Positions 1 through 64,000 of a stretch of DNA of 64,000 nucleotides are shown one piece after another (positions within the stretch are counted from its first letter, which is position 1; each line of letters opens with the position of its first letter). The notes beneath the pieces were generated by a model. That model was not told the origin of the DNA, ran no database searches, and worked only from the letters and a program-made list of their open reading frames with translations. Source of the stretch: a bacterium (lineage in GTDB: Bacteria > Zhuqueibacterota > Zhuqueibacteria > Residuimicrobiales > Krinioviventaceae); the NCBI GenBank assembly GCA_963674595.2, contig CAXXFV010000016.1:786426-850425 (forward strand). Reading direction: 5' to 3'. The position numbers were made by a program, and so were the translations under genes.

Positions 1-302
1 ACAATGATGACTGAGGAATTTTTTCTTGTACTCTAACTTTTTTTATAAACCATTCAATATCTTTTCGTCTTTATCATATTTATTTGTCCCGGGGATACTA
101 GTTTTTAATAGTTAATTATTATTTAAAAGGTTCTACTTTTCGCTTTTTCCTTTATCCGGTCGATTTATTCTAGGTGTTTATTTATCTTTAATCGAATCGG
201 TAAATGTTATTGTATTCTGTTTTCAGAAAAGGCCGTGATAGTGTTTTGAACATGACTCTGATCATAGAATGTTAAAAGTATTTATATGTTAAAAGAGGTA
301 AT

Positions 303-1361
303 ATGGGCAAAGTATTTCAGACTATTTGGGCGGCGATTTTGATGTTGAATGTCACCGTTATTTATTCCGGACAAGGGTTGTCTTATGTCCCTGAACTTGT
401 CGATGAAGAACCTAAATATGCTGAATATTTGTTTGAAAAAACAAAAATAGCAGGTCAGGACAGTTGTTGTAAGCTGATTGAAAATTTGGTTTCGGAACTC
501 GAACCAACCCTGAACAAATCCGATAGTCTTGCTATGGAAATAAAAAAAGATAAATTGGGGCAACTTTTTCCAATGGTCACTACCGAACGCTATACTCATG
601 AAATTGCGACAAAGGTCCTGTTATGGTATTATGCTCAAAATATAAATTCAGATACGGGTATTCAATTTTTATCGCAAATTTATGATTCATTGGATTGTAC
701 CTTTATTTGGCCTCTTTTACATACCTGTGCGGTTAAATGTTCTTCTAAAGCTGATGGCTTGAAAAGTGTTTTAAAAATTTTGGACCAGCGCAGATGGTGG
801 AGTTTTGTTGATGTTGAATTTTTACAGCAATTTTTACCGGATGCTAGAGAACAATTAGTCGATTATATTCGAAACTATCCGTTAAATGAAAATCCCTTAA
901 TGGGAGATATATATGGTTATGATTCTTCCGATCTTTTTGCCATACCTTATAGCGAATTTGGGCCGGTGTTTTATTATCCGTTGTATAATATTTATTCACG
1001 CATAAAATGCAGCCAATTACTGATGGATGAACATATTTTTTCAAAAAAGTTTTTGGAGCAGCAATTAACCGTTAGTGATAATTTATTTACTAAAATGACG
1101 ACAAGCGCTGCTTTATGTGCGCGAAATAATCCTAAAGGAATTAATGCGTTATCTGATATATTGGAACAGACCCGAATTATAAACAGGGGTATTATTTATG
1201 ATATTTGTTATTCTTTAAAAGGTGAAATATTAAAAAATGAAAAGGCCACTGAATTAAGCAGGTCCTTACGTACAAAATTAGATACGTTTTACTTTCCTAA
1301 AGCAATATTATTAGCCATGGTGGATGCTGTTGATGTTGAACTGGCAGGATTTAAAGAATAA
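303..1361 (+). CDS. hypothetical exported protein
   Basis: 352-aa ORF with GAGG RBS and N-terminal signal-peptide-like segment; no family motif recognised; first gene of a tightly spaced + strand run. Confidence 0.7.
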   Translation: MGKVFQTIWAAILMLNVTVIYSGQGLSYVPELVDEEPKYAEYLFEKTKIAGQDSCCKLIENLVSELEPTLNKSDSLAMEIKKDKLGQLFPMVTTERYTHEIATKVLLWYYAQNINSDTGIQFLSQIYDSLDCTFIWPLLHTCAVKCSSKADGLKSVLKILDQRRWWSFVDVEFLQQFLPDAREQLVDYIRNYPLNENPLMGDIYGYDSSDLFAIPYSEFGPVFYYPLYNIYSRIKCSQLLMDEHIFSKKFLEQQLTVSDNLFTKMTTSAALCARNNPKGINALSDILEQTRIINRGIIYDICYSLKGEILKNEKATELSRSLRTKLDTFYFPKAILLAMVDAVDVELAGFKE

Positions 1362-1387
1362 TTTATCAAGAAAAAGTTGGGAGAAAT

Positions 1388-2290
1388 ATGATACAAACTA
1401 AATCATCATCCAGAAGAAGTTTTTTAAAATGGTGTTTGTTATCAGGATCAAGCACAATATTGGGAAAATATGTGAATGCCGCTGAATCCCGTACTGATGT
1501 ATGGGTAATTCATGGAAACGATAAAATCCTGTTGATGGATAAATGCCTTGAAATTATTGGAGAAAATGGAGGTTTGGCATCAGGTACAATGGCCCTAAAA
1601 GTCAATGCCGCATGGTCGAGAACGCCTGAGCAGGGCGCTAATACCCATCCGGTTTTGGTTGATCGGTTTCTTCAGGGCGTTAAAAATCTGGGTATAACTG
1701 AAAGTGTATTGCCGGAACATGCTTGTCAGAGGGGAGAACAAACTTTTGAACGCAGTGGTATATTGCAGGTTGCTAAAAAAAACAAAACGGACATGATCGA
1801 TATGCAGCGTGAGCAAGATCATTTTGTTGAGGTGTCGATACCCTCTGCTGTAACTTTAAAACAAGCTCAGGTACCGAAAGAATTAATAGAGGCTGATGTT
1901 ATTGTCAACATGCCGGTTGCTAAGGACCATCGGGCGTCAATATTAACTATTGCCATGAAAAACTGGATGGGCTCGGTTAATGATAGAGGTGTTTTTCATC
2001 GTGAAAATTTACATCAGTGTATAGCAGATATCAGCTCTTTTTTCAAACCTTCATGGACCATAGTTGATGCCACGAGAATAATGATGGATAAAGGACCACA
2101 GGGACCAACATCCAATATGCGTTATCCGAATTTACTTGTTGTTTCCAGAGACCAGGTGGCAGCCGATGTTTTTACTTCTACGCTTTTTTATGATGATCCG
2201 ATGCAAATCGGTTACTTGAATTTGGCCCGTAAAATGAATTTGGGAGAAACAGATTTGAATAAAATGAGCCTGCATCGTATAGAGGCATAA
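1388..2290 (+). CDS. DUF362 domain protein with Tat signal
   Basis: SRRSFLK twin-arginine motif; LKVN, NMPVAKDH, LTIAMKNWMG and DQVAAD motifs typical of DUF362. Confidence 0.85.
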   Translation: MIQTKSSSRRSFLKWCLLSGSSTILGKYVNAAESRTDVWVIHGNDKILLMDKCLEIIGENGGLASGTMALKVNAAWSRTPEQGANTHPVLVDRFLQGVKNLGITESVLPEHACQRGEQTFERSGILQVAKKNKTDMIDMQREQDHFVEVSIPSAVTLKQAQVPKELIEADVIVNMPVAKDHRASILTIAMKNWMGSVNDRGVFHRENLHQCIADISSFFKPSWTIVDATRIMMDKGPQGPTSNMRYPNLLVVSRDQVAADVFTSTLFYDDPMQIGYLNLARKMNLGETDLNKMSLHRIEA

Positions 2291-2291
2291 G

Positions 2292-3488
2292 ATGAAAATA
2301 TTTCGGCGTTCAAGGTTTCCGGTAATCAGGCTTTTTATAATAGTTGTATTTATTTTTTTAACGATCCCTGTTCTTTTCCCTGTCTGGACTGTAAGAATTT
2401 GCCCTTCATCGAGTCCGTTTGTAACATTGTTGGATGTGCTTGCTCCCAGAGAGTGGTTTGTTCCTCAGTTTTGGTTTTTGCCTATGCTGGCGATTCTGGT
2501 TCTCGGACTTTTTAAGGGACGGTTCTTTTGTCGTACTATATGTCCGCTGGGAACGATTTATAAAATATTTTCCAGATGGAGTTTTAAAAAAGTAATATTA
2601 AAAAAGCGACTCAACAGGACTATTTTCTGGTTCACATTTTGGGCGGCTGTTTGTGGAACCCCAATGGTTCTTTTTCTTGATCCTTTATCAACTTTTACCC
2701 GGTTAATGACGGGAATTACCAGTTATCATTTTTGGATTATTTTAATACCCTTGTCTGTATTTGTTTTATTTTTTTTTATTCATTTCATTCAACCAATGAT
2801 GTGGTGCACACACATTTGTCCATTGGGATATTCGTTTGAATCTTCCATACGAATTCGCCAAAATGTATTATTTCAAAATGAGCGCAGGGAAATAATAAAA
2901 GGCTTTGTTCTTGCACTGCCTTCAGCCTTTCTCTTTAATAAAACAGCTTTACCTGATGAGAAAACGCAACATTTACCTGTTTTACCACCTGGTGCGGTCG
3001 ATCAGGCTTCTTTTTCCAATGTGTGTAGTCGCTGTTATGCCTGTGTTAATGTTTGTCCGACTGAGGTTATTCAAATTGGATTTTTTAAACATAGAACCCT
3101 GGGCCAGTTTTTTCAACCGGAACTGGCAACCCGCACCAGTTATTGTGATGAATTTTGCAACAAATGTTCCATTGTATGCCCAACGGGAGCAATTCGGTTT
3201 TTAAGTTTGGAAGATAAAAAGAAACAGCAAATTGGTGTTGCCGTATTGGATAAAGAAAGCTGTTTGGCCTGGGCGGATGATAAATTTTGCATGGTCTGTG
3301 ATGAATACTGCTCCTATCATGCTATTGAATTTGAATATCGGGAGGGACGTATCCCATTACCTTCCGTTAATAAAGATATTTGCAGAGGTTGTGGTAGTTG
3401 TGAATATGCATGTCCGGCAATACGTAATGGAAAAGCTATACATGTTAATGGTGTCTATAAGCAGAGAGTATTAAATAATATAGTTTAA
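2292..3488 (+). CDS. 4Fe-4S membrane protein (NapH/MauN-like membrane part fused to NapG/MauM-like polyferredoxin)
   Basis: TM helices with GRFFCRTICPLG and WCTHICPLG; LPPGA followed by four CxxC..CxxxCP-type clusters. Confidence 0.85.
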   Translation: MKIFRRSRFPVIRLFIIVVFIFLTIPVLFPVWTVRICPSSSPFVTLLDVLAPREWFVPQFWFLPMLAILVLGLFKGRFFCRTICPLGTIYKIFSRWSFKKVILKKRLNRTIFWFTFWAAVCGTPMVLFLDPLSTFTRLMTGITSYHFWIILIPLSVFVLFFFIHFIQPMMWCTHICPLGYSFESSIRIRQNVLFQNERREIIKGFVLALPSAFLFNKTALPDEKTQHLPVLPPGAVDQASFSNVCSRCYACVNVCPTEVIQIGFFKHRTLGQFFQPELATRTSYCDEFCNKCSIVCPTGAIRFLSLEDKKKQQIGVAVLDKESCLAWADDKFCMVCDEYCSYHAIEFEYREGRIPLPSVNKDICRGCGSCEYACPAIRNGKAIHVNGVYKQRVLNNIV

Positions 3489-3496
3489 GGACGACA

Positions 3497-4726
3497 ATGA
3501 GATATAATTATTCCAAAAGTTTGTTGGTAATCTATTTTTTATATGTTGTTACAATGTTTACAGGTATAAGTTGTAGTAAAGAACTTGTTTCCGGGAATGA
3601 CAAAGATGATTTTAATGGCGAGGGAACAGCTATTGCTTTAACAGGTGGAAAAATAATTGATGGGACCGGTAATAGTCGGGTTGAAAACGGTCTTCTACTT
3701 GTTAACGATGGTAAAATTGCATTTGTCGGTTCCGGTGATCAAAAACAAATACCGGAAAGTTTCAGAGTTATTAATGTAAACGGATGTACTGTTCTTCCCG
3801 GTTTTATAAATGCTCATATTCATCATGGTTATAGTGAATCAGATTTGAAAAAATGGGCCTGGAATGGTGTCACAACGGTACGGGATTTAGCGGCAAATGG
3901 TCCAAATACGGATCTAAAGGAATTAATTAAATTCAGAGACAGGGTTAATTCAAATCCAAATTGTGCGCGGTTGGTAAGTGCCGGTTTTATTTTGGCAAAG
4001 AAAAACGGTTATTGTTCTTCGTATTATAACTCTTTCAATTCCCCTAAAGAGGCCCGTCAATTGGTCATTAATGAAATAAATGCAGGAGTGGAAATTATTA
4101 AATTTGCATTAGAGGACGGATATGCAGGTGTTACAAATCTTCCGAATGCGACTGATGAAGAAATGTCGGCAATTGTCAATACAGCCCATGAATATAACAC
4201 CCCTGTTTCCGTGCATATAACAGATTCCAAGTATTTGCAAAAGGTAATCGATCTTGGAGTAGATGATGTTGCCCATATCACGTGGAATGTTGTTGACCCG
4301 GAGATTTATAAAGAAATGGTTGCCAAAAATATTTATATGGTACCGACAGTGACTGTTTTTAATTTTTATGGTTCACCAATAAACAATTGTATTACAAATA
4401 TTCGTAATTTTGTCAACGTTGGCGGCAAAATAGCTCTCGGCAATGATTATGATAACGGTTACCCGGCTGGTTATTTTGAGTTGGGTATCCCCATGTATGA
4501 GGTACAATGTATGAAAGATGCTGATATGACGCCTATGCAGATAATTGAAGCATGTACTAAAAATGCTGCTCATGTATCAAATATTATAAATGAGACAGGT
4601 ACACTGGAACCAGGTAAAGATGCTGATGTTTTAATAATTAATGGCGATCCTTTAAAAAATCTGCAAACATTAAAAGATATAAAAATGGTCATTCACCGAG
4701 GTGTCATCATTCGGGATGAGCTTTAG
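3497..4726 (+). CDS. amidohydrolase-family lipoprotein
   Basis: lipobox-like GISC; PGFINAHIH, GVTTVRD, GND, GTLEPGKDAD motifs. Confidence 0.85.
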   Translation: MRYNYSKSLLVIYFLYVVTMFTGISCSKELVSGNDKDDFNGEGTAIALTGGKIIDGTGNSRVENGLLLVNDGKIAFVGSGDQKQIPESFRVINVNGCTVLPGFINAHIHHGYSESDLKKWAWNGVTTVRDLAANGPNTDLKELIKFRDRVNSNPNCARLVSAGFILAKKNGYCSSYYNSFNSPKEARQLVINEINAGVEIIKFALEDGYAGVTNLPNATDEEMSAIVNTAHEYNTPVSVHITDSKYLQKVIDLGVDDVAHITWNVVDPEIYKEMVAKNIYMVPTVTVFNFYGSPINNCITNIRNFVNVGGKIALGNDYDNGYPAGYFELGIPMYEVQCMKDADMTPMQIIEACTKNAAHVSNIINETGTLEPGKDADVLIINGDPLKNLQTLKDIKMVIHRGVIIRDEL

Positions 4727-4821
4727 TATTTAAGGTTTTAAACAAATACTAAATAATTTGGAGCTTTTAAATGCACTGGCCGGGTAAATCCCCCTTTTTT
4801 TTATCTATTAATAACCGGAAA

Positions 4822-5535
4822 TTACTCTTTTACAGCACTGATAATTGCCAGATTTAAAAATTTCCAGGGGACTTCAATAGTTTGATAACCTGCTTGTTTA
4901 AGCCAGGAGACTTTTTCGTCAATAGTACAGACGTGATGGTCTTTACGTAAAATATGAGAGTTTGATAATATTTCAATCTGTTCTTTCGTAATATGACCGT
5001 CAATTAATGCCCGTTGTATAAATTGAATTTCAAGATCGTGAAAGACCCTGTTTACCTGGTTGTCTTCTGAGCGGAAGAATTCACAGGTTATCCAACGGCC
5101 CTGGGGTGTTAATAATGAGTTGACATGTTTGATAATGTTTTGGTGTTGTTCGAACGGCAAAAAGTCAAGCGTAAACGAAGATAAAAGAACATCGATTTCG
5201 TTAATATCCGTGTCCCAGTTGTCTGTGGAAATATCCGTTTCAACAGGAACAATACGTTCTTTAAACTCATTTAATCGTTCACGTCCTCGTTGTAATATCA
5301 TTTTATTTTTTTCAACAGCCAAAACAACACTGCTGGGGTAAAGTGTAAGCGCTCTTTGTGCCAGGTGTCCAAAACCAAAACCCAGATCAGCAATTTTAAT
5401 TTCATTTTCAGCCGGAAAATCAATCATTGATACCATAATATCATGGGCTTCGTGAAATTTTGGAATGATAAAGTGGTAAAATTTTTCCAATATGTCCAGT
5501 TCTTGAAATGAATCGTTGTTGTTTAAATTAGTCAC
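4822..5535 (-). CDS. class I SAM-dependent methyltransferase
   Basis: IADLGFGFG motif I, LTPQGRWI; overlaps the stop of the upstream gene. Confidence 0.8.
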   Translation of the reverse strand: MTNLNNNDSFQELDILEKFYHFIIPKFHEAHDIMVSMIDFPAENEIKIADLGFGFGHLAQRALTLYPSSVVLAVEKNKMILQRGRERLNEFKERIVPVETDISTDNWDTDINEIDVLLSSFTLDFLPFEQHQNIIKHVNSLLTPQGRWITCEFFRSEDNQVNRVFHDLEIQFIQRALIDGHITKEQIEILSNSHILRKDHHVCTIDEKVSWLKQAGYQTIEVPWKFLNLAIISAVKE

Positions 5536-7837
5536 TTAGATTAAACTCCATTGTTTTTGTTACTTTTTGTTCGGATTCAGGAAATTCGGCTATAACCTCT
5601 AACTGATAATGTCCGTTATTATATTTACTCAAGTCCAATGCTATATATTCTGCTGAAAATTCCTGATTGGAATATCGTTCAACTTTAATTGTTGTTTTTG
5701 GTTTGCCTCCACCAAAAATACCGGCGATTTTTGAAAAAATGTTTGATTTTTCTTTTTTCAAAAGTTTTAGATTATATTCCAGATAATAGAGAACGTTTTG
5801 GTTATTTTTCACCGGTATATTATATAATTCAAAGTATACAAAGAACGAATTATTTTTTTTAAATGCAAGTGTTGGATTCGGAATGACCTGTAATCCGTGT
5901 TTTGAAAATTTATTTTTTTTATCAAAAGGTTTTATATCTCTAGCCAGTTCAATATCGCTTATCATAACAGTCGGTTTGTTAAAGGAAACCGGAGCAAGCA
6001 GGAATTTATAGCCGCCAATGCGTTTTTGTTTGGGTATATTTGCAAAAAAACTGAGATAGTGGTTGACCGGATCAAGCTCGATGTTATACTGATCTATCCA
6101 TATTCCCAATGAATCATTTTGGTGTTTTATCGTTTGAGATAAAATATTTTTTGAAGAGTTGAACACAATGTTCCACAGTGTGTCGTGGATGCTTATTCCC
6201 AGCTCAATATTAATATCGGGTTCGTATTTTATATCATCAGACCATAGATTTTTTGTCTCAAGCCCATAATAAATTTCATATCTGTTTTTTGTGCTGTCGC
6301 CTTTAAATGAACTCATATAAAACGGTATAAAAAGCGGTGTTGTTCCTTTTTCCCATTTATGCCGGTCACTGTTTAAACCGACAAAGGTCTCTTTTTGTAT
6401 TTTTTGTTCCAGTTCAAAATTAATTTGTGTAATGTCCAGATCTGTACGTGCTGAGTACATGCGTTGGAAAACAGGGTCCCAGTTTAGCATATTTGCGGCT
6501 TGCTTTGGATCAATGGTTCCTGTTAGACGCCAATTGTTACCGGCAGCATTTTTGTCGATGGTAAAGTGAAAGATCATCTTGTCAAGATTATTTGACGAAT
6601 AATAGAGCCAGGATTCATTTGGTTGTATAGCCTTGTCGCCCACTCTTTGTTGCAATGCCTGGTCCATGGTAAATGCCTTGTTGTCCGGTTCCCCATGACG
6701 AATATAGACAAGACCTTTGTCATTGTATTTGTCGTCAAGAGAAAAAACCTTGGGGAATTTAAGTACGGCTTTTTTATCCGGATTGTTGAACCAAACTTTA
6801 AGGCCGTCATATCGGTAATTTTCATCTGCGTACATGATCCGATTCACATGCTCAATTAAACGATAGTTTATTTTTGCGGCAGGCGCCGGATTTTTCCGTG
6901 CCCACAGATTTTTTATGAAAACTTTACGTTGGTCTATTGTTTTGAGCTGTTCAAATTGTGCTAATTCGTGATCTGTAATTATATATTTAACATCCTGAAA
7001 TAACATACTTATATCGAGTATTGAATTTACAGAGTCGATTGCCTGGTAATAAAAATCCTGGGCTTTTTCATTATCTTTTTTGACGAAATTTGTTTTAACC
7101 AGGGAAAGATATATGGGGATATTTGAAAAAACAGATTCCGGGGTATTTAAAAGAAGATGAAATATGGAATCTGATTTTACAAACTGTTCATTGCGTCTGT
7201 ACAATTCTCCGATATAATAGGTGTTGATAAATGTTTGTGGTTGTTTTTTCAACCACTCATAAGAATCATCAAAATTTGTGTTTGCTAAAAGAAAATCATA
7301 ATATAAATAAAGATCTGTAATTACATACAAATCGGATGGTTTTAATTTGACCTGTATGTTTAATAAAGAGACGGCTTTTTTAAAGTTTCGGGCGTACCTT
7401 TCAAGAATACCGTACTGATAAAATACATCCTTAAAGAGAGAGTCCTGTTCGATAATATAATTGAAATGTTTTTTTGCTTTGTCCCATTCTAGTTTTCTGA
7501 AAATAAGGGCTTTAAATTTTCCTGATTCGCGATGGCTAATGCCAAGAATATATCGGGCAGTCAGGTCCTGCGGATGAATTTTTAGAACTTTATTCATCCA
7601 GTCTTTTGCGTCACCCCAGTTTGATTGATTGGCTTTAATTTGTCCGAGTGTTTTAAGAATTCCAATATCGCCGGGATTTTCCTGATGTGCCTTTTCAAAC
7701 ATTTGTAGTGCTGATTCGATCTGGCCGTTACGGTAAAGCGTTATGGCTTTATCAAGTGTTGACTGTTCCGGCTGCTGTGCAGTGATCAAATTCGCAGTTA
7801 AAAAAACAGAGCACAAAACAGTAATTATAAGTCTCAT
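5528..7837 (-). CDS. TPR-repeat GWxTD-domain protein (divergent motif)
   Basis: signal peptide, TPR-like helices, LWARKNPAP..NYRLIEH..RIMYAD and NDKGLVYIRHGEPD matching the GWxTD pattern (GWxTDRGRIYIxxGxPD). Confidence 0.75.
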   Translation of the reverse strand: MRLIITVLCSVFLTANLITAQQPEQSTLDKAITLYRNGQIESALQMFEKAHQENPGDIGILKTLGQIKANQSNWGDAKDWMNKVLKIHPQDLTARYILGISHRESGKFKALIFRKLEWDKAKKHFNYIIEQDSLFKDVFYQYGILERYARNFKKAVSLLNIQVKLKPSDLYVITDLYLYYDFLLANTNFDDSYEWLKKQPQTFINTYYIGELYRRNEQFVKSDSIFHLLLNTPESVFSNIPIYLSLVKTNFVKKDNEKAQDFYYQAIDSVNSILDISMLFQDVKYIITDHELAQFEQLKTIDQRKVFIKNLWARKNPAPAAKINYRLIEHVNRIMYADENYRYDGLKVWFNNPDKKAVLKFPKVFSLDDKYNDKGLVYIRHGEPDNKAFTMDQALQQRVGDKAIQPNESWLYYSSNNLDKMIFHFTIDKNAAGNNWRLTGTIDPKQAANMLNWDPVFQRMYSARTDLDITQINFELEQKIQKETFVGLNSDRHKWEKGTTPLFIPFYMSSFKGDSTKNRYEIYYGLETKNLWSDDIKYEPDINIELGISIHDTLWNIVFNSSKNILSQTIKHQNDSLGIWIDQYNIELDPVNHYLSFFANIPKQKRIGGYKFLLAPVSFNKPTVMISDIELARDIKPFDKKNKFSKHGLQVIPNPTLAFKKNNSFFVYFELYNIPVKNNQNVLYYLEYNLKLLKKEKSNIFSKIAGIFGGGKPKTTIKVERYSNQEFSAEYIALDLSKYNNGHYQLEVIAEFPESEQKVTKTMEFNLSD

Positions 7838-7858
7838 TGGAATCCTTTCTGTTTTTTT

Positions 7859-7887
7859 AGTATAGTTATATTTTCAGCAAGAGTCAA
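7859..7887 (-). promoter_or_regulatory. sigma70-type promoter for the GWxTD gene
   Basis: TTGACT-N17-TATACT on the minus strand. Confidence 0.55.
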
Positions 7888-7987
7888 TAGTTGTTCAAAG
7901 ATTTTTGATAAAGGGAATTTTAATGCCTGTTTGTTCTGTTAAGAAATAAATTTATCTTTTATTACCCGGAATGAGGAGGTAAGCAGA

Positions 7988-8599
7988 ATGGAATTAGTAA
8001 AAGCGATAGAAAATAGATCCACAGTACGAAATTTTACAAACGATGCCGTTGATCCTAATGATTTAAAAGAGATGGTGCAATTAGCCGGCCTGGCGCCCAG
8101 TGTTAATAATTCACAACCGTGGAAATTTATAGCTATTACAAATACAGAATTAATTGCAAAAATGGCTGAAACTGTTCATCAAAAAGTCGATCAGATGTTT
8201 CATACTGTTTCAGAAAAAGACGAACAGGTGAAAAATACCATAGATTATTTTTCAACAGTTTTTGAAAAAGCGCCCTCGGTTATTGTTGTTGTTTCAAAGT
8301 CCTATGAGGCTATAGCAGACAAGCTGTTTGACCATGACCAGATTAATAAACTACGGAATTATCCAAATATAGAAAGTATCGGGGCGAGTGTTCAGAATAT
8401 TTTATTAGCTGCAGTGGAAAAGGGTTTGGGCGCTTGTTGGCTAAGTGGATTGATGATTGCGCAACACGAGCTGGAACAGGTATTAGACATTCAGCCCCCC
8501 TGGCAATTGGCCACAGCCATTGCAGTTGGTAAACCCGCTTCAGAAACCGGGAAAAAAACCAAAAAATCTTTGGATGAAATTTTTGAATTACGTGAATAA
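7988..8599 (+). CDS. nitroreductase family protein
   Basis: RSTVRNF, APSVNNSQPW, GLGACW; GGAGG RBS. Confidence 0.9.
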   Translation: MELVKAIENRSTVRNFTNDAVDPNDLKEMVQLAGLAPSVNNSQPWKFIAITNTELIAKMAETVHQKVDQMFHTVSEKDEQVKNTIDYFSTVFEKAPSVIVVVSKSYEAIADKLFDHDQINKLRNYPNIESIGASVQNILLAAVEKGLGACWLSGLMIAQHELEQVLDIQPPWQLATAIAVGKPASETGKKTKKSLDEIFELRE

Positions 8600-8604
8600 T
8601 AAAT

Positions 8605-9102
8605 TCATTCTTTTAAAGAATCCGTTTTTGTTGTGTCTGTCTTTACCAGCTTTAATGCAAGAGAATTTATACAATATCTCAAATTTGTAGGAGCCGGACC
8701 GTCGTTGAAAACATGTCCCAAGTGTGAGCCGCATACACTGCATAAAACCTCGGTCCGCTCCATTGACAGACTTTTATCTTTTTGTTCGTTGACGGTTTTA
8801 TTGGAAATTGGCTCCCAAAAACTCGGCCATCCGCTTCCTGAATCATATTTTGTGTCGGAACTGAACAATGGATTCCCGCATGCTGCACAGGTGTAAACTC
8901 CTTTATCCGTTGTTTTATAATATTTTCCGGTAAAGGCTTGTTCCGTACCCTTTTCACGCAATACACGAAATTGTTCCGGTGACAGGCAGGTTTGCCACTC
9001 TTTATCGCTTTTTATTATTTTTTCCGTTTTAATTGTTGCCTCCTGTGCAAATAAACTATTAAATAATAAAACAGACAAGAAAAAAGCTGCTATTTTCATC
9101 AT
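8605..9102 (-). CDS. msrB: peptide-methionine (R)-S-oxide reductase with signal peptide
   Basis: [29 protein letters not shown]; N-terminal signal peptide. Confidence 0.95.
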
Positions 9103-9163
9103 GATAAATTCCTTTTTTACCTATTTAAACATGAATTCAGCCTGACTTATTTCCCGGCCGGTA

Positions 9164-9487
9164 TCAACCATTTATATTTTTTTCGATTTCTGATTTTAAG
9201 GCATGATATGGCAGGGCGCCGGCAACCCGCATCAACGTTTTCCCTTTATGAAACATCATAATTGTGGGAATACTGCTGATTTGATATTGAGCAGCTACGT
9301 GCTGTTTGTGATCAACATTAACTTTTATCGTTAACAGTTTTCCTTTATACTCCTGTGCAAGTTGTTGAATGACAGGTGATACCATTCGACAGGGACCACA
9401 CCATTCTGCCCAAAAATCGACAAGAACAGGAATATCTGAATTTTGGATCAATTCATTAAAGGATTTTGGTAGTTCATGCTGTGTCAT
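9164..9487 (-). CDS. trxA: thioredoxin
   Basis: DFWAEWCGPC; start moved to the ATG at 9487 behind a GAGG RBS. Confidence 0.93.
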   Translation of the reverse strand: MTQHELPKSFNELIQNSDIPVLVDFWAEWCGPCRMVSPVIQQLAQEYKGKLLTIKVNVDHKQHVAAQYQISSIPTIMMFHKGKTLMRVAGALPYHALKSEIEKNING

Positions 9488-9730
9488 TTTTACCTCTTTA
9501 TAAAGAAAATAATGTTTTACTATTTTCAATATTAGATGCATGAATTATCAAAATGATTAAGAGATTAAATATAATTTTAAAACTTTTGTCGATGTGTTAC
9601 TAAAAAATAATAGTAGTAAAGAGTGAAGCAGGTTTTTGGGGATGGTAAATTATTGTCGATATAGGACTGGTAAAAAATTAATTAGCTGAAATGTCATATT
9701 AAAGAATATGCTGTAATCAGCACTTTTCTG

Positions 9731-10429
9731 TTAAAAAGTTATGCTGATTTTTAATAATGCCGGATTTTGTACATTTTCAACGTTTTTGTATTTATCCTTG
9801 TACAATTCTCCAAAACCGTTACCGATGAGTGTGCCTAATAAGGCTCCGGTCAAAACGTCGGACAACCAATGCTTGTTGTCATAAATTCGCTGATAGCCGG
9901 TTAATGAAGCAATAATATAGGCAGGAATTCCGACCGAGTTGCCGTAGATTTGTTGTAACGTTGCGGCTACCACAAATGACGTCGACGTATGCCCTGATGG
10001 GAAGGAATGATAATCTTGTTTCCCGGGTCTTTGACGGCGACAGATATGTTTTAATACAAAAGTGACTGCAAGGTTTGCTGCATAAGCTTCTCCCATAATT
10101 TTAGCACGGTTCCAGGTTTTACTGCCGTGATAATTATTTGCCCAACTGTCTGTTAGTATGTAACCTTCTGCAATGAAAAAATTACTGCCAAAACCATAAA
10201 TGTCAAAAATTTTGCTGGTTGTATTATTAAGATATTTGTTGGTAAATTTTTCTTTTACAGGATGATCCAGTTTTGACGCCAGGGCAATGCCACCGGCAAA
10301 ACCAAGCCATGCTGGTTTGTCGAAAAAAGCGTTGTTAAATCCGTCTTTAAAATCGTTGGAATAATCTTTGAATGAATCTTGTGAGTATAAACTTCCTGTG
10401 AAAAGTAATAGAATTAATAATTTTTTCAT
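9731..10429 (-). CDS. PAP2-family phosphatase
   Basis: KxxxxxxRP, SFPSGH, RxxxxxHWLSD motifs. Confidence 0.9.
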   Translation of the reverse strand: MKKLLILLLFTGSLYSQDSFKDYSNDFKDGFNNAFFDKPAWLGFAGGIALASKLDHPVKEKFTNKYLNNTTSKIFDIYGFGSNFFIAEGYILTDSWANNYHGSKTWNRAKIMGEAYAANLAVTFVLKHICRRQRPGKQDYHSFPSGHTSTSFVVAATLQQIYGNSVGIPAYIIASLTGYQRIYDNKHWLSDVLTGALLGTLIGNGFGELYKDKYKNVENVQNPALLKISITF

Positions 10430-10474
10430 TCTTACCCGTCTGTTTGAATTTTCCTGTACTGCAAATTTTGTTCG

Positions 10475-11470
10475 TTAATTAATTTTATAAAAAGGTTCAA
10501 TGATCTTGATGGAGGAAAAATGTTCTTTTATCAAGTTGGTGTCTTTTTTCAAGAATAAAAGTTTTACGTTTGGTCCGGCGTCAATAGTTATATATAGATG
10601 GTGCTGTTGTTTTCGAAGTTCCCAGACGTTTTCAATGATTGTCAATGTCTCCGGTTTCCAAAAAAATACCGGTGGCCAGGCCGACAGCATTGTTGCATGC
10701 ATGGAAAAGGCGTTCGTTTCAGCCGTTTGTCCAAAAAGCTCAAAATCTTTTGTTGCAATAGCTTTTTTTAAGGTGGCTAAATCAGTACTGGATTTTTCCG
10801 GCCAGCTTTTATAAAGTAATGATGTTGAAACAGTATGCTGCATCGCTTGCCCGGAGCTTTGTCCTTTTGCCTCACTGCTTACGGTTACGATACCGATACA
10901 TAATTCATTCCATTGCTCAGATATTTGTTCTGCATAACAGTCCATTCCATTTGGATCTTTCCCGGCATGCCATTCCACAAAACCTTCATATATTGACCGG
11001 CTGGCGCTGCCGCTGCCGAGTCTGGCGAGCTGGGAGAGTGTTTTTTTATCCAAATTCCAGTTAAAAAATTTATCAAGAGCAAGAGTTAATGCGGCAAAGC
11101 CGGAAGCGGATGACGCCAAACCTGCGGCTGTCGGTATATTATTTTCTGTTATTACTTTGAAATAAAAATCAGACTTCGGGCGAAATAATGACAGGAAATT
11201 TTTCATCCTGTTATAAAAAGCTGATTCTTTTTCAACAGGATGGTTGTTATGTATAAAAGTGTCACAATCATCTGCCCGGTCAATTTCGGTTTTGCTTCCC
11301 AGGTTTCCCAATGAAACGGACAAGCTGGAATTAACCGGCAGATTCAGTTCAACATCTCTTTTTCCCCAATATTTACATAGAGCAATGTTTGATGGAGCAA
11401 ATGCTTTTGCATTATGAAATTGACCGCTTTTTTCTTTTAATAAAAAATTGACATACTCTTGTCTAGTCAA
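10475..11470 (-). CDS. mvaD: diphosphomevalonate decarboxylase
   Basis: NIALCKYWGK, PTAAGLASSASG, RLGSGSASRS, DAGPN. Confidence 0.95.
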   Translation of the reverse strand: MTRQEYVNFLLKEKSGQFHNAKAFAPSNIALCKYWGKRDVELNLPVNSSLSVSLGNLGSKTEIDRADDCDTFIHNNHPVEKESAFYNRMKNFLSLFRPKSDFYFKVITENNIPTAAGLASSASGFAALTLALDKFFNWNLDKKTLSQLARLGSGSASRSIYEGFVEWHAGKDPNGMDCYAEQISEQWNELCIGIVTVSSEAKGQSSGQAMQHTVSTSLLYKSWPEKSSTDLATLKKAIATKDFELFGQTAETNAFSMHATMLSAWPPVFFWKPETLTIIENVWELRKQQHHLYITIDAGPNVKLLFLKKDTNLIKEHFSSIKIIEPFYKIN

Positions 11471-12389
11471 CGATAATTCCTTTCTGTGATATTGTTAACG
11501 GTACTGTTTCATATTTACTAAATTTTTCTTTTAAAGTTCCAATTCCAACAACGCAGTCACCTAAACCGGACCCGGAAATTTTGGAACCATATATTCCGGC
11601 ATCTTCCCGGAGGGCATAAACAATTTCGGACAATTTTTTATTATTCACACCGATGGCATCCATGAGGCCCTGGTTTACATTCAGGATTTCCCCAAGTTGT
11701 TCCCAATCTTTTTTTTCAACAGCAGGAATGGCCTGAAGAACACTTGTTTCCATGATCTGGTAAATAGGGTTGTATATTTTTAAATTTTGATCATAGCGAT
11801 GACTGACCTGACTGATGACCTCGGTTGTCGGCATTTTACTGCCGGAATAAATAACAGTTATGGGGAAAATAGTGCTTAGTTTTATCCAGTCCTGTGGTTC
11901 ATGGCGGTAAGCCAGCACACCACCGAATATACTTGCCGCCAGGTCTGCACCGGAACCGGTACCCTGGACCTCTTTAATGGTTTTTAATCCCTGGGTAAAA
12001 ATTTGTTTACGATTAAGTTGTTGATTATTTAGCAGGGATAATGCTGCCGTTATTGCGGCTGTTACAGCGGCTGAAGATCCAAGTCCGACATGCGGAGTAA
12101 AATCCGATTGGATGTCCAATCGTAACCCTGTTTTTAGATTTTCTTTTTGCCTGGAAATAGCCGTTAAAATAAATTTAAAATTGGGATGCGGTGTCAGGTT
12201 TCCAAGAGTTGACGAATATTCTCCGATATCAGAAAAAATTAGAATTTTATCATCTTTTTGTGGTGTGATTTTAATGGTTATCCTTTGGTTAACGGCACAT
12301 ACCATAGACAAAAAGCCGTGTAAAACAGCATGCTCTCCAAGCAGCATAAGTTTCCCCGGTGCTGATATTCTAAACGATTCTTGCACCAT
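11463..12389 (-). CDS. GHMP kinase, probable phosphomevalonate kinase
   Basis: APGKLMLLGEH, GLGSSAA, GSGADLA, KISGSGLGDC; position in the MVA operon; start at ATG 12389 with AGGAG RBS. Confidence 0.82.
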   Translation of the reverse strand: MVQESFRISAPGKLMLLGEHAVLHGFLSMVCAVNQRITIKITPQKDDKILIFSDIGEYSSTLGNLTPHPNFKFILTAISRQKENLKTGLRLDIQSDFTPHVGLGSSAAVTAAITAALSLLNNQQLNRKQIFTQGLKTIKEVQGTGSGADLAASIFGGVLAYRHEPQDWIKLSTIFPITVIYSGSKMPTTEVISQVSHRYDQNLKIYNPIYQIMETSVLQAIPAVEKKDWEQLGEILNVNQGLMDAIGVNNKKLSEIVYALREDAGIYGSKISGSGLGDCVVGIGTLKEKFSKYETVPLTISQKGIIVD

Positions 12390-13374
12390 TTGCTTCTCCT
12401 TTAAGAGTAAACCACGGATAGTTATAATGCTCACAAATTTTTTTGGGCGGTTCTTCGTCAAAGATCAGAACCATACCGGCGTTTTCTCCTTTTATCGCGC
12501 CTGCCCCGGATATTTTCGCTGATGCTCCGGTTTTTTCAATATCTTTAATAAAACTTTGAATTTTTAAAGGAACCACACCGATTTTCACCAAAAGTTGATG
12601 GTTTTTTTTAATCAGTGCACGAGTTGTATTTAAATTATTTTCCAGAATGGCCTGTTCCAGAGCACAAGTTGTCGATTCAAAATCCTGCCAGACAGAATCG
12701 TTTTTAAATTGCGTGGCAACCTGAGAGACACAATCGCTGGTTGTGCTTTCGGGCTTTCCGGTAAACACAACATAGGCAGGCAAATTCGGCATGGGAATAT
12801 CTGTAATGTCCCGGTTTTGATAACGAATAAAACCGCCGTGAAAGGATATATATGGGTCCACGCCGCTGGAATAACCATGATAAAAATTTTCGGCCCGTAA
12901 TACAAAATCCAGAAATCTCTTTTTTTCAAAGTTTAGTGAAAAAAATTCCGTCATTAATTTAAAAACACTGACCAGGGTTGCTGCCGATGAACCCATCCCT
13001 GAGCCAATTGGTATTTGCGACGAAAGTTTGATATGCAGACCTTTTTGAATTTTTACATCAAATTCCTGGATAAGAATATGCAACAGATAAATATAGGCAT
13101 CCATTGGGGTGGTGAGAGTATTGTTTTCTGAACTTTTGTTATGTACAAATGAAAGGTATCGTTCTTCAACGAGTGAAGCGATTTTTGAAATGGCATCCGG
13201 CTCTGTTTCAGATGAAATGCCGATATCCGGGCAATCAAATTTTATTTTACAAGATTGTTCTTCAATACTTTGTGCCTGTGCAAAGCGATCGACTGCCATG
13301 ACCAGGGCCGGTTTTCCGTAGACAACGGCATGTTCTCCACTGAGAATAATTTTTCCGGGTGCTAAAACTTTCAA
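12370..13374 (-). CDS. mvk: mevalonate kinase
   Basis: APGKIILSGEHAVVYG, PIGSGMGSSAA, HGYSSGVD, KISGAG; TTG start. Confidence 0.88.
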   Translation of the reverse strand: MKVLAPGKIILSGEHAVVYGKPALVMAVDRFAQAQSIEEQSCKIKFDCPDIGISSETEPDAISKIASLVEERYLSFVHNKSSENNTLTTPMDAYIYLLHILIQEFDVKIQKGLHIKLSSQIPIGSGMGSSAATLVSVFKLMTEFFSLNFEKKRFLDFVLRAENFYHGYSSGVDPYISFHGGFIRYQNRDITDIPMPNLPAYVVFTGKPESTTSDCVSQVATQFKNDSVWQDFESTTCALEQAILENNLNTTRALIKKNHQLLVKIGVVPLKIQSFIKDIEKTGASAKISGAGAIKGENAGMVLIFDEEPPKKICEHYNYPWFTLKGEANGARIV

Positions 13375-14537
13375 TCAATTCTCTGATAAATACGTTGATG
13401 GTCTTTTATTCCGGCCAGTCGAAATTTTCCGGTTTTAAATTGTGGTGTAGAAAATTCACTGCCGTCTTGTGGTAAAGAGAATGTGTAGAAATTTTTATAC
13501 TCATCCAGTGAGAGTTCTCGTCTTTCATCTATTAAATTTTTATGGTGTTCTTTATGCAGAAAACTCTTGTAATCTTTTTGTACGATACCACTGAAAAATT
13601 CACCAACACAACCGGAACCATAACTAAAGAACCCGATTCGTTTATCACCGAGATTTTCGTTAAAATTTTCCAGTAATGAGGTTAATCCGATATATAAGGA
13701 TGCTGTGTAGGTATTTCCGATCTGTTTGTTATAGTATAGAGTTTTTTCAAGCGGGGCAGAAAAATCGTTTTGCAGGTTTTTATCGGTTTTTAAAAGAAAG
13801 GAGTGGGCTTTTTCGCCCATACGGGAAAAAGGAAGGTGATAACAAAATGCATGAAAATCCGACAGGGACAAATCTGTTTGATTTTGATAGTGTTCCCAAG
13901 CCGCGAGAAGTGATTTGATGTAAATTTTTACAGAGTATTTTCCATCAACAAGGGCTTCGTCACGATAATTTGGGCGCCAAAAATCCATAACATCGTCTGT
14001 ATAGATTCCTGTATATGGTTCAAATGCTAAAATTGACGGTTGTGTGGATAAAAGCATTGCCACAGCACCGGCTCCCTGGGTAGGTTCTCCCGCGTTGTCC
14101 AGTCCATATCTCGCAACATCTGAAGCGATGAGTAAAACCTTTTGGTCCGGTTTTGCCAATAAATAGGGGAGGGCCATTTGCAAAGCCCCGGTGGCACTAT
14201 AACAGGCCTGCTTTACCTCAAATATCCGGCATTGTGAAGAGAGGTTTAACAGTTTATGAACATATATGCCCGCTGCTTTTGACTGGTCGATACCGGATTC
14301 TGTTGCAAATATCAATGTGCTTATGGTTTCCGTATCATCGCGGTCTTTTAAAATTTGTAATGCAGCGTTGGCCGCCATAGTAACAATGTCTTCATCCGGA
14401 GGCGGAACGGCCATTTTTTCCTGTCCGATACCGGTATAAAATTTTTCAGGCTCGATACCTCTGGCATTTGCCATTGTTTTCAAATCTAAATAATAATGGG
14501 ATGAATAAAAACTGATCTGCTCAATTCCGGCATGCAT
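13371..14537 (-). CDS. mvaS: hydroxymethylglutaryl-CoA synthase
   Basis: TESGIDQSK, KQACY, GEPTQGAG, DFWRP, HLPF, SYGSG. Confidence 0.96.
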   Translation of the reverse strand: MHAGIEQISFYSSHYYLDLKTMANARGIEPEKFYTGIGQEKMAVPPPDEDIVTMAANAALQILKDRDDTETISTLIFATESGIDQSKAAGIYVHKLLNLSSQCRIFEVKQACYSATGALQMALPYLLAKPDQKVLLIASDVARYGLDNAGEPTQGAGAVAMLLSTQPSILAFEPYTGIYTDDVMDFWRPNYRDEALVDGKYSVKIYIKSLLAAWEHYQNQTDLSLSDFHAFCYHLPFSRMGEKAHSFLLKTDKNLQNDFSAPLEKTLYYNKQIGNTYTASLYIGLTSLLENFNENLGDKRIGFFSYGSGCVGEFFSGIVQKDYKSFLHKEHHKNLIDERRELSLDEYKNFYTFSLPQDGSEFSTPQFKTGKFRLAGIKDHQRIYQRID

Positions 14538-14548
14538 AGTCTGTCCTC

Positions 14549-15598
14549 TTATACTATCACCTGTTTGTTTAATATAAGTGTTGAATTATTAAAAAGTTGA
14601 TTTACATTATTAATGCCCATTAAAAACATGGCGGTTTTAAATTCTTTTAATAAATTTTGGATGATTGTTATAACCTGTTCCGCAGATTGAGTTGCCGGTT
14701 CAAGAAATGGTTTTGCCATACCGCACAGAGATGCGCCCAGGATGATGGATTTAACCATATCTATTCCGGTTTTTAAACCGCCCGATGCAATTAGTTTGAT
14801 TTTATTATTATCTACAAAGGGTTTAAGCTGAGCAAGGGCCAGGGGAGTGGGAATACCCCAGTCCTGAAACTGTATTCCTGTATTATTGGGCTCTTGGTTG
14901 TTTTGTCTTTTACTTTCGATACGACTCCATGAAGTCCCGCCCGAACCGGCAACATCAAAATAATGAATGTTATTGGCCAGTCCTAATTGGATGTCCTGGG
15001 GAGACATGCCGCAGCCCACTTCTTTTAAAATAACAGGTTTGTCTATTTTTTTAGTTATGTCACCTATCTTTTTAATCAAACCCTTAAAATTACAATCCCC
15101 TTCCGGTTGAATAATTTCCTGAAGGGGATTTAAATGAAAAAACAGACCATCTGCCTGCAAAACATCGATTGCCTGCTGACATTGCTGTTCATTAAAACCA
15201 TAATTTAACTGGACGGCCCCGATATTGGAAAACAGTAGGGCATTGGGTGCATATTGGCGAAGTTCGAAACTTGGTTTAGAATCCGGATTTGAAAACAAGA
15301 CCCGTTGCGAACCTACTGCCATGGCGATGCCGGTTTGTTCCGCTGCAATAGCAAGATTTGTATTAATTTTTTTAACCATTTCATGGTCGCCGCCGGTCAT
15401 GGAAGATATAAGCAACGGGAAGGACAATTTTTTGCCCATAAAATGGGTTGATGTATCTATTTCATCAAAATCAAGTTCCGGCAACGCCCGGTGCGTTAAC
15501 TGGATAGCGTCAAAATACGCTTTATTGCGGTCTGTTTTTTGGTCATTCAGGATAATGTCAATGTGTTCATATTTTCGGCTATTTGTATACGAACTCAT
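14549..15598 (-). CDS. fni: type 2 isopentenyl-diphosphate isomerase (FMN)
   Basis: RKxEH, MTGG, GSQR, HLNPLQE, KEVG, GGTSW, WGIPT. Confidence 0.96.
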   Translation of the reverse strand: MSSYTNSRKYEHIDIILNDQKTDRNKAYFDAIQLTHRALPELDFDEIDTSTHFMGKKLSFPLLISSMTGGDHEMVKKINTNLAIAAEQTGIAMAVGSQRVLFSNPDSKPSFELRQYAPNALLFSNIGAVQLNYGFNEQQCQQAIDVLQADGLFFHLNPLQEIIQPEGDCNFKGLIKKIGDITKKIDKPVILKEVGCGMSPQDIQLGLANNIHYFDVAGSGGTSWSRIESKRQNNQEPNNTGIQFQDWGIPTPLALAQLKPFVDNNKIKLIASGGLKTGIDMVKSIILGASLCGMAKPFLEPATQSAEQVITIIQNLLKEFKTAMFLMGINNVNQLFNNSTLILNKQVIV

Positions 15599-16638
15599 GC
15601 TCTCTCCAATTTTTCATGGGCGCGCATTAATTCCCCTTCATTTGTAAGTGCTGCCAGTAACGATAGTTCACCGCATAAAATCACGGCCGCTGCAATGGCT
15701 GCCAGTCGTTTTGCATTTTCACCTGGTTTACGTTCATCCAGGCATCCAAGCATTTCCAGATTTTGCCGGACAAAATTTTGGTCCTTTCCATTGCCAACTG
15801 TTCCAACAATAATATTGGGCAAGGTAACTGAAAAGTAAAGGTCGTTTTCGCGTTTTTCAGCAAAAGTAATCCCCTGCGATCCTTCAACAATATTAGCAGC
15901 ATCCTGACCGGTTGCCAGATAAAAGGCCAGCAGCATATTGGCGTAATGGGCATTTGCTGAACAGAGACTTCCTGCAACAATACTGCCGATAAGATTTTTT
16001 TTTGTGTTTATTTCTGCTATTTTTTCAGGAGTTGTTTTGAGGAACCGCCTGCATATTTTTTCAGGAACAAGTAATTCGGCAATTACTTTTTTTCCACGAC
16101 CTGCAATGCTGTTAATAGCGGATACTTTTTTATCGGTACAATAATTTCCGGAAACAGACACGTATTTTAAATCATTAAATGTTTCTAAAAGCCATTTCAG
16201 TAAAGCATCTGCTGCTTTGGTCACCATATTATGACCGGAAGCATCGCCTGTTTCAATTTCCAGGCGTATGTATAAAAGTGTTGAAACAACCTGAATTTGA
16301 ATATTTTTAAATTTGGCAAACCGGCTTGTCTGACTGACAACCTTTTCTAACGTTTCCCTGCTGTTTTCTATCGTTTGGGAAATTTCGAATGCTCTGGCGG
16401 CTGTGTTTGCTTCCACTAAAACAGACCGGGCCATTTGGTCCTTAAATAATACCACATGAATACCGTCCGTCAAGGTTGATACACGTGCACCTCTGTTGAC
16501 TGAAGGCCAGAGAGGCGTTTCAAATGTAGCAAGCGGTACGTTAATTTTATCATTTATAACCGGACCTTTAATTAAAAGAGGTCCTATGTTACGCATTGGA
16601 ATTGTTGCGGTCATTTTATTTTCTGGATTTGTCATCAT
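15595..16638 (-). CDS. hmgR: HMG-CoA reductase (Streptomyces/Paracoccus type)
   Basis: VPLATFETPLWPS, TGDASGHNM, SGNYCTDKK, TGQDAAN, GELSLLAA, C-terminal His; start at 16638, 16635 or 16614 uncertain. Confidence 0.92.
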   Translation of the reverse strand: MMTNPENKMTATIPMRNIGPLLIKGPVINDKINVPLATFETPLWPSVNRGARVSTLTDGIHVVLFKDQMARSVLVEANTAARAFEISQTIENSRETLEKVVSQTSRFAKFKNIQIQVVSTLLYIRLEIETGDASGHNMVTKAADALLKWLLETFNDLKYVSVSGNYCTDKKVSAINSIAGRGKKVIAELLVPEKICRRFLKTTPEKIAEINTKKNLIGSIVAGSLCSANAHYANMLLAFYLATGQDAANIVEGSQGITFAEKRENDLYFSVTLPNIIVGTVGNGKDQNFVRQNLEMLGCLDERKPGENAKRLAAIAAAVILCGELSLLAALTNEGELMRAHEKLERA

Positions 16639-16800
16639 CAAGTGTGTTTGAATAACACCGGCCCTTGGATTATTATTTCCAATTCTATCAAGTTGCTTTA
16701 AACCTAAATATAACAATATCTGGAAAAAAACAAACGATTAATTAACATTAATGTTGTCGGAGAAAATTAAAATTAATACCTTTTAAAAATCGGGAGAACT

Positions 16801-17451
16801 ATGGAAATATACGATTATCTTTATAAAAAAATATCTCAAAATCAATGTTGTCTGTATCAACTTTGGGAGCCGGATGGTACAGCCGTTGTCATTGGTTATT
16901 CACAGGTGGCTTATCGGGAGGTCTTTGTTGAGCACTGCCGACAAGACGTTGTTCCCATTATTCGCAGGCGGGGAGGAGGTGGTGCCGTTACATTAATCCC
17001 CGGGATTTTGTGTTTGTCCATTGCTTTTAAAAGTGATGTCAGTATTTCTCCGTATTATTTTTTTCAGCGTATAAACGAGTTTATTATATATGTGCTGGAA
17101 AATGATTTCAAGGTTAAAAATTTAAAACAACAGGGGATTAGTGATGTAACGATTGGTGATGAAAAAGTATTAGGCTGCTCGATTTTTAAATCGAAAAATA
17201 CCTTTTTTTATCAGGGATCGCTGCTGGTTGACCCGGACATGAGTACCATTGTCAGATATTTAAAATTTCCTTCAAAACAACCGGATTATCGAAACAGCAG
17301 ACCGCATAACAGTTTTATTACTTCTTTAAGGCTGAATGATTATGATATATCGGTCGAAACGTTAAAGGCAGCTTTTGCAGTAAGGCTGGAAAAAAGTTTA
17401 ACAAAAATTGTAACCACCCCGGAACCGGTTGCTGTTATTCTCGAAAGTTGA
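16801..17451 (+). CDS. lipoate-protein ligase family protein (catalytic domain only)
   Basis: VVIG, RRRGGGGAV, KVLG, PxxQPDYR..RPH motifs. Confidence 0.8.
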   Translation: MEIYDYLYKKISQNQCCLYQLWEPDGTAVVIGYSQVAYREVFVEHCRQDVVPIIRRRGGGGAVTLIPGILCLSIAFKSDVSISPYYFFQRINEFIIYVLENDFKVKNLKQQGISDVTIGDEKVLGCSIFKSKNTFFYQGSLLVDPDMSTIVRYLKFPSKQPDYRNSRPHNSFITSLRLNDYDISVETLKAAFAVRLEKSLTKIVTTPEPVAVILES

Positions 17452-18268
17452 AAAAGAAATACCCGGATGTAAGAACCCCCAATTCAAAAGCCACATAAGA
17501 GATGCTGGAAAGTCTGTCATAATATTCGGATTGGTCGAAATGGTAATCCATATCCTTTGGATATGTAGCGGACATGTATTTATCATATTCATTGTTTCCT
17601 TTATCCCGAAAATAGACTGACGTAACACCCGACAGAACTGTGAATCCAAGGCTGAGATAAAGCGCCTTTTTATGCTTTGTTTTCGAATTGTTAATATTTT
17701 TATCTGATATTATTGCCGTATCATTGGGGCTGTCGCTTTTTTCCAAATGAACCAGAATAACATCAGGTTCTGCGGTTGTTGCTATATTTTTTAAAACAGT
17801 TTGAAATCCTGTTTTTTGAATTTCTATATTTAAAGGTCCTTCCTTTGGTATATCAATCAACAAGGGTGTTTTCCCTGCTTTCTCCTGATTTATAAAAATA
17901 TCCGCACCGTATGGAATAGAGTTGACAAGTTTTTTTTGTGGAAATGTTGCGTCCAGATAACAATGCTGTTGTGATTTTAAATGAATTGTTTGTTTAAAAG
18001 CGCTGATATTCCATACAGGCCATTCCGGCGGCAGTACGGTTATTGTATGTTCTTCACAGTTGGTTGGAAATTCATATAGCGGAGTGTACCCGATCAGGTC
18101 TTCATCCAGATATATCGGCAGACTGTCTTGTTGGGCAGAAATATGAATGAACGCTGTGCAGGTGTCTGTGTCTATCCTGTTCAAATTGTCCGGCTGAGAA
18201 TAGACGACGGAGTATAAAAAGGTAAAAAAGATGATTTGTAAGATTTTATTTTTTAAAATATTATTCAT
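17435..18268 (-). CDS. PEGA-domain protein with C-terminal membrane helices
   Basis: two PEGA-like repeats (IYLD..IGYTP; SIPYGADIFIN...GKTP); signal peptide; hydrophobic C-terminal helices. Confidence 0.8.
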   Translation of the reverse strand: MNNILKNKILQIIFFTFLYSVVYSQPDNLNRIDTDTCTAFIHISAQQDSLPIYLDEDLIGYTPLYEFPTNCEEHTITVLPPEWPVWNISAFKQTIHLKSQQHCYLDATFPQKKLVNSIPYGADIFINQEKAGKTPLLIDIPKEGPLNIEIQKTGFQTVLKNIATTAEPDVILVHLEKSDSPNDTAIISDKNINNSKTKHKKALYLSLGFTVLSGVTSVYFRDKGNNEYDKYMSATYPKDMDYHFDQSEYYDRLSSISYVAFELGVLTSGYFFFNFRE

Positions 18269-19395
18269 TTTTTCCCAAAACAGTAAAGATAATGATTTTC
18301 ACTGGCGAAGATTAAACGTTCATTAACAACAATAGGATCTGTGCGTATCCTGCCTTTTGCTTCAAAAGACCAGAGTTTTTCTCCCGTATTCAGATCAAGG
18401 GCATACATGTTTTTGTCCAATGAACCGATGAATACAATGTTTTTTGCAATCACCGGTGCGGTTGAAATGACGCTTGAAGCCTGGAACTCCCAGATGGTGT
18501 CTCCTGTGTTTTTATCTAAACAATAAACCAAATGGTCTGTTGAACCAAAAATTATTTTATCCTCATGCAGGGCTGCCCCGTTATAAATTTTTCCGTCAGT
18601 TTCAAACCGCCATTTCGGTAAACCTGTTGCTATATTGAGTGCATAAAAATTAAAATCAGTTGAACCAAAATAAATTGAATTTTCATCTGCTGTGGCCGCA
18701 AAACGAATGGAACCTTGTGCTTTAAAAGTCCATACCGTATCTCCTTCGGTATTAAAAGCATAGAAAACACCATTATCATCACCGACAAACAAAAATCCCT
18801 GGGCATAGGTCGGTGTGGAACGACTTTGCCCTGATAGCGGCCTGGACCACAGTTCTTTGCCATTTACAGCAGAATATGCATTTAAATTGCTTTTTACATC
18901 GGTTGTATAAATTGTATGCTGGTGCACCAGTGGTTCGGAAAAGGAATAGCTGTTTTGAACCTGCCATCGGCTTTTTCCTGTGATTAAATTGTATAATTCG
19001 AGAGAAGGCAATCCGATTCGTCTCTGAACGATTAAATTATCATTATATAATGCACAGGTTGTTTTACTCTGGCCGCGTTGTTTTAATTTGTCAAGGCTTT
19101 TACCGTCTTGCAGTCGCACACTTTGTATACGTCCCTCTAATGAACTGTAAAATATAATATTATTTCCGGCAATCAGCGATCTTCCTATGGCTGTTATTGC
19201 CCTGTGCCGCCAAAGTAATTCAAGGGGAAGAGATATTTCTTCATTTGAATAATTGGTGTGCTGTATGTTTTTACCGAGTTGCGGCCAGACGGGATTGAGC
19301 AACAGGTCCGGGCTTGTAATGGTCATTTTATTGCAATTCATTCCCCCCAGGACCAGCAATATGGCAAAAAACAGTAATGTGTATTTTCGTTTCAT
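18265..19395 (-). CDS. PQQ-like beta-propeller lipoprotein (BamB-like)
   Basis: repeated GS.D..LY.L...TG..IW.F blades; lipobox-like GMNC. Confidence 0.85.
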   Translation of the reverse strand: MKRKYTLLFFAILLVLGGMNCNKMTITSPDLLLNPVWPQLGKNIQHTNYSNEEISLPLELLWRHRAITAIGRSLIAGNNIIFYSSLEGRIQSVRLQDGKSLDKLKQRGQSKTTCALYNDNLIVQRRIGLPSLELYNLITGKSRWQVQNSYSFSEPLVHQHTIYTTDVKSNLNAYSAVNGKELWSRPLSGQSRSTPTYAQGFLFVGDDNGVFYAFNTEGDTVWTFKAQGSIRFAATADENSIYFGSTDFNFYALNIATGLPKWRFETDGKIYNGAALHEDKIIFGSTDHLVYCLDKNTGDTIWEFQASSVISTAPVIAKNIVFIGSLDKNMYALDLNTGEKLWSFEAKGRIRTDPIVVNERLIFASENHYLYCFGKK

Positions 19396-22317
19396 TTAAA
19401 AATCCCACCCAAAGAAAAATTGTGTAAACCACCTGTGATTCATATCGTATTTCATGATTTTATATGGGTGTTCTTCATCAAGAAACAGGTTAAATTTTCG
19501 TCCCACATCAAAACGAAGAACCAGAACCCCTGCAAACTGAAACCGTATTCCGAATCCTGTTGAACCCAAAATCCGGTCCAGGTCATTGTCCCAGGCATTT
19601 CCGGCATCGACAAAAAGAGCGCCCCGAATGGAACTAAAGGCCAGGCCGCCGAATGGAAAGTGTACCATAAAACGATTTATAAATGGGAAACGCAGCTCCT
19701 GGCTCATAAAAGCCATTTTTGTTCCCCATATACGCCAAAAACTGTAACCTCGGAGGTCCCAGCTTCCGCCCATAAAAAATGGAGTTGATTCTTTACCATT
19801 ATTAATTTGCGTCCAGAAACGCATGGCATGAGACACGCTGGTATTCAGACGAAAGTAGCGTCGATAATCCAAAATGGTGGTAACAAAGTTTACATTGGAA
19901 TGTGCGACATCTATTGTATTGCCGATAGTAAAATTGATGCGTTCACCGTCAATGGGGCCTGTGGGTCCCCACAGAGACGTGTCTTTGATATAGGATGCAA
20001 AATTTGACACCAGCAGCGCTTTTCTGCGGTATTGGCTGGAGTACCATTCCTTATCCGAAGACCGGACGTTCAAACTGGCTTCGACGCGTTTGAATTTTGA
20101 AATCGGATAACTGATGGCGCCGAATCCGCCAAAGCGCCTTTCCCAAAACCAGGAATCATAAAGATTATAAAAACGACCGGCAAAATGATAAAACCCTATG
20201 GCTGTGTTTGTTCGTCGTGATAAATCCACCCGCGAAACAGCAAAATTAAAACTTTCCAAAAATTCATCGCGTGTACGTGCTGTGTTGTAGAGTAAAAAGA
20301 AATATTGATAGTTACCGAGCATATCTGAAATTGCCAATTGCATTCCACCGGATGTGCCAAAAATTGGGTCCTGGGTGATTTGACTTTGAGCAATATCAAG
20401 ATTGTATTTTGTTTTATATTTGATGCCGGCAGAACCGCTTTCTCCTCCAAGACGGTTGAATGCCCATGTTGAAAATTCAGGCGTAATCTCTCTTTTTACA
20501 ACAAGCGGCTGCTGCATAAATTTTTGGATCGGATTTTTGTATAAATGAATCTGAAAAGAGTGCTTTTCAAAAGCCGTATATAATAAATTTTCGGAATCGG
20601 TCCATTCCGGATCAAATGCGCCTGTTGTGAAAAATGTAACCTGCTTAAGTTGATACTCTCTGTTTAAATCTGTTAACCATTTGTTTTGCTCTAAAAAGTT
20701 GGGTGTTTTAGAGTTGGTATCCAAAAATGATTTTGATGCATTTTTTGTTTGTAGTATCCAGATGTTTGATGTACCGCTTCTGTCGGACGTAAAGGCCAGA
20801 TACTGACCATCGGGCGACCATTTGGGTGCACGGTCATGATGCGGACCTGTCGTAATATAATTAACAAGACCGGTTTTTAAATCATACGTGAAAAGGTTAT
20901 AGGCACCCTGTTTACCATGATAGCCGCGGTCGGAGCTGAATATGATATAGCGGTTATCCGGGGACCAGTTGGCATCAACATCATCAAAATGATCATCTGT
21001 TAGTCGGACAAGTTCCTGTGTTTCCCTCTCATAAATGTATAAATCACTTTTTCCGGTGAAACCAATTCCTGTAAAAACAATTTTTTGGTTATCCGGCGAC
21101 CAGGCCGGCGAGTAGATGGAGACAAGGTCTTTAAAATATTTTTTAGTGGTTATTTTATCTGTCTCAATATCCAGGATATATAGGTTGTCTTTTTCACCAC
21201 TTTTGGATATAAATGTCAGTTCTTTGTCTTTATTAACGGAAATATTACTGGACAACAGGTGAAAGGACTCGAATTCCGGTGTTCGTTCTCCGGCCACCAA
21301 TACCTTTGCTTTAACCTTAGATTCTACCGGAACCAGGGGCTGAATATAAATATTTGAATACCCTGTTCGGTTGGAAATATAAACAATAAAAGAGTCCTGA
21401 TCTTGTTTATAGAATGCCGGTTTAATATTGATGCCCTTATTGGTAATGGGCGTGCTGATCATAGATGCGGAATCGTTGTCTTCAAGTAAGGGATATTTTT
21501 GTTTTTTAAGGGCATATTCCCATTCTTTGTTAAATTCAACAAAGTTTTTACCCAGGGTGATTTTCATAACATTTGAAAACTGGCGTGTCATCCAGACGTT
21601 TTCTATGAGCTGCAATATTTTTTCATCACCATAGTTTTCGGCAATATATTTAACAATAGCCTGACCCTCTTTATACATTAAAAAGGATCCGGAAATTTGA
21701 TACAGATTTTGAATTGGAAACAGATAATCGTTTAGAATGGCGTCACGAATAAACATCTCTGCCTGCGAGTCCCAACCTGTTGACCAATATTCTGCCAACC
21801 CCTCAATGAACCATAAAGGCATTCCGGGATGATTGAGTTGGCGATGGTCTTTAATTATCCGGTTATATTTACTCATTGTAAAAACATGCACGAGCTCGTG
21901 CTGAATTACATGTTTAAAATCCGGGATGGACCCGTTAGCCGGAACAACGACACGTCCTTTTAAAAATTCAAAAAATCCGCCAACGCCTTCCTGAACCATA
22001 TAGGGAGTCGTGTTTGTTTCCTGAAAATGGGCGTGAGTGGCGTAAAATATTAAAGGAATTTTCTGTGCGATGTTGTGATTAAATTTTGTTTCCAAAAGTG
22101 TATAAACATTCTCTGCGTGTGCTGCTCCTATTTCCGCCAGTTCACGCATTTCAGGATAATAGTAAATATCAAAGTGTTCTGTTTTAAGAATATGCCAGTC
22201 AAATTGATTGTACTGTATTTTATTTCGGCCAAAATAGTATTGGGCGTACCCCTGGGAATAAAAAATCGTACACAAGAGGAATAAAATTATAAACAGGTGA
22301 GGCCATTTTAATTTCAT
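19396..22317 (-). CDS. Omp85/BamA-family protein with N-terminal zinc-peptidase (MA clan) domain and PD40/TolB-like propeller
   Basis: signal peptide; HELVH plus WFIEGLAEY; WSPD repeats; LRGY loop motif, FVDAGNAW, C-terminal FFFGWDF beta-signal. Confidence 0.88.
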   Translation of the reverse strand: MKLKWPHLFIILFLLCTIFYSQGYAQYYFGRNKIQYNQFDWHILKTEHFDIYYYPEMRELAEIGAAHAENVYTLLETKFNHNIAQKIPLIFYATHAHFQETNTTPYMVQEGVGGFFEFLKGRVVVPANGSIPDFKHVIQHELVHVFTMSKYNRIIKDHRQLNHPGMPLWFIEGLAEYWSTGWDSQAEMFIRDAILNDYLFPIQNLYQISGSFLMYKEGQAIVKYIAENYGDEKILQLIENVWMTRQFSNVMKITLGKNFVEFNKEWEYALKKQKYPLLEDNDSASMISTPITNKGINIKPAFYKQDQDSFIVYISNRTGYSNIYIQPLVPVESKVKAKVLVAGERTPEFESFHLLSSNISVNKDKELTFISKSGEKDNLYILDIETDKITTKKYFKDLVSIYSPAWSPDNQKIVFTGIGFTGKSDLYIYERETQELVRLTDDHFDDVDANWSPDNRYIIFSSDRGYHGKQGAYNLFTYDLKTGLVNYITTGPHHDRAPKWSPDGQYLAFTSDRSGTSNIWILQTKNASKSFLDTNSKTPNFLEQNKWLTDLNREYQLKQVTFFTTGAFDPEWTDSENLLYTAFEKHSFQIHLYKNPIQKFMQQPLVVKREITPEFSTWAFNRLGGESGSAGIKYKTKYNLDIAQSQITQDPIFGTSGGMQLAISDMLGNYQYFFLLYNTARTRDEFLESFNFAVSRVDLSRRTNTAIGFYHFAGRFYNLYDSWFWERRFGGFGAISYPISKFKRVEASLNVRSSDKEWYSSQYRRKALLVSNFASYIKDTSLWGPTGPIDGERINFTIGNTIDVAHSNVNFVTTILDYRRYFRLNTSVSHAMRFWTQINNGKESTPFFMGGSWDLRGYSFWRIWGTKMAFMSQELRFPFINRFMVHFPFGGLAFSSIRGALFVDAGNAWDNDLDRILGSTGFGIRFQFAGVLVLRFDVGRKFNLFLDEEHPYKIMKYDMNHRWFTQFFFGWDF

Positions 22318-22400
22318 GAAACTAATATTTACCTTTAATTCGAGTTAGGGTTAACAGTTATAGACAGATTATATTTAAACTCACTATATCGGGACAAGTT

Positions 22401-23522
22401 TCATTCTTGCAAATTTTTTTCATAAAAACGATATGTTTTATATTGTTCTGCATTCAGGTCCTTTAAAGCACCAATCATACGCTGATTTGTTTCTACAATG
22501 ATGGAACATTCGGAATCTTCATAACCCATTTCTCTGCCTTTTTCAATTGTATTCAGATAAAAGACGATATCCAGCCCGCGATGTCTGTGTTCTTTTAATA
22601 CACCCATGGCAATCGTACGGACTCGTTTTGTTTTATTAATATTAAGTAATATTTTTAACAATCCAAAAGGCCAAAGTCTTCCATTTGCTTTTTTTAGGGC
22701 AGGATTTGCATCTTTAATTGTTAAAGAAAAACCAACGACCTGGTCGTCAATATAAGCCAGATAGGTCATTTCCGGTATAACGATCATCCGCAGTTCTTTT
22801 GCCAAATGCTCGAGCTGTTTTTCTGTTAAAGGAACATGTCCCCAGTTTTCCATCCAGGCATCGCTAAAAATAATGCCCACATCCTTGACAGCATTATCAA
22901 AATTTTTCATATCCAGGGGTACTATTTTTATGTCCCCTTGTTTTAGAATTCTATCCCGGATTTTGTAAAAAGTCTTTTTAATTTCAATACTTTTATTAAC
23001 AAGAAAGGCATACCAGTCAATAGATTTCACAAGACCGGCGTTTTTTACAAGATCGTTGTAATAGGGTGGATTATAGGAAAGTAAAATAACCGGTATAGAG
23101 TCGTATCCGTCATATAACATACCGCTTTCGTCGTAAAGTGAAAAACTTTGTGGGCCCAGTATTTTTGTTTTACCTTTTTTTCTCAGCCAATCACATGCCG
23201 CATCAAACAAGGCATTGGCAGCTTTTTGATTGTTTTCGCACTCGAAAAAACCGAAAAAACCGGTTTCCTTGTCATGATATTTTTCAAATTGATGATTAAT
23301 ATGAGCAGAAATACGTCCGACCGGTTTTCCGCCGTCATAAGCAATAAAATATTCTGCCTCCCCTAATGTAAAGAATACACCCTTGTTTTTATTTAGAAAA
23401 TTGAGTTGATCTGAAATAAGGGGGGGGACCCAGTAGGGATCGTTTTTATAAATTTGCCATTTGAGTTTGATAAATTTTTTCAAGTCTGCTTTTGTTTCAA
23501 CTTTTTTAATTTGGATATCCAT
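22401..23522 (-). CDS. GNAT-family N-acetyltransferase (YghO-like)
   Basis: WVPPL, GRISA, GFFGFFE, YNPPYY, NWGHVP, GV..EHRHRG. Confidence 0.8.
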   Translation of the reverse strand: MDIQIKKVETKADLKKFIKLKWQIYKNDPYWVPPLISDQLNFLNKNKGVFFTLGEAEYFIAYDGGKPVGRISAHINHQFEKYHDKETGFFGFFECENNQKAANALFDAACDWLRKKGKTKILGPQSFSLYDESGMLYDGYDSIPVILLSYNPPYYNDLVKNAGLVKSIDWYAFLVNKSIEIKKTFYKIRDRILKQGDIKIVPLDMKNFDNAVKDVGIIFSDAWMENWGHVPLTEKQLEHLAKELRMIVIPEMTYLAYIDDQVVGFSLTIKDANPALKKANGRLWPFGLLKILLNINKTKRVRTIAMGVLKEHRHRGLDIVFYLNTIEKGREMGYEDSECSIIVETNQRMIGALKDLNAEQYKTYRFYEKNLQE

Positions 23523-23586
23523 GGACGTTCTGCTCCAATGCTTGTTTTCTGTATGACGTATTTAAAGATATTTTATAAAAAAAGTA

Positions 23587-23615
23587 TTGCTCTTTTGTTA
23601 AAAGAATGTTATATT
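23587..23615 (+). promoter_or_regulatory. sigma70-type promoter of rpsT
   Basis: TTGCTC-N17-TATATT with extended TG. Confidence 0.45.
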
Positions 23616-23650
23616 TTAATCTTGGAAAAAAATGAAAGGTGAAATTTAAA

Positions 23651-23902
23651 ATGGCACATCATAAATCGACAATTAAAAGAATCCAAACAAACGCTCGTGA
23701 CAATCTGAGAAACAAGGCTTATATGTCTTCCTTGCGAACACAGGTGAAAAAAGTTCGTTCAGCAACCACAAGAGAAGAAGCCGAAGTATTGTATAAAAAA
23801 GTTTCTTCATTATTAGACAAACTGGCAAATAAAAACATTATTCATAAAAATAAAGCTGCTAATCAGAAATCAAAATTAGCTTTGGTTGTAAACAAGTTAT
23901 AA
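23651..23902 (+). CDS. rpsT: 30S ribosomal protein S20
   Basis: MAHHKSTIKRIQTN...IIHKNKAANQKSKL. Confidence 0.97.
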   Translation: MAHHKSTIKRIQTNARDNLRNKAYMSSLRTQVKKVRSATTREEAEVLYKKVSSLLDKLANKNIIHKNKAANQKSKLALVVNKL

Positions 23903-23931
23903 TTTCGGTTAGCAAAGTTTTTTAATAGATT

Positions 23932-23962
23932 GTCTGGCACTTTATAAATGCCAGACTTTTTT
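23932..23962 (+). terminator. intrinsic terminator after rpsT
   Basis: GTCTGGCA/TGCCAGAC stem followed by a T-tract. Confidence 0.75.
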
Positions 23963-24021
23963 ATGTTTTTAACAGGGATAGTAAATTTCCCCCCCATCCT
24001 TTATTTACTTTACTTTTTTTA

Positions 24022-25488
<1,467 letters not shown>

Positions 25489-25507
25489 TTATTCTCCAAG
25501 TTTTCTA

Positions 25508-27034
25508 CTATAGTGTGTTGATAACACTTTCTACAGCTTCTACGATTACATTTTCTTCGATAAGTTGTTTTATTTTATTAATATCTTTTTGTAAAAAACG
25601 ATCACGATGCATCGCCGGAATTGTTTCTCTGATTTTTTGAAAAGCCGGATATGTTCCCTTGCCGGGTTTAAGGTCTTTTCTAAAATCGATTGCCTGACAC
25701 CCTGCCAGTAATTCAATTCCTATTATAGTTTCTACATTGTCAAGAACTTCAAATGCCTTTCGTGCGGCATGTGTTCCCATGCTTACAAAATCTTCCTGGT
25801 TTGCCGAAGTTGGTATTGAATCGACAGAGGCAGGATGACAAAGTACCTTGTTTTCTGAAACAAGCGCTGCTGCGGTAACCTGAGCAATCATAAAACCGGA
25901 ATTGGTCCCGCTGTTTGATGCTAAAAATGGCGGTAATCCGCTTTGGTTTGTATCCATCAAATTTTCTAAACGACGTTCTGAAATGTTTGCCAGTTGGGCC
26001 AGTGCTATGGCCATTGTATCACACGCTAATGAAATGGGTTGACCGTGAAAATTTCCGCCTGATAATATTTCATGCTCTGTCGGAAAAACCAAAGGGTTAT
26101 CGGTTGATGCATTTAATTCTATGGTAACCATTTGTTCGACAAAATCAATGGCGTGTCGAACAGCGCTATGGACCTGTGGAATACATCTTGAACTGTAGGC
26201 ATCCTGAACTTTTCCGCAGTCTTTGTGTGATTCAACAATTTCACTGTCTGCCATTAGTTTTTCAAGATTGGCACCAACCTCGATCTGATGTTTAAATCCT
26301 CTTGCTTTTTGGATGCGATGGTCAAATGCCACCTTTGTACCTAATAAACTTTCAACAGTGATGGCCCCGGCAATATCGGCCAGTTTTAACAGATTTTTGG
26401 CTCTGTATAAGGCCAAAGCCGCATAAGCTGTCATAATTTGTGTGCCGTTTAACAGGGCCAGCCCCTCTTTTGCCTTTAATTTTAAAGGTTTTAGCTGAAT
26501 GGCTGATAAAGCTTCTTTTCCACTTATTTTTTTATCGTTAAACCAGGCATCGCCCAAACCAAGCATAACCAGTGTCATGTGTGAAAGTGGAGCCAGGTCT
26601 CCGGATGCGCCAACTGAGCCTTTTTTAGGAACGCAGGGGATTACACCGTTGTTTAACATTTTTATTAGAAATTCTGCAACAAGAGGTCGTGTTCCGGAAA
26701 ATCCTTTGCAAAGAGCGTTAGCTTTTAAAAGCATTGCAGCCCTTATAACATCTTGCGGTATTAATTCGCCTGTACCACAAGCATGACTTAAAACCAGGTT
26801 TAGCTGAAGTTCTTCAAGTTCATCTTGCGGAATGTGAATGTTGGCTAGTTTACCGAAACCTGTATTAATACCGTAGGCAATTTGTCCTTCAGCGATTATT
26901 TCTTCTATACACTGACGTGATGTTTCCATACATTTGAGGGCTGACGAGGCTATCTTGACATGACGGTTTTTAAGAGCTACCAGATATGTGTTTTCTAATG
27001 TAAGAGAATTGCCATTGATAGTAATGGAATGCAT
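25508..27034 (-). CDS. hutH: histidine ammonia-lyase
   Basis: YGINTGFG, LSHA, MIO motif GASGDL, QDAYS.RC, GGNFHG. Confidence 0.96.
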   Translation of the reverse strand: MHSITINGNSLTLENTYLVALKNRHVKIASSALKCMETSRQCIEEIIAEGQIAYGINTGFGKLANIHIPQDELEELQLNLVLSHACGTGELIPQDVIRAAMLLKANALCKGFSGTRPLVAEFLIKMLNNGVIPCVPKKGSVGASGDLAPLSHMTLVMLGLGDAWFNDKKISGKEALSAIQLKPLKLKAKEGLALLNGTQIMTAYAALALYRAKNLLKLADIAGAITVESLLGTKVAFDHRIQKARGFKHQIEVGANLEKLMADSEIVESHKDCGKVQDAYSSRCIPQVHSAVRHAIDFVEQMVTIELNASTDNPLVFPTEHEILSGGNFHGQPISLACDTMAIALAQLANISERRLENLMDTNQSGLPPFLASNSGTNSGFMIAQVTAAALVSENKVLCHPASVDSIPTSANQEDFVSMGTHAARKAFEVLDNVETIIGIELLAGCQAIDFRKDLKPGKGTYPAFQKIRETIPAMHRDRFLQKDINKIKQLIEENVIVEAVESVINTL

Positions 27035-27069
27035 AAAAAAGACATCCTAAAAATCGATCACGTTTTGGA

Positions 27070-27098
27070 ATAATACAGAAAATTTAACAAAGAATCAA
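27070..27098 (-). promoter_or_regulatory. sigma70-type promoter for hutH-guaB
   Basis: TTGATT-N17-TATTAT. Confidence 0.45.
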
Positions 27099-27140
27099 CT
27101 TGTTTTTAAATTCTGTATGTTGCGCAGGGTAAAGTAATAT

Positions 27141-27167
27141 AAAAAAAGCGGCTGTTAAGCCGCTTTT
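27141..27167 (-). terminator. intrinsic terminator after the lytic transglycosylase gene
   Basis: AAAAGCGGCT-N4-AGCCGCTTTT hairpin with a U-tract on the minus strand. Confidence 0.8.
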
Positions 27168-27172
27168 ACATT

Positions 27173-27865
27173 TTACATTACATCTATTGAACGAAATTCG
27201 TCATACCATTTCAGGACAGCCGGTATGTAATTTCGGGTTTCGCTGTATAACAGATTATTGTTTTTATTAGAGGCCAACCATCTTTCAGCATGGCGCGGGC
27301 CTGCATTATAGGCGGCTAGTCCGCCGTCTTTGTCATACATCGTTACCAAGTCACTTAGATATCTGCATCCGAGTTGAATATTTTTAATCGGATCAAAAAG
27401 AATTTTTTCTGGTGTTGTCCATTCCAAGCCTTCTTCAACAGCCAAAAATGCACCGGTTGCCGGCATAACCTGCATAAGTCCCATAGCGCCGACATGTGAG
27501 GTAACCATAGGGTTCCATGTTTTAGCGCTTTCATGAGTTATAGTCGCATTTATAAAATCGACATTCAGATTGGGATATTTTTGACTCATGATATAAATTT
27601 CTGAAGCTATATTTTCTTTTTGGTTGCTGTTCAGATTTGTGTTAAAACGGGAAATAATGTCGACTGTCTTTTTAATATGTGTTCTTCTGTCCTGGTCTAT
27701 GACATTTAATATATTTTGTGATTGTATTTTATAATTTATTTTATTAACTTTTGCTTTTAATAAATAATCATGATTTAGATTTATAAGAGCACTTGTTAAA
27801 ATAATTATGAACAATACCACAATTACAACCCATTTCCCAATGCTTAAGCGAAGCCCCTTGCTCAT
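27173..27865 (-). CDS. membrane-anchored lytic transglycosylase (SLT domain)
   Basis: HES catalytic Glu, GAMGLMQVMP, AAYNAG, ETRNY; N-terminal TM. Confidence 0.9.
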   Translation of the reverse strand: MSKGLRLSIGKWVVIVVLFIIILTSALINLNHDYLLKAKVNKINYKIQSQNILNVIDQDRRTHIKKTVDIISRFNTNLNSNQKENIASEIYIMSQKYPNLNVDFINATITHESAKTWNPMVTSHVGAMGLMQVMPATGAFLAVEEGLEWTTPEKILFDPIKNIQLGCRYLSDLVTMYDKDGGLAAYNAGPRHAERWLASNKNNNLLYSETRNYIPAVLKWYDEFRSIDVM

Positions 27866-28167
27866 AATCTTTATCCTTTCCTTCTTCTATTCTCATTATT
27901 ATTACAATTTCAAATAAACACTAAATTCACAAATTTTATTTCATTTGTGGATTTATCGGGATAAATACAAGTATTATGCCATACTTTTGAAAAATAATAA
28001 AAATAGGGTGGAAAGATATAAAAAGATGTTATAAATTATATGATTATAACAGTTTTTAATTAGTAAAAATAGTTATATCCAGAGTGTTTTTGATATTAAT
28101 TTTGTGGCTTATATTGGTCATTAATATCTCAAAATGTTACATTTTAATCGGGCGTTTAAATACGATC

Positions 28168-28196
28168 TTGACAAGAAACTAAAACTTTATTATACT
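28168..28196 (+). promoter_or_regulatory. sigma70-type promoter of pckG
   Basis: TTGACA-N17-TATACT, near consensus. Confidence 0.7.
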
Positions 28197-28297
28197 AAAA
28201 GACAGGATACACTTATAATATAGAAAATGTTTCAAGTTAATGATTAGCCTGGTTATATTAATTCACCAATGAATCTATTCATTAACAAGGAGTAAAC

Positions 28298-30088
28298 ATG
28301 ACGACGAACTTGAAACTGAACAAATGGGTTGAGGAAATGGCCGCCATGTGTCAGCCAGACCAGATCCATTGGTGCGATGGTTCACAGAAAGAATATGATT
28401 ATCTCTGTGATCTCATGGTAAAATCTGGTACATTTATCAAATTGAATGATGATAAAAGACCCGGAAGCTATCTTTGCCAATCTGATCCTCGTGATGTAGC
28501 CAGGGTAGAAGATAGAACATTTATCTGTTCAAAAACTCAGGATGATGCCGGACCAACGAATAATTGGAAAGATCCTGATGAAATGAAAGATATAATGAAA
28601 AAACTTTATGCCGGTTGTATGAAGGGAAGAACAATGTATGTTATTCCTTTTAGTATGGGACCTATCGGTTCGGATATTTCTCATATCGGTATAGAGTTGA
28701 CGGATTCTCCGTATGTTGTTGCAAATATGCGTATAATGACCCGAATGGGAAAAGCAGTGTTGGATCAGTTAGGCGACGGAGAGTTTGTAGAATGTCTGCA
28801 CTCTGTTGGTATGCCATTGGAACCTGGCCAAAAAGATGTTCCATGGCCATGTAATGCTGAAAACAAGTATATCGTGCATTTCCCGGAAGATCGTATGATT
28901 TGGTCTTATGGAAGTGGTTATGGCGGCAATGCCCTTTTGGGTAAAAAATGTTTTGCTTTACGTATTGCTTCTGTAGTGGCACGAGATCAAGGTTGGATGG
29001 CAGAACACATGCTGATTTTGGGTATTACGAATCCGGAAGGTGTTAAGAAATATATCGCAGCTGCATTTCCAAGTGCATGTGGAAAAACAAATCTTGCCAT
29101 GCTTATTCCCACTCTGCCGGGATGGAAAGTTGAATGTGTTGGTGATGATATTGCCTGGATGCGTTTCCGTGAAGATGGACGGCTATATGCCATTAATCCG
29201 GAGTTTGGATTTTTTGGTGTTGCTCCTGGAACATCTATGGATTCTAATCCCAACGCAATGCTGTCATTAACCAAAAATTCAATTTTTACCAATGTCGCAC
29301 TGACACCGGATGGTGATGTATGGTGGGAACAAATGACGGACGAAAAACCGGCCAAACTTACAAGCTGGATTGGTGAAGATTGGACCCCTGATTCAGGAAA
29401 AGTCTCTTCTCACCCCAATGCTCGTTTCACAGCACCGGCATCTCAATGTCCGGTGATTGATCCTGATTGGGAAAATCCACGTGGTGTGCCAATTTCCGCT
29501 ATTTTATTTGGTGGACGACGACCTTCTGTTGTGCCGTTGATTCATCAGGCTTTTAGCTGGAAGCATGGTACATTTTTAGGTTCAATTGTTTCTTCAGAAA
29601 AAACAGCTGCTGCAGCCGGAAAAGTTGGTGAACTCCGCCGCGACCCAATGGCTATGTTGCCTTTCTGTGGTTATCATATGGGTGATTATTTCAAATATTG
29701 GTTGTCCATTGCGGATCGGTCCGGTGAAGAAAATCTACCCAAGATATTCTATGTTAACTGGTTCCGCAAAGATAAAGATGGAAACTGGTTATGGCCGGGA
29801 TATGGTGAAAACAGCCGCGTTTTAAAATGGATATTTGAACGATGTGAAGGTGCCACAAACGCAGTTGAAACACCAATTGGTTATGTTCCTACCAATGATG
29901 CTATTGATACTAACGGATTGGATATTGATGAAAAAGCAATGAAGGAATTGCTAAACGTTAATTCCGATGATTGGTTGAACGAAATTGACAGCATTAAAGA
30001 ACATTTTGCCAAATTTGGAGAAAAGCTCCCGGAAGAGCTGAAAAACCAATTAACGGCCCTAGAAGATCGTTTAAAAGCTGCAAAATAA
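28298..30088 (+). CDS. pckG: phosphoenolpyruvate carboxykinase (GTP)
   Basis: [49 protein letters not shown]. Confidence 0.98.
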
Positions 30089-30100
30089 TGTAATTAATAG

Positions 30101-30135
30101 TTGCCGGTTGAGAATATCAACCGGCAATTTTTTTT
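30101..30135 (+). terminator. intrinsic terminator after pckG
   Basis: TTGCCGGTTGA/TCAACCGGCAA stem plus T-tract. Confidence 0.85.
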
Positions 30136-30209
30136 CATTTCATTTTTGAGATTTTTCCAAGTTGGTCGTTTAGTACCCTGGTTAACATTTTATTGAGGAG
30201 GACAAAAGT

Positions 30210-31052
30210 ATGAGAAAAGTGTCCGCAAAAACCATAACAAACCAAGTTGCCAAAATTTGTGTTGATGCAAATTATTTACTTGATCAGGATGTTGTCGATG
30301 CTCTGGAACAGGGTTTGGATAATGAAGACTCTCCAACAGGAAAAGCAATTCTCGAACAGATTATTCAGAATGCAAAAATTGCCAAAGAAGGGGTGTTTCC
30401 TCTTTGTCAGGACACCGGTTTTTCCGTTTTTTTTGTGGAACTCGGACAGGATGTACACATTGAGGATGGAAGTTTAAATGAGGCCATTACCGAAGGTGTC
30501 CGTAAGGGATATGGTGAAGGTTACTTGAGAAAATCTATTGTTGAAGATCCGCTACGTCGAATAAATACCAAAGACAATACGCCACCGATTATCTGGACTG
30601 ATATCGTTCCGGGTGATAAAATTAAAATTACAATTGCTCCAAAAGGCGGGGGAAGCGAAAACATGAGTGAAGTTGCCATGCTGAAACCTGCGGACGGTGC
30701 AGAGGGTGTTAAACGTTTTGTGATCGATAAAGTAAGCCGGTCGGGCGGAAACCCTTGCCCGCCAATTGTTGTGGGTGTCGGTATCGGCGGTACGTTTGAG
30801 AAAGTTGCCTGGTTGGCCAAAAAAGCAATATTAAGACCTATTGGTGTTCGCCATCACGATGCCTATTATGCTGAAATGGAAGAGGAATTACTTGATAAGG
30901 TTAATAAACTTGGTATCGGACCCCAGGGATTGGGAGGGCGTATCACTGCGCTCGATGTTCATGTTGAAGTTTTTCCATGTCATATTGCCTCGTTACCTGC
31001 TGCTGTTAATATTCAATGCCATGCAGACAGACATAAAACCGTAATAATTTAG
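30210..31052 (+). CDS. Fe-S fumarate hydratase/tartrate dehydratase alpha subunit
   Basis: CQDTG, KGGGSEN, GGNPCPP, GPQGLGG, HIASLP, QCHA. Confidence 0.93.
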   Translation: MRKVSAKTITNQVAKICVDANYLLDQDVVDALEQGLDNEDSPTGKAILEQIIQNAKIAKEGVFPLCQDTGFSVFFVELGQDVHIEDGSLNEAITEGVRKGYGEGYLRKSIVEDPLRRINTKDNTPPIIWTDIVPGDKIKITIAPKGGGSENMSEVAMLKPADGAEGVKRFVIDKVSRSGGNPCPPIVVGVGIGGTFEKVAWLAKKAILRPIGVRHHDAYYAEMEEELLDKVNKLGIGPQGLGGRITALDVHVEVFPCHIASLPAAVNIQCHADRHKTVII

Positions 31053-31093
31053 AGGAACTATTTTTTTTCCTTAAAGAAAATGGGAGTTTAATT

Positions 31094-31651
31094 ATGGCAA
31101 ATGTAAAAAAACTAAAAACTCCGCTAACCGATGAGGATGTAAAAGATTTAAAAGCGGGAGACAGTGTATTAATCACCGGCCCCATCCTTACTGCGCGTGA
31201 TGCTGCTCATAAAAAACTTGTAGAGCTTTTAGAGGCAAACGAACCTCTTCCTATAGATTTAAAAGGACATCTTGTTTATTATGTAGGGCCATCACCGGCC
31301 CGTCCCGGACAGATTATTGGATCTGCCGGCCCAACAACAAGCTATAGAATGGACCCCTATGCTCCTCTAATTTTGGCCGAAGGATCAAAAGGAATGATCG
31401 GTAAAGGAGAGATGGGCCCTGAAGTTGCGGCTGCCTTGAAACGTTATAAGGGTGTCTATTTTGTTGCTGTTGGTGGTGCTGCCGCGTTGATTGCCCGTTC
31501 TATTAAAAAGAGTGAAATTGTTGCCTATGAAGAACTGGGCGCGGAGGCGATCCGGCGGTTAGAGGTGGAAGATTTTCCGGCTATTGTGGCGCAAGACAGT
31601 CATGGCGGGAATAGTTTTGTTGACGGCCGAAAAACGTATAGTAAAGATTGA
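31094..31651 (+). CDS. Fe-S fumarate hydratase/tartrate dehydratase beta subunit
   Basis: TARDAAH, GPTTSYRM, IGKG, ELGAEA. Confidence 0.93.
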   Translation: MANVKKLKTPLTDEDVKDLKAGDSVLITGPILTARDAAHKKLVELLEANEPLPIDLKGHLVYYVGPSPARPGQIIGSAGPTTSYRMDPYAPLILAEGSKGMIGKGEMGPEVAAALKRYKGVYFVAVGGAAALIARSIKKSEIVAYEELGAEAIRRLEVEDFPAIVAQDSHGGNSFVDGRKTYSKD

Positions 31652-31660
31652 GTATCCATT

Positions 31661-31696
31661 AAAAAGCCTGCTTAAATTTTCAAGCAGGCTTTTTTT
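31661..31696. terminator. bidirectional terminator between fumarase and sdhB
   Basis: AAAAAGCCTGCTT/AAGCAGGCTTTTT hairpin flanked by A- and T-tracts between converging genes. Confidence 0.85.
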
Positions 31697-31717
31697 CAAG
31701 ATATATCATTTATCGGG

Positions 31718-32560
31718 TTATTTTACAGTTGGTTCCGGTGCTTTTGGAATTTTTTCGTTTGCTTTAAATTCCGTAGATTTTGGTAAAATATGAGCTGCTT
31801 TTTTATCCTTTTTAAGTCTGAATGTTTTTTTAATCATATCATTTTTTAATAATTGTATTGCAAAACCCGGATCAACACCTTTGGGGCATACTTCAGAACA
31901 GGCTCCTGCAAAATGGCAGCGCCAAACACCATGTTTTGCATAGACTTGTTTTTCTCTCTCTTTACCTCCCTCATCACGTGAATCAGCGATATATCGCCAG
32001 GCCTGGGCCAAAGCCTGTGGACCTGTATAGTTTTCGTCGGTTGCTACTGTGGGGCAGGCGGACAGACAAAGCCCGCATTTTATGCAATAAGCAAATTGAA
32101 TATAATTTATCAGTTCATCTTGAGATTGAAAATATTCGCCGGTAGGATTTTCAAGCTCTTTCACGTGTTGTCTGATAAGGTAGGGTTTTACGGATTTATG
32201 CTTTTCAAAAAAGCCTTCCAGGTCCGGTACGAGGTCTTTAATTATATTATAATTTGGTAACGGTTTGATCTGGATTTTATCGGCCTTGAGGTGTGCAATC
32301 TGATTATTACAGGCCAATCGAGGGTAACCGTTTATAAACATACCACAGGAACCGCAAACTCCCATTCGGCAGGATGAACGCCAGGCCAGAGTACTGTCTT
32401 TGTTTTCTTTGATCCAATGCAGACCGTCCAGAACCGTCATTCCTTTTGTTACCGGGACCTCAAAAGTTTCCATTCGTGGTGTGTCATCAATTTCCGGATT
32501 ATATCTTAAAATTTCAAATGTTACTGTTTTAAGAATTTTTTCAGTATTTTTCTCAACCAT
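31718..32560 (-). CDS. sdhB: succinate dehydrogenase/fumarate reductase iron-sulfur subunit
   Basis: SCRMGVCGSC..LAC, CIKCGLCLSACP, CHFAGACSEVCP. Confidence 0.95.
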   Translation of the reverse strand: MVEKNTEKILKTVTFEILRYNPEIDDTPRMETFEVPVTKGMTVLDGLHWIKENKDSTLAWRSSCRMGVCGSCGMFINGYPRLACNNQIAHLKADKIQIKPLPNYNIIKDLVPDLEGFFEKHKSVKPYLIRQHVKELENPTGEYFQSQDELINYIQFAYCIKCGLCLSACPTVATDENYTGPQALAQAWRYIADSRDEGGKEREKQVYAKHGVWRCHFAGACSEVCPKGVDPGFAIQLLKNDMIKKTFRLKKDKKAAHILPKSTEFKANEKIPKAPEPTVK

Positions 32561-32592
32561 GATTGTCTCCTTTTTACAGAAATACAGGCGGT

Positions 32593-32964
32593 CTATTGAA
32601 CAGGCTGAAGAAATACAAAAATTGCAGCATAGGCGCCATAAATAAATAATAATAATCCAAATAAAACCAAAAGCCAGCTTGTCACTTTTTCCAATGTTGC
32701 TGATATTTTTAACTCGAATATAATATTTTTCAAACCATACAAGCCGTGATAAAGGGCTGTACCCAGTAAAAGTATATACGTTATCATAAAGAAAAATTGT
32801 TTACTTCTTAAAAACACGGATTCAGCCTGAACCGGATTTTGATAACCGATCCCCAAAAAGACTAAAATTGCATCATAATGCATAATAAACATGTGCAGAC
32901 CAAGCAGAAAGAATATTAAAATCCCTGCAAAGATGTGCAGTACCCAAAGTGTTGATTCACGCAT
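32593..32964 (-). CDS. sdhD: succinate dehydrogenase membrane anchor subunit
   Basis: three TM helices with His ligands (GLH, LYHGLYG); operon context. Confidence 0.8.
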   Translation of the reverse strand: MRESTLWVLHIFAGILIFFLLGLHMFIMHYDAILVFLGIGYQNPVQAESVFLRSKQFFFMITYILLLGTALYHGLYGLKNIIFELKISATLEKVTSWLLVLFGLLLFIYGAYAAIFVFLQPVQ

Positions 32965-32974
32965 GTTAATTCTC

Positions 32975-33418
32975 CTAATTTCCTAGTAAATAAAAATCAA
33001 TTCCGCCAAAAAGCATAATAATAGCTGCAATGATCATTATTACAACAAAAAACGGGCGCTGTCTTTGAACAGCGTTTTTATAAGGGAAAACAGGGCGCTG
33101 CGGTTTACCCAGCATGTATCCGGATTCTGTTATCACGAGCCGCAAACCGTTTAGTGCATGGAAAGCAAAAGCCAGAAAGACCAAAAATTCACCAAATTTT
33201 GAAAGTTGTGTTTCAAAAGTATGCATGATGTGTGTCCATGACTCAGGCCCACCGATTCGTGAACCTGTAACAAAAATATGCAAGATAAAGTAGAGCAATA
33301 AACCGAGTCCGGTAATTCTGTGTAATGTAAAGGCATATCGCTCAAGGCCGTATCTTCCTCCGGAGATCCAACCCCAGAGACCCAGCTTGTTTTTATAGTG
33401 TTTAATCTCGTTATTCAT
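32975..33418 (-). CDS. sdhC: succinate dehydrogenase cytochrome b subunit
   Basis: LHRITG, FHALNGLR motifs; three TM. Confidence 0.88.
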   Translation of the reverse strand: MNNEIKHYKNKLGLWGWISGGRYGLERYAFTLHRITGLGLLLYFILHIFVTGSRIGGPESWTHIMHTFETQLSKFGEFLVFLAFAFHALNGLRLVITESGYMLGKPQRPVFPYKNAVQRQRPFFVVIMIIAAIIMLFGGIDFYLLGN

Positions 33419-33431
33419 TTTTCACTCCTGC

Positions 33432-35150
33432 TTAATATTTTCTTTCCACTGGTTTCCAGGTTGTAATATTTACAGGTTTATAATCAAACACAGGTTCGCC
33501 TTCCTTAAAGAAAGCGAGTGTATGTTTGAGCCATTTATTATCGTCACGCACTGTAAAATCACGACGGGCGTGTGCCCCGCGGGATTCTTCTCTCTTTAAA
33601 CCACCTGTAACCATAACCTGGGCAAGCTCAAGCAAATTGGACACTTCCAGTGCATGAATGAGGTTGGTGTTATAGGTTCGGCTTTTGTCATCGATATGGA
33701 TGTTTTCAAATCGTTTTTTAAGGGATTTTATAATGTCCAGTGCTTTTCCCATATCTTCACCTGTACGGTAAACGCCAACATAGGTATCCATGCAGGATCG
33801 CAGGTCACGACGAATATCATAAATACTTTCCGTACCTTTTTTATCCAGCAGATCAGAAAAGATACGTTTGTTTTCCATATCAATGGTTTCTTGAGGAACA
33901 TCCGGATAGTTTGTAATTTCTTTGCAATATTTTCCTGCTTCTACGCCTGTTATTTTACCCCATACCAGGCATTCTGCGGTAGAGTTGGAACCCAGACGGT
34001 TGGCGCCATGCAGGCTGACACAGGCCGCCTCACCGGCTGCCCAAATACCTTTTGCGCGTGTTGCACCATTAATATCAGTCTCAATTCCGCCCATAGAATA
34101 ATGGGCAACAGGGCGGCAGGGGATGGGCTCTTCTATCGGATCAAGATCATTAAATTCCATACATACTTCACGGATAAGCGGCAGCCGGTCATTAATGCGG
34201 TCCGCACCAAGATGTCTCAGATCAAGATGGATATAATTCAGGCCATTCGGACCGTCAAAACCTCTCCCAGCTTCAATTTCCGTAATTTCAGAACGGGATA
34301 TCAGGTCTCGCGGCGCCAGTTCCAATTTTTCCGGCGCGTATTTTTCCATAAATCGTTCACCTTTATTATTTAAAAGGTAACCTCCTTCACCACGGCAGGC
34401 TTCGGTTATAAGAATGCCTGATGGAACCAGACCGGTTGGGTGAAACTGAACAAATTCCATGTCCTCCAACGGTAACCCGGCCCGATAGGCCATTGCCAGA
34501 CCATCACCGGTAACGGTTTGGGAATAGGTGGTAAATCCATACAATGTACCGCTGCCGCCGGTGGCTATAATAAGCGCTTTTCCTCGAATGAATTTAAATT
34601 TGCCTGTTGTCATACTCATTGCTGTAAGGCCTTTAAATTCATTGTTTTTGATAACAATAGAGGTTATGTACCATTCGTTATAGTGTACGGCATTGTTGTA
34701 TTTTAAGAGTGTGTCATACAGGGTTTGCAGTTCGAAAAAACCGGTTTTGTCTGCCGCCAGTACGGCACGCGGATAACTGTGTCCGCCAAATGGTCTTTGG
34801 GCGATTCGTCCGTCTTCTCGGCGGGTCCAGGGTATTCCCCAATGGTCTAACTGCAGAATTTCATCGGGCATAGCCTTTACAAATCGGTCAATAACATCCT
34901 GGTCTGCCAAAAAGTCACTTCCTTTTACAGTGTCCCAGGCATGGAGTTCAAAACTATCTCCATCATCCGGCCGAAGCATGGCCGCCGTTCCGCCTTCTGC
35001 GGCGACTGAATGAGCGCGCATCATTTGATTTTTGGTGAAAATTCCGATATCAATATCACCATTGGTCTGACGAGACGCTTCTACAGCCGCTCGAATTCCT
35101 GCCAGTCCTGCACCTAAAATAATGAGTTCATGCGTTATGACATCAGACAT
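33432..35150 (-). CDS. sdhA: succinate dehydrogenase/fumarate reductase flavoprotein
   Basis: GAGLAG, RAHSVAAEGG (FAD His), QFHPTG, HYSMGG, HGANRLG, ESRGAH. Confidence 0.97.
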   Translation of the reverse strand: MSDVITHELIILGAGLAGIRAAVEASRQTNGDIDIGIFTKNQMMRAHSVAAEGGTAAMLRPDDGDSFELHAWDTVKGSDFLADQDVIDRFVKAMPDEILQLDHWGIPWTRREDGRIAQRPFGGHSYPRAVLAADKTGFFELQTLYDTLLKYNNAVHYNEWYITSIVIKNNEFKGLTAMSMTTGKFKFIRGKALIIATGGSGTLYGFTTYSQTVTGDGLAMAYRAGLPLEDMEFVQFHPTGLVPSGILITEACRGEGGYLLNNKGERFMEKYAPEKLELAPRDLISRSEITEIEAGRGFDGPNGLNYIHLDLRHLGADRINDRLPLIREVCMEFNDLDPIEEPIPCRPVAHYSMGGIETDINGATRAKGIWAAGEAACVSLHGANRLGSNSTAECLVWGKITGVEAGKYCKEITNYPDVPQETIDMENKRIFSDLLDKKGTESIYDIRRDLRSCMDTYVGVYRTGEDMGKALDIIKSLKKRFENIHIDDKSRTYNTNLIHALEVSNLLELAQVMVTGGLKREESRGAHARRDFTVRDDNKWLKHTLAFFKEGEPVFDYKPVNITTWKPVERKY

Positions 35151-35163
35151 AAAGGGCCTCCAC

Positions 35164-35316
35164 TTAGAGCAGATAAAATGTTGATGGGTGTTTTAATTGT
35201 ATTGATTTAGTGAATGTATGCTGAGTGTAGTTATATTTGCGGATAGGATGTTTTTGCAGCATATTATTTTTCTGCAATATTTGTTTTGAAGAGATTGATG
35301 ACTTTATAATTATCAT
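35164..35316 (-). CDS. putative 50-aa leader ORF upstream of sdhA
   Basis: ATG at 35316 with GAGGGG 6 nt upstream, open to TAA at 35164; not in the ORF track (<60 aa). Confidence 0.35.
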   Translation of the reverse strand: MIIIKSSISSKQILQKNNMLQKHPIRKYNYTQHTFTKSIQLKHPSTFYLL

Positions 35317-35342
35317 TGTTATCCCCTCATGGTTTTTATTTT

Positions 35343-35371
35343 AAGATATAACACAATTAATAGGATGTCAA
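35343..35371 (-). promoter_or_regulatory. sigma70-type promoter for the sdh operon
   Basis: TTGACA-N17-TATCTT. Confidence 0.55.
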
Positions 35372-35434
35372 GGGAAAAAACAATTTTATTGTTAGCGTTA
35401 TTGTAGTATGTTGGCATTTTGCATTTGTTTTTTC

Positions 35435-35463
35435 TTGATTATTGATCAAGCGTTTGGTATACT
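35435..35463 (+). promoter_or_regulatory. sigma70-type promoter for the nucleotidyltransferase gene
   Basis: TTGATT-N17-TATACT with extended TG. Confidence 0.55.
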
Positions 35464-35492
35464 TGTTTTAGGTTGATATTATTGAGGTCAAT

Positions 35493-38477
35493 ATGGATGT
35501 TTATTTAGACAGGTTAAAATCACGTTCTGAGGTACTTGGGAACCATTACTATAAATATATTAATTTTATTGATACCAATCTTGATAAATTTATGGGGCGC
35601 CTTGAAAAAGAGGGTGTGATTGAGCGCGTTCATTTATGGGTTACGGCTCACGATTACAAGCAGGAAATGAGTACAATTTTCCAGGTCGGCACCACATTGA
35701 ATGAAAAGTTGACGGATTTGGGATGTTATTTTGCTTTTCAATTTTTGCAGATGAACCTGTCTGCTCTTGATGCTTTAATGCTGGAAGTGACAACAAATCC
35801 TGACAAACATTCGGTCTATAAAAGGTTCATGCTTAGGGTTGGTCACGATTTTCGCAGGTTAACCGCAGCATATATGAAACATTTAATGGCTCTGTTTTTA
35901 CCGGAAGATTATAAACATCAATTTGTGTTTATGGGTGTCGGCACAAGGTCTGATCAGGATGATATTGATATTGGTGTTATTGACCAGGACCCGAACGATC
36001 GTGATATATTAAACAAGGCCATTGGTAAAATGAGCGGGGAAATGTTAAAGCGCGCTATTTGTTTACATTTTCATCTATCAGAACATGTCGGCAGTGTAAC
36101 GTCTTATTCCGCCTCTATTGATGAATACCTTGAATTGTTAAACAAGGAAATACATGATTTTGTTATTATAACAGAGATGCTGGGTGGTGCGAGAATATTA
36201 GGAAGTAGAAGTCTGTTTTTTGAGTTTCGTCGTAAAGTCGGGTTGAGATATTATAACACATCCAGTATTTACAGGGATGCACGATTTCATGAAGGTTATT
36301 TGCGGGGTATTTTGGGAGAAACACGTTCGTTCATTTTGCGCGAATTGTCACGTGATCGTATCAGTCCCAAAGGTGACGGCCTGCGTATGATAAAGGCTGG
36401 TTTGTTTGCCGCTAAAACAATTTTTAACCTTCGTCAGGTCAATGCATGGGCCATTTTGGGTGAGCTTAAAATTCATGACAAATCCAGAATACATTTTTAT
36501 GAGCAGCTCGAAAGTTCACTAACATTTTTGGAAATTTTTCGCTATTTATATCAGTTGCTTGTAGCCCAGGAGGAAGAAATATTTATTAATGATAAAACAA
36601 GTATAAATCATTTATCAATTGTTGCCGAATCAATGGGCTTTAAATCCGTTGGTGTTGCAAATGCCACCGAATTTTTAATAACTGAGTATTATAAAAATAT
36701 TCAAATTGCTAAAGAAACAATGAGCCAGCTTTTACCAGGCTCTGAGAGTCATTTACAATCCATATCTGTTCTGGGCAAAATATTACGCCATAAAAAAGCA
36801 ACAACCGGAAAAGAAAAGAGAATTGGTAATTTAGCCATACGGTTTTTGGGTGAAACCCGGTTTTTTCGCGGGACCCGTTTTTGGGATGACATTATAAATG
36901 TTTTTGAATATAAAGATGCACAAATTTTAAAACGTTTGATAAATGATCTGTGTTCACTATCCGAAGAAAAAAGAATGGAGGTTTTGCAGGGGTATATTGA
37001 CTGGGGGTGGAATACATTTATTGCAACATTTTCATTTATTATTTTATTGTATAAACATCGTAAAAGTCTTCGAGATTGTGATATTTATAAAAAATTTAAC
37101 GAATTATTTTTCGAGCGTGTACGGGGAACAGAAGAGGAAGCCCAGCGGTTAAGTATTGTTTTTACTCATTATCCCCGATTGGTTTATGAATATACGAGTT
37201 TGCTGACCGAATCACAGCAGCGAAAGTTTTTTTCATGGCTGGATAGTAATGTCTGGGACCCTGAGGTTTTGCCGGCACGTGACAGGCTGCGTTTTTTACT
37301 AAAGCTGCAATATGCAACCAGTAAATACTTTAAAAGAGTTATGAATAATGTCATTAATGAAAATCCGGAATATCTGCATTTTATAAATAATGTAGATCGC
37401 TTGAGTTTGATCGGTAAAGGTATGCTGGCGGAAGTTGAACGGACTAAAGTAACCAAATTAAAGTTCAACAGCTTGAAAACTTTTTATAATTTTCAGTTTT
37501 TTAAAGTTGGAATTGAAACCCTGTTGGGTACACCCTCTCAAACAGTAGCTTTACATTTTTCAGAGTTTGCCGATACTTATTTACGTCTGTTATTCGATAC
37601 ATCAAAACAAGAAATAGATGAACTTTACAGCCATACATTACAAACCAAGGACCTTTTGGGTGTTTTTGTCACCGGGGGCCGGGGACAAATGCTGGCCTTT
37701 GATGATGATTTTGATTTGATTATTCTTATAAACTCGGACGATCCTATTGTGCACAGGTATTGCTGTACCATAATAAGCCGAATGCATAAAGAACTGGTAA
37801 AAAGCGGTGTGTTGCCCCATTATCGTCTGGCTGAATATACGGGTTCTTATCTTTGTACTTTTAACGAACTCGCGCAATTGTTGGGTGATAATGATCCGGA
37901 AAGATTTATTGACAGAGCACAGATTTTGGGCGCCAGGATGGTCATCGGCAGCAGCATTTTGCAACATGATTTTGAGAAGCAAATTGTAAAGCCTTATATT
38001 TTAGCCAGGAAAAAGGATTTTGTTTTAGATATTTTAAAGGATATGGATGCAAGACATCTGTCTTTAACGAATTGTTTTGACGGCTGTATTAATCTAAAAG
38101 AGGATCCCGGTGGAATAAGAGATATTGACATGATTTTGCTTATTTGCAGGGCACTTTTTGAAATATTTGAACCGTCATCTTTTAAAATATTACTACGCCT
38201 TCAGATTATGATCCATTCTCATTCAAAAGAGTTTCAAAAATTATTTAAATCTTACCAAAAGTTAAGGTATATACGTGATTTAAACCGGCTCTCTTTGGCC
38301 GCAACGGATTGCCTTGGCAAGGATAACACCCATTATTTATCGGATAATATGAGTTTTCGGATTGCAGAACGGGATGAAGATGTGTATGAAGAGGTTTCCA
38401 GGACATTTAAATCTGTCCTGAAAACCAATATAAAAATTATTAAAGAAGTAATTATGCCAAATATTGAGCTCTTTTAA
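35493..38477 (+). CDS. large protein with two nucleotidyltransferase modules (GlnE/GlnD/DUF294-like)
   Basis: GVGTRSDQDDIDIG plus PKGDGLRMI (module 1); TGGRGQMLAFDDDFDL plus NLKEDPGGIRDID (module 2). Confidence 0.7.
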   Translation: MDVYLDRLKSRSEVLGNHYYKYINFIDTNLDKFMGRLEKEGVIERVHLWVTAHDYKQEMSTIFQVGTTLNEKLTDLGCYFAFQFLQMNLSALDALMLEVTTNPDKHSVYKRFMLRVGHDFRRLTAAYMKHLMALFLPEDYKHQFVFMGVGTRSDQDDIDIGVIDQDPNDRDILNKAIGKMSGEMLKRAICLHFHLSEHVGSVTSYSASIDEYLELLNKEIHDFVIITEMLGGARILGSRSLFFEFRRKVGLRYYNTSSIYRDARFHEGYLRGILGETRSFILRELSRDRISPKGDGLRMIKAGLFAAKTIFNLRQVNAWAILGELKIHDKSRIHFYEQLESSLTFLEIFRYLYQLLVAQEEEIFINDKTSINHLSIVAESMGFKSVGVANATEFLITEYYKNIQIAKETMSQLLPGSESHLQSISVLGKILRHKKATTGKEKRIGNLAIRFLGETRFFRGTRFWDDIINVFEYKDAQILKRLINDLCSLSEEKRMEVLQGYIDWGWNTFIATFSFIILLYKHRKSLRDCDIYKKFNELFFERVRGTEEEAQRLSIVFTHYPRLVYEYTSLLTESQQRKFFSWLDSNVWDPEVLPARDRLRFLLKLQYATSKYFKRVMNNVINENPEYLHFINNVDRLSLIGKGMLAEVERTKVTKLKFNSLKTFYNFQFFKVGIETLLGTPSQTVALHFSEFADTYLRLLFDTSKQEIDELYSHTLQTKDLLGVFVTGGRGQMLAFDDDFDLIILINSDDPIVHRYCCTIISRMHKELVKSGVLPHYRLAEYTGSYLCTFNELAQLLGDNDPERFIDRAQILGARMVIGSSILQHDFEKQIVKPYILARKKDFVLDILKDMDARHLSLTNCFDGCINLKEDPGGIRDIDMILLICRALFEIFEPSSFKILLRLQIMIHSHSKEFQKLFKSYQKLRYIRDLNRLSLAATDCLGKDNTHYLSDNMSFRIAERDEDVYEEVSRTFKSVLKTNIKIIKEVIMPNIELF

Positions 38478-39283
38478 AAAGAGTATGATATGGTTGCCAT
38501 AAAACCAGCAACTTTGATGCGGGGTTCAACTTCTTTTTCGTCTATGATTACCGGCTCATCATATTGTTCTGAAAATAAATCTGCCCTGTAACCGGCATTA
38601 ATGCCTAATCCGGATGGGAAACGATAACCCAAACCTACATTTAAAGCTACAAGCACGGCTGAAATATCATTTTCAGAATCATCTTCAGAGGATGTTTTAC
38701 TTAATGATGAGTCATCTTCTTTTTCTTCATAAGTTAACGTACCGCCCATTCCGGCCAGGGAACCAAAAGCATAAAGACCGGAATTTCCAAGCGGTAGGAC
38801 GAGAGATAATCCAAGACCGTACATTGGTCCGCTTTCGCTTATTTCATACTTGTAGGAGTAATCATAATATTCATTCTTGTACTCCATGTCCATGGACCAT
38901 TTAAGATATTTGACGCCGGCAAATATGTTTACGTTTCTATGAATACGATATCCGAGGGTAAAATTGACATCCGTGCGACCCATATCGGCTTCGACACCGG
39001 TGCCTTCAAGACTATATCCACCGTATTCATTAATAGGAAATTTACCTACAAGAACTGAGAGACCAAAATTAACCTTGCCGTGGTTAACACTCATGTAAGG
39101 ACCAAAATTGTTTCCTGAACCAATGTCCCCTAATTTCTCTCCGTCCTGATCTTCCATGGTATAGGCGGCATTCCACCAGCTACCGCCCAGAGTGACAATT
39201 GTCCTTGTCTGGGCAAAAAGTGAAGAACTAACGAAAATAACCAGGATCAGTAAAACAAAACAAATTTTTTCGACTTTCTGCAT
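38474..39283 (-). CDS. outer-membrane beta-barrel protein
   Basis: signal peptide, alternating aromatic beta strands, C-terminal ISYSF; start at ATG 39283 behind GGAGG. Confidence 0.8.
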   Translation of the reverse strand: MQKVEKICFVLLILVIFVSSSLFAQTRTIVTLGGSWWNAAYTMEDQDGEKLGDIGSGNNFGPYMSVNHGKVNFGLSVLVGKFPINEYGGYSLEGTGVEADMGRTDVNFTLGYRIHRNVNIFAGVKYLKWSMDMEYKNEYYDYSYKYEISESGPMYGLGLSLVLPLGNSGLYAFGSLAGMGGTLTYEEKEDDSSLSKTSSEDDSENDISAVLVALNVGLGYRFPSGLGINAGYRADLFSEQYDEPVIIDEKEVEPRIKVAGFMATISYSF

Positions 39284-39322
39284 TGTTACCTCCAAAGAGT
39301 TATTTATTTGCTGTTTATTTGT

Positions 39323-40171
39323 TTAAAAAACAGGCGGTGGTTCTACTTGTTTTTTTTCTTTTTTTTCAGTTCTAACCTTGTATTGTCTTTTAGGTGGATC
39401 TTTTTTTATTGGCGGGGGAGTAGATGTAATTGGAGTAGATGTAAAACGCACAACATCTCCTAACCTCAAGTTGGTTTTAGTGCCAAGAATGCGTGCTTCA
39501 GAATATTCTGCATTAACTTTGGTGATTTTAATCGTACCAATAAAGTCTTCAGTTTTTCCTATAACGGCGCCGCTAAGGTTTGTAACAACATCTCCAATTC
39601 GGATAATTTCCAGTTCCTGACCTCTTCTGACACCGTGGCTTTCGCCAATGTCTACTAGAACATTTTTACCCGTTATTTTTATGATAGAGCCTTCAATTTT
39701 TATCTTTTGAGATATTTCTCTAACAAGGTCGGCTATGGCGGACGGCAGTTGACCTTCACCTCCGGTACATTGCATATTTTCCGCTAATTCCAGCGCACCG
39801 GTTTCAACATCCACGAGGCGTGTATTGATGATATAGGTTTGTCCTAATTTGCTGACACTACCAATCATTATTTTTTCAACATTTAAAATTTTACCAATCT
39901 GAACAGCCTGGTCCATATCTGTAACCCCGGCCATTTGAAGCTTTTGTTCTTCAAGCATTTGCAGGATTGCCTGACGTTCAACAACCTGGAAACGGTTTGT
40001 ATTAAAAAGTTCGGTGCTGAGAATGTCCGAAACAGCATCGGCCGATTCCTGGTTTATGTTTTTAGCCTCAAAGTTTAAAACAGCAATTTTGGTTTTTGCC
40101 TGAGAATAGGTTACACCTGTTAACACAAAAACCATTATTATTGCATAAACAACAGATTGAATTATTTTCAT
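39323..40171 (-). CDS. CsgG/HfaB-like domain protein with FlgT-C-like domain
   Basis: IAVLNF, FQVVERQ...LEEQ, IGKIL, RLVDVETG; VDIGESHGV..G; Pro-rich tail. Confidence 0.78.
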   Translation of the reverse strand: MKIIQSVVYAIIMVFVLTGVTYSQAKTKIAVLNFEAKNINQESADAVSDILSTELFNTNRFQVVERQAILQMLEEQKLQMAGVTDMDQAVQIGKILNVEKIMIGSVSKLGQTYIINTRLVDVETGALELAENMQCTGGEGQLPSAIADLVREISQKIKIEGSIIKITGKNVLVDIGESHGVRRGQELEIIRIGDVVTNLSGAVIGKTEDFIGTIKITKVNAEYSEARILGTKTNLRLGDVVRFTSTPITSTPPPIKKDPPKRQYKVRTEKKEKKQVEPPPVF

Positions 40172-40217
40172 TTTTCATTCCATATCATCTTTTTAATAAT
40201 CTATTAGAGATAAAATC

Positions 40218-40246
40218 AATTTAATCAGCAACAGGCTTTTTGTCAA
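40218..40246 (-). promoter_or_regulatory. sigma70-type promoter for the CsgG-like/barrel pair
   Basis: TTGACA-N17-TAAATT. Confidence 0.5.
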
Positions 40247-40279
40247 GGTGTTTTTCTATTATTTGTTAATTATGTCACT

Positions 40280-41701
40280 TTACGTATTTATACCAGAGGC
40301 TGTTTTTTGAATGAATTCCCAGGATGATAACACATCTTGTTCGGTCACTGAAGTCTGCCCGATTATCATTCTGATAATATATTTTCCGTTTATTTTGGTA
40401 TGGGTCACATACAGTTTGCCTGAACTGTCCAGTTGTTGCAGCAATTTGGCGTTTAATTTGTCCAGGTCATCGTCCGTAACATTTTGAGGATGATAACGAA
40501 AAAATACAGCGTTAAGAGGTGTTTGTACCATAATTTCAAAATCCTGATGATTTTGAATTTTTTCTTCCAGGTTTTTAGCAATAACTATTTGTTTTTTAAT
40601 TTTATCTTGTAATCCTCTAATGCCAAATGACCTGATAACAAACCAAAGTTTCAACGCACGAAAACGTCGGCCCAGTTGAATACTCCAGTCCCGATAATTA
40701 TTTACTTGCGAAGCCGAGTCTGTTTTAAGATATTCCGGCATTATCTCAAACGTACGAATAAGCGCTGACTTTTCCTTCACAAAATAGGCGGAACAGTCGA
40801 AATTGGTAAACATCCATTTATGGGGATTAAAAACAAGGCTGTCGGCATGTTCAATCCCTTTAATTATCCAGCGGAATTCCGGAAGAATTAATGCCGTGCC
40901 TGCATAGGCTGCATCCACATGGAGCCATATATCATGTTTTTTTGTAATTACCGCTATTTTATCCAGAGGGTCAACTGCCAGCGTGCCTGTGGTCCCCACA
41001 GTGGCAATAACACAAAGCGGACGATTCCCTTGTGAAATGTCTTTTTCTATTGCTTTTGATAGTTCTTCGGGATCCATTCGCTGTTTGTTATCGACTTTAA
41101 TTTTTACAAGGTTGTTTTTGCCCAGTCCCGCGATTTTTACAGCTTTTTCAATAGAAGAGTGGGTTTCTGTGGAACAGTAGATTTTAAATTTTCTATTGTT
41201 GTCTATTCCATTTTCATTTATTTCAAAGTTTGAATATTTTTCTCTGGCTGTTATGATAGCCGTCAATGTAGAAGATGAAGCGGAATCCTGGATAACGCCA
41301 TTTAAATTTTCCGGCAGGCCTGTCATTTTAATCAACCATTGCATTACTTTTTCTTCCAGCTCTGTCCCTGCCGGGGATGTATCCCAGATCATACACTGAG
41401 CGGCCAGTGTTGCTGTAAGCATTTCACCTAATATGGACGGATAACTGGAGTTTGCCGGGAAATAGGCATAAAAGTTGGGGTGCTGCCAATGACTCATGCC
41501 GGGCATGATTATCTTTTCAAAGTCTGAAAAAATTTGCTGAAAAGTTTGACCTTCCTTTGGGGCGGAATCCGGGATTTGTGAATATATTTCTCCCGGACTA
41601 ACTTGTGATTTTACCGGATAATCTTTAATATTTTCAAAATAATCAGCCATCCAGTCAACTAGTTCATGTGCATGTTGACGAAAATTTTTGTTGTCCATCA
41701 T
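40280..41701 (-). CDS. group II PLP-dependent (aromatic-L-amino-acid-type) decarboxylase
   Basis: HWQHP, HSSIEKA, HVDAAYAG, FNPHKW, LGRRFRALKLW. Confidence 0.92.
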   Translation of the reverse strand: MMDNKNFRQHAHELVDWMADYFENIKDYPVKSQVSPGEIYSQIPDSAPKEGQTFQQIFSDFEKIIMPGMSHWQHPNFYAYFPANSSYPSILGEMLTATLAAQCMIWDTSPAGTELEEKVMQWLIKMTGLPENLNGVIQDSASSSTLTAIITAREKYSNFEINENGIDNNRKFKIYCSTETHSSIEKAVKIAGLGKNNLVKIKVDNKQRMDPEELSKAIEKDISQGNRPLCVIATVGTTGTLAVDPLDKIAVITKKHDIWLHVDAAYAGTALILPEFRWIIKGIEHADSLVFNPHKWMFTNFDCSAYFVKEKSALIRTFEIMPEYLKTDSASQVNNYRDWSIQLGRRFRALKLWFVIRSFGIRGLQDKIKKQIVIAKNLEEKIQNHQDFEIMVQTPLNAVFFRYHPQNVTDDDLDKLNAKLLQQLDSSGKLYVTHTKINGKYIIRMIIGQTSVTEQDVLSSWEFIQKTASGINT

Positions 41702-41751
41702 ACAACTCCATTATAACCGATAAAGCTTTATTAAATAAAAAAAAGTCTTAC

Positions 41752-42345
41752 TTAAAAAGAAAGACTTTCCTTTGATACAAAATCTGCCAATCTGTCTCTT
41801 AGAAATAAACGGGCCCGATGTAAATTGGATTTTACGGCTGCCAGGCTCATATCCAGCATTTCTGATATTTCTTTAAGAGAAAAACCCTCAATGTCTTTTA
41901 AAACAAATACACTACGAAATTTTGGCGGTAAATCTTCAATCGCTTTGTCCATTTCTTCCCGTAATTCCATGTTAACGGCATCCTGAAGAGGGGTGTCACC
42001 CACGGATCGGTTAAACGCCTGCAAAGCATCCTGATTTGTTTTGAGTTCCAAATCTTCAATTCCCGTGAAATTTTTCTTTTTAGAACGTAATTTCATTAAC
42101 GCAAAGTTTGTGGCAATGCGATATATCCATGTGGATAATGAAGACTGTCCTTTAAAGGTCGGCAGGGCTTGAAAAACTTTAAGAAATGTTTCCTGCAAAA
42201 CACATTCCGCCTCATCTGTGTTTGCGAGTAATTTCAATGCCGTATTATAAACAAGTTGTTCATTTTGTTTGACAATTTCTGTCAATGCCTGTTTATCGCC
42301 TTCAATTGCTTTTTGGATCAGTTCCTGTTCAGATTTATAATTCAA
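41752..42345 (-). CDS. ECF RNA polymerase sigma factor
   Basis: QETFLK, FKGQSSLSTWIYRIATN, region 4 LP...SLKEI..VKSNLHRAR; TTG start. Confidence 0.92.
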   Translation of the reverse strand: MNYKSEQELIQKAIEGDKQALTEIVKQNEQLVYNTALKLLANTDEAECVLQETFLKVFQALPTFKGQSSLSTWIYRIATNFALMKLRSKKKNFTGIEDLELKTNQDALQAFNRSVGDTPLQDAVNMELREEMDKAIEDLPPKFRSVFVLKDIEGFSLKEISEMLDMSLAAVKSNLHRARLFLRDRLADFVSKESLSF

Positions 42346-42430
42346 TAAAATATCTTCCCTGTTATCCTTTTAATCCATAAAGCATAAAATAGACAAAAGA
42401 AATATAAAATTCAAGAGCTTTTCATATAAT

Positions 42431-42460
42431 AAAAGCCCTGATAGTAAGTTACCAGGGCTT
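42431..42460 (-). terminator. intrinsic terminator after the redox operon
   Basis: AAGCCCTG/CAGGGCTT stem with a U-tract on the minus strand. Confidence 0.65.
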
Positions 42461-42485
42461 GTTGATTGGTTTGAGATGATTTATA

Positions 42486-42824
42486 TTAATTTTCAGGAGA
42501 AAGGTGTTTATCAAGCATATTGACTAGTTGTTCTTTTGGTACCGCTCCAATGACACCGTCTACAACCTGACCATTTTTATAAAGAAGAATTGAAGGGATG
42601 CTGTTTATTCCAAATTGACCGGCTATTCTCGGATTTTGGTCTACATCCAGTTTGCCGACTTTGATTTTTCCGGTGTATTCATCAGCCACCTGTTCGATGA
42701 CAGGGGCGACAAAACGACATGGCATACACCACTCTGCCCAAAAATCAACCAGTACCGGAATATTGGAATTTAGTACATCACTTTCAAAAGTTGCGTCTGT
42801 CAAAGTATTTATATTTTTACTCAT
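42486..42824 (-). CDS. trxA: thioredoxin (WCMPC)
   Basis: DFWAEWCMPC, INSIP. Confidence 0.93.
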   Translation of the reverse strand: MSKNINTLTDATFESDVLNSNIPVLVDFWAEWCMPCRFVAPVIEQVADEYTGKIKVGKLDVDQNPRIAGQFGINSIPSILLYKNGQVVDGVIGAVPKEQLVNMLDKHLSPEN

Positions 42825-42838
42825 TATTATGGCCTTTC

Positions 42839-43264
42839 CTAGTCATTTTGTGTTTCAAGTATTTCAAATTCTGTTTCTATATTAACTGATTTTTTGAGCA
42901 TTGCCGAGGCTGAACAATATTTTGTTTCTGATAATTCAATGGCGCGTTCGACCGCTTCAGGTGAAATATTTTTTCCGAATATTTTAAATTTTAATTTGAT
43001 GTTTGTAAATACTTTTGGGTGTTCATCTGCGCGATCCGCTTCCAAATGACATTCAAAATCATCAATTTTAATTCGTTTCTTTTTCAGTATGGAAATAACA
43101 TCCATTGATGTACAACCGCCCAATCCCATAAGAAACAGTTCAAGTGGCCTGGAGCCTGCATTTGAACCGCCAAATTCTTCCGGGCCATCCATAAAAATCC
43201 AGTGATTGGAATCGGCTTTGGCTGCCATGGATGTTCCCTGTACCTGTTTTACAATAGCTTTCAT
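42839..43264 (-). CDS. OsmC/YhfA-family protein
   Basis: RPLEL..GLGGC, SETKYCS. Confidence 0.92.
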   Translation of the reverse strand: MKAIVKQVQGTSMAAKADSNHWIFMDGPEEFGGSNAGSRPLELFLMGLGGCTSMDVISILKKKRIKIDDFECHLEADRADEHPKVFTNIKLKFKIFGKNISPEAVERAIELSETKYCSASAMLKKSVNIETEFEILETQND

Positions 43265-43470
43265 TTTATGTCTCTCACATATTCTGTTAATTCATCAACC
43301 ATTTTCGTTATTTCATCGTTTGAAAAACCTTTACTCTGCGCTTCAGTTTCTATTGTCCCCCAAACCGGTTCTCCACATGCCAGGCATTTTATACCTTTTT
43401 CCATAAGAAAACGTACACTTTTAGGGTGGTTTTGTACCAGTTCCTCAATTGTTGTTTCTCGTGTTATCAT
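43261..43470 (-). CDS. DUF1858-like small CxxC protein
   Basis: IT..TTIEELV..HP, GIKCLACG; ATGA-type overlaps with both neighbours. Confidence 0.8.
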   Translation of the reverse strand: MITRETTIEELVQNHPKSVRFLMEKGIKCLACGEPVWGTIETEAQSKGFSNDEITKMVDELTEYVRDIK

Positions 43471-43985
43471 AATCCTAAAATAGCTTTTATATCATTTTCA
43501 AATACTTGTTTTGGTGTTCTGCCGACATGTTTTTTGTAAACATTGCCTTTTTTGTCGATTACAAATGTTGTGGGTATACCGCTTACACCACCCACACCGG
43601 GAATGAAATCCGGGGTTATTATGGCGTTTGGATAATTGATTTTGTATTGTTTGGCAAAATTCGCAACCGCCTGTGTTCCTTCTCGTCCAATCGCTGCCCC
43701 CAATATTTCCAATCCTTTATCGTTGTATTCGTCGTATAATGCGATAAAATCAGGGATTTCAGCTTTACACGGCGGACACCAGGTGTCCCAAATGTCCAGT
43801 ATAAGCGCTTTACCTTTATAATCGTCCAATGTTACGGTTTTGCCTTCGAGTGTTGTCAGCTTGAATGCATAGGCAGGTGTAGAGCCGGTTGCACCTTGTT
43901 TATTCTCTTTGTTGTTTCCGCATCCTGCGGTGATGAATAGCAATAAAGCTATTACAAAAAATTGTTTCCACTGTTTTTTTAACAT
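43467..43985 (-). CDS. TlpA/ResA-like thiol-disulfide oxidoreductase lipoprotein
   Basis: lipobox TAGC, WDTWCPPC..EIP, GIPTTFVID; start at ATG 43985. Confidence 0.9.
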   Translation of the reverse strand: MLKKQWKQFFVIALLLFITAGCGNNKENKQGATGSTPAYAFKLTTLEGKTVTLDDYKGKALILDIWDTWCPPCKAEIPDFIALYDEYNDKGLEILGAAIGREGTQAVANFAKQYKINYPNAIITPDFIPGVGGVSGIPTTFVIDKKGNVYKKHVGRTPKQVFENDIKAILGL

Positions 43986-43986
43986 A

Positions 43987-44214
43987 TTAATTCTCCAGAT
44001 ATATATTATTACCGTTTGCATCAAAAGTCTTTTTAACAATATCATCAATATATTTATTCAACACATTTTTTATCATTTCACTGTGGCAACCTAGATCCAG
44101 TTCCGTACACAACCTTTGTTTTAACGCCTCTGCAATATGTTTTCTTTTACAGGCTTTAATACGTTCTGTGACGTGTCCACAATGTTGTTCAATTATTTTA
44201 TACTCTTTCTTCAT
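43987..44214 (-). CDS. small Cys/His-containing hypothetical protein
   Basis: 75 aa, strong GGAGG RBS, stop 1 nt from the TlpA start. Confidence 0.7.
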   Translation of the reverse strand: MKKEYKIIEQHCGHVTERIKACKRKHIAEALKQRLCTELDLGCHSEMIKNVLNKYIDDIVKKTFDANGNNIYLEN

Positions 44215-44416
44215 TTATAACCTCCACCAATTTAGATGTGGAATGTTTCAAAAAGATTCATATATTATGCTTGAAATTATTTTGAGCAGATACAAGTGTT
44301 CCAAACTGAAATACAATTTTGTACTTCCTGGGATATTTTCGGATTTTTCTCTCCTTGTATTTTAAAAAGTATTGTCAAGTCATTGTTTTTTATGGTTAAT
44401 TGAGATTTTGCGCTTG

Positions 44417-44432
44417 TGGCCTGTCTTTTGCT
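44417..44432 (+). promoter_or_regulatory. sigma54 -24/-12 promoter
   Basis: TGGC-N7-TTGCT with exact spacing, 67 nt before the ATG at 44500. Confidence 0.6.
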
Positions 44433-44499
44433 GCTTAAAGTGGCAACTGCCCGATTGTTGTTTTGTTTTTACCATTGATGCCTTGCAAGGAAATATAGT

Positions 44500-45615
44500 A
44501 TGAATGATTTACGTTTAAATGATGAAAAATTAAAATTATATAATAAAATTAACCGGCCCCGGATTATAGCCATTGGTGGTGGTAAGGGAGGTGCCGGTAA
44601 ATCTATTGTGTCAACTATGTTGGGTATTTGTTTATCGGGTTATGGAAAAAAAACTGTTCTTGTTGATGCTGATTTTACCGGGGCAAACCTGCATGGTTAT
44701 TTGGGATTTTTTGATGTTCCAAAAACTCTTTGGCATTTTTTTTCACGAAAAATACCCAATCTGCAGGATATTGTCCTGGAGTCCAGTTTTAACAATCTAT
44801 CCTTAATTGCCGGGTTATCCGGACATACGCGATATACACAGATACAATATTGGGAACAACAAAAACTCGTCAGAAATTTAAAAAATTTGGATGCTGATTA
44901 TGTTATTGTTGATCTCGGGGCCGGTACAAGCTATGCATTGCTTGACCTTTTTATCAATGCGGATGATTCCATTGTCGTGACAACACCGGAATCCACTTCA
45001 CTTTACGATGCCTATGGCTTTATTCGTGCATCACTTTTTAGAAAATTGAAAATTGAGTTAAAAGAGTATCCGCAAGTTGTTAACGAGCTGGCTGATTTAA
45101 GTGAATTGACCCGGGGGATGGGAACAAAATCCATCATGAATGTGCTGGAAAGGACAAGCACTAATAAAAATGTTGTTAGACTAATAGAAAAGAATTTAAG
45201 GGATTTTCAACCCAAAATAGTTTTTAACGCATTTCGCGCAGAGGATTCTGTAGCAGAATGCCGTAGTCTTTGTTTGGCTATTCAGGAGCTGTTAAACATA
45301 ACTCCTGGTGAATGGGGTAAAATCCGATATGATGAAAATGTTAAAAAAGCTGTTCGAAATTTAAGACCGGATTTGTTACTGACTATGGACGGCAAAGCTT
45401 CCGAAGATATTGTACGGTTGGTGAACCGTAATATTATTGCCCGTGAACTGGATGTGCAACCATCTTTTCCTAATAATTCAAGTATTGGTGAAAAGAAGAG
45501 CCATGTGCGAATATGCAATTACCGTTGCATAGCCTGGAATTGCTGTGAATACAGGCAGGGCGGACAAGAGTGTACGGTCCATTCTGTAGCGCCTGTTTGC
45601 AGAAAGGTATCCTGA
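44500..45615 (+). CDS. MinD/FlhG/ParA-family ATPase with Cys-rich C-terminus
   Basis: deviant Walker A GGKGGAGKS, DAD..GANL, DLGAG, VTTPE. Confidence 0.88.
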   Translation: MNDLRLNDEKLKLYNKINRPRIIAIGGGKGGAGKSIVSTMLGICLSGYGKKTVLVDADFTGANLHGYLGFFDVPKTLWHFFSRKIPNLQDIVLESSFNNLSLIAGLSGHTRYTQIQYWEQQKLVRNLKNLDADYVIVDLGAGTSYALLDLFINADDSIVVTTPESTSLYDAYGFIRASLFRKLKIELKEYPQVVNELADLSELTRGMGTKSIMNVLERTSTNKNVVRLIEKNLRDFQPKIVFNAFRAEDSVAECRSLCLAIQELLNITPGEWGKIRYDENVKKAVRNLRPDLLLTMDGKASEDIVRLVNRNIIARELDVQPSFPNNSSIGEKKSHVRICNYRCIAWNCCEYRQGGQECTVHSVAPVCRKVS

Positions 45616-45622
45616 TAAATAC

Positions 45623-45683
45623 AAACCCTGACATTTTATGTCTGTATTTTGGAGGTACGGCGCATAAGAAAATGTCAGGGTTT
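45623..45683. terminator. long hairpin between converging genes
   Basis: perfect 15-bp AAACCCTGACATTTT/AAAATGTCAGGGTTT arms with a further inner stem. Confidence 0.6.
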
Positions 45684-45684
45684 T

Positions 45685-47247
45685 CTATTGGCTGTTTAGA
45701 GGCAAACAAATTTTAATTCGGGTTCCCAAACCCGGTTCGCTTTGAATATCCATCATTCCCCCATGATCAATTATTATTCTGTTGACGATAAATAATCCCA
45801 GTCCTGTGCCATGTTCTTTGGTTGTAAAATAGGGACTCATTGCTTTTTTAAGGGTAATGCTGTCCATGCCGCAGCCTTGGTCTTTAATTGTAATATCCAG
45901 CGTTTTTGTTTTTTCTGCGATAATATCAATTTGACTGTCTGGTGCCGATGCTTCTATGGCATTTTTAATTAAATTTTGTAAACACCGCCTTATCTGGTCT
46001 CTGTCTATCATTATTTGGGGTATCTCTTTTTCGATTGATAAAGTAAATTTTATATTTTTGGGGTCGTCATGAAAAAGAGTGACGGTGTTATTAATTATCT
46101 CATCAACATTTTCAGGTTTCAGTTGCATTTGCGGCATGCGGGCAAAATCAGAAAATTCATTGGCAATTTTTTGGATAGAGGCCAGTTCCTCTTCAATGAT
46201 GGCAACGGATTCTTGAAAATCATTTTGTTGTTTAAACTCTTCGGGCAGGGAGGACATCAGCCGGAATAATGAAAATTTAATGGGTGTTAACGGATTTTTT
46301 ATTTCATGGGAAATTTGCCGGGCCACATCGCGCCAGGCGGCAATTCGTTCCGCTCTTTGCAGGTTTTCCCGGCTTGTTTTTAAATCCGAGGCCATTTTAT
46401 TAAACGAATTTACTAAAAATTCAATTTCATCTTTAGCTTTAATATTAACCCGATGTGAAAGATCACCGGAACCGACTTGTTCCATACCAACTGTAAGCTG
46501 CTGGATTGGGCGGCTGATTCCGGTAGAGACAATTTTTGCAGCCAAAGCAGAGATAAATGCCAGTAACAGAACAAATACTGAAGCGATTCCCCATAAAAGT
46601 CCCTGTTCCAGAAAAGTATCCCGAAGCAATCTCATGGAGGCATGATTTCTTAATGCCCATAACACATTATTTTTTGCTGTAATGATATCCGGTGAAAGTT
46701 TAAATCCTATAAAACAGATGCGGTTATTGTTTGTTTGTTGATAGGACTCAAACAATGGTAATTTATTATAATGAACAAGACGGCCTTCAAATTGTTCTTT
46801 ATCAAACTGCTGAATTAATTTTTCCGGAAATTTGAGCTCGTTTTTAATTTTAACATCAACAGATTTAAATACTACCGGTTCCCCATTATCAAGGATTCCG
46901 GCATAGACAATGTTGTTTTGGATCAAGTATGCCTGGTCTATATTTTCTATTGCCGGAAGTTTTGTCAGAATATGTTTCCCTTGCTGATCCAGTTGCAGAC
47001 GGATCATGTCTAATGATTGTGATAGCGCTTTTTCAACGCCCGGAAGGGTCAGCATTTCAGTGCTTTTAATTAAAAGAATACCCACAGACAGGGTTAAGGG
47101 AATAGTCGGAATGATGGTAAACAGAAAGAACAGGATTGTAAGACGCGCCTGAAAACGCGAGCGTTTTTGTGATTTACGCCATAACACCAAGCTGTAAGCA
47201 AAAAGGGCAACGGATATAACGCCAATACATATAAAAAATATTTCCAT
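45685..47247 (-). CDS. NtrY-like HAMP sensor histidine kinase
   Basis: TM helices, HAMP, AWRDVARQISHEIKNPLTPI, NLIKNA, DQGCG, GTGLGL. Confidence 0.92.
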   Translation of the reverse strand: MEIFFICIGVISVALFAYSLVLWRKSQKRSRFQARLTILFFLFTIIPTIPLTLSVGILLIKSTEMLTLPGVEKALSQSLDMIRLQLDQQGKHILTKLPAIENIDQAYLIQNNIVYAGILDNGEPVVFKSVDVKIKNELKFPEKLIQQFDKEQFEGRLVHYNKLPLFESYQQTNNNRICFIGFKLSPDIITAKNNVLWALRNHASMRLLRDTFLEQGLLWGIASVFVLLLAFISALAAKIVSTGISRPIQQLTVGMEQVGSGDLSHRVNIKAKDEIEFLVNSFNKMASDLKTSRENLQRAERIAAWRDVARQISHEIKNPLTPIKFSLFRLMSSLPEEFKQQNDFQESVAIIEEELASIQKIANEFSDFARMPQMQLKPENVDEIINNTVTLFHDDPKNIKFTLSIEKEIPQIMIDRDQIRRCLQNLIKNAIEASAPDSQIDIIAEKTKTLDITIKDQGCGMDSITLKKAMSPYFTTKEHGTGLGLFIVNRIIIDHGGMMDIQSEPGLGTRIKICLPLNSQ

Positions 47248-47255
47248 TGTGTTTG

Positions 47256-48167
47256 TTATCCACCGATTCGTTTGCGTTTTACCAGGTATTGTAAAAGTGC
47301 ACGATCAAAATTTTCGGACGTGTCCATTGGAACATAGTCGATTTTGTTTTCCAAACACTGCTTTTTATAGGTGTTGATAAAATCATTAACCAGGTTTCTG
47401 TATTCTTTACGAATATGCCAGGGTTGTGTCGGCAGCCGTTTGCCGTTTTCCATATCTTCAAAAATAGCATTTTGTGTAAAGTCAAATGTCTTTTCATAGG
47501 GATCAAGAATATGAAAAACAATCACTTCGTGTTTTTTATGACGAAAATGTTTGAGTCCGGACATTACTTTATGCGGGTCATCCAGCAAATCTGAGAAAAT
47601 AATAACAAGACCGCGTCGGTCAATTCGTTCGGCCAGTTGATGAAATGTTGTTGAAACATTTGTTTTTTCCTGACATTGATTTTTTGTCAGTTCTTTAAGG
47701 ATTTCTGAGAGGTAAGTGTTTACTGAACGGGGGGGAAGATACTTTTTAATTTTTTCATCAAAGGTAACAAGTCCGACGGAATCTCTTTGTTTTAACATAA
47801 GATAGGAGAGAGCGGCAGACAGATATGTGGCATATTCAAGTTTGTTTATTTTATGCGATGTAAAGGCCATCGATGCCGACGAGTCCAGCAGCAGATAGGC
47901 TTTAAGGTTTGTTTCTTCCTCAAATTGTTTGACATAATAACGGTCAGTTTTTGCATACACTTTCCAGTCTACATGGCGGATTTCATCTCCCGGCATATAT
48001 TGTCTGTGTTCGGCAAATTCAACACTGAATCCGTGATAAGGACTACGGTGCAGACCGGTTATAAAACCTTCGACAACCAACCGGGCCACAAGGTTGAGAT
48101 TTGACAGTTTTGAAACCGCTTCCGGGTCCAGGTAACGACGGTATTCCTGTTTTACTGGTATTGCCAT
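47256..48167 (-). CDS. DUF58 (vWA-like) protein
   Basis: G.HRS...G.SVEFAEHRQY.PGD.IR.VDWK, DSSASM, FSD. Confidence 0.92.
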   Translation of the reverse strand: MAIPVKQEYRRYLDPEAVSKLSNLNLVARLVVEGFITGLHRSPYHGFSVEFAEHRQYMPGDEIRHVDWKVYAKTDRYYVKQFEEETNLKAYLLLDSSASMAFTSHKINKLEYATYLSAALSYLMLKQRDSVGLVTFDEKIKKYLPPRSVNTYLSEILKELTKNQCQEKTNVSTTFHQLAERIDRRGLVIIFSDLLDDPHKVMSGLKHFRHKKHEVIVFHILDPYEKTFDFTQNAIFEDMENGKRLPTQPWHIRKEYRNLVNDFINTYKKQCLENKIDYVPMDTSENFDRALLQYLVKRKRIGG

Positions 48168-48169
48168 TA

Positions 48170-49174
48170 TCAGGCCTTGTCGTTCAATAATTTTTCGATA
48201 ATTTCAGTTGTACCGATCCCTTCGGCTTCGGCATTGAAATTTGTTACCAGCCGGTGCCGTAGGACAGGTTTTGCTATGGCTTTAATATCCGCGATATCCG
48301 GAGTTGGCCGGCCGTCCAGGATTGCCCTGGTTTTTGCGCCCAATACCAGATATTGTGAGGCCCGGGGTCCGGCTCCCCAGTTTATCCAGTCTTTAATGTA
48401 TTTCGGTGAATCATCCGATGCCGGACGGGTTTTGCGGGCAAGCTTGACTGCAAAATCAATAACATTGTCGGCCACAGGGACACGTCTGACCAGGTTTTGA
48501 AGCTGAATGATGTCATCTGCGTTGATAATCGGCTTTAATTCGGCCTGATAGGCGCTTGTGGTTGACCGGACAATTTCCAGTTCTTCATCCAGATTCGGGT
48601 AATCGACCCACAGGTTAAACATGAACCGGTCCAACTGTGCTTCGGGCAGGGGATAGGTCCCTTCCTGTTCAATCGGATTTTGTGTCGCAAGGACAAAGAA
48701 AGGTTCTTCCAGAGAATGGGTTTCTCCGGCCGCACTTACTTCATGTTCCTGCATGGCCTGCAATAAAGCGGATTGGGTTTTGGGCGGTGTCCGGTTAATT
48801 TCATCCGCCAGTACAATATTCGCAAAAACAGGACCTTTAATATATTTAAAGGCTTTTTTACCTGTGGACTGGTCTTCTTCAATAACTTCTGTTCCCGTAA
48901 TGTCCGAAGGCATCAGGTCCGGTGTGAATTGGATGCGGCTGAATTTTAAATCCAACACTTTTGCCAATGTGCTGATAAGCAATGTTTTGGCCAGTCCGGG
49001 AACACCTACCAGAAGACAATGTCCGCGCGATAATAACGATATTAATAATTCATCAATAATATTCTGTTGTCCGATTATGACTTTACTGATTTCGGATGTC
49101 ATTAAATCATGTGCTTTTTTAAGCTGGTCAACAATTTCTAAATCATTTGTTTGTTTTGAAATATCCAAAATCAT
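48170..49174 (-). CDS. moxR: MoxR-family AAA+ ATPase
   Basis: GVPGLAKT, RIQFTPDLMPSD, DEINR, ATQNPIEQEGTYPLPEAQLDRF; start moved behind the AAGGAGG RBS. Confidence 0.95.
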   Translation of the reverse strand: MILDISKQTNDLEIVDQLKKAHDLMTSEISKVIIGQQNIIDELLISLLSRGHCLLVGVPGLAKTLLISTLAKVLDLKFSRIQFTPDLMPSDITGTEVIEEDQSTGKKAFKYIKGPVFANIVLADEINRTPPKTQSALLQAMQEHEVSAAGETHSLEEPFFVLATQNPIEQEGTYPLPEAQLDRFMFNLWVDYPNLDEELEIVRSTTSAYQAELKPIINADDIIQLQNLVRRVPVADNVIDFAVKLARKTRPASDDSPKYIKDWINWGAGPRASQYLVLGAKTRAILDGRPTPDIADIKAIAKPVLRHRLVTNFNAEAEGIGTTEIIEKLLNDKA

Positions 49175-49212
49175 CGTCCTCCTTGGATCATAAAAAGCTT
49201 GTAAATTTTTCA

Positions 49213-49241
49213 AACATAGGAAAAATTGTTACAAAAGTCAA
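49213..49241 (-). promoter_or_regulatory. sigma70-type promoter of the moxR operon
   Basis: TTGACT-N17-TATGTT. Confidence 0.45.
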
Positions 49242-49281
49242 TGATGGAAAAACCGGGTGATTGTGGTTTGGGGGTGGAAGA

Positions 49282-49311
49282 AATGAGAGGGCTTTGGCTG
49301 GCCCTCTCATT
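49282..49311. terminator. hairpin downstream of the sialidase gene
   Basis: AATGAGAGGGC/GCCCTCTCATT 11-bp stem. Confidence 0.6.
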
Positions 49312-49334
49312 ATACTTTTTGGGGAAATAAATGC

Positions 49335-50465
49335 TTATTTAGTTGAAATATCACTTTCTTTAATGTTTGCCAGCACAATGGTTTCGTAGGGATGTTCGAT
49401 ACCGGCCTCATACAGGCAGAGGATGTTGCTGTCTTGTGTTACTGTGATGTCTGAATAGGCACTTGGACCTGAATTTAATACCAGATGTTCCGGCCAGGTA
49501 TTGCCCTCATCGTAACTTTTGCGGATGGTCATTTTTATTCGCGATGTATCGCATGCCGGATTTGAAAACAACAGAATGCTTTTTGAACTATCGCCGGCCC
49601 AGGAATATCTTTTAAAACCTGCCTGGCAAATAGGTTCGATAAGTGTTGTATCAAATTTCTGGTCTGTCCAGGTTAAACCACCGTCGTCACTAAAAGCTAG
49701 CTGACGGTTCTTTTTGGTTCTATCATAATTTCTCATGTTCAGCAAAAGTTTATTTTCCGGTAATTCAGCAACGAGGCATTCATTGACCTGATCTTGTGGT
49801 GTGCTGCCGCCAAGTTGCCAGGTCTTTCCATGGTCATCACTGTAAAAAATGTGTGAATAGTAATTTTTTGTATCCGCTTCAATATGATCGCAGGGAACAA
49901 CCAAACGTCCTTTATTGGGTCCGTTTTCAATCTGTAATCCGCAACCGGGGCCAGTAGCATACCAGGTCCAGTTTGGGTCTTTAACGTCCGAGGTGATTTC
50001 AACCGGTTCCGCCCAGGTCAGACCATCGTCTGTGGAAGATGTAACATATACCCGGCGGGTGTCTTTACTTTCCAGAGCAACAATTTGTTTTTCGTGATCG
50101 TCTCCACGGTTCCAGGTCATTAACAGCCAGATCGTTCCGGTTTCTGTGTCGGTTATCGGACAAGGATTACCGCAAACATTATCACCGTCATCCCAGATAA
50201 CCTGTTGCTCACTCCAGGTTTTGCCGTTATCGGTTGATCTTTTAACAAGCATGTCAATATCGCCTGTATCGCCTCTGCCTTGTTTTCTGCCTTCACAGAA
50301 TGCCAAAACTGTCCCCTTTGTTGTTACATTTATAGCCGGAATTCGAAATGTGTGATAACCGTTTTCACCGCTTTTCCACAATACTTGAGTGTTTTTTTTC
50401 AAGTTTGATTCTGATGCACAGCCAAATGCCAAAACAGTCAGAATAAGGCATACCAGTTTTTTCAT
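49335..50465 (-). CDS. exo-alpha-sialidase (GH33) lipoprotein
   Basis: lipobox AFGC, FRIP, five Asp-boxes (SxDxGxTW), AYS. Confidence 0.93.
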   Translation of the reverse strand: MKKLVCLILTVLAFGCASESNLKKNTQVLWKSGENGYHTFRIPAINVTTKGTVLAFCEGRKQGRGDTGDIDMLVKRSTDNGKTWSEQQVIWDDGDNVCGNPCPITDTETGTIWLLMTWNRGDDHEKQIVALESKDTRRVYVTSSTDDGLTWAEPVEITSDVKDPNWTWYATGPGCGLQIENGPNKGRLVVPCDHIEADTKNYYSHIFYSDDHGKTWQLGGSTPQDQVNECLVAELPENKLLLNMRNYDRTKKNRQLAFSDDGGLTWTDQKFDTTLIEPICQAGFKRYSWAGDSSKSILLFSNPACDTSRIKMTIRKSYDEGNTWPEHLVLNSGPSAYSDITVTQDSNILCLYEAGIEHPYETIVLANIKESDISTK

Positions 50466-50523
50466 GAAATTTCTCCTTACGATAGGATTACAGGTTATAA
50501 GGTTTTTTGCTTATCAAAAAGTA

Positions 50524-53139
50524 TTAATTATTTTTTTTGTGGATTGTATAGATTGTCAGTCCTTCAATGTTCTTTGTTTTTTTCAGTCCGAAAATGCTGA
50601 AAATATATCCACTAACGGCACAAAGCGTAATTCCAAGCGCCGCATATAGCAATCCGTTAATATTCGTTAAAAAGGAAATATATAAAAGACCAGAGAATGC
50701 CAGGAGAGCACCGATTACAGCGCCGGTTCCGTTTGCTTTTTTGGTAAAAATACCCAAAATAAATAATCCGCCCATTGAACCACCAAAAAGTCCCAAAACT
50801 TTAATAAAAGAGTCCCACAGGGATTTTATATCGGCTGAGGCGAGAAATAGTGCGACGATAGTACCGATGGTTCCAACTGAAAAAGTCAGGGTCCTGGCCA
50901 GAACCAGGTAGTTTTTTTCTGTTTTTAGCAATTTAAAACGTCTGACAAAATCTGTCGTTATGGTAGTGGCAATGCTGTTCATGCTCGTTGATATGGTGGA
51001 TTGTGCGGCTGCAAAGATTCCGGCAACTACAATTCCGGCAATACCGATGGGCAGTTCCTGAGCTATAAATTGTGCAAAAACAGAGTCTGTTTGGTAGGTC
51101 GGATCGAATTGATGGGGAAAGTTTTTATAAAAAACATACAATCCTGTTCCAACTCCGAAAAATAAAAAACTGGCAAAAAAGGAAAGGGCTGCATTGGTCC
51201 AGATTGCGTTGGATGCTTTTTTTGTTGTTTGTACCGACATATACCGCTGTACGACGCCCTGATCGGAAGAGTAGGATACCAGGTTTTGCCCAAAGCCTCC
51301 AAGCACAACGACCCAAAGCGCTGTTGTGGTTATGCTCAGTGAACTCCAGTCCCAGTTGATAACATGAAACTTTTGATTGGCAAGTGCCGTTGTGAAAAAT
51401 CCGTTTATTCCTCCGTCGATATTGAAAATGATCAGTACGAAACTTAATAATGCTCCACCGAGCAGCACAAAAGTTTGTATTGTATCCGTCCAGATTACGG
51501 CTTCCACACCACCGAGTGTGCAATAGAGTATGCTCATTCCACCCATGATCAGGATACACGTTTCAACAGATAAAGGAGTAATAGTTGCGAGCGCCAGGGA
51601 CGGTAAAAACATCACAATGGCCATACGGCCGATTTGAAAAAGGATAAAAGAAGCACTGGCAAACAGTCTGGCCGGCAGGTTGAATCTTTTTTCCAGATAT
51701 TCATAGGCGCTTGTGGCGTCGATTTTTCTGAAAAAGGGTAATATAAAATAAATGATAAACGGGGCCAAAAGAACAATTGTCATATTAATGAAAAAGTAAA
51801 CCCAGTCGGTGGCAAATGTTTTTGACGGGACCGACATAAATGTTAAAGATGAAAGCATGGTCGCAAAAATACTGCAGCCTGCCGCCCACCAGGGAATCCT
51901 TTGTCCGCCACGAAAATAGTCTTCCGTACTTTTGTTCCGTTTGGAAAAGTAAATACCAATCCAAATGAGTATCAGCAAATAAATTCCCAATGCACTGAGA
52001 TTATAAACATCAAATGTTTTTGAGGTATGTATCGGCACCACCGACCATATTTTAGGTGTATTTTCACCTGTTTGAATATCACGTGTTGTTATAATGAATT
52101 GGTCGTTTAATTGTACTAATTGTGTTGCAAGTTGGTTTGACGGCAGGTTACCTGCTTCAAACCATGTATTTGTAATGGTGTTCAAGGCCCAAATATTTTG
52201 TGGGCGTTTAGAAGAGTTTTGTTTTAATGAATCTGCCTGAGGGTATGGTACCTCATCATTACCCTGAAAAACAAAAATATGACTTTGCCCTATTTCCGCA
52301 GTTTTACCCTGCATAACACAAACAGGTATATCGGCGCGTTTACGCCAGTAATTTTCCTTGCCTGTTGTAAATATTTTGGGATTAAATTCATAAACATCAT
52401 TCAAAAAAACAGTTGATCCGTCCTCACTGTTTATTCCTTTTCCACTGATAACATAAATACAATTATCATAACCATTGTGTTGATGTACCAGGATATTATC
52501 CGAACGGGCCGGACCGGGCCAGGAAGGAAGAATTTCCCATTTAAACTGTTCCGTCCCGTAATTTGCCATATCCAGTCGCCAAAAGTTTTGCATGGCTGAA
52601 TTTGAATTTACAGTACTGTTCCCACCTGCCAGATAAATTGCATTATTAAAAAAGAAGGCGCTTGAATGGGCACAGGGCTGCGGCAGATTTGGCAGATTTT
52701 CCTTATCGATTTTTTTTGAATCGGAATTCCATTTTAATAAATAGACTGTATCAAATAGTTGTTTTGAGTTTTTGCCGCCCATACAAACGATGCCCTGTGG
52801 TGTGGATACCGAGGTCCCAAATTCTACAGGTTCCGGCAAATTACCGGCATGGATCCAGTTTTTATTGTCGTTCAAAGGATCTTCCAAAACCCAAATACTG
52901 CCATTTTGTGTGATATCTGTTTTTTGTAACAGCTTTTCGTTGTTTGCGCCACCGGCAATAATCAATGCGTTGTTATTCGTGCCGATGAATGAACCCTCTG
53001 TGTCGAATGTTTTCGTTTGCTGTGATGTTTCGGAAAAAGAAAGTTCCGTCCAGTTAAAATAGTCTCTGGTTTCATTTTGTGAGTATAATGGCGAAAGTAA
53101 TAAAAGTGTAAAACAAAATATGCCGGATAAACTTTTCAT
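50524..53139 (-). CDS. kelch (NanM-like) domain fused to a sodium:solute symporter (SiaT-like)
   Basis: signal peptide, kelch GG repeats, then YF.GG..IPWW, SSLTFMSVP, SAYEYLE.RF, DQGVVQRY, AAAQST. Confidence 0.9.
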   Translation of the reverse strand: MKSLSGIFCFTLLLLSPLYSQNETRDYFNWTELSFSETSQQTKTFDTEGSFIGTNNNALIIAGGANNEKLLQKTDITQNGSIWVLEDPLNDNKNWIHAGNLPEPVEFGTSVSTPQGIVCMGGKNSKQLFDTVYLLKWNSDSKKIDKENLPNLPQPCAHSSAFFFNNAIYLAGGNSTVNSNSAMQNFWRLDMANYGTEQFKWEILPSWPGPARSDNILVHQHNGYDNCIYVISGKGINSEDGSTVFLNDVYEFNPKIFTTGKENYWRKRADIPVCVMQGKTAEIGQSHIFVFQGNDEVPYPQADSLKQNSSKRPQNIWALNTITNTWFEAGNLPSNQLATQLVQLNDQFIITTRDIQTGENTPKIWSVVPIHTSKTFDVYNLSALGIYLLILIWIGIYFSKRNKSTEDYFRGGQRIPWWAAGCSIFATMLSSLTFMSVPSKTFATDWVYFFINMTIVLLAPFIIYFILPFFRKIDATSAYEYLEKRFNLPARLFASASFILFQIGRMAIVMFLPSLALATITPLSVETCILIMGGMSILYCTLGGVEAVIWTDTIQTFVLLGGALLSFVLIIFNIDGGINGFFTTALANQKFHVINWDWSSLSITTTALWVVVLGGFGQNLVSYSSDQGVVQRYMSVQTTKKASNAIWTNAALSFFASFLFFGVGTGLYVFYKNFPHQFDPTYQTDSVFAQFIAQELPIGIAGIVVAGIFAAAQSTISTSMNSIATTITTDFVRRFKLLKTEKNYLVLARTLTFSVGTIGTIVALFLASADIKSLWDSFIKVLGLFGGSMGGLFILGIFTKKANGTGAVIGALLAFSGLLYISFLTNINGLLYAALGITLCAVSGYIFSIFGLKKTKNIEGLTIYTIHKKNN

Positions 53140-53193
53140 AGCGTCGTCCTTTAGTGTAGCTTTTACCGATCTCGGTTATTTTTTTAATACATC

Positions 53194-53850
53194 TTAACGG
53201 CTGAAATATTTATTATATGATTTTTGTGCATCCTGACGAATTGTTTCTATTATAATTTTGTTATCCCGTGTTTCCAGGGCATGAATAATATTTTCATGCG
53301 GGACAATGACTTTGCTCAGGTTTTGGGATTCCAGACTTCGCTGGACAGCGACAAAAGCAAAAAGCGGTACGGATATTTGGTCCAATGATCTGTAAAGGAC
53401 CTCATTTTGCGACTGTTTCCAGATATAACGGTGAAACAAAAGGTCTGTTTTATTGAGTATAAAAAAGGACTGATGCTGCATCGCTTCCGTGAAACCTTTA
53501 ATAATTTCATACAATTCTTTAAAATGCTGTTCCTGCATGTTTTGTGCTGCCTGGGTGCAGGCAAGCTCTTCCAGGTGATAACGAACAATGAGGCGCTGCT
53601 TTATTTCGTCATCGGATAGTTCCGTAACCATTGTGCCTTTGTGCGGGATTTTAATAACCAATCCGATTCTTTCCAATTGCAGTAAAGCTTCCCGGATTGT
53701 TGACTGACTAACGTCAAAATCGTTTGCCAGTTGAAGTTCTGTTATCGTTGTGCCCGGCTGCAGTTTGCCTGAAAAGATGGCGTCTTTTATTGTATTAAAA
53801 ACGGATTGGCTTCTTGAAAGCGTTTTTAGAGGTTGAAAGAGTGATGTCAT
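53194..53850 (-). CDS. GntR/FadR (FCD) transcriptional regulator
   Basis: wHTH E.QLA..FDVSQSTIREAL, D..FH, HE.I. Confidence 0.92.
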   Translation of the reverse strand: MTSLFQPLKTLSRSQSVFNTIKDAIFSGKLQPGTTITELQLANDFDVSQSTIREALLQLERIGLVIKIPHKGTMVTELSDDEIKQRLIVRYHLEELACTQAAQNMQEQHFKELYEIIKGFTEAMQHQSFFILNKTDLLFHRYIWKQSQNEVLYRSLDQISVPLFAFVAVQRSLESQNLSKVIVPHENIIHALETRDNKIIIETIRQDAQKSYNKYFSR

Positions 53851-53883
53851 AATGCTTTACCTGAAATAATTATTAAGGTAACG

Positions 53884-53926
53884 ATTATCGATAATGAATA
53901 ATATGGAAAAATCAGGAGAATGTCAA
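53884..53926 (-). promoter_or_regulatory. sigma70 promoter with palindromic operator for the sialic-acid operon
   Basis: TTGACA-N17-TATTAT (53926-53898) followed by the perfect palindrome ATTATCGATAAT (53884-53895). Confidence 0.6.
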
Positions 53927-54048
53927 AGTTTATTTTGTATTTTAACGATACCTAATATCCCCCGTAATAAAACAGCCGGCCAAAAAAATAACATGGTCGG
54001 CTGTGTTCAGGGAGGAGTAGCAATGAAACACGTATTTTTTTCAATATG

Positions 54049-54873
54049 TTATGTTATCTTGCTGGTAATGCCGATACATTTTTGAAAAGCGTCAGTGTTC
54101 TTTTTTGCAAAATCTGTTTGGTCTAATAAGTTGGTGTTAACCGGCGTAATAAACAATTTTTTTTCTGATATGTCATGTAAAAGATAAACATTTGCTGAAT
54201 TGTAGATATATCTGTTCAGCATTTTTAAGCCGTAATTGCCGTGACAGGATACATCTGTTATATTTTTCCATCTGTTATTGATAATTTCCAGCATAACATC
54301 ATTTTTATGATCTGGATTAAATCCTCTGATTAAATGATTCGATAATTTCGATAGATCCACAAGCGAGTAAATACCGATATTTCCCTGAACAATTCCGCCG
54401 GCACCCCGCATGTCATATATTTTAATTGCTATGACATTATCTTTATTATATCGTATAAACTCGGAAGGGATTTTATATATTCTTTTAACATCGTATGCTG
54501 ATTTACAGGCAGAAGGAAATTTGCCTTTACCATCCAAATGTTTTCCATTAAAAAATGTTTCGTCAACATCATCTATTCGCCCAAGTAAAAGATAAAGCTG
54601 GCTGGCTTTATATTTTTTGGGAATATTGATTTTGGTCCTGTACCAGGCATAACCATCGTATCCCGGGAACCCTTCATTTTCCCAGGGATTGGGAACTGTT
54701 ATTTTCTCCCATTTAGAATCGTCAAAGTCAGGATAGGAATATTGTATATTGTCGCCTAATATAAATTTCCATTCTCCTTTAAGGTCTATTTCCTGATGAA
54801 AATTTGCAGCCGGTAGAATATGGCTGAAAAAAAGGAGGAAAAGAACAGACAGTAATAGTCTTAATGTGTGCAT
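54049..54873 (-). CDS. exported protein with a GH2/SiaE-type sugar-binding jelly-roll domain
   Basis: L.GEWKF..GD, DDSKW..ITVP..WE..G...YDGYAWYR, LGRIDD.DETFFNG, N.IAI.IYD..G.GGI. Confidence 0.8.
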   Translation of the reverse strand: MHTLRLLLSVLFLLFFSHILPAANFHQEIDLKGEWKFILGDNIQYSYPDFDDSKWEKITVPNPWENEGFPGYDGYAWYRTKINIPKKYKASQLYLLLGRIDDVDETFFNGKHLDGKGKFPSACKSAYDVKRIYKIPSEFIRYNKDNVIAIKIYDMRGAGGIVQGNIGIYSLVDLSKLSNHLIRGFNPDHKNDVMLEIINNRWKNITDVSCHGNYGLKMLNRYIYNSANVYLLHDISEKKLFITPVNTNLLDQTDFAKKNTDAFQKCIGITSKIT

Positions 54874-54991
54874 ATTATCCGTAAAATATAAACAATTGGT
54901 TACGTTATTTTTACAGTATAATAATATGAATAAATTTAAAATAAAGTGTCAGAATGGTGTAATGAAATGTAAAAGAATGTCAGTAGCCAAT

Positions 54992-55675
54992 TTAGAGCAG
55001 AAACTTGTAGCCAATGCCATAAACCGTAAAAATGTGACGAGGTTGGGTGGGATCGTCTTCAATTTTTTTACGCAGACGGACAATATGATTGTCTATTGTA
55101 CGGGTCGTGGGATATATATCATAACCCCAAACTTTATCGAGTAAATTGTCACGGCTTATTGTTTCGCCCTGGTGATCAAGGAAAAATTTTAATATTTCAA
55201 ATTCTTTATGTGAGAGGTCAACTTTACCTTTATCATCTTCGGCCATCAGATGTTCAAAATCGATATGTAATTTTCCAATTTGTACCAGGTTTTGCGCCGT
55301 TTTTATGACCGGTTCGGTACGACGTAAAACGGCTTTAACCCGTGCTAAAAGTTCACGAACACTAAAAGGTTTAACAATGTAATCATCCGCCCCAAGCTCA
55401 AGCCCAAGTACTTTATCGATTTCCTGGCCCCTTGCCGTCAGCATGATAATCGGTGTGCTGATGTTTTTACTTCTTAGCTCCTTGCAAACATCGAATCCGG
55501 ATTTTTGGGGCAGCATAATATCTAAAAGAATCAAATGGGGTTTTAATTTATATACTTTTTCCAATCCTTCCTCGCCGTCTTGAGCCAGTTCTACAGTGTG
55601 TCCGTCATATTCAAATGCGTCTCTAAGTCCTTGAGCCATATCCTGTTCGTCTTCAATAATCAATATAAAAGCCAT
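54992..55675 (-). CDS. OmpR-family response regulator
   Basis: ED, LDIMLP, LTA, GADDY.VKPF, winged helix RTIDNHI..LR. Confidence 0.95.
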   Translation of the reverse strand: MAFILIIEDEQDMAQGLRDAFEYDGHTVELAQDGEEGLEKVYKLKPHLILLDIMLPQKSGFDVCKELRSKNISTPIIMLTARGQEIDKVLGLELGADDYIVKPFSVRELLARVKAVLRRTEPVIKTAQNLVQIGKLHIDFEHLMAEDDKGKVDLSHKEFEILKFFLDHQGETISRDNLLDKVWGYDIYPTTRTIDNHIVRLRKKIEDDPTQPRHIFTVYGIGYKFLL

Positions 55676-55690
55676 TTATAACTCCAATTT

Positions 55691-57292
55691 TTATGACAAA
55701 GGAAAAACCAGTGAAAATATGCTGCCTTCACCTGGTTTACTTTTGACTGTAACATATCCCTGGTGATAGTCCATTATATATTTAACTAAACTTAAACCAA
55801 GTCCGGTTCCTTTGGTTTTGTGTGTCAGAGAATTTTCAACACGATAAAATTTATCAAAAATTTTTGTTAATTCTGATTCCACAATACCGATGCCGGAATC
55901 TTTAACAGATAAAACTAAATTTTGGTCCTTTTGATAAAGTGAAATTTCAATATTTTGTTTGTCATCGCTGAATTTTATAGCATTATCCAACAGGTTGATA
56001 AAAGCCTGTTTAACGGATTCTTTATCAATGTTTATTTTTGGCAGTTCCTCGGCAAAGTCCAGTTTTAGCTGAATTCTTTTTTGCTCCAGGTGAAATTGAA
56101 AGGTTTCAAGTGCATTGTAAATCAGGTCTTGTAAATAGGCTGGTTCCAATGCATACTCTTTTTTCCTGGATTCAATTCGGGAAAAATCCAGAATATTATT
56201 AATAAGCTGCGAAAGCCGTGCACTTTCCTGCATTATGGTTTTGTAATATTGCTTTTTTTTATCGTCTGTTGTAACGAGATTCATATCCAGCAATTCGGCG
56301 TACATTCTTATTAACGCTAAAGGTGTGCGAAGTTCATGCGAAACATTGGCGACAAAATCTGTTTTCATTTGTGCCAGTTTTGTTTCTTTAATGACATTGT
56401 TTACCAGATAAATCGTTCCGGCAAAAAGAAAAATATTTAATCCGACGAGAAAGAGAATATTGGTAGTCGTCCGTGATTTCGCCAGTTGGTCCAGCGTTGT
56501 TCCACGAAGTTTGATTAGTAAATGCAGGTCCGGTAAAATCCACAGGTTTTCCTGCTTTTCAAAATTACTGATTTCATCGCTGGTGTTTGAATAGAGTATA
56601 TTATTTTTAACGGACTTGACGGCAAATATAAAGTTTTCGTCTCCCAGCTCGCCCAGTTTCCTGGCAACAATTTCGTTTATAAATAACGAATGATCGATAA
56701 TAAAAGCACCGATTGTTGTTTGTAATGAATCCGGCAAAAATTCGTTTTGCAGTTTTATTGGAAATGTAATTAATGAATAACTCTGGTCTGTGATATTTGA
56801 TATTGTGAATGATTCCGGTCTTAGATATCCGTCATCGGCCAGTTGAACCATTTTGGATAGTTTATCTTTATTGTTTTCCAGAACATTACTGATAGTTGCA
56901 TAGTTTATCGATTCGTCATTTGTGAAATTAGGTGACCATATTAAAATATCTTTTGTGCTGTTGCGTTGTAAAAAGAAACCTTTTAGAGAAGAGTTTGTTT
57001 TGTGGAAATCTTGCCAAATGTTTAGCGTTTCCCGGTAACTGGTAAAACCTTCGATAGAATAAACTGACGAGGATAAAGTACGCATCCATAGCTGCATAAT
57101 ATCCCAGCAATGCTGATTCACAGAAAACAGAATACTTTCCAACTGCCGGTAATAAATAGCACGTATGAGTTCTTCGTCTTTATCTTTTCTGGTGATTTGG
57201 AAAACAGTATAACCCAGCACCGGCACAAGAAGTGTGAATATAATAACGATGATAATTTTTATTGAAACAGATTTATGTAAAGTAATTTTCAT
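55691..57292 (-). CDS. sensor histidine kinase
   Basis: two TM, SHELRTPL, NLLDNAIK, DSGIG, GTGLGL. Confidence 0.95.
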   Translation of the reverse strand: MKITLHKSVSIKIIIVIIFTLLVPVLGYTVFQITRKDKDEELIRAIYYRQLESILFSVNQHCWDIMQLWMRTLSSSVYSIEGFTSYRETLNIWQDFHKTNSSLKGFFLQRNSTKDILIWSPNFTNDESINYATISNVLENNKDKLSKMVQLADDGYLRPESFTISNITDQSYSLITFPIKLQNEFLPDSLQTTIGAFIIDHSLFINEIVARKLGELGDENFIFAVKSVKNNILYSNTSDEISNFEKQENLWILPDLHLLIKLRGTTLDQLAKSRTTTNILFLVGLNIFLFAGTIYLVNNVIKETKLAQMKTDFVANVSHELRTPLALIRMYAELLDMNLVTTDDKKKQYYKTIMQESARLSQLINNILDFSRIESRKKEYALEPAYLQDLIYNALETFQFHLEQKRIQLKLDFAEELPKINIDKESVKQAFINLLDNAIKFSDDKQNIEISLYQKDQNLVLSVKDSGIGIVESELTKIFDKFYRVENSLTHKTKGTGLGLSLVKYIMDYHQGYVTVKSKPGEGSIFSLVFPLS

Positions 57293-57298
57293 TATAAA

Positions 57299-57856
57299 TC
57301 AGGATAAGGTATTAAAAAAACAAATAGTTTCAATTGTGTTACGTTTTTTCTCGCGAATATGCTCTGTTTCCGGGTAACCGACAGATAATATTGATACCGG
57401 ACGATATTTTTTAGGAATGTTTAGTGCTTTTTTAACACCTTTTGCATTAAACCAGCCGATCCAGCACGTACCCAGCCCCAATTCCCGGGCCTGCAAAACA
57501 AAATGTTCGCCGGCAATACCAATGTCCAAAAGATAGTATTGAATGCCTGTTATTTGTTTGCCGATACGATTTGCAAGAATATCCGGTGTGGCTAAAATCA
57601 CCACGAGTACGGGGGCTTTTTTGGCCCAAAGTGTCGGACGAAAAACACCGGAAAAGGCCTGATCTGCAAGCTTATTTTTAAGTTCCGGATCATCAACAAT
57701 GAGAAAATGCCAGGGTTGAACATTTTCTGCTGAAGGCGCCAGTCTGGCAGCTTCCACGCACTGAATCAGTTTTTCGCGTTCAACCGGGCGATCTGTGTAT
57801 TTTCTGACACTTTGTCGTGTTTGTACAATATTTAAGAAATTTGAATCCAATAGCAT
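57299..57856 (-). CDS. nitroreductase family protein
   Basis: RQSVRKY, APSAENVQPW, GLGTCWIG. Confidence 0.92.
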   Translation of the reverse strand: MLLDSNFLNIVQTRQSVRKYTDRPVEREKLIQCVEAARLAPSAENVQPWHFLIVDDPELKNKLADQAFSGVFRPTLWAKKAPVLVVILATPDILANRIGKQITGIQYYLLDIGIAGEHFVLQARELGLGTCWIGWFNAKGVKKALNIPKKYRPVSILSVGYPETEHIREKKRNTIETICFFNTLS

Positions 57857-57883
57857 CTCCGGATAATAATTATTTTTTGGTTG

Positions 57884-59230
57884 TCAATTTAATTGCATCA
57901 TTTCGCTGATTTTTGAAAACTTGTAGCCACGCTGCCTCATGCTATCTATGAGTACTGGAATAATTTGATGGACCTGGTCGTGATTTCGCTGTGTATCCAG
58001 ATGCATTAAAATTATGCCGCCTTTTGCGCCGCTGGATGTATCTTCGCCAAAGTTTAATAATTTTTGTAAAACCTGGTCCGGTGTTTTATAGGCCGTAGAA
58101 GTTGTGTCGGACACCCAATCCAGCGTGTCCATGTTTTCACCATTTCCAAAAGTCCAGCCGACATGCCTGTAACCGATTTCTGCCGCCCATTGTCGAATTT
58201 CGGCGTTGTGTTCACCGTACGGTGCTCTCCAAAGCGGTTTCATTTTATGCTGTGTAATTTTGTAAAAAAGATCGGCCGTCCTTACCAGCTCTTTTTGCAG
58301 CATTTTTTTGTTGACGTTTGGTAATGTCAGATGCTTGTGGTTTTGAGCATAAGTTGTAAGGTGCGGATGACTCCAGGTATGGTTTCCCACTTCGTGCCCT
58401 TCATCGACAATCCTTTTTGCCAGGTTGGGATATCTTTTTAAAAATTGTCCGGTAAGGAAAATTGTACAGGTTATTTTTTTTTCTTTCAGATAATCCAAAA
58501 TTTGGGCGGCTGCTCCGTTTCCGGAACCTCCGTCGAATGTGAGCGCTATATTGGGCCGTTTTGGGTTTCCTTTGGAAAAATCTCTGGCCAGGTAATCCAA
58601 ACGCGGCCTGCCATAAATTGTTTTTATTTGCTGTAATACAGATGTGTGACCGTCTATATCAATACCCTGAACAATAATATCATTTGATCCGTATTTTAAT
58701 TTTATGTTGTTAAAAGTAAAAATACTGTCTTTTCCCAGTGTTACGGCTGTTAATTTGCCGTTCACCTTTAACGATATTATCGTATTTTCGGCAGCTTCGC
58801 CTTTAATTGAAATATTGTTTTCCAAAACCATTGCGTCCGGTTTGGTTGTTATATACAAACCGGAACTGTCCGGTTCTGTTAAAATTTGTTCCGGCAGGTT
58901 CTGGTAAAAAGGGAGGGACTGAATTTGTTGCTTCATGGAATGAATTGTTATTGCCTGATAACACAAAACAATAAGGATAATCAATCCCAGCAATAGTCCG
59001 GTCTTTCTTTTTTTTATAGATTGAAAAAGATTTGTTGGACTGATATTAAAGAGTGCTCTGGTTTTGAGAAAAGGACCAAGGTTATTAAAAAGCGCTTTTA
59101 AAAGACATTTTGTGCTGCAAAAAGGTTTTTGCATAAAGTCGATTTGACATTCAGGACAAATATACTCTTTACATTGATGGCACCTTTTTTTAGCCATTGT
59201 TTTAGGGTGGTTTTTACAAAAATGTTCCAT
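57884..59230 (-). CDS. polysaccharide deacetylase (NodB/CE4) with N-terminal B-box-like zinc finger and TM
   Basis: CKNH..C..C..IC..C..FC...C; TM; LTFDGG, HTWSH, RAPYG, LDW, ILMH. Confidence 0.88.
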   Translation of the reverse strand: MEHFCKNHPKTMAKKRCHQCKEYICPECQIDFMQKPFCSTKCLLKALFNNLGPFLKTRALFNISPTNLFQSIKKRKTGLLLGLIILIVLCYQAITIHSMKQQIQSLPFYQNLPEQILTEPDSSGLYITTKPDAMVLENNISIKGEAAENTIISLKVNGKLTAVTLGKDSIFTFNNIKLKYGSNDIIVQGIDIDGHTSVLQQIKTIYGRPRLDYLARDFSKGNPKRPNIALTFDGGSGNGAAAQILDYLKEKKITCTIFLTGQFLKRYPNLAKRIVDEGHEVGNHTWSHPHLTTYAQNHKHLTLPNVNKKMLQKELVRTADLFYKITQHKMKPLWRAPYGEHNAEIRQWAAEIGYRHVGWTFGNGENMDTLDWVSDTTSTAYKTPDQVLQKLLNFGEDTSSGAKGGIILMHLDTQRNHDQVHQIIPVLIDSMRQRGYKFSKISEMMQLN

Positions 59231-59428
59231 AATTTTCCCTTTGTTTATTAAAAAATTTAGGAAAATAGTTTATAAAAACAAACAAAAATGAAAATTTAAA
59301 CCAGAATATTACAATAAAAAAGAATGTTTGATCTTATGTTAGAAATGTTTATAATTTAAAGAGTAAGCATTATTTGATTATTTTTAAATTACCGTGTAAA
59401 AATTATTGAAATAATCTTTGGTTTTATC

Positions 59429-60286
59429 ATGGAAACAAAAATTAGAAATTCTGCCTGGGAGAACCAGTTCTATCCCGGTCGGGTAGAGGCGCTGGATGCC
59501 TTGCTTGAACGATTTTTTTCATCTGTTGAAAAAATTACAATAGATGGTGAAATTATAGGCCTTGTTGTGCCGCATGCCGGATATGAGTATTCCGGCCAAA
59601 CAGCAGCCGCTGCCTATTCCCTGTTAAAAGGCCGGCCTTTTAACAGTATCATCATTTTAGCGCCCAGTCATACTGATCTTTTTTCTGGTGTGTCTCTTTA
59701 TTACGGTGATTATTATGAAACTCCTTTTGGCCCTATTCCGGTTTCCCATTCGTTGGGAGAAAAGCTGGTCAAGGCTTCAAAAGTTGTAAGATATTCGGAT
59801 GAAGGGCACAGGACCGACGGCAGGCGAGCTGAACATTCTTTGGAAGTGCAGTTACCGTTTTTACAAAAGGTTTTATCTGAAAATTTTGAAATTTTACCTC
59901 TGGTTTTTCATGACTATAGTTGGGATAACTGTTCGAGTCTGGGAAACGGTTTGGCTGATATTTTTATACCCGGTGAAACGTTGATTGTGGCCAGTTCCGA
60001 TTTGTATCACGGCGAGTCCTACGAACAGTGTGTGTTTTCCGACGATGAAACGATTAAGGGTATTATCGAATTTGACGCGGAAATGTTTAATCGCCAGGCG
60101 AACAGCGGCATGTACATGGCCTGTGGCACCGGCCCTATAACCGCTTTAATGATAGCCGCGCAAAAGTTAGGGGCAAAAGATATTCAGCTCATTCACCGAA
60201 CAAATTCAGCCGATGTAACCGGAAGAAAAGGAGGGTGGACGGTCGGTTATGCTTCTCTGCTCTTTGCAAAAAATGTTAAAGAGTAA
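59429..60286 (+). CDS. amrB: AmmeMemoRadiSam system protein B (MEMO1 family)
   Basis: FYP, PHAGY.YSG, PSH, EHSLEVQLPFL, SSDL.H, ACG, VGY. Confidence 0.9.
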   Translation: METKIRNSAWENQFYPGRVEALDALLERFFSSVEKITIDGEIIGLVVPHAGYEYSGQTAAAAYSLLKGRPFNSIIILAPSHTDLFSGVSLYYGDYYETPFGPIPVSHSLGEKLVKASKVVRYSDEGHRTDGRRAEHSLEVQLPFLQKVLSENFEILPLVFHDYSWDNCSSLGNGLADIFIPGETLIVASSDLYHGESYEQCVFSDDETIKGIIEFDAEMFNRQANSGMYMACGTGPITALMIAAQKLGAKDIQLIHRTNSADVTGRKGGWTVGYASLLFAKNVKE

Positions 60287-60316
60287 TTACAAATTGTGTT
60301 GTGAATGCAGGCGTAG

Positions 60317-61213
60317 ATGGAGCAAGTAAAAGAAAAAATTGCTGTTATTGGAACCGGGCGCGTTGGCTGTCATTTGGCCGTTGCTTTAAAAAATGCCGGA
60401 CTTGATGTTCTGGCCGTTTCAGATATTCGATCAGAACAAGCCGGAGCATGCGCTGAACAGTGCGGTCCTCCTGTTCGATATTTACCATTAAAAGAATTTC
60501 CGACCACATTATCCATGATTTTTATTGCCGTGCCGGATGATTATATAGGGGATGTTGCCGCTTCTTTGGATGAACTGGATGTTGTAAAAAAGAATACAAT
60601 TGTTTGTCATACTTCCGGAGCGAAAACATCGGAGGTGCTTTACAGTCTTTCCGGGAAAACCAACCTTTTGCTTTCCGTCCATCCGGTCCAGACCATTACG
60701 GAAAATATACGGGATTGGGAAAAATTGTTGAATATATATTGGGGGCTTGAAGGAAGTGACGGCGCACAAGAACGAATGAAAAAAGTATTGGGCTGTTTGA
60801 AAGGCCGGGTTTTTTCTTTGACAGCCTCACAAAAATCAGGTTACCATGCCGCTTGTGTTTGGGCGTCTAATTTTATTGTTGCTGTTATGGATTCCGCTAT
60901 AGAGATATTAATGCAGAACAATATTCCGGAACCGGACGCACGCCATATCTTGGCGCCGCTTGCTTTAACAGCTTTGCAGAATGTCATTAAAACCGGTCCC
61001 ACTCAAGCGCTAACCGGACCTGTTGTGCGGGGAGATGCTGGTACTGTTGCCGGACATTTGGATACATTAAAAAAGAATAATCCACGACTTTTAAATCAGT
61101 ATTTGGAACTGGCCGGGCAGCTACTGGTTATCAGCAGCCGGGCCGGCAAAGAAGAGGAAAAGTATAAATCAATCAGACAACTTTTGAAACAATATAAAAC
61201 GGAGAACATCTAA
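60317..61213 (+). CDS. Rossmann-like plus DUF2520 oxidoreductase (PanG-like)
   Basis: IGTGRVG, VPDD, HTSG, HPVQT, YHAA, ALTGPV.RGD. Confidence 0.88.
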   Translation: MEQVKEKIAVIGTGRVGCHLAVALKNAGLDVLAVSDIRSEQAGACAEQCGPPVRYLPLKEFPTTLSMIFIAVPDDYIGDVAASLDELDVVKKNTIVCHTSGAKTSEVLYSLSGKTNLLLSVHPVQTITENIRDWEKLLNIYWGLEGSDGAQERMKKVLGCLKGRVFSLTASQKSGYHAACVWASNFIVAVMDSAIEILMQNNIPEPDARHILAPLALTALQNVIKTGPTQALTGPVVRGDAGTVAGHLDTLKKNNPRLLNQYLELAGQLLVISSRAGKEEEKYKSIRQLLKQYKTENI

Positions 61214-61218
61214 AAAGA

Positions 61219-62034
61219 ATGAACGATTATCATTTACATACATATTTGTGTAAACATGGAGAGGGACATGTACAGGATTATGTGCAAGCTGCTTTGCAAC
61301 GCGGTTTGTCTGAAATCGGTTTTGCCGAGCATATACCAATACCCGGACTTGACGATCCGGACGGCCGGATGCTTTTGGACGAATTTGAAATATACCAGTC
61401 TGAAATAGAAAAAGCACAAAAAGATTTTCCGGATATAAAAATTAAAATGGGTATTGAAGCGGATTATATGCCCAAATATATGCCCTTTATAGAATCATTT
61501 TTAAAACAACATCCCTTTGATTTTATCATTGGTTCTGTGCATTTTATCGATGACTGGGATTTTACCAATCCTGCTCATGCGGAAAAAATGAATACTTTTG
61601 GTGTGAATGAAACCTACAGGTCTTATTATCGTTTATTGAATGAAGCGGCGAATTGCGGCCTGTATGATATAATAGGACACTTTGATATTCCTAAAAAATT
61701 TGGTAAATTTGCGTCATGTGATTTGACCCCGGAAATTGAAACAGCTCTTGATGCCATCAAGAAAAACAATATTGCTTTGGATGTCAATACATCGGGGATT
61801 CGAAAAACTGTCGGTGAAATTCATCCTTCACCGGATATATTAAAAAAAGCATTCATGCGTGATATCCCTGTTGTCATCGGCAGTGATGCTCACCGGCCCC
61901 AGGAAGTTGCGTTTCATTTTAATGAGACAGTAGCCTTGTTGACTGGTATAGGCTATCAGCATACCGTCAGCTATGAAAAACGAAAACCAAAATTAACACT
62001 GATTACAGATCAGCCCATTTCGTCAGGAATTTAA
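61219..62034 (+). CDS. hisJ: PHP-family histidinol-phosphatase (HisJ-type)
   Basis: DYHLH, EH, GIEAD, GSVH, GHFD, GSDAH. Confidence 0.85.
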   Translation: MNDYHLHTYLCKHGEGHVQDYVQAALQRGLSEIGFAEHIPIPGLDDPDGRMLLDEFEIYQSEIEKAQKDFPDIKIKMGIEADYMPKYMPFIESFLKQHPFDFIIGSVHFIDDWDFTNPAHAEKMNTFGVNETYRSYYRLLNEAANCGLYDIIGHFDIPKKFGKFASCDLTPEIETALDAIKKNNIALDVNTSGIRKTVGEIHPSPDILKKAFMRDIPVVIGSDAHRPQEVAFHFNETVALLTGIGYQHTVSYEKRKPKLTLITDQPISSGI

Positions 62035-62035
62035 A

Positions 62036-63307
62036 ATGCACGTCAAAGTTCGTAAGCGGATATTTTTGGAAAAATTTGAAAAGAAAACGCTTTCTCCGTT
62101 TGCCGCTCACAGCTTTGATTGGAAAGACAGCCGTGTTCATTCTGAAAAATATCCTGTATACAGGACCGTTTTTCAGCGTGACCGTGACCGGATTATTCAT
62201 TCGCGGGCGTTCCGGCGTCTCAAACATAAGCGACAGATATTTATTACTCATTTGGGAGACCATTACCGCACCCGGTTGACCCATACATTAGAAGTTGCGC
62301 AGTTGTCTCGTACGATGGCCAGGGCACTGGGACTTAATGAAGATTTGTCCGAAGCTATTGCTTTGGGTCATGATTTGGGCCATACTCCATTTGGGCACGT
62401 TGGTGAAATTGTTTTGAATGGAATTTTAAAAGGAACAGCCCCGGAATTTAAAAATTTTGGTGATTTGGGCGGTTTTAAACATAATTATCAGGGGCTGCGG
62501 GTTGTTGATGTTTTGGAAAAACGCTATAGCTGGAACGGATTAAATTTAACGTCTGCTGTCCGTGAGGGTATTTTAAAACACACCCGGTTAAAACGCGGAT
62601 CTATCAGCTATCAAAATTTCCATGAACATGACCTTTATTATGACCTCGATCATGCGGTTACGCTGGAAGGGCAGATTGTGGCTGTGTGTGATGAAATTGC
62701 TCAAAGGACCCATGATTTGGAAGACGGCTTTCGTGCGCAGTATGTCGATTTTGCCAAAGTAAGAGAGCTGGACATAATTAAAAGAGTTGAAAAACAAGCC
62801 CGGATTAAATTTTCTCAAAAAGGTGAAGGATACCTGTATCAGAATTATCTTATTCGTTCGTTAATAGATTTTTTAATTACAGACGTAATAAAAGCAAGTG
62901 CCGAACGAATTGAAAATTTTATAAATACAAAAAAACGTATGCACCTGTTTGATGAACTGATAATGTGGTTCAGCAAACCGGTCGATCCTCTTCAGCAGAA
63001 ATTGGATGAATTTATTCGTGATCATGTCATTTCGGCCGCTAAAAAAGCCCGCAGTGATGATCTTGCCCGTCACGTTATTTGCAGCTTGTTTCGGTTATAT
63101 TATGATAATCCGAAACTTATCCCGGTTTATCGAATCCGTCAATGCCTGGGTGCGATTGATGAAAAAGAACTGGAAAAGCCGTTGGTTATAGAAAAATTGA
63201 AAAATAATCCCAAATTTCCCCGTACAATCACCGATCATATCGCCGGAATGACGGATATTTTTGCTGAAAACGAACTGAAAAAATATGAAAGGAATATTGT
63301 TCTATAA
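62036..63307 (+). CDS. dgt: dNTP triphosphohydrolase (dGTPase-like)
   Basis: FQRDRDRIIHS, RTRLTH, HDLGHTPFGH, HDLED, IAGMTD. Confidence 0.92.
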   Translation: MHVKVRKRIFLEKFEKKTLSPFAAHSFDWKDSRVHSEKYPVYRTVFQRDRDRIIHSRAFRRLKHKRQIFITHLGDHYRTRLTHTLEVAQLSRTMARALGLNEDLSEAIALGHDLGHTPFGHVGEIVLNGILKGTAPEFKNFGDLGGFKHNYQGLRVVDVLEKRYSWNGLNLTSAVREGILKHTRLKRGSISYQNFHEHDLYYDLDHAVTLEGQIVAVCDEIAQRTHDLEDGFRAQYVDFAKVRELDIIKRVEKQARIKFSQKGEGYLYQNYLIRSLIDFLITDVIKASAERIENFINTKKRMHLFDELIMWFSKPVDPLQQKLDEFIRDHVISAAKKARSDDLARHVICSLFRLYYDNPKLIPVYRIRQCLGAIDEKELEKPLVIEKLKNNPKFPRTITDHIAGMTDIFAENELKKYERNIVL

Positions 63308-64000
63308 TGTCTGCGAAATTGCAATTGATTAATATTGCTTTTAAATATAAAGGTATTGGTGCTTCTGAAAATTATGTACTGCATGATATTAATTTGGAAT
63401 TTAATAAAAGTGAGTGCACGGCTGTCGTTGGACCGAGCGGCTCCGGAAAAACAACGCTTATTCAACATTTTACAGGTTTGCTGAAACGCGGATGTTGGAA
63501 AAGTGTTGTTCAATGATGTTGATATTTGGAGTAAAAAATATTCTTTTCAGGAATTACGCCGAAAAATCGGCATTGTATTCCAGTTTCCCGAGTCTCAGTT
63601 GTTTGAAGAAACCGTTTATAAAGATGTTGCTTTTGGGCCGACAAACCTGGGCGTGAACGCCTCCGAGATACCGGATCGTGTATATGCCGCACTGGAGGCC
63701 GTTGAAATAAAACCCGATAAATTTAAAGACCGTTCTCCATTTAAACTCAGTGAAGGAGAGAAGCGTCGTGTTGCCATTGCCGGTATTTTGGCAATGGACC
63801 CTGAAATGATCGTGTTCGATGAACCAACTGCCGGGCTTGACCCACGTGGTGTACGCAGAATGGAAAACCTTGTCGAAAGGTTGATCGGCGCCGGGAAATC
63901 AGTGGTTTTAATTACCCATAATATGGATTTTGTCGCTCAGGTTGCTTCACGTGTTATTGTCATGTCGAAAGGAACCGTTTTGTCCGATACAAGTCCTGAA
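63307..64000 (+). pseudogene. ecfA2: ECF transporter ATPase EcfA2, frameshifted (or sequence error); runs off the window end
   Basis: Walker A GPSGSGKTT in the first frame; GIVFQFPESQLFEETV, LSEGEKRR, DEPTAGLDP in the next frame; deleting G63488 restores LKPDVGKV. Confidence 0.8.

Follow-up and report, generated by a model that had tools for sequence, protein, structure and literature searches.

A divergent nucleotidyltransferase family with the two-module GlnE layout is linked to korABG and may act on a 2-oxoacid:ferredoxin oxidoreductase

An open reading frame of 994 codons plus stop, P0001 (positions 35493..38477, forward strand), in the 64,000-nucleotide stretch of bacterial DNA analysed here (the window), encodes a two-module GlnE-like nucleotidyltransferase. 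The family to which the protein belongs is undescribed and distinct from canonical GlnE and GlnD, and the conserved genomic partner of this family is korA-korB-korG, encoding a three-subunit 2-oxoacid:ferredoxin oxidoreductase (Kor). Regulation by adenylylation was first exemplified by GlnE, and the P0001 family is a second family with the GlnE layout, both catalytic centres being conserved. In the excerpted text of PMC12409994, glutamine synthetase (GS) is the sole target described for the bifunctional two-module GlnE layout. For the P0001 family, operon structure, co-occurrence and a predicted interface point to covalent on/off control of a ferredoxin-dependent 2-oxoacid oxidoreductase; in anaerobes, such control would bear on a key step of the TCA cycle in both its oxidative and its reductive form. 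If this is true, a TCA or reductive-TCA enzyme would for the first time be found under a GlnE-style covalent switch, and carbon flux at 2-oxoglutarate would be coupled to a metabolic signal without PII.

The sequence-only reading had placed a dual nucleotidyltransferase (NTase) with two pol-beta-type DxD modules at this position; the observation was confirmed, P0001 being a single ORF with two homologous NTase modules, and the four motif strings singled out in that reading, given below, are all present in the translation. P0001 is covered to 94-100% by its full-length homologues (960-1040 aa), and the whole-chain AF2 model has a pLDDT of 90.4 and a pTM of 0.80. Module 1 (residues 1-424; 35493..36764) consists of a helical lead-in, an NTase core and a helical PF08335-like domain. 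It is followed by a central helical linker (residues 425-570; 36765..37202), which contains a low-confidence loop at residues 434-443 and found only generic helical-repeat matches (Z 6-7) in the fold search, and by module 2 (residues 571-994; 37203..38474), a GlnE-like NTase plus PF08335 domain; all three segments lie on the forward strand.

The GlnE domains were the best fold match for both modules (Z 25-35, with 345-420 residues aligned). Module 1, folded alone (pLDDT 89.1), matched the GlnE N-terminal domain 1v4a first (Z 25.7, rmsd 3.8, 363 residues aligned), then the GlnE C-terminal domain 3k7d (Z 25.1) and DrrA 6yx5 (Z 22.4), after which the next match dropped to Z 10.9. By structure, module 2 is nearer the N domain of GlnE (1v4a, Z 34.6, 391 residues aligned, rmsd 3.8) than the C domain (3k7d, Z 31.1), with DrrA at Z 24.4; in a profile search of the PDB, 3k7d was matched at E 1e-6 and 1v4a at E 2.4e-6. 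Each module thus has the GlnE domain fold with conserved catalytic aspartates.

The catalytic motif of module 1, GVGTRSDQDDID (residues 148-159; 35934..35969, forward strand), has a shortened G-loop, as had been noted earlier: in the alignment it is 4 residues shorter than that of module 2. Over the 61 sequences of the conservation set, whose members range down to 18% identity to P0001, residues G150, D154, D157, D159, E197 and K293 are at least 90% conserved and G237 is invariant. The motif PKGDGLRMI (residues 292-300; 36366..36392, forward strand) is the counterpart of the K...GG.R motif of module 2, aligning with K869...R876, and its K293 and R298 are invariant among 20 N-terminal sequences. 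In module 2 the catalytic motif GGRGQMLAFDDDFD (residues 728-741; 37674..37715, forward strand) and the motif NLKEDPGGIRDID (residues 867-879; 38091..38129, forward strand), the latter with an aligned equivalent in each of the two GlnE domains of E. coli, were examined over the same 61 sequences; G728, D741, K869 and G873 are invariant, and G729, D739, G874 and R876 are at least 90% conserved. The G-X11-D-X-D catalytic motif is quoted for the GlnE-type class in the excerpt of PMC12409994, and the G-to-DxD spacing of P0001 is shorter in both modules (G728-X10-D739 in module 2, G150-X6-D157 in module 1).

It could be argued from the shortened loop of module 1, where GT replaces the usual GG or GS, that the protein is a mere scaffold in which one module, or both, has no catalytic activity. 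This is highly improbable, given that in both modules at least 90% conservation holds for the DxD, for the third acidic residue and for the K...R motif, down to 18% identity. The two halves also aligned directly with each other in hhalign (probability 99.9, E 3.1e-34, 373 columns of the 61-sequence family alignment), which paired D157/D159 with D739/D741, E197 with E781 and K293 with K869.

The sole Pfam match on P0001 is to PF08335 (residues 862-979, E 1.8e-12). The reported absence of HD, ACT and CBS domains was borne out, none being found by Pfam at E <= 1, and the same search and threshold gave no match to PF03710 or PF03445. DUF294 (PF03445), to which module 1 had been likened earlier, is a member of the same superfamily, and its proteins usually carry CBS and cNMP domains in addition; cNMP domains, like CBS domains, are absent from P0001. 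Two homologues, P0058 and P0080, do carry a precomputed PF03445 match, and the one true DUF294 protein of the genome is located on another contig (C12).

With a pol-beta-type NTase core, a PF08335-type helical domain and conserved carboxylates, P0001 falls in the GlnE/GlnD/DrrA structural class. The sequence-only reading of a divergent two-module enzyme resembling GlnE and GlnD is supported in this respect, both catalytic centres being conserved. GlnE (1v4a, 3k7d) resembles P0001 in its length of about 950-1000 aa, in its two homologous NTase-plus-helical modules joined by a linker, and in the common DxD and K...GG.R motifs. It differs in that it carries PF03710 plus PF08335 twice, its NTase being recognised by PF03710, whereas P0001 lacks this match and reaches a profile E to GlnE of only 1e-6. 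P0001 is not a bona fide GlnE because it has no PF03710 match and its genome has no type-I GS; PF03710 found no match in the whole genome of the window, while control genomes were detected.

Profile comparisons of the separate modules bear on how the layout arose. In GlnE, the N module is the removing domain and the C module the transferring one. The N half of the P0001 family matched the N module of GlnE at E 6.9e-11 and the C module at E 2.6e-9, while the C half matched the C module at E 2.1e-24 and the N module at E 4e-21. Within-protein comparisons of N to C gave E 3.1e-34 for the P0001 family and E 1.8e-78 for GlnE, versus 2.1e-24 to 2.6e-9 across families. Since the modules of each family resemble each other more than they do those of the other family, these alignments suggest that the modules of GlnE and of the P0001 family were duplicated independently; for the same reason, writer and eraser roles are not assignable by orthology.

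GlnD likewise combines an NTase with a PF08335 domain, but it has one NTase module, an HD domain that removes UMP, and ACT domains. P0001 contains neither HD nor ACT, and its second NTase module occupies the position of the HD domain of GlnD. Against the GlnD models of NCBIfam it scored 29-46 bits, far from cut-offs of 519-1299. The N-terminal AMPylation domain of DrrA/SidM from Legionella has the same fold as both P0001 modules; the secreted effector that contains it has only this one module, directed at a host GTPase, and no eraser module. DrrA shows that proteins other than GS and PII can also be targets of a GlnE-type fold.

The family is small: a search of 1.84 billion proteins at E <= 1e-3 retrieved only 204 representatives, almost all of them about 1000 aa long. 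A search of the ESM Atlas returned just the family's own clusters, plus others, below 0.9, that bear GlnE or DUF294. Neither a curated family nor a paper covering the P0001 family was found, and a literature search of main texts gave no paper on nucleotidylylation of a ferredoxin oxidoreductase; in the excerpted text of the KSB1 survey PMC9012183, sulfate adenylyltransferase is the only mention. Within the phylum of the window the family was detected in 56 of 167 genomes, in taxonomic families f1-f6 and f11-f13. PF03710 was found at cut-off in 23 of the 167, all of them in f9 and f14-f18, and in none from the nine families that bear the P0001 family, so that the two distributions are complementary.

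This complementarity could be taken to mean that P0001 is a very diverged GlnE controlling GS of type I or III, with the kor linkage reflecting 2-oxoglutarate supply for nitrogen assimilation. The two-module length and layout are those of GlnE, and some GS is present in every genome examined. Moreover, according to the excerpted text of bioRxiv 10.64898/2026.09.02.748916, GlnE of one species works without unmodified PII and senses glutamine directly. We nevertheless consider control of GS decidedly unlikely. The earlier proposal to look for a canonical glnE and an adenylylatable GS tyrosine was followed up in the genome of the window, and neither was found: its only GS is of type III, with no more than a weak match to TIGR00653 (E 1.1e-11). 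Type-III GS is in turn missing from family-positive f6 and f11 genomes, from 13 of 14 in f12 and from 4 of 5 in f13. In all four of the f11 and f12 genomes examined, the best type-I GS has a Phe at the column of the adenylylated tyrosine (Tyr397 in E. coli numbering). No GS was detected beside the gene in 119 loci, the GS protein used as a tblastn query being GSIII, whereas canonical glnE of the phylum is often found no more than a few kb from glnA, for example on contigs G142:C5, G064:C306 and G008:C6. The P0001 family is linked to korABG rather than to glnA, and, unlike GlnE, it occurs without type-I GS and without PII.

Modification of PII by a GlnD-like enzyme is extremely unlikely. The weak NCBIfam matches do point to GlnD models, the genome of the window has two PII genes, and no canonical GlnD domain match was found elsewhere in it. 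Against this, PF00543 was not found in seven family-positive genomes that are 90-95% complete (G099, G100, G101, G109, G110, G112 and G114), the HD and ACT domains of GlnD are missing from P0001, and PII is adjacent in 0 of 119 loci. The window itself contains no GS or PII gene, in agreement with the earlier note; the sole GS-like gene of the genome and both PII genes are located on contig C15, while the window belongs to C16.

The local neighbour of the P0001 gene is the sdhA-sdhC-sdhD-sdhB operon (31718..35150, reverse strand), the first gene of which, sdhA (33432-35150, reverse strand), is divergent from P0001 across an intergenic region of 342 bp (35151..35492). The fumAB and PEPCK genes adjoin the sdh genes. 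Scans of positions 35000-38800 found promoter-like sites at chance level (16 versus 15.7 expected) and one terminator-like site (2.6 expected). On the strength of this arrangement, succinate dehydrogenase, fumarase or PEPCK had been proposed as the target, and conservation of the sdh linkage as a check. Of 11 loci sampled from the same order, 7 show the divergent sdhA, as do 7 of 67 assessable metagenome loci, but it was seen in none of 9 loci from other families of the phylum and none of 19 assessable Myxococcota loci. In a FastTree phylogeny of 119 members, for which supports are SH-like only, all sdh contexts fall in one derived clade of 23 rows (support 100). Within this clade the gene stays in place where sdh has been lost (L036, L040, L041 and L043), the divergent arrangement involves no co-transcription, and the genomes retain kor and co-vary with it. 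Nucleotidylylation of the adjacent sdh, fumarase or PEPCK products is therefore very improbable, and the neighbour seen in a single window can mislead as to the real partner of a family. The idea of a nucleotidylating writer/eraser with a target other than GS, directed at the TCA cycle, survives with a different target, because the conserved partner is korABG rather than sdh.

The normal position of the family gene is directly downstream of korG. In a metagenome sample of 79 loci, which was retrieved by WOR-3-type patterns and includes some identical rows, 49 of the 67 assessable loci have a korG-like gene immediately upstream in the same orientation, comprising 32 with a full korABG, 9 with korG only and 8 in which the upstream sequence is cut. 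The gaps between korG and the gene are often 28-150 bp. At most loci kor was called by tblastn with the proteins of one operon (E <= 1e-8, at least 40% coverage), which does not fix the type of substrate. The order korABG, family gene, folE2-ndk-ackA was observed in 7 of 20 sampled loci of the phylum, and a kor context occurs in all deep non-Myxococcota branches of the 119-member tree. By sequence, the enzyme appears closest to 2-oxoglutarate enzymes: its alpha subunit scored 565-572 bits (cut-off 411) with NF006412, while beta and gamma fell just below the cut-offs of their best models, NF007207 (2-oxoglutarate) and NF006323 (generic 2-oxoacid), respectively.

Co-occurrence follows the same pattern. 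In f1, the taxonomic family of the window, korA of this kor type is present in all 10 genomes with the gene and in none of the 9 without it; across the phylum the corresponding numbers are 51 of 56 family-positive and 53 of 111 family-negative genomes. In the genome of the window a korA-korB-korG-ndk operon is located on contig C30, away from the P0001 gene; it carries no P0001-family gene and has the same layout as in family-negative genomes. In this lineage, the gene has moved beside sdh, while the korABG-ndk operon has stayed elsewhere. It counts against Kor as the target that the gene in the window is itself not beside kor, that the same kor type occurs without the gene in those 53 family-negative genomes, and that the gene context in Myxococcota differs. 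Kor is also present without the gene in three family-negative f4 genomes, and family-positive G114 lacks kor.

A complex of P0001 residues 425-994 with KorG from its own genome was modelled with scores of 0.79, 0.80 and 0.79, versus 0.00 for the best of 3 controls. In the benchmark for this score, 58 of 80 solved complexes attained the mark, as did 2 of 110 mismatched pairs; these counts apply only roughly to the KorG model, for which custom alignments were used. The runs agreed in at least 91% of contacts, with a partner pLDDT of 88. The predicted interface comprises residues 738-739, 758-786 (including E781), 850-857 and 934-948 of P0001 and residues 19-47, 61-66 and 155-163 of KorG, and the model thereby places the catalytic loop of module 2 at the KorG surface. 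To our knowledge, no such complex has been solved. The gamma subunit (domain III, the CoA-binding part of Kor) was modelled in isolation, and assembly of the full enzyme might bury the predicted interface. The KorG side of the interface showed no hydroxyl residue that is invariant. At position 64, the Tyr gives way to Phe, Cys or Ser in 3 of 27 aligned KorG sequences, a fourth has it one position off, and Tyr or Phe is also seen here in KorG of genomes that lack the P0001 family.

Genes of nucleotide metabolism are recurrent near the family (ndk, folE2, pgeF and UDPGP, with a pyrophosphatase in L079), and at several loci a small NTase-like ORF with a weak DUF6036 match is found between korG and the gene.

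We judge the chances to be about even that P0001 is a GlnE-style writer/eraser acting on the Kor enzyme. In the mechanism proposed, P0001 would dock on KorG via the active site of module 2, and an NMP would be moved from an NTP onto a hydroxyl side chain on or near conserved loops of the gamma subunit. The other module would take the NMP off again, as GlnE does on GS, and flux through the TCA cycle at its 2-oxoacid/2-oxoglutarate node would thereby be controlled reversibly. The more specific statement, that a two-module writer/eraser reversibly nucleotidylylates the gamma subunit of 2-oxoglutarate:ferredoxin oxidoreductase independently of PII in several mostly uncultured phyla (KSB1, Calditrichia, WOR-3, Cloacimonadota, Eisenbacteria, Fidelibacterota, Tectomicrobia and possibly Myxococcota), is put forward tentatively and is on balance doubtful. 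Binding to Kor could also serve another chemistry, such as one-time attachment of a nucleotide-derived group or action on a small molecule or CoA, or P0001 could be an assembly or sensor subunit. Both the kor linkage and the predicted KorG binding are silent on chemistry, and the missing invariant acceptor residue, the nearby nucleotide-metabolism genes and the small NTase-like ORF would all be compatible with this explanation. We regard it as unlikely, since two conserved active sites fit a forward and a reverse reaction, and GlnE, GlnD and DrrA, all three of the characterised relatives by fold, nucleotidylylate tyrosines of proteins. Nucleotidylylation by GlnE and DrrA is described in the excerpt of PMC12409994. 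The hypothesis of a covalent switch on Kor is directly testable, since it specifies the partners, the catalytic residues and a predicted interface.

Gene contexts other than the typical one were also observed. In the Myxococcota clade, pgeF precedes the gene by at most 600 bp at 14 of 19 assessable loci and by at most 2.1 kb at another 4, and a UDPGP-family gene lies downstream in 5 of 8 scanned loci. In the five Myxococcota genomes that were tested, all oxidoreductase alpha subunits were of the fused type and scored below the NF006412 cut-off. In favour of the Kor reading, further TCA-cycle genes recur near family members: the gene order is aconitase-isocitrate dehydrogenase-korG-family gene in L159, fumAB-korABG lies about 4 kb upstream of the family gene in L117 and L154, a malic enzyme gene is found downstream of it in L130, and aconitase is encoded nearby in L036 and L040.

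The gene is a single ORF of 994 residues on the forward strand of the window (35493-38477), and the two-module organization proposed in the sequence-only reading was confirmed, all four of its motif strings being present in the translation (residues 148-159, 292-300, 728-741 and 867-879). Upstream and divergent lie sdhA, sdhC, sdhD and sdhB on the reverse strand (35150 down to 31718), followed beyond sdhB by fumB, fumA and a GTP-type PEPCK gene. The 123-residue ORF placed as sdhD in this run (32593-32964) has no Pfam or NCBIfam match. On the downstream side, an outer-membrane beta-barrel gene (38474-39295, reverse strand) is convergent with the GlnE-like gene and overlaps its stop codon by four bases (38474-38477); a CsgG/TolB-like lipoprotein gene comes next. 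Because its neighbors are divergent upstream and convergent downstream, the GlnE-like gene forms its own transcription unit in the window.

The sole Pfam match of the ORF was PF08335 (GlnD_UR_UTase; residues 862-979, E 1.8e-12). HD, ACT and CBS domains, the absence of which had been noted earlier, were likewise missing from the Pfam search (E ≤ 1), as were PF03710 and PF03445, and NCBIfam returned only weak GlnD matches (29-46 bits, with cut-offs of 519-1299). In an alignment of 61 full-length relatives (A1; identity down to 18%), residues G237, G728, D741, K869 and G873 were invariant, and G150, D154, D157, D159, E197, K293, G729, D739, G874 and R876 were at least 90% conserved. The N-terminal and C-terminal halves matched one another in hhalign (probability 99.9, E 3.1e-34, 373 columns), with D157/D159 paired with D739/D741, E197 with E781 and K293 with K869; the loop of module 1, described before as shortened, is indeed four residues shorter than that of module 2.

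The AF2 model of the ORF (pLDDT 90.4, pTM 0.80) retrieved three structures in Foldseek, namely the C-terminal domain of E. coli GlnE (3k7d, E 2.9e-9), the GlnE N-terminal domain (1v4a, E 8.1e-9, TM 0.75 on the target) and DrrA (E 9.8e-5), and nothing else below E 1e-3. In VIA-align, module 2 (residues 571-984) was matched to 1v4a with Z 34.6 (391 residues aligned, rmsd 3.8) and to 3k7d with Z 31.1. Module 1, folded separately (pLDDT 89.1), gave Z 25.7 with 1v4a, 25.1 with 3k7d and 22.4 with DrrA, the next match being at Z 10.9. The family profile also matched the GlnE structures by sequence (E 1e-6 and 2.4e-6). The two modules are thus real homologues, and both look active.

The gene belongs to a family of its own, which is neither GlnE nor GlnD. 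A HMMER search of 1.84 billion representative sequences detected 204 family proteins (E ≤ 1e-3), nearly all of ∼1000 residues, and a word-indexed search detected 93, mainly unnamed or "hypothetical"; the named sources were candidate division KSB1, Calditrichia, WOR-3, Cloacimonadota, Eisenbacteria, Tectomicrobia, Fidelibacterota and Myxococcota. Within the phylum, the family occurred in 56 of 167 genomes, all in taxonomic families f1-f6 or f11-f13, and canonical GlnE (PF03710 at cut-off) in 23 of 167, all in f9 or f14-f18 and none in the nine families bearing the GlnE-like gene. Outside those nine, the weak matches of alignment A1 correspond to canonical genes for GlnE and GlnD. The genome that contains the window, which is 97.6% complete, gave no PF03710 match, and its single PF08335 match is the GlnE-like gene. 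When compared module by module with GlnE of the same phylum, the two halves of each protein matched one another best (E 1.8e-78 for GlnE, 3.1e-34 for the family), and all four cross-family comparisons were weaker (E 2.1e-24 to 2.6e-9). Such results suggest that the modules of each protein arose by a separate duplication or have long co-evolved with one another, and the writer and eraser roles of GlnE are therefore not transferable by orthology. The window's genome encodes one true DUF294 (PF03445) protein (locus L005, G000:C12:7486-10893, E 1e-46; open frame ∼800-960 residues), a separate member of the same nucleotidyltransferase superfamily.

Genomic context was analyzed at 20 loci drawn from the 56 family-positive genomes of the phylum, one per genus where contigs allowed. 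A divergent sdhA was observed in seven, every one of them among the 11 loci sampled from the window's order. In another seven, all from f11-f13, korA-korB-korG (korABG), encoding the subunits of a 2-oxoacid:ferredoxin oxidoreductase (Kor), immediately preceded the gene in the same orientation, in the order korABG, GlnE-like gene, folE2, ndk, ackA. The other six contained an ECF sigma gene plus aconitase, ATP-type PEPCK, HdrA or fumarase genes nearby. A metagenome scan with the WOR-3-type sub-alignment provided 79 further loci, from the best 80 of 153 matches; 12 had too little upstream sequence, leaving 67 assessable, and the rows are not independent, since some are identical copies (e.g., L119 and L138, or L044 and L185). 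Among these 67, again from the best 80 of 153 matches, 49 had a korG-like gene as the nearest upstream neighbor in the same orientation (32 with full korABG, nine with korG alone and eight ended by a contig edge) and seven had a divergent sdhA; the context differed in 11, with korABG 4-6 kb upstream in three and downstream in one. In a FastTree phylogeny of 119 members, the kor context appeared in all deep branches other than Myxococcota, and all 15 sdh cases fell within one 23-row clade (support 100) that includes the window. The conserved partner of the GlnE-like gene is thus kor, and the sdh link is local. Of the earlier proposal of a writer/eraser enzyme acting on a neighbor such as SDH, fumarase or PEPCK, a writer/eraser role outside the glutamine synthetase (GS) system is supported by homology; SDH as its target is unsupported, its linkage being confined to that clade.

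The Kor alpha subunit was identified by NCBIfam as a 2-oxoacid:acceptor oxidoreductase alpha subunit (565-572 bits, cut-off 411). Since beta fell just under the 2-oxoglutarate model NF007207 (347-355 bits versus 364) and gamma just under the generic 2-oxoacid model NF006323 (217-223 versus 235), the substrate of Kor is only probable.

Several variants of the kor arrangement were observed. In at least 12 metagenome loci, korG and the GlnE-like gene are separated by an ORF of ∼244-267 residues, among others L125:7270-8004, L119:2869-3672, L133:5488-6222, L124:7269-7997, L140:7252-7983 and L117:7253-7999; its match to DUF6036, a functionally uncharacterized family of nucleotidyltransferases, is weak (E 3e-5 at best), and it may represent a third nucleotidyltransferase-type component of the cluster. 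A lone korG-like gene directly preceded the GlnE-like gene in L144, L146, L147, L152, L157 and L164, as well as in L149, L159 and L183, and six of these nine loci carried a second, more distant, divergent korABG plus HdrA cluster. The adjacent lone KorG was 43-48% identical to that of the window's genome, versus 35-37% for the korG product of the divergent operon. On a single metagenome contig, L168, two GlnE-like copies (1733-4507 and 7999-10812) flank one korABG operon. In L047, and also in L160, an HdrA2-like gene appears as two adjacent same-strand ORFs (in L047, 5669-6265 and 6281-8113, covering model positions 1-192 and 199-775), which may reflect either selenocysteine encoded by an in-frame stop codon or a break.

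The co-occurrence of the two systems was consistent with this linkage. The alpha-subunit model NF006412 scored above cut-off in 31 of 43 genomes of the window's order. In the window's family (f1), korA was present in all 10 gene-positive and in none of the nine gene-negative genomes. In f4, kor was found in three gene-negative genomes, of which two are just 70% and 86% complete; of the gene-positive genomes, G114 had no kor and two others had only kor fragments at contig ends. Across the phylum, korA was detected in 51 of 56 gene-positive versus 53 of 111 gene-negative genomes, counts that come from related, non-independent genomes and do not amount to a statistical test; the phylum tallies include two unpublished genomes (G158 and G162), on neither of which alone any claim depends. 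The gene nearly always occurs with kor, and kor often without the gene, as expected of an accessory regulator. In the window's genome, contig C30 carries korA-korB-korG-ndk-yceD, with a korG-ndk gap of 53 bp, and of the 11 kor loci that could be assessed in gene-negative genomes, five share the korABG-ndk order. The normal place of the gene is thus the korG/ndk junction, and in the window's clade it has relocated to the sdh region.

The established targets of such enzymes, GS and PII, were a poor fit, given their absences, the state of the modification site and the lack of adjacency. Type-I GS (TIGR00653) was absent from the window's genome, G081-G087 and G101, all carriers of the family; the sole GS of the window's genome is type III, on contig C15 together with two PII genes. 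Type-III GS was in turn present in 0 of 4, 0 of 2, 1 of 14 and 1 of 5 genomes of f6, f11, f12 and f13, respectively, all of them taxonomic families that bear the GlnE-like gene. In an alignment of 21 type-I sequences (one further row, a wrong ORF, was ignored), the best GS of all four f11/f12 genomes examined carried Phe where the adenylylated Tyr (Tyr397 in E. coli numbering) aligns; Tyr was found there in genomes with canonical GlnE, plus three with neither GlnE nor the family. PII (PF00543) was not found in seven family-positive genomes of 90-95% completeness (G099-G101, G109, G110, G112 and G114), and no type-III GS or PII gene adjoined the GlnE-like gene at any of 119 loci examined. The absence of PII from several such genomes of the window's order is in itself unusual for free-living bacteria. 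The type-III GS of the window's genome (L002, G000:C15:238010-241462, ORF 784-2589) has an open frame of 601-604 residues versus ∼730-780 in its relatives, and may be truncated, frameshifted or split.

Binding of the GlnE-like protein to KorG was predicted from a model that pairs its residues 425-994 (alignment A1) with the KorG encoded in the window's genome (alignment A4, 27 rows), the latter taken without its partner subunits. The three runs scored 0.79, 0.80 and 0.79, versus 0.00 for the best of three controls; 58 of 80 complexes of solved structure reached the score mark, as did 2 of 110 mismatched pairs, counts that are approximate here as custom alignments were used. The runs shared at least 91% of contacts, with a partner pLDDT of 88. 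The predicted interface comprises residues 738-739 (D739, which opens the module-2 DxD motif, plus its neighbor), 758-786 (including E781), 850-857 and 934-948 of the GlnE-like protein, and residues 19-47, 61-66 and 155-163 of KorG, the first of these ranges overlapping an invariant stretch (S41, G43, P44, E45, A46, R47 and G48). Assembly of the enzyme may cover this KorG surface. The KorG hydroxyl candidates at the predicted interface are T37, S39, S41, Y42 and Y64, but no invariant hydroxyl is conspicuous; in 3 of the 27 sequences Phe, Cys or Ser replaces Tyr64, which is displaced by one position in a fourth. We know of no solved complex of a GlnE-like enzyme with a Kor-type subunit.

The best-supported model, drawing on the observed fold, conservation, operon linkage and co-occurrence, is GlnE-style reversible nucleotidylylation of Kor, most likely exerted through KorG, to which the enzyme is predicted to bind. 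Transfer of an NMP, the nucleotide, the acceptor residue, the signal and a division of labor between the modules are parts of the model that we infer. Our literature searches turned up no paper that describes the family or the control of Kor-type enzymes by nucleotidylylation; supplementary files, which lie outside such searches, may carry annotations.

The Myxococcota clade (20 loci from metagenome-assembled genomes, L076-L095) has a context different from kor, with the order rluD, pgeF, GlnE-like gene. The pgeF gene was upstream within 600 bp in 14 of the 20 and within 2.1 kb in four more; one of the remaining loci had neither and one was not assessable. A UDPGP-family gene was located downstream in five of eight loci scanned, and start and stop codons within this cluster often overlap. 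Five Myxococcota genomes contained only longer alpha-subunit genes, with open frames of 590-703 residues that score below the NF006412 cut-off and are probably of the fused type.
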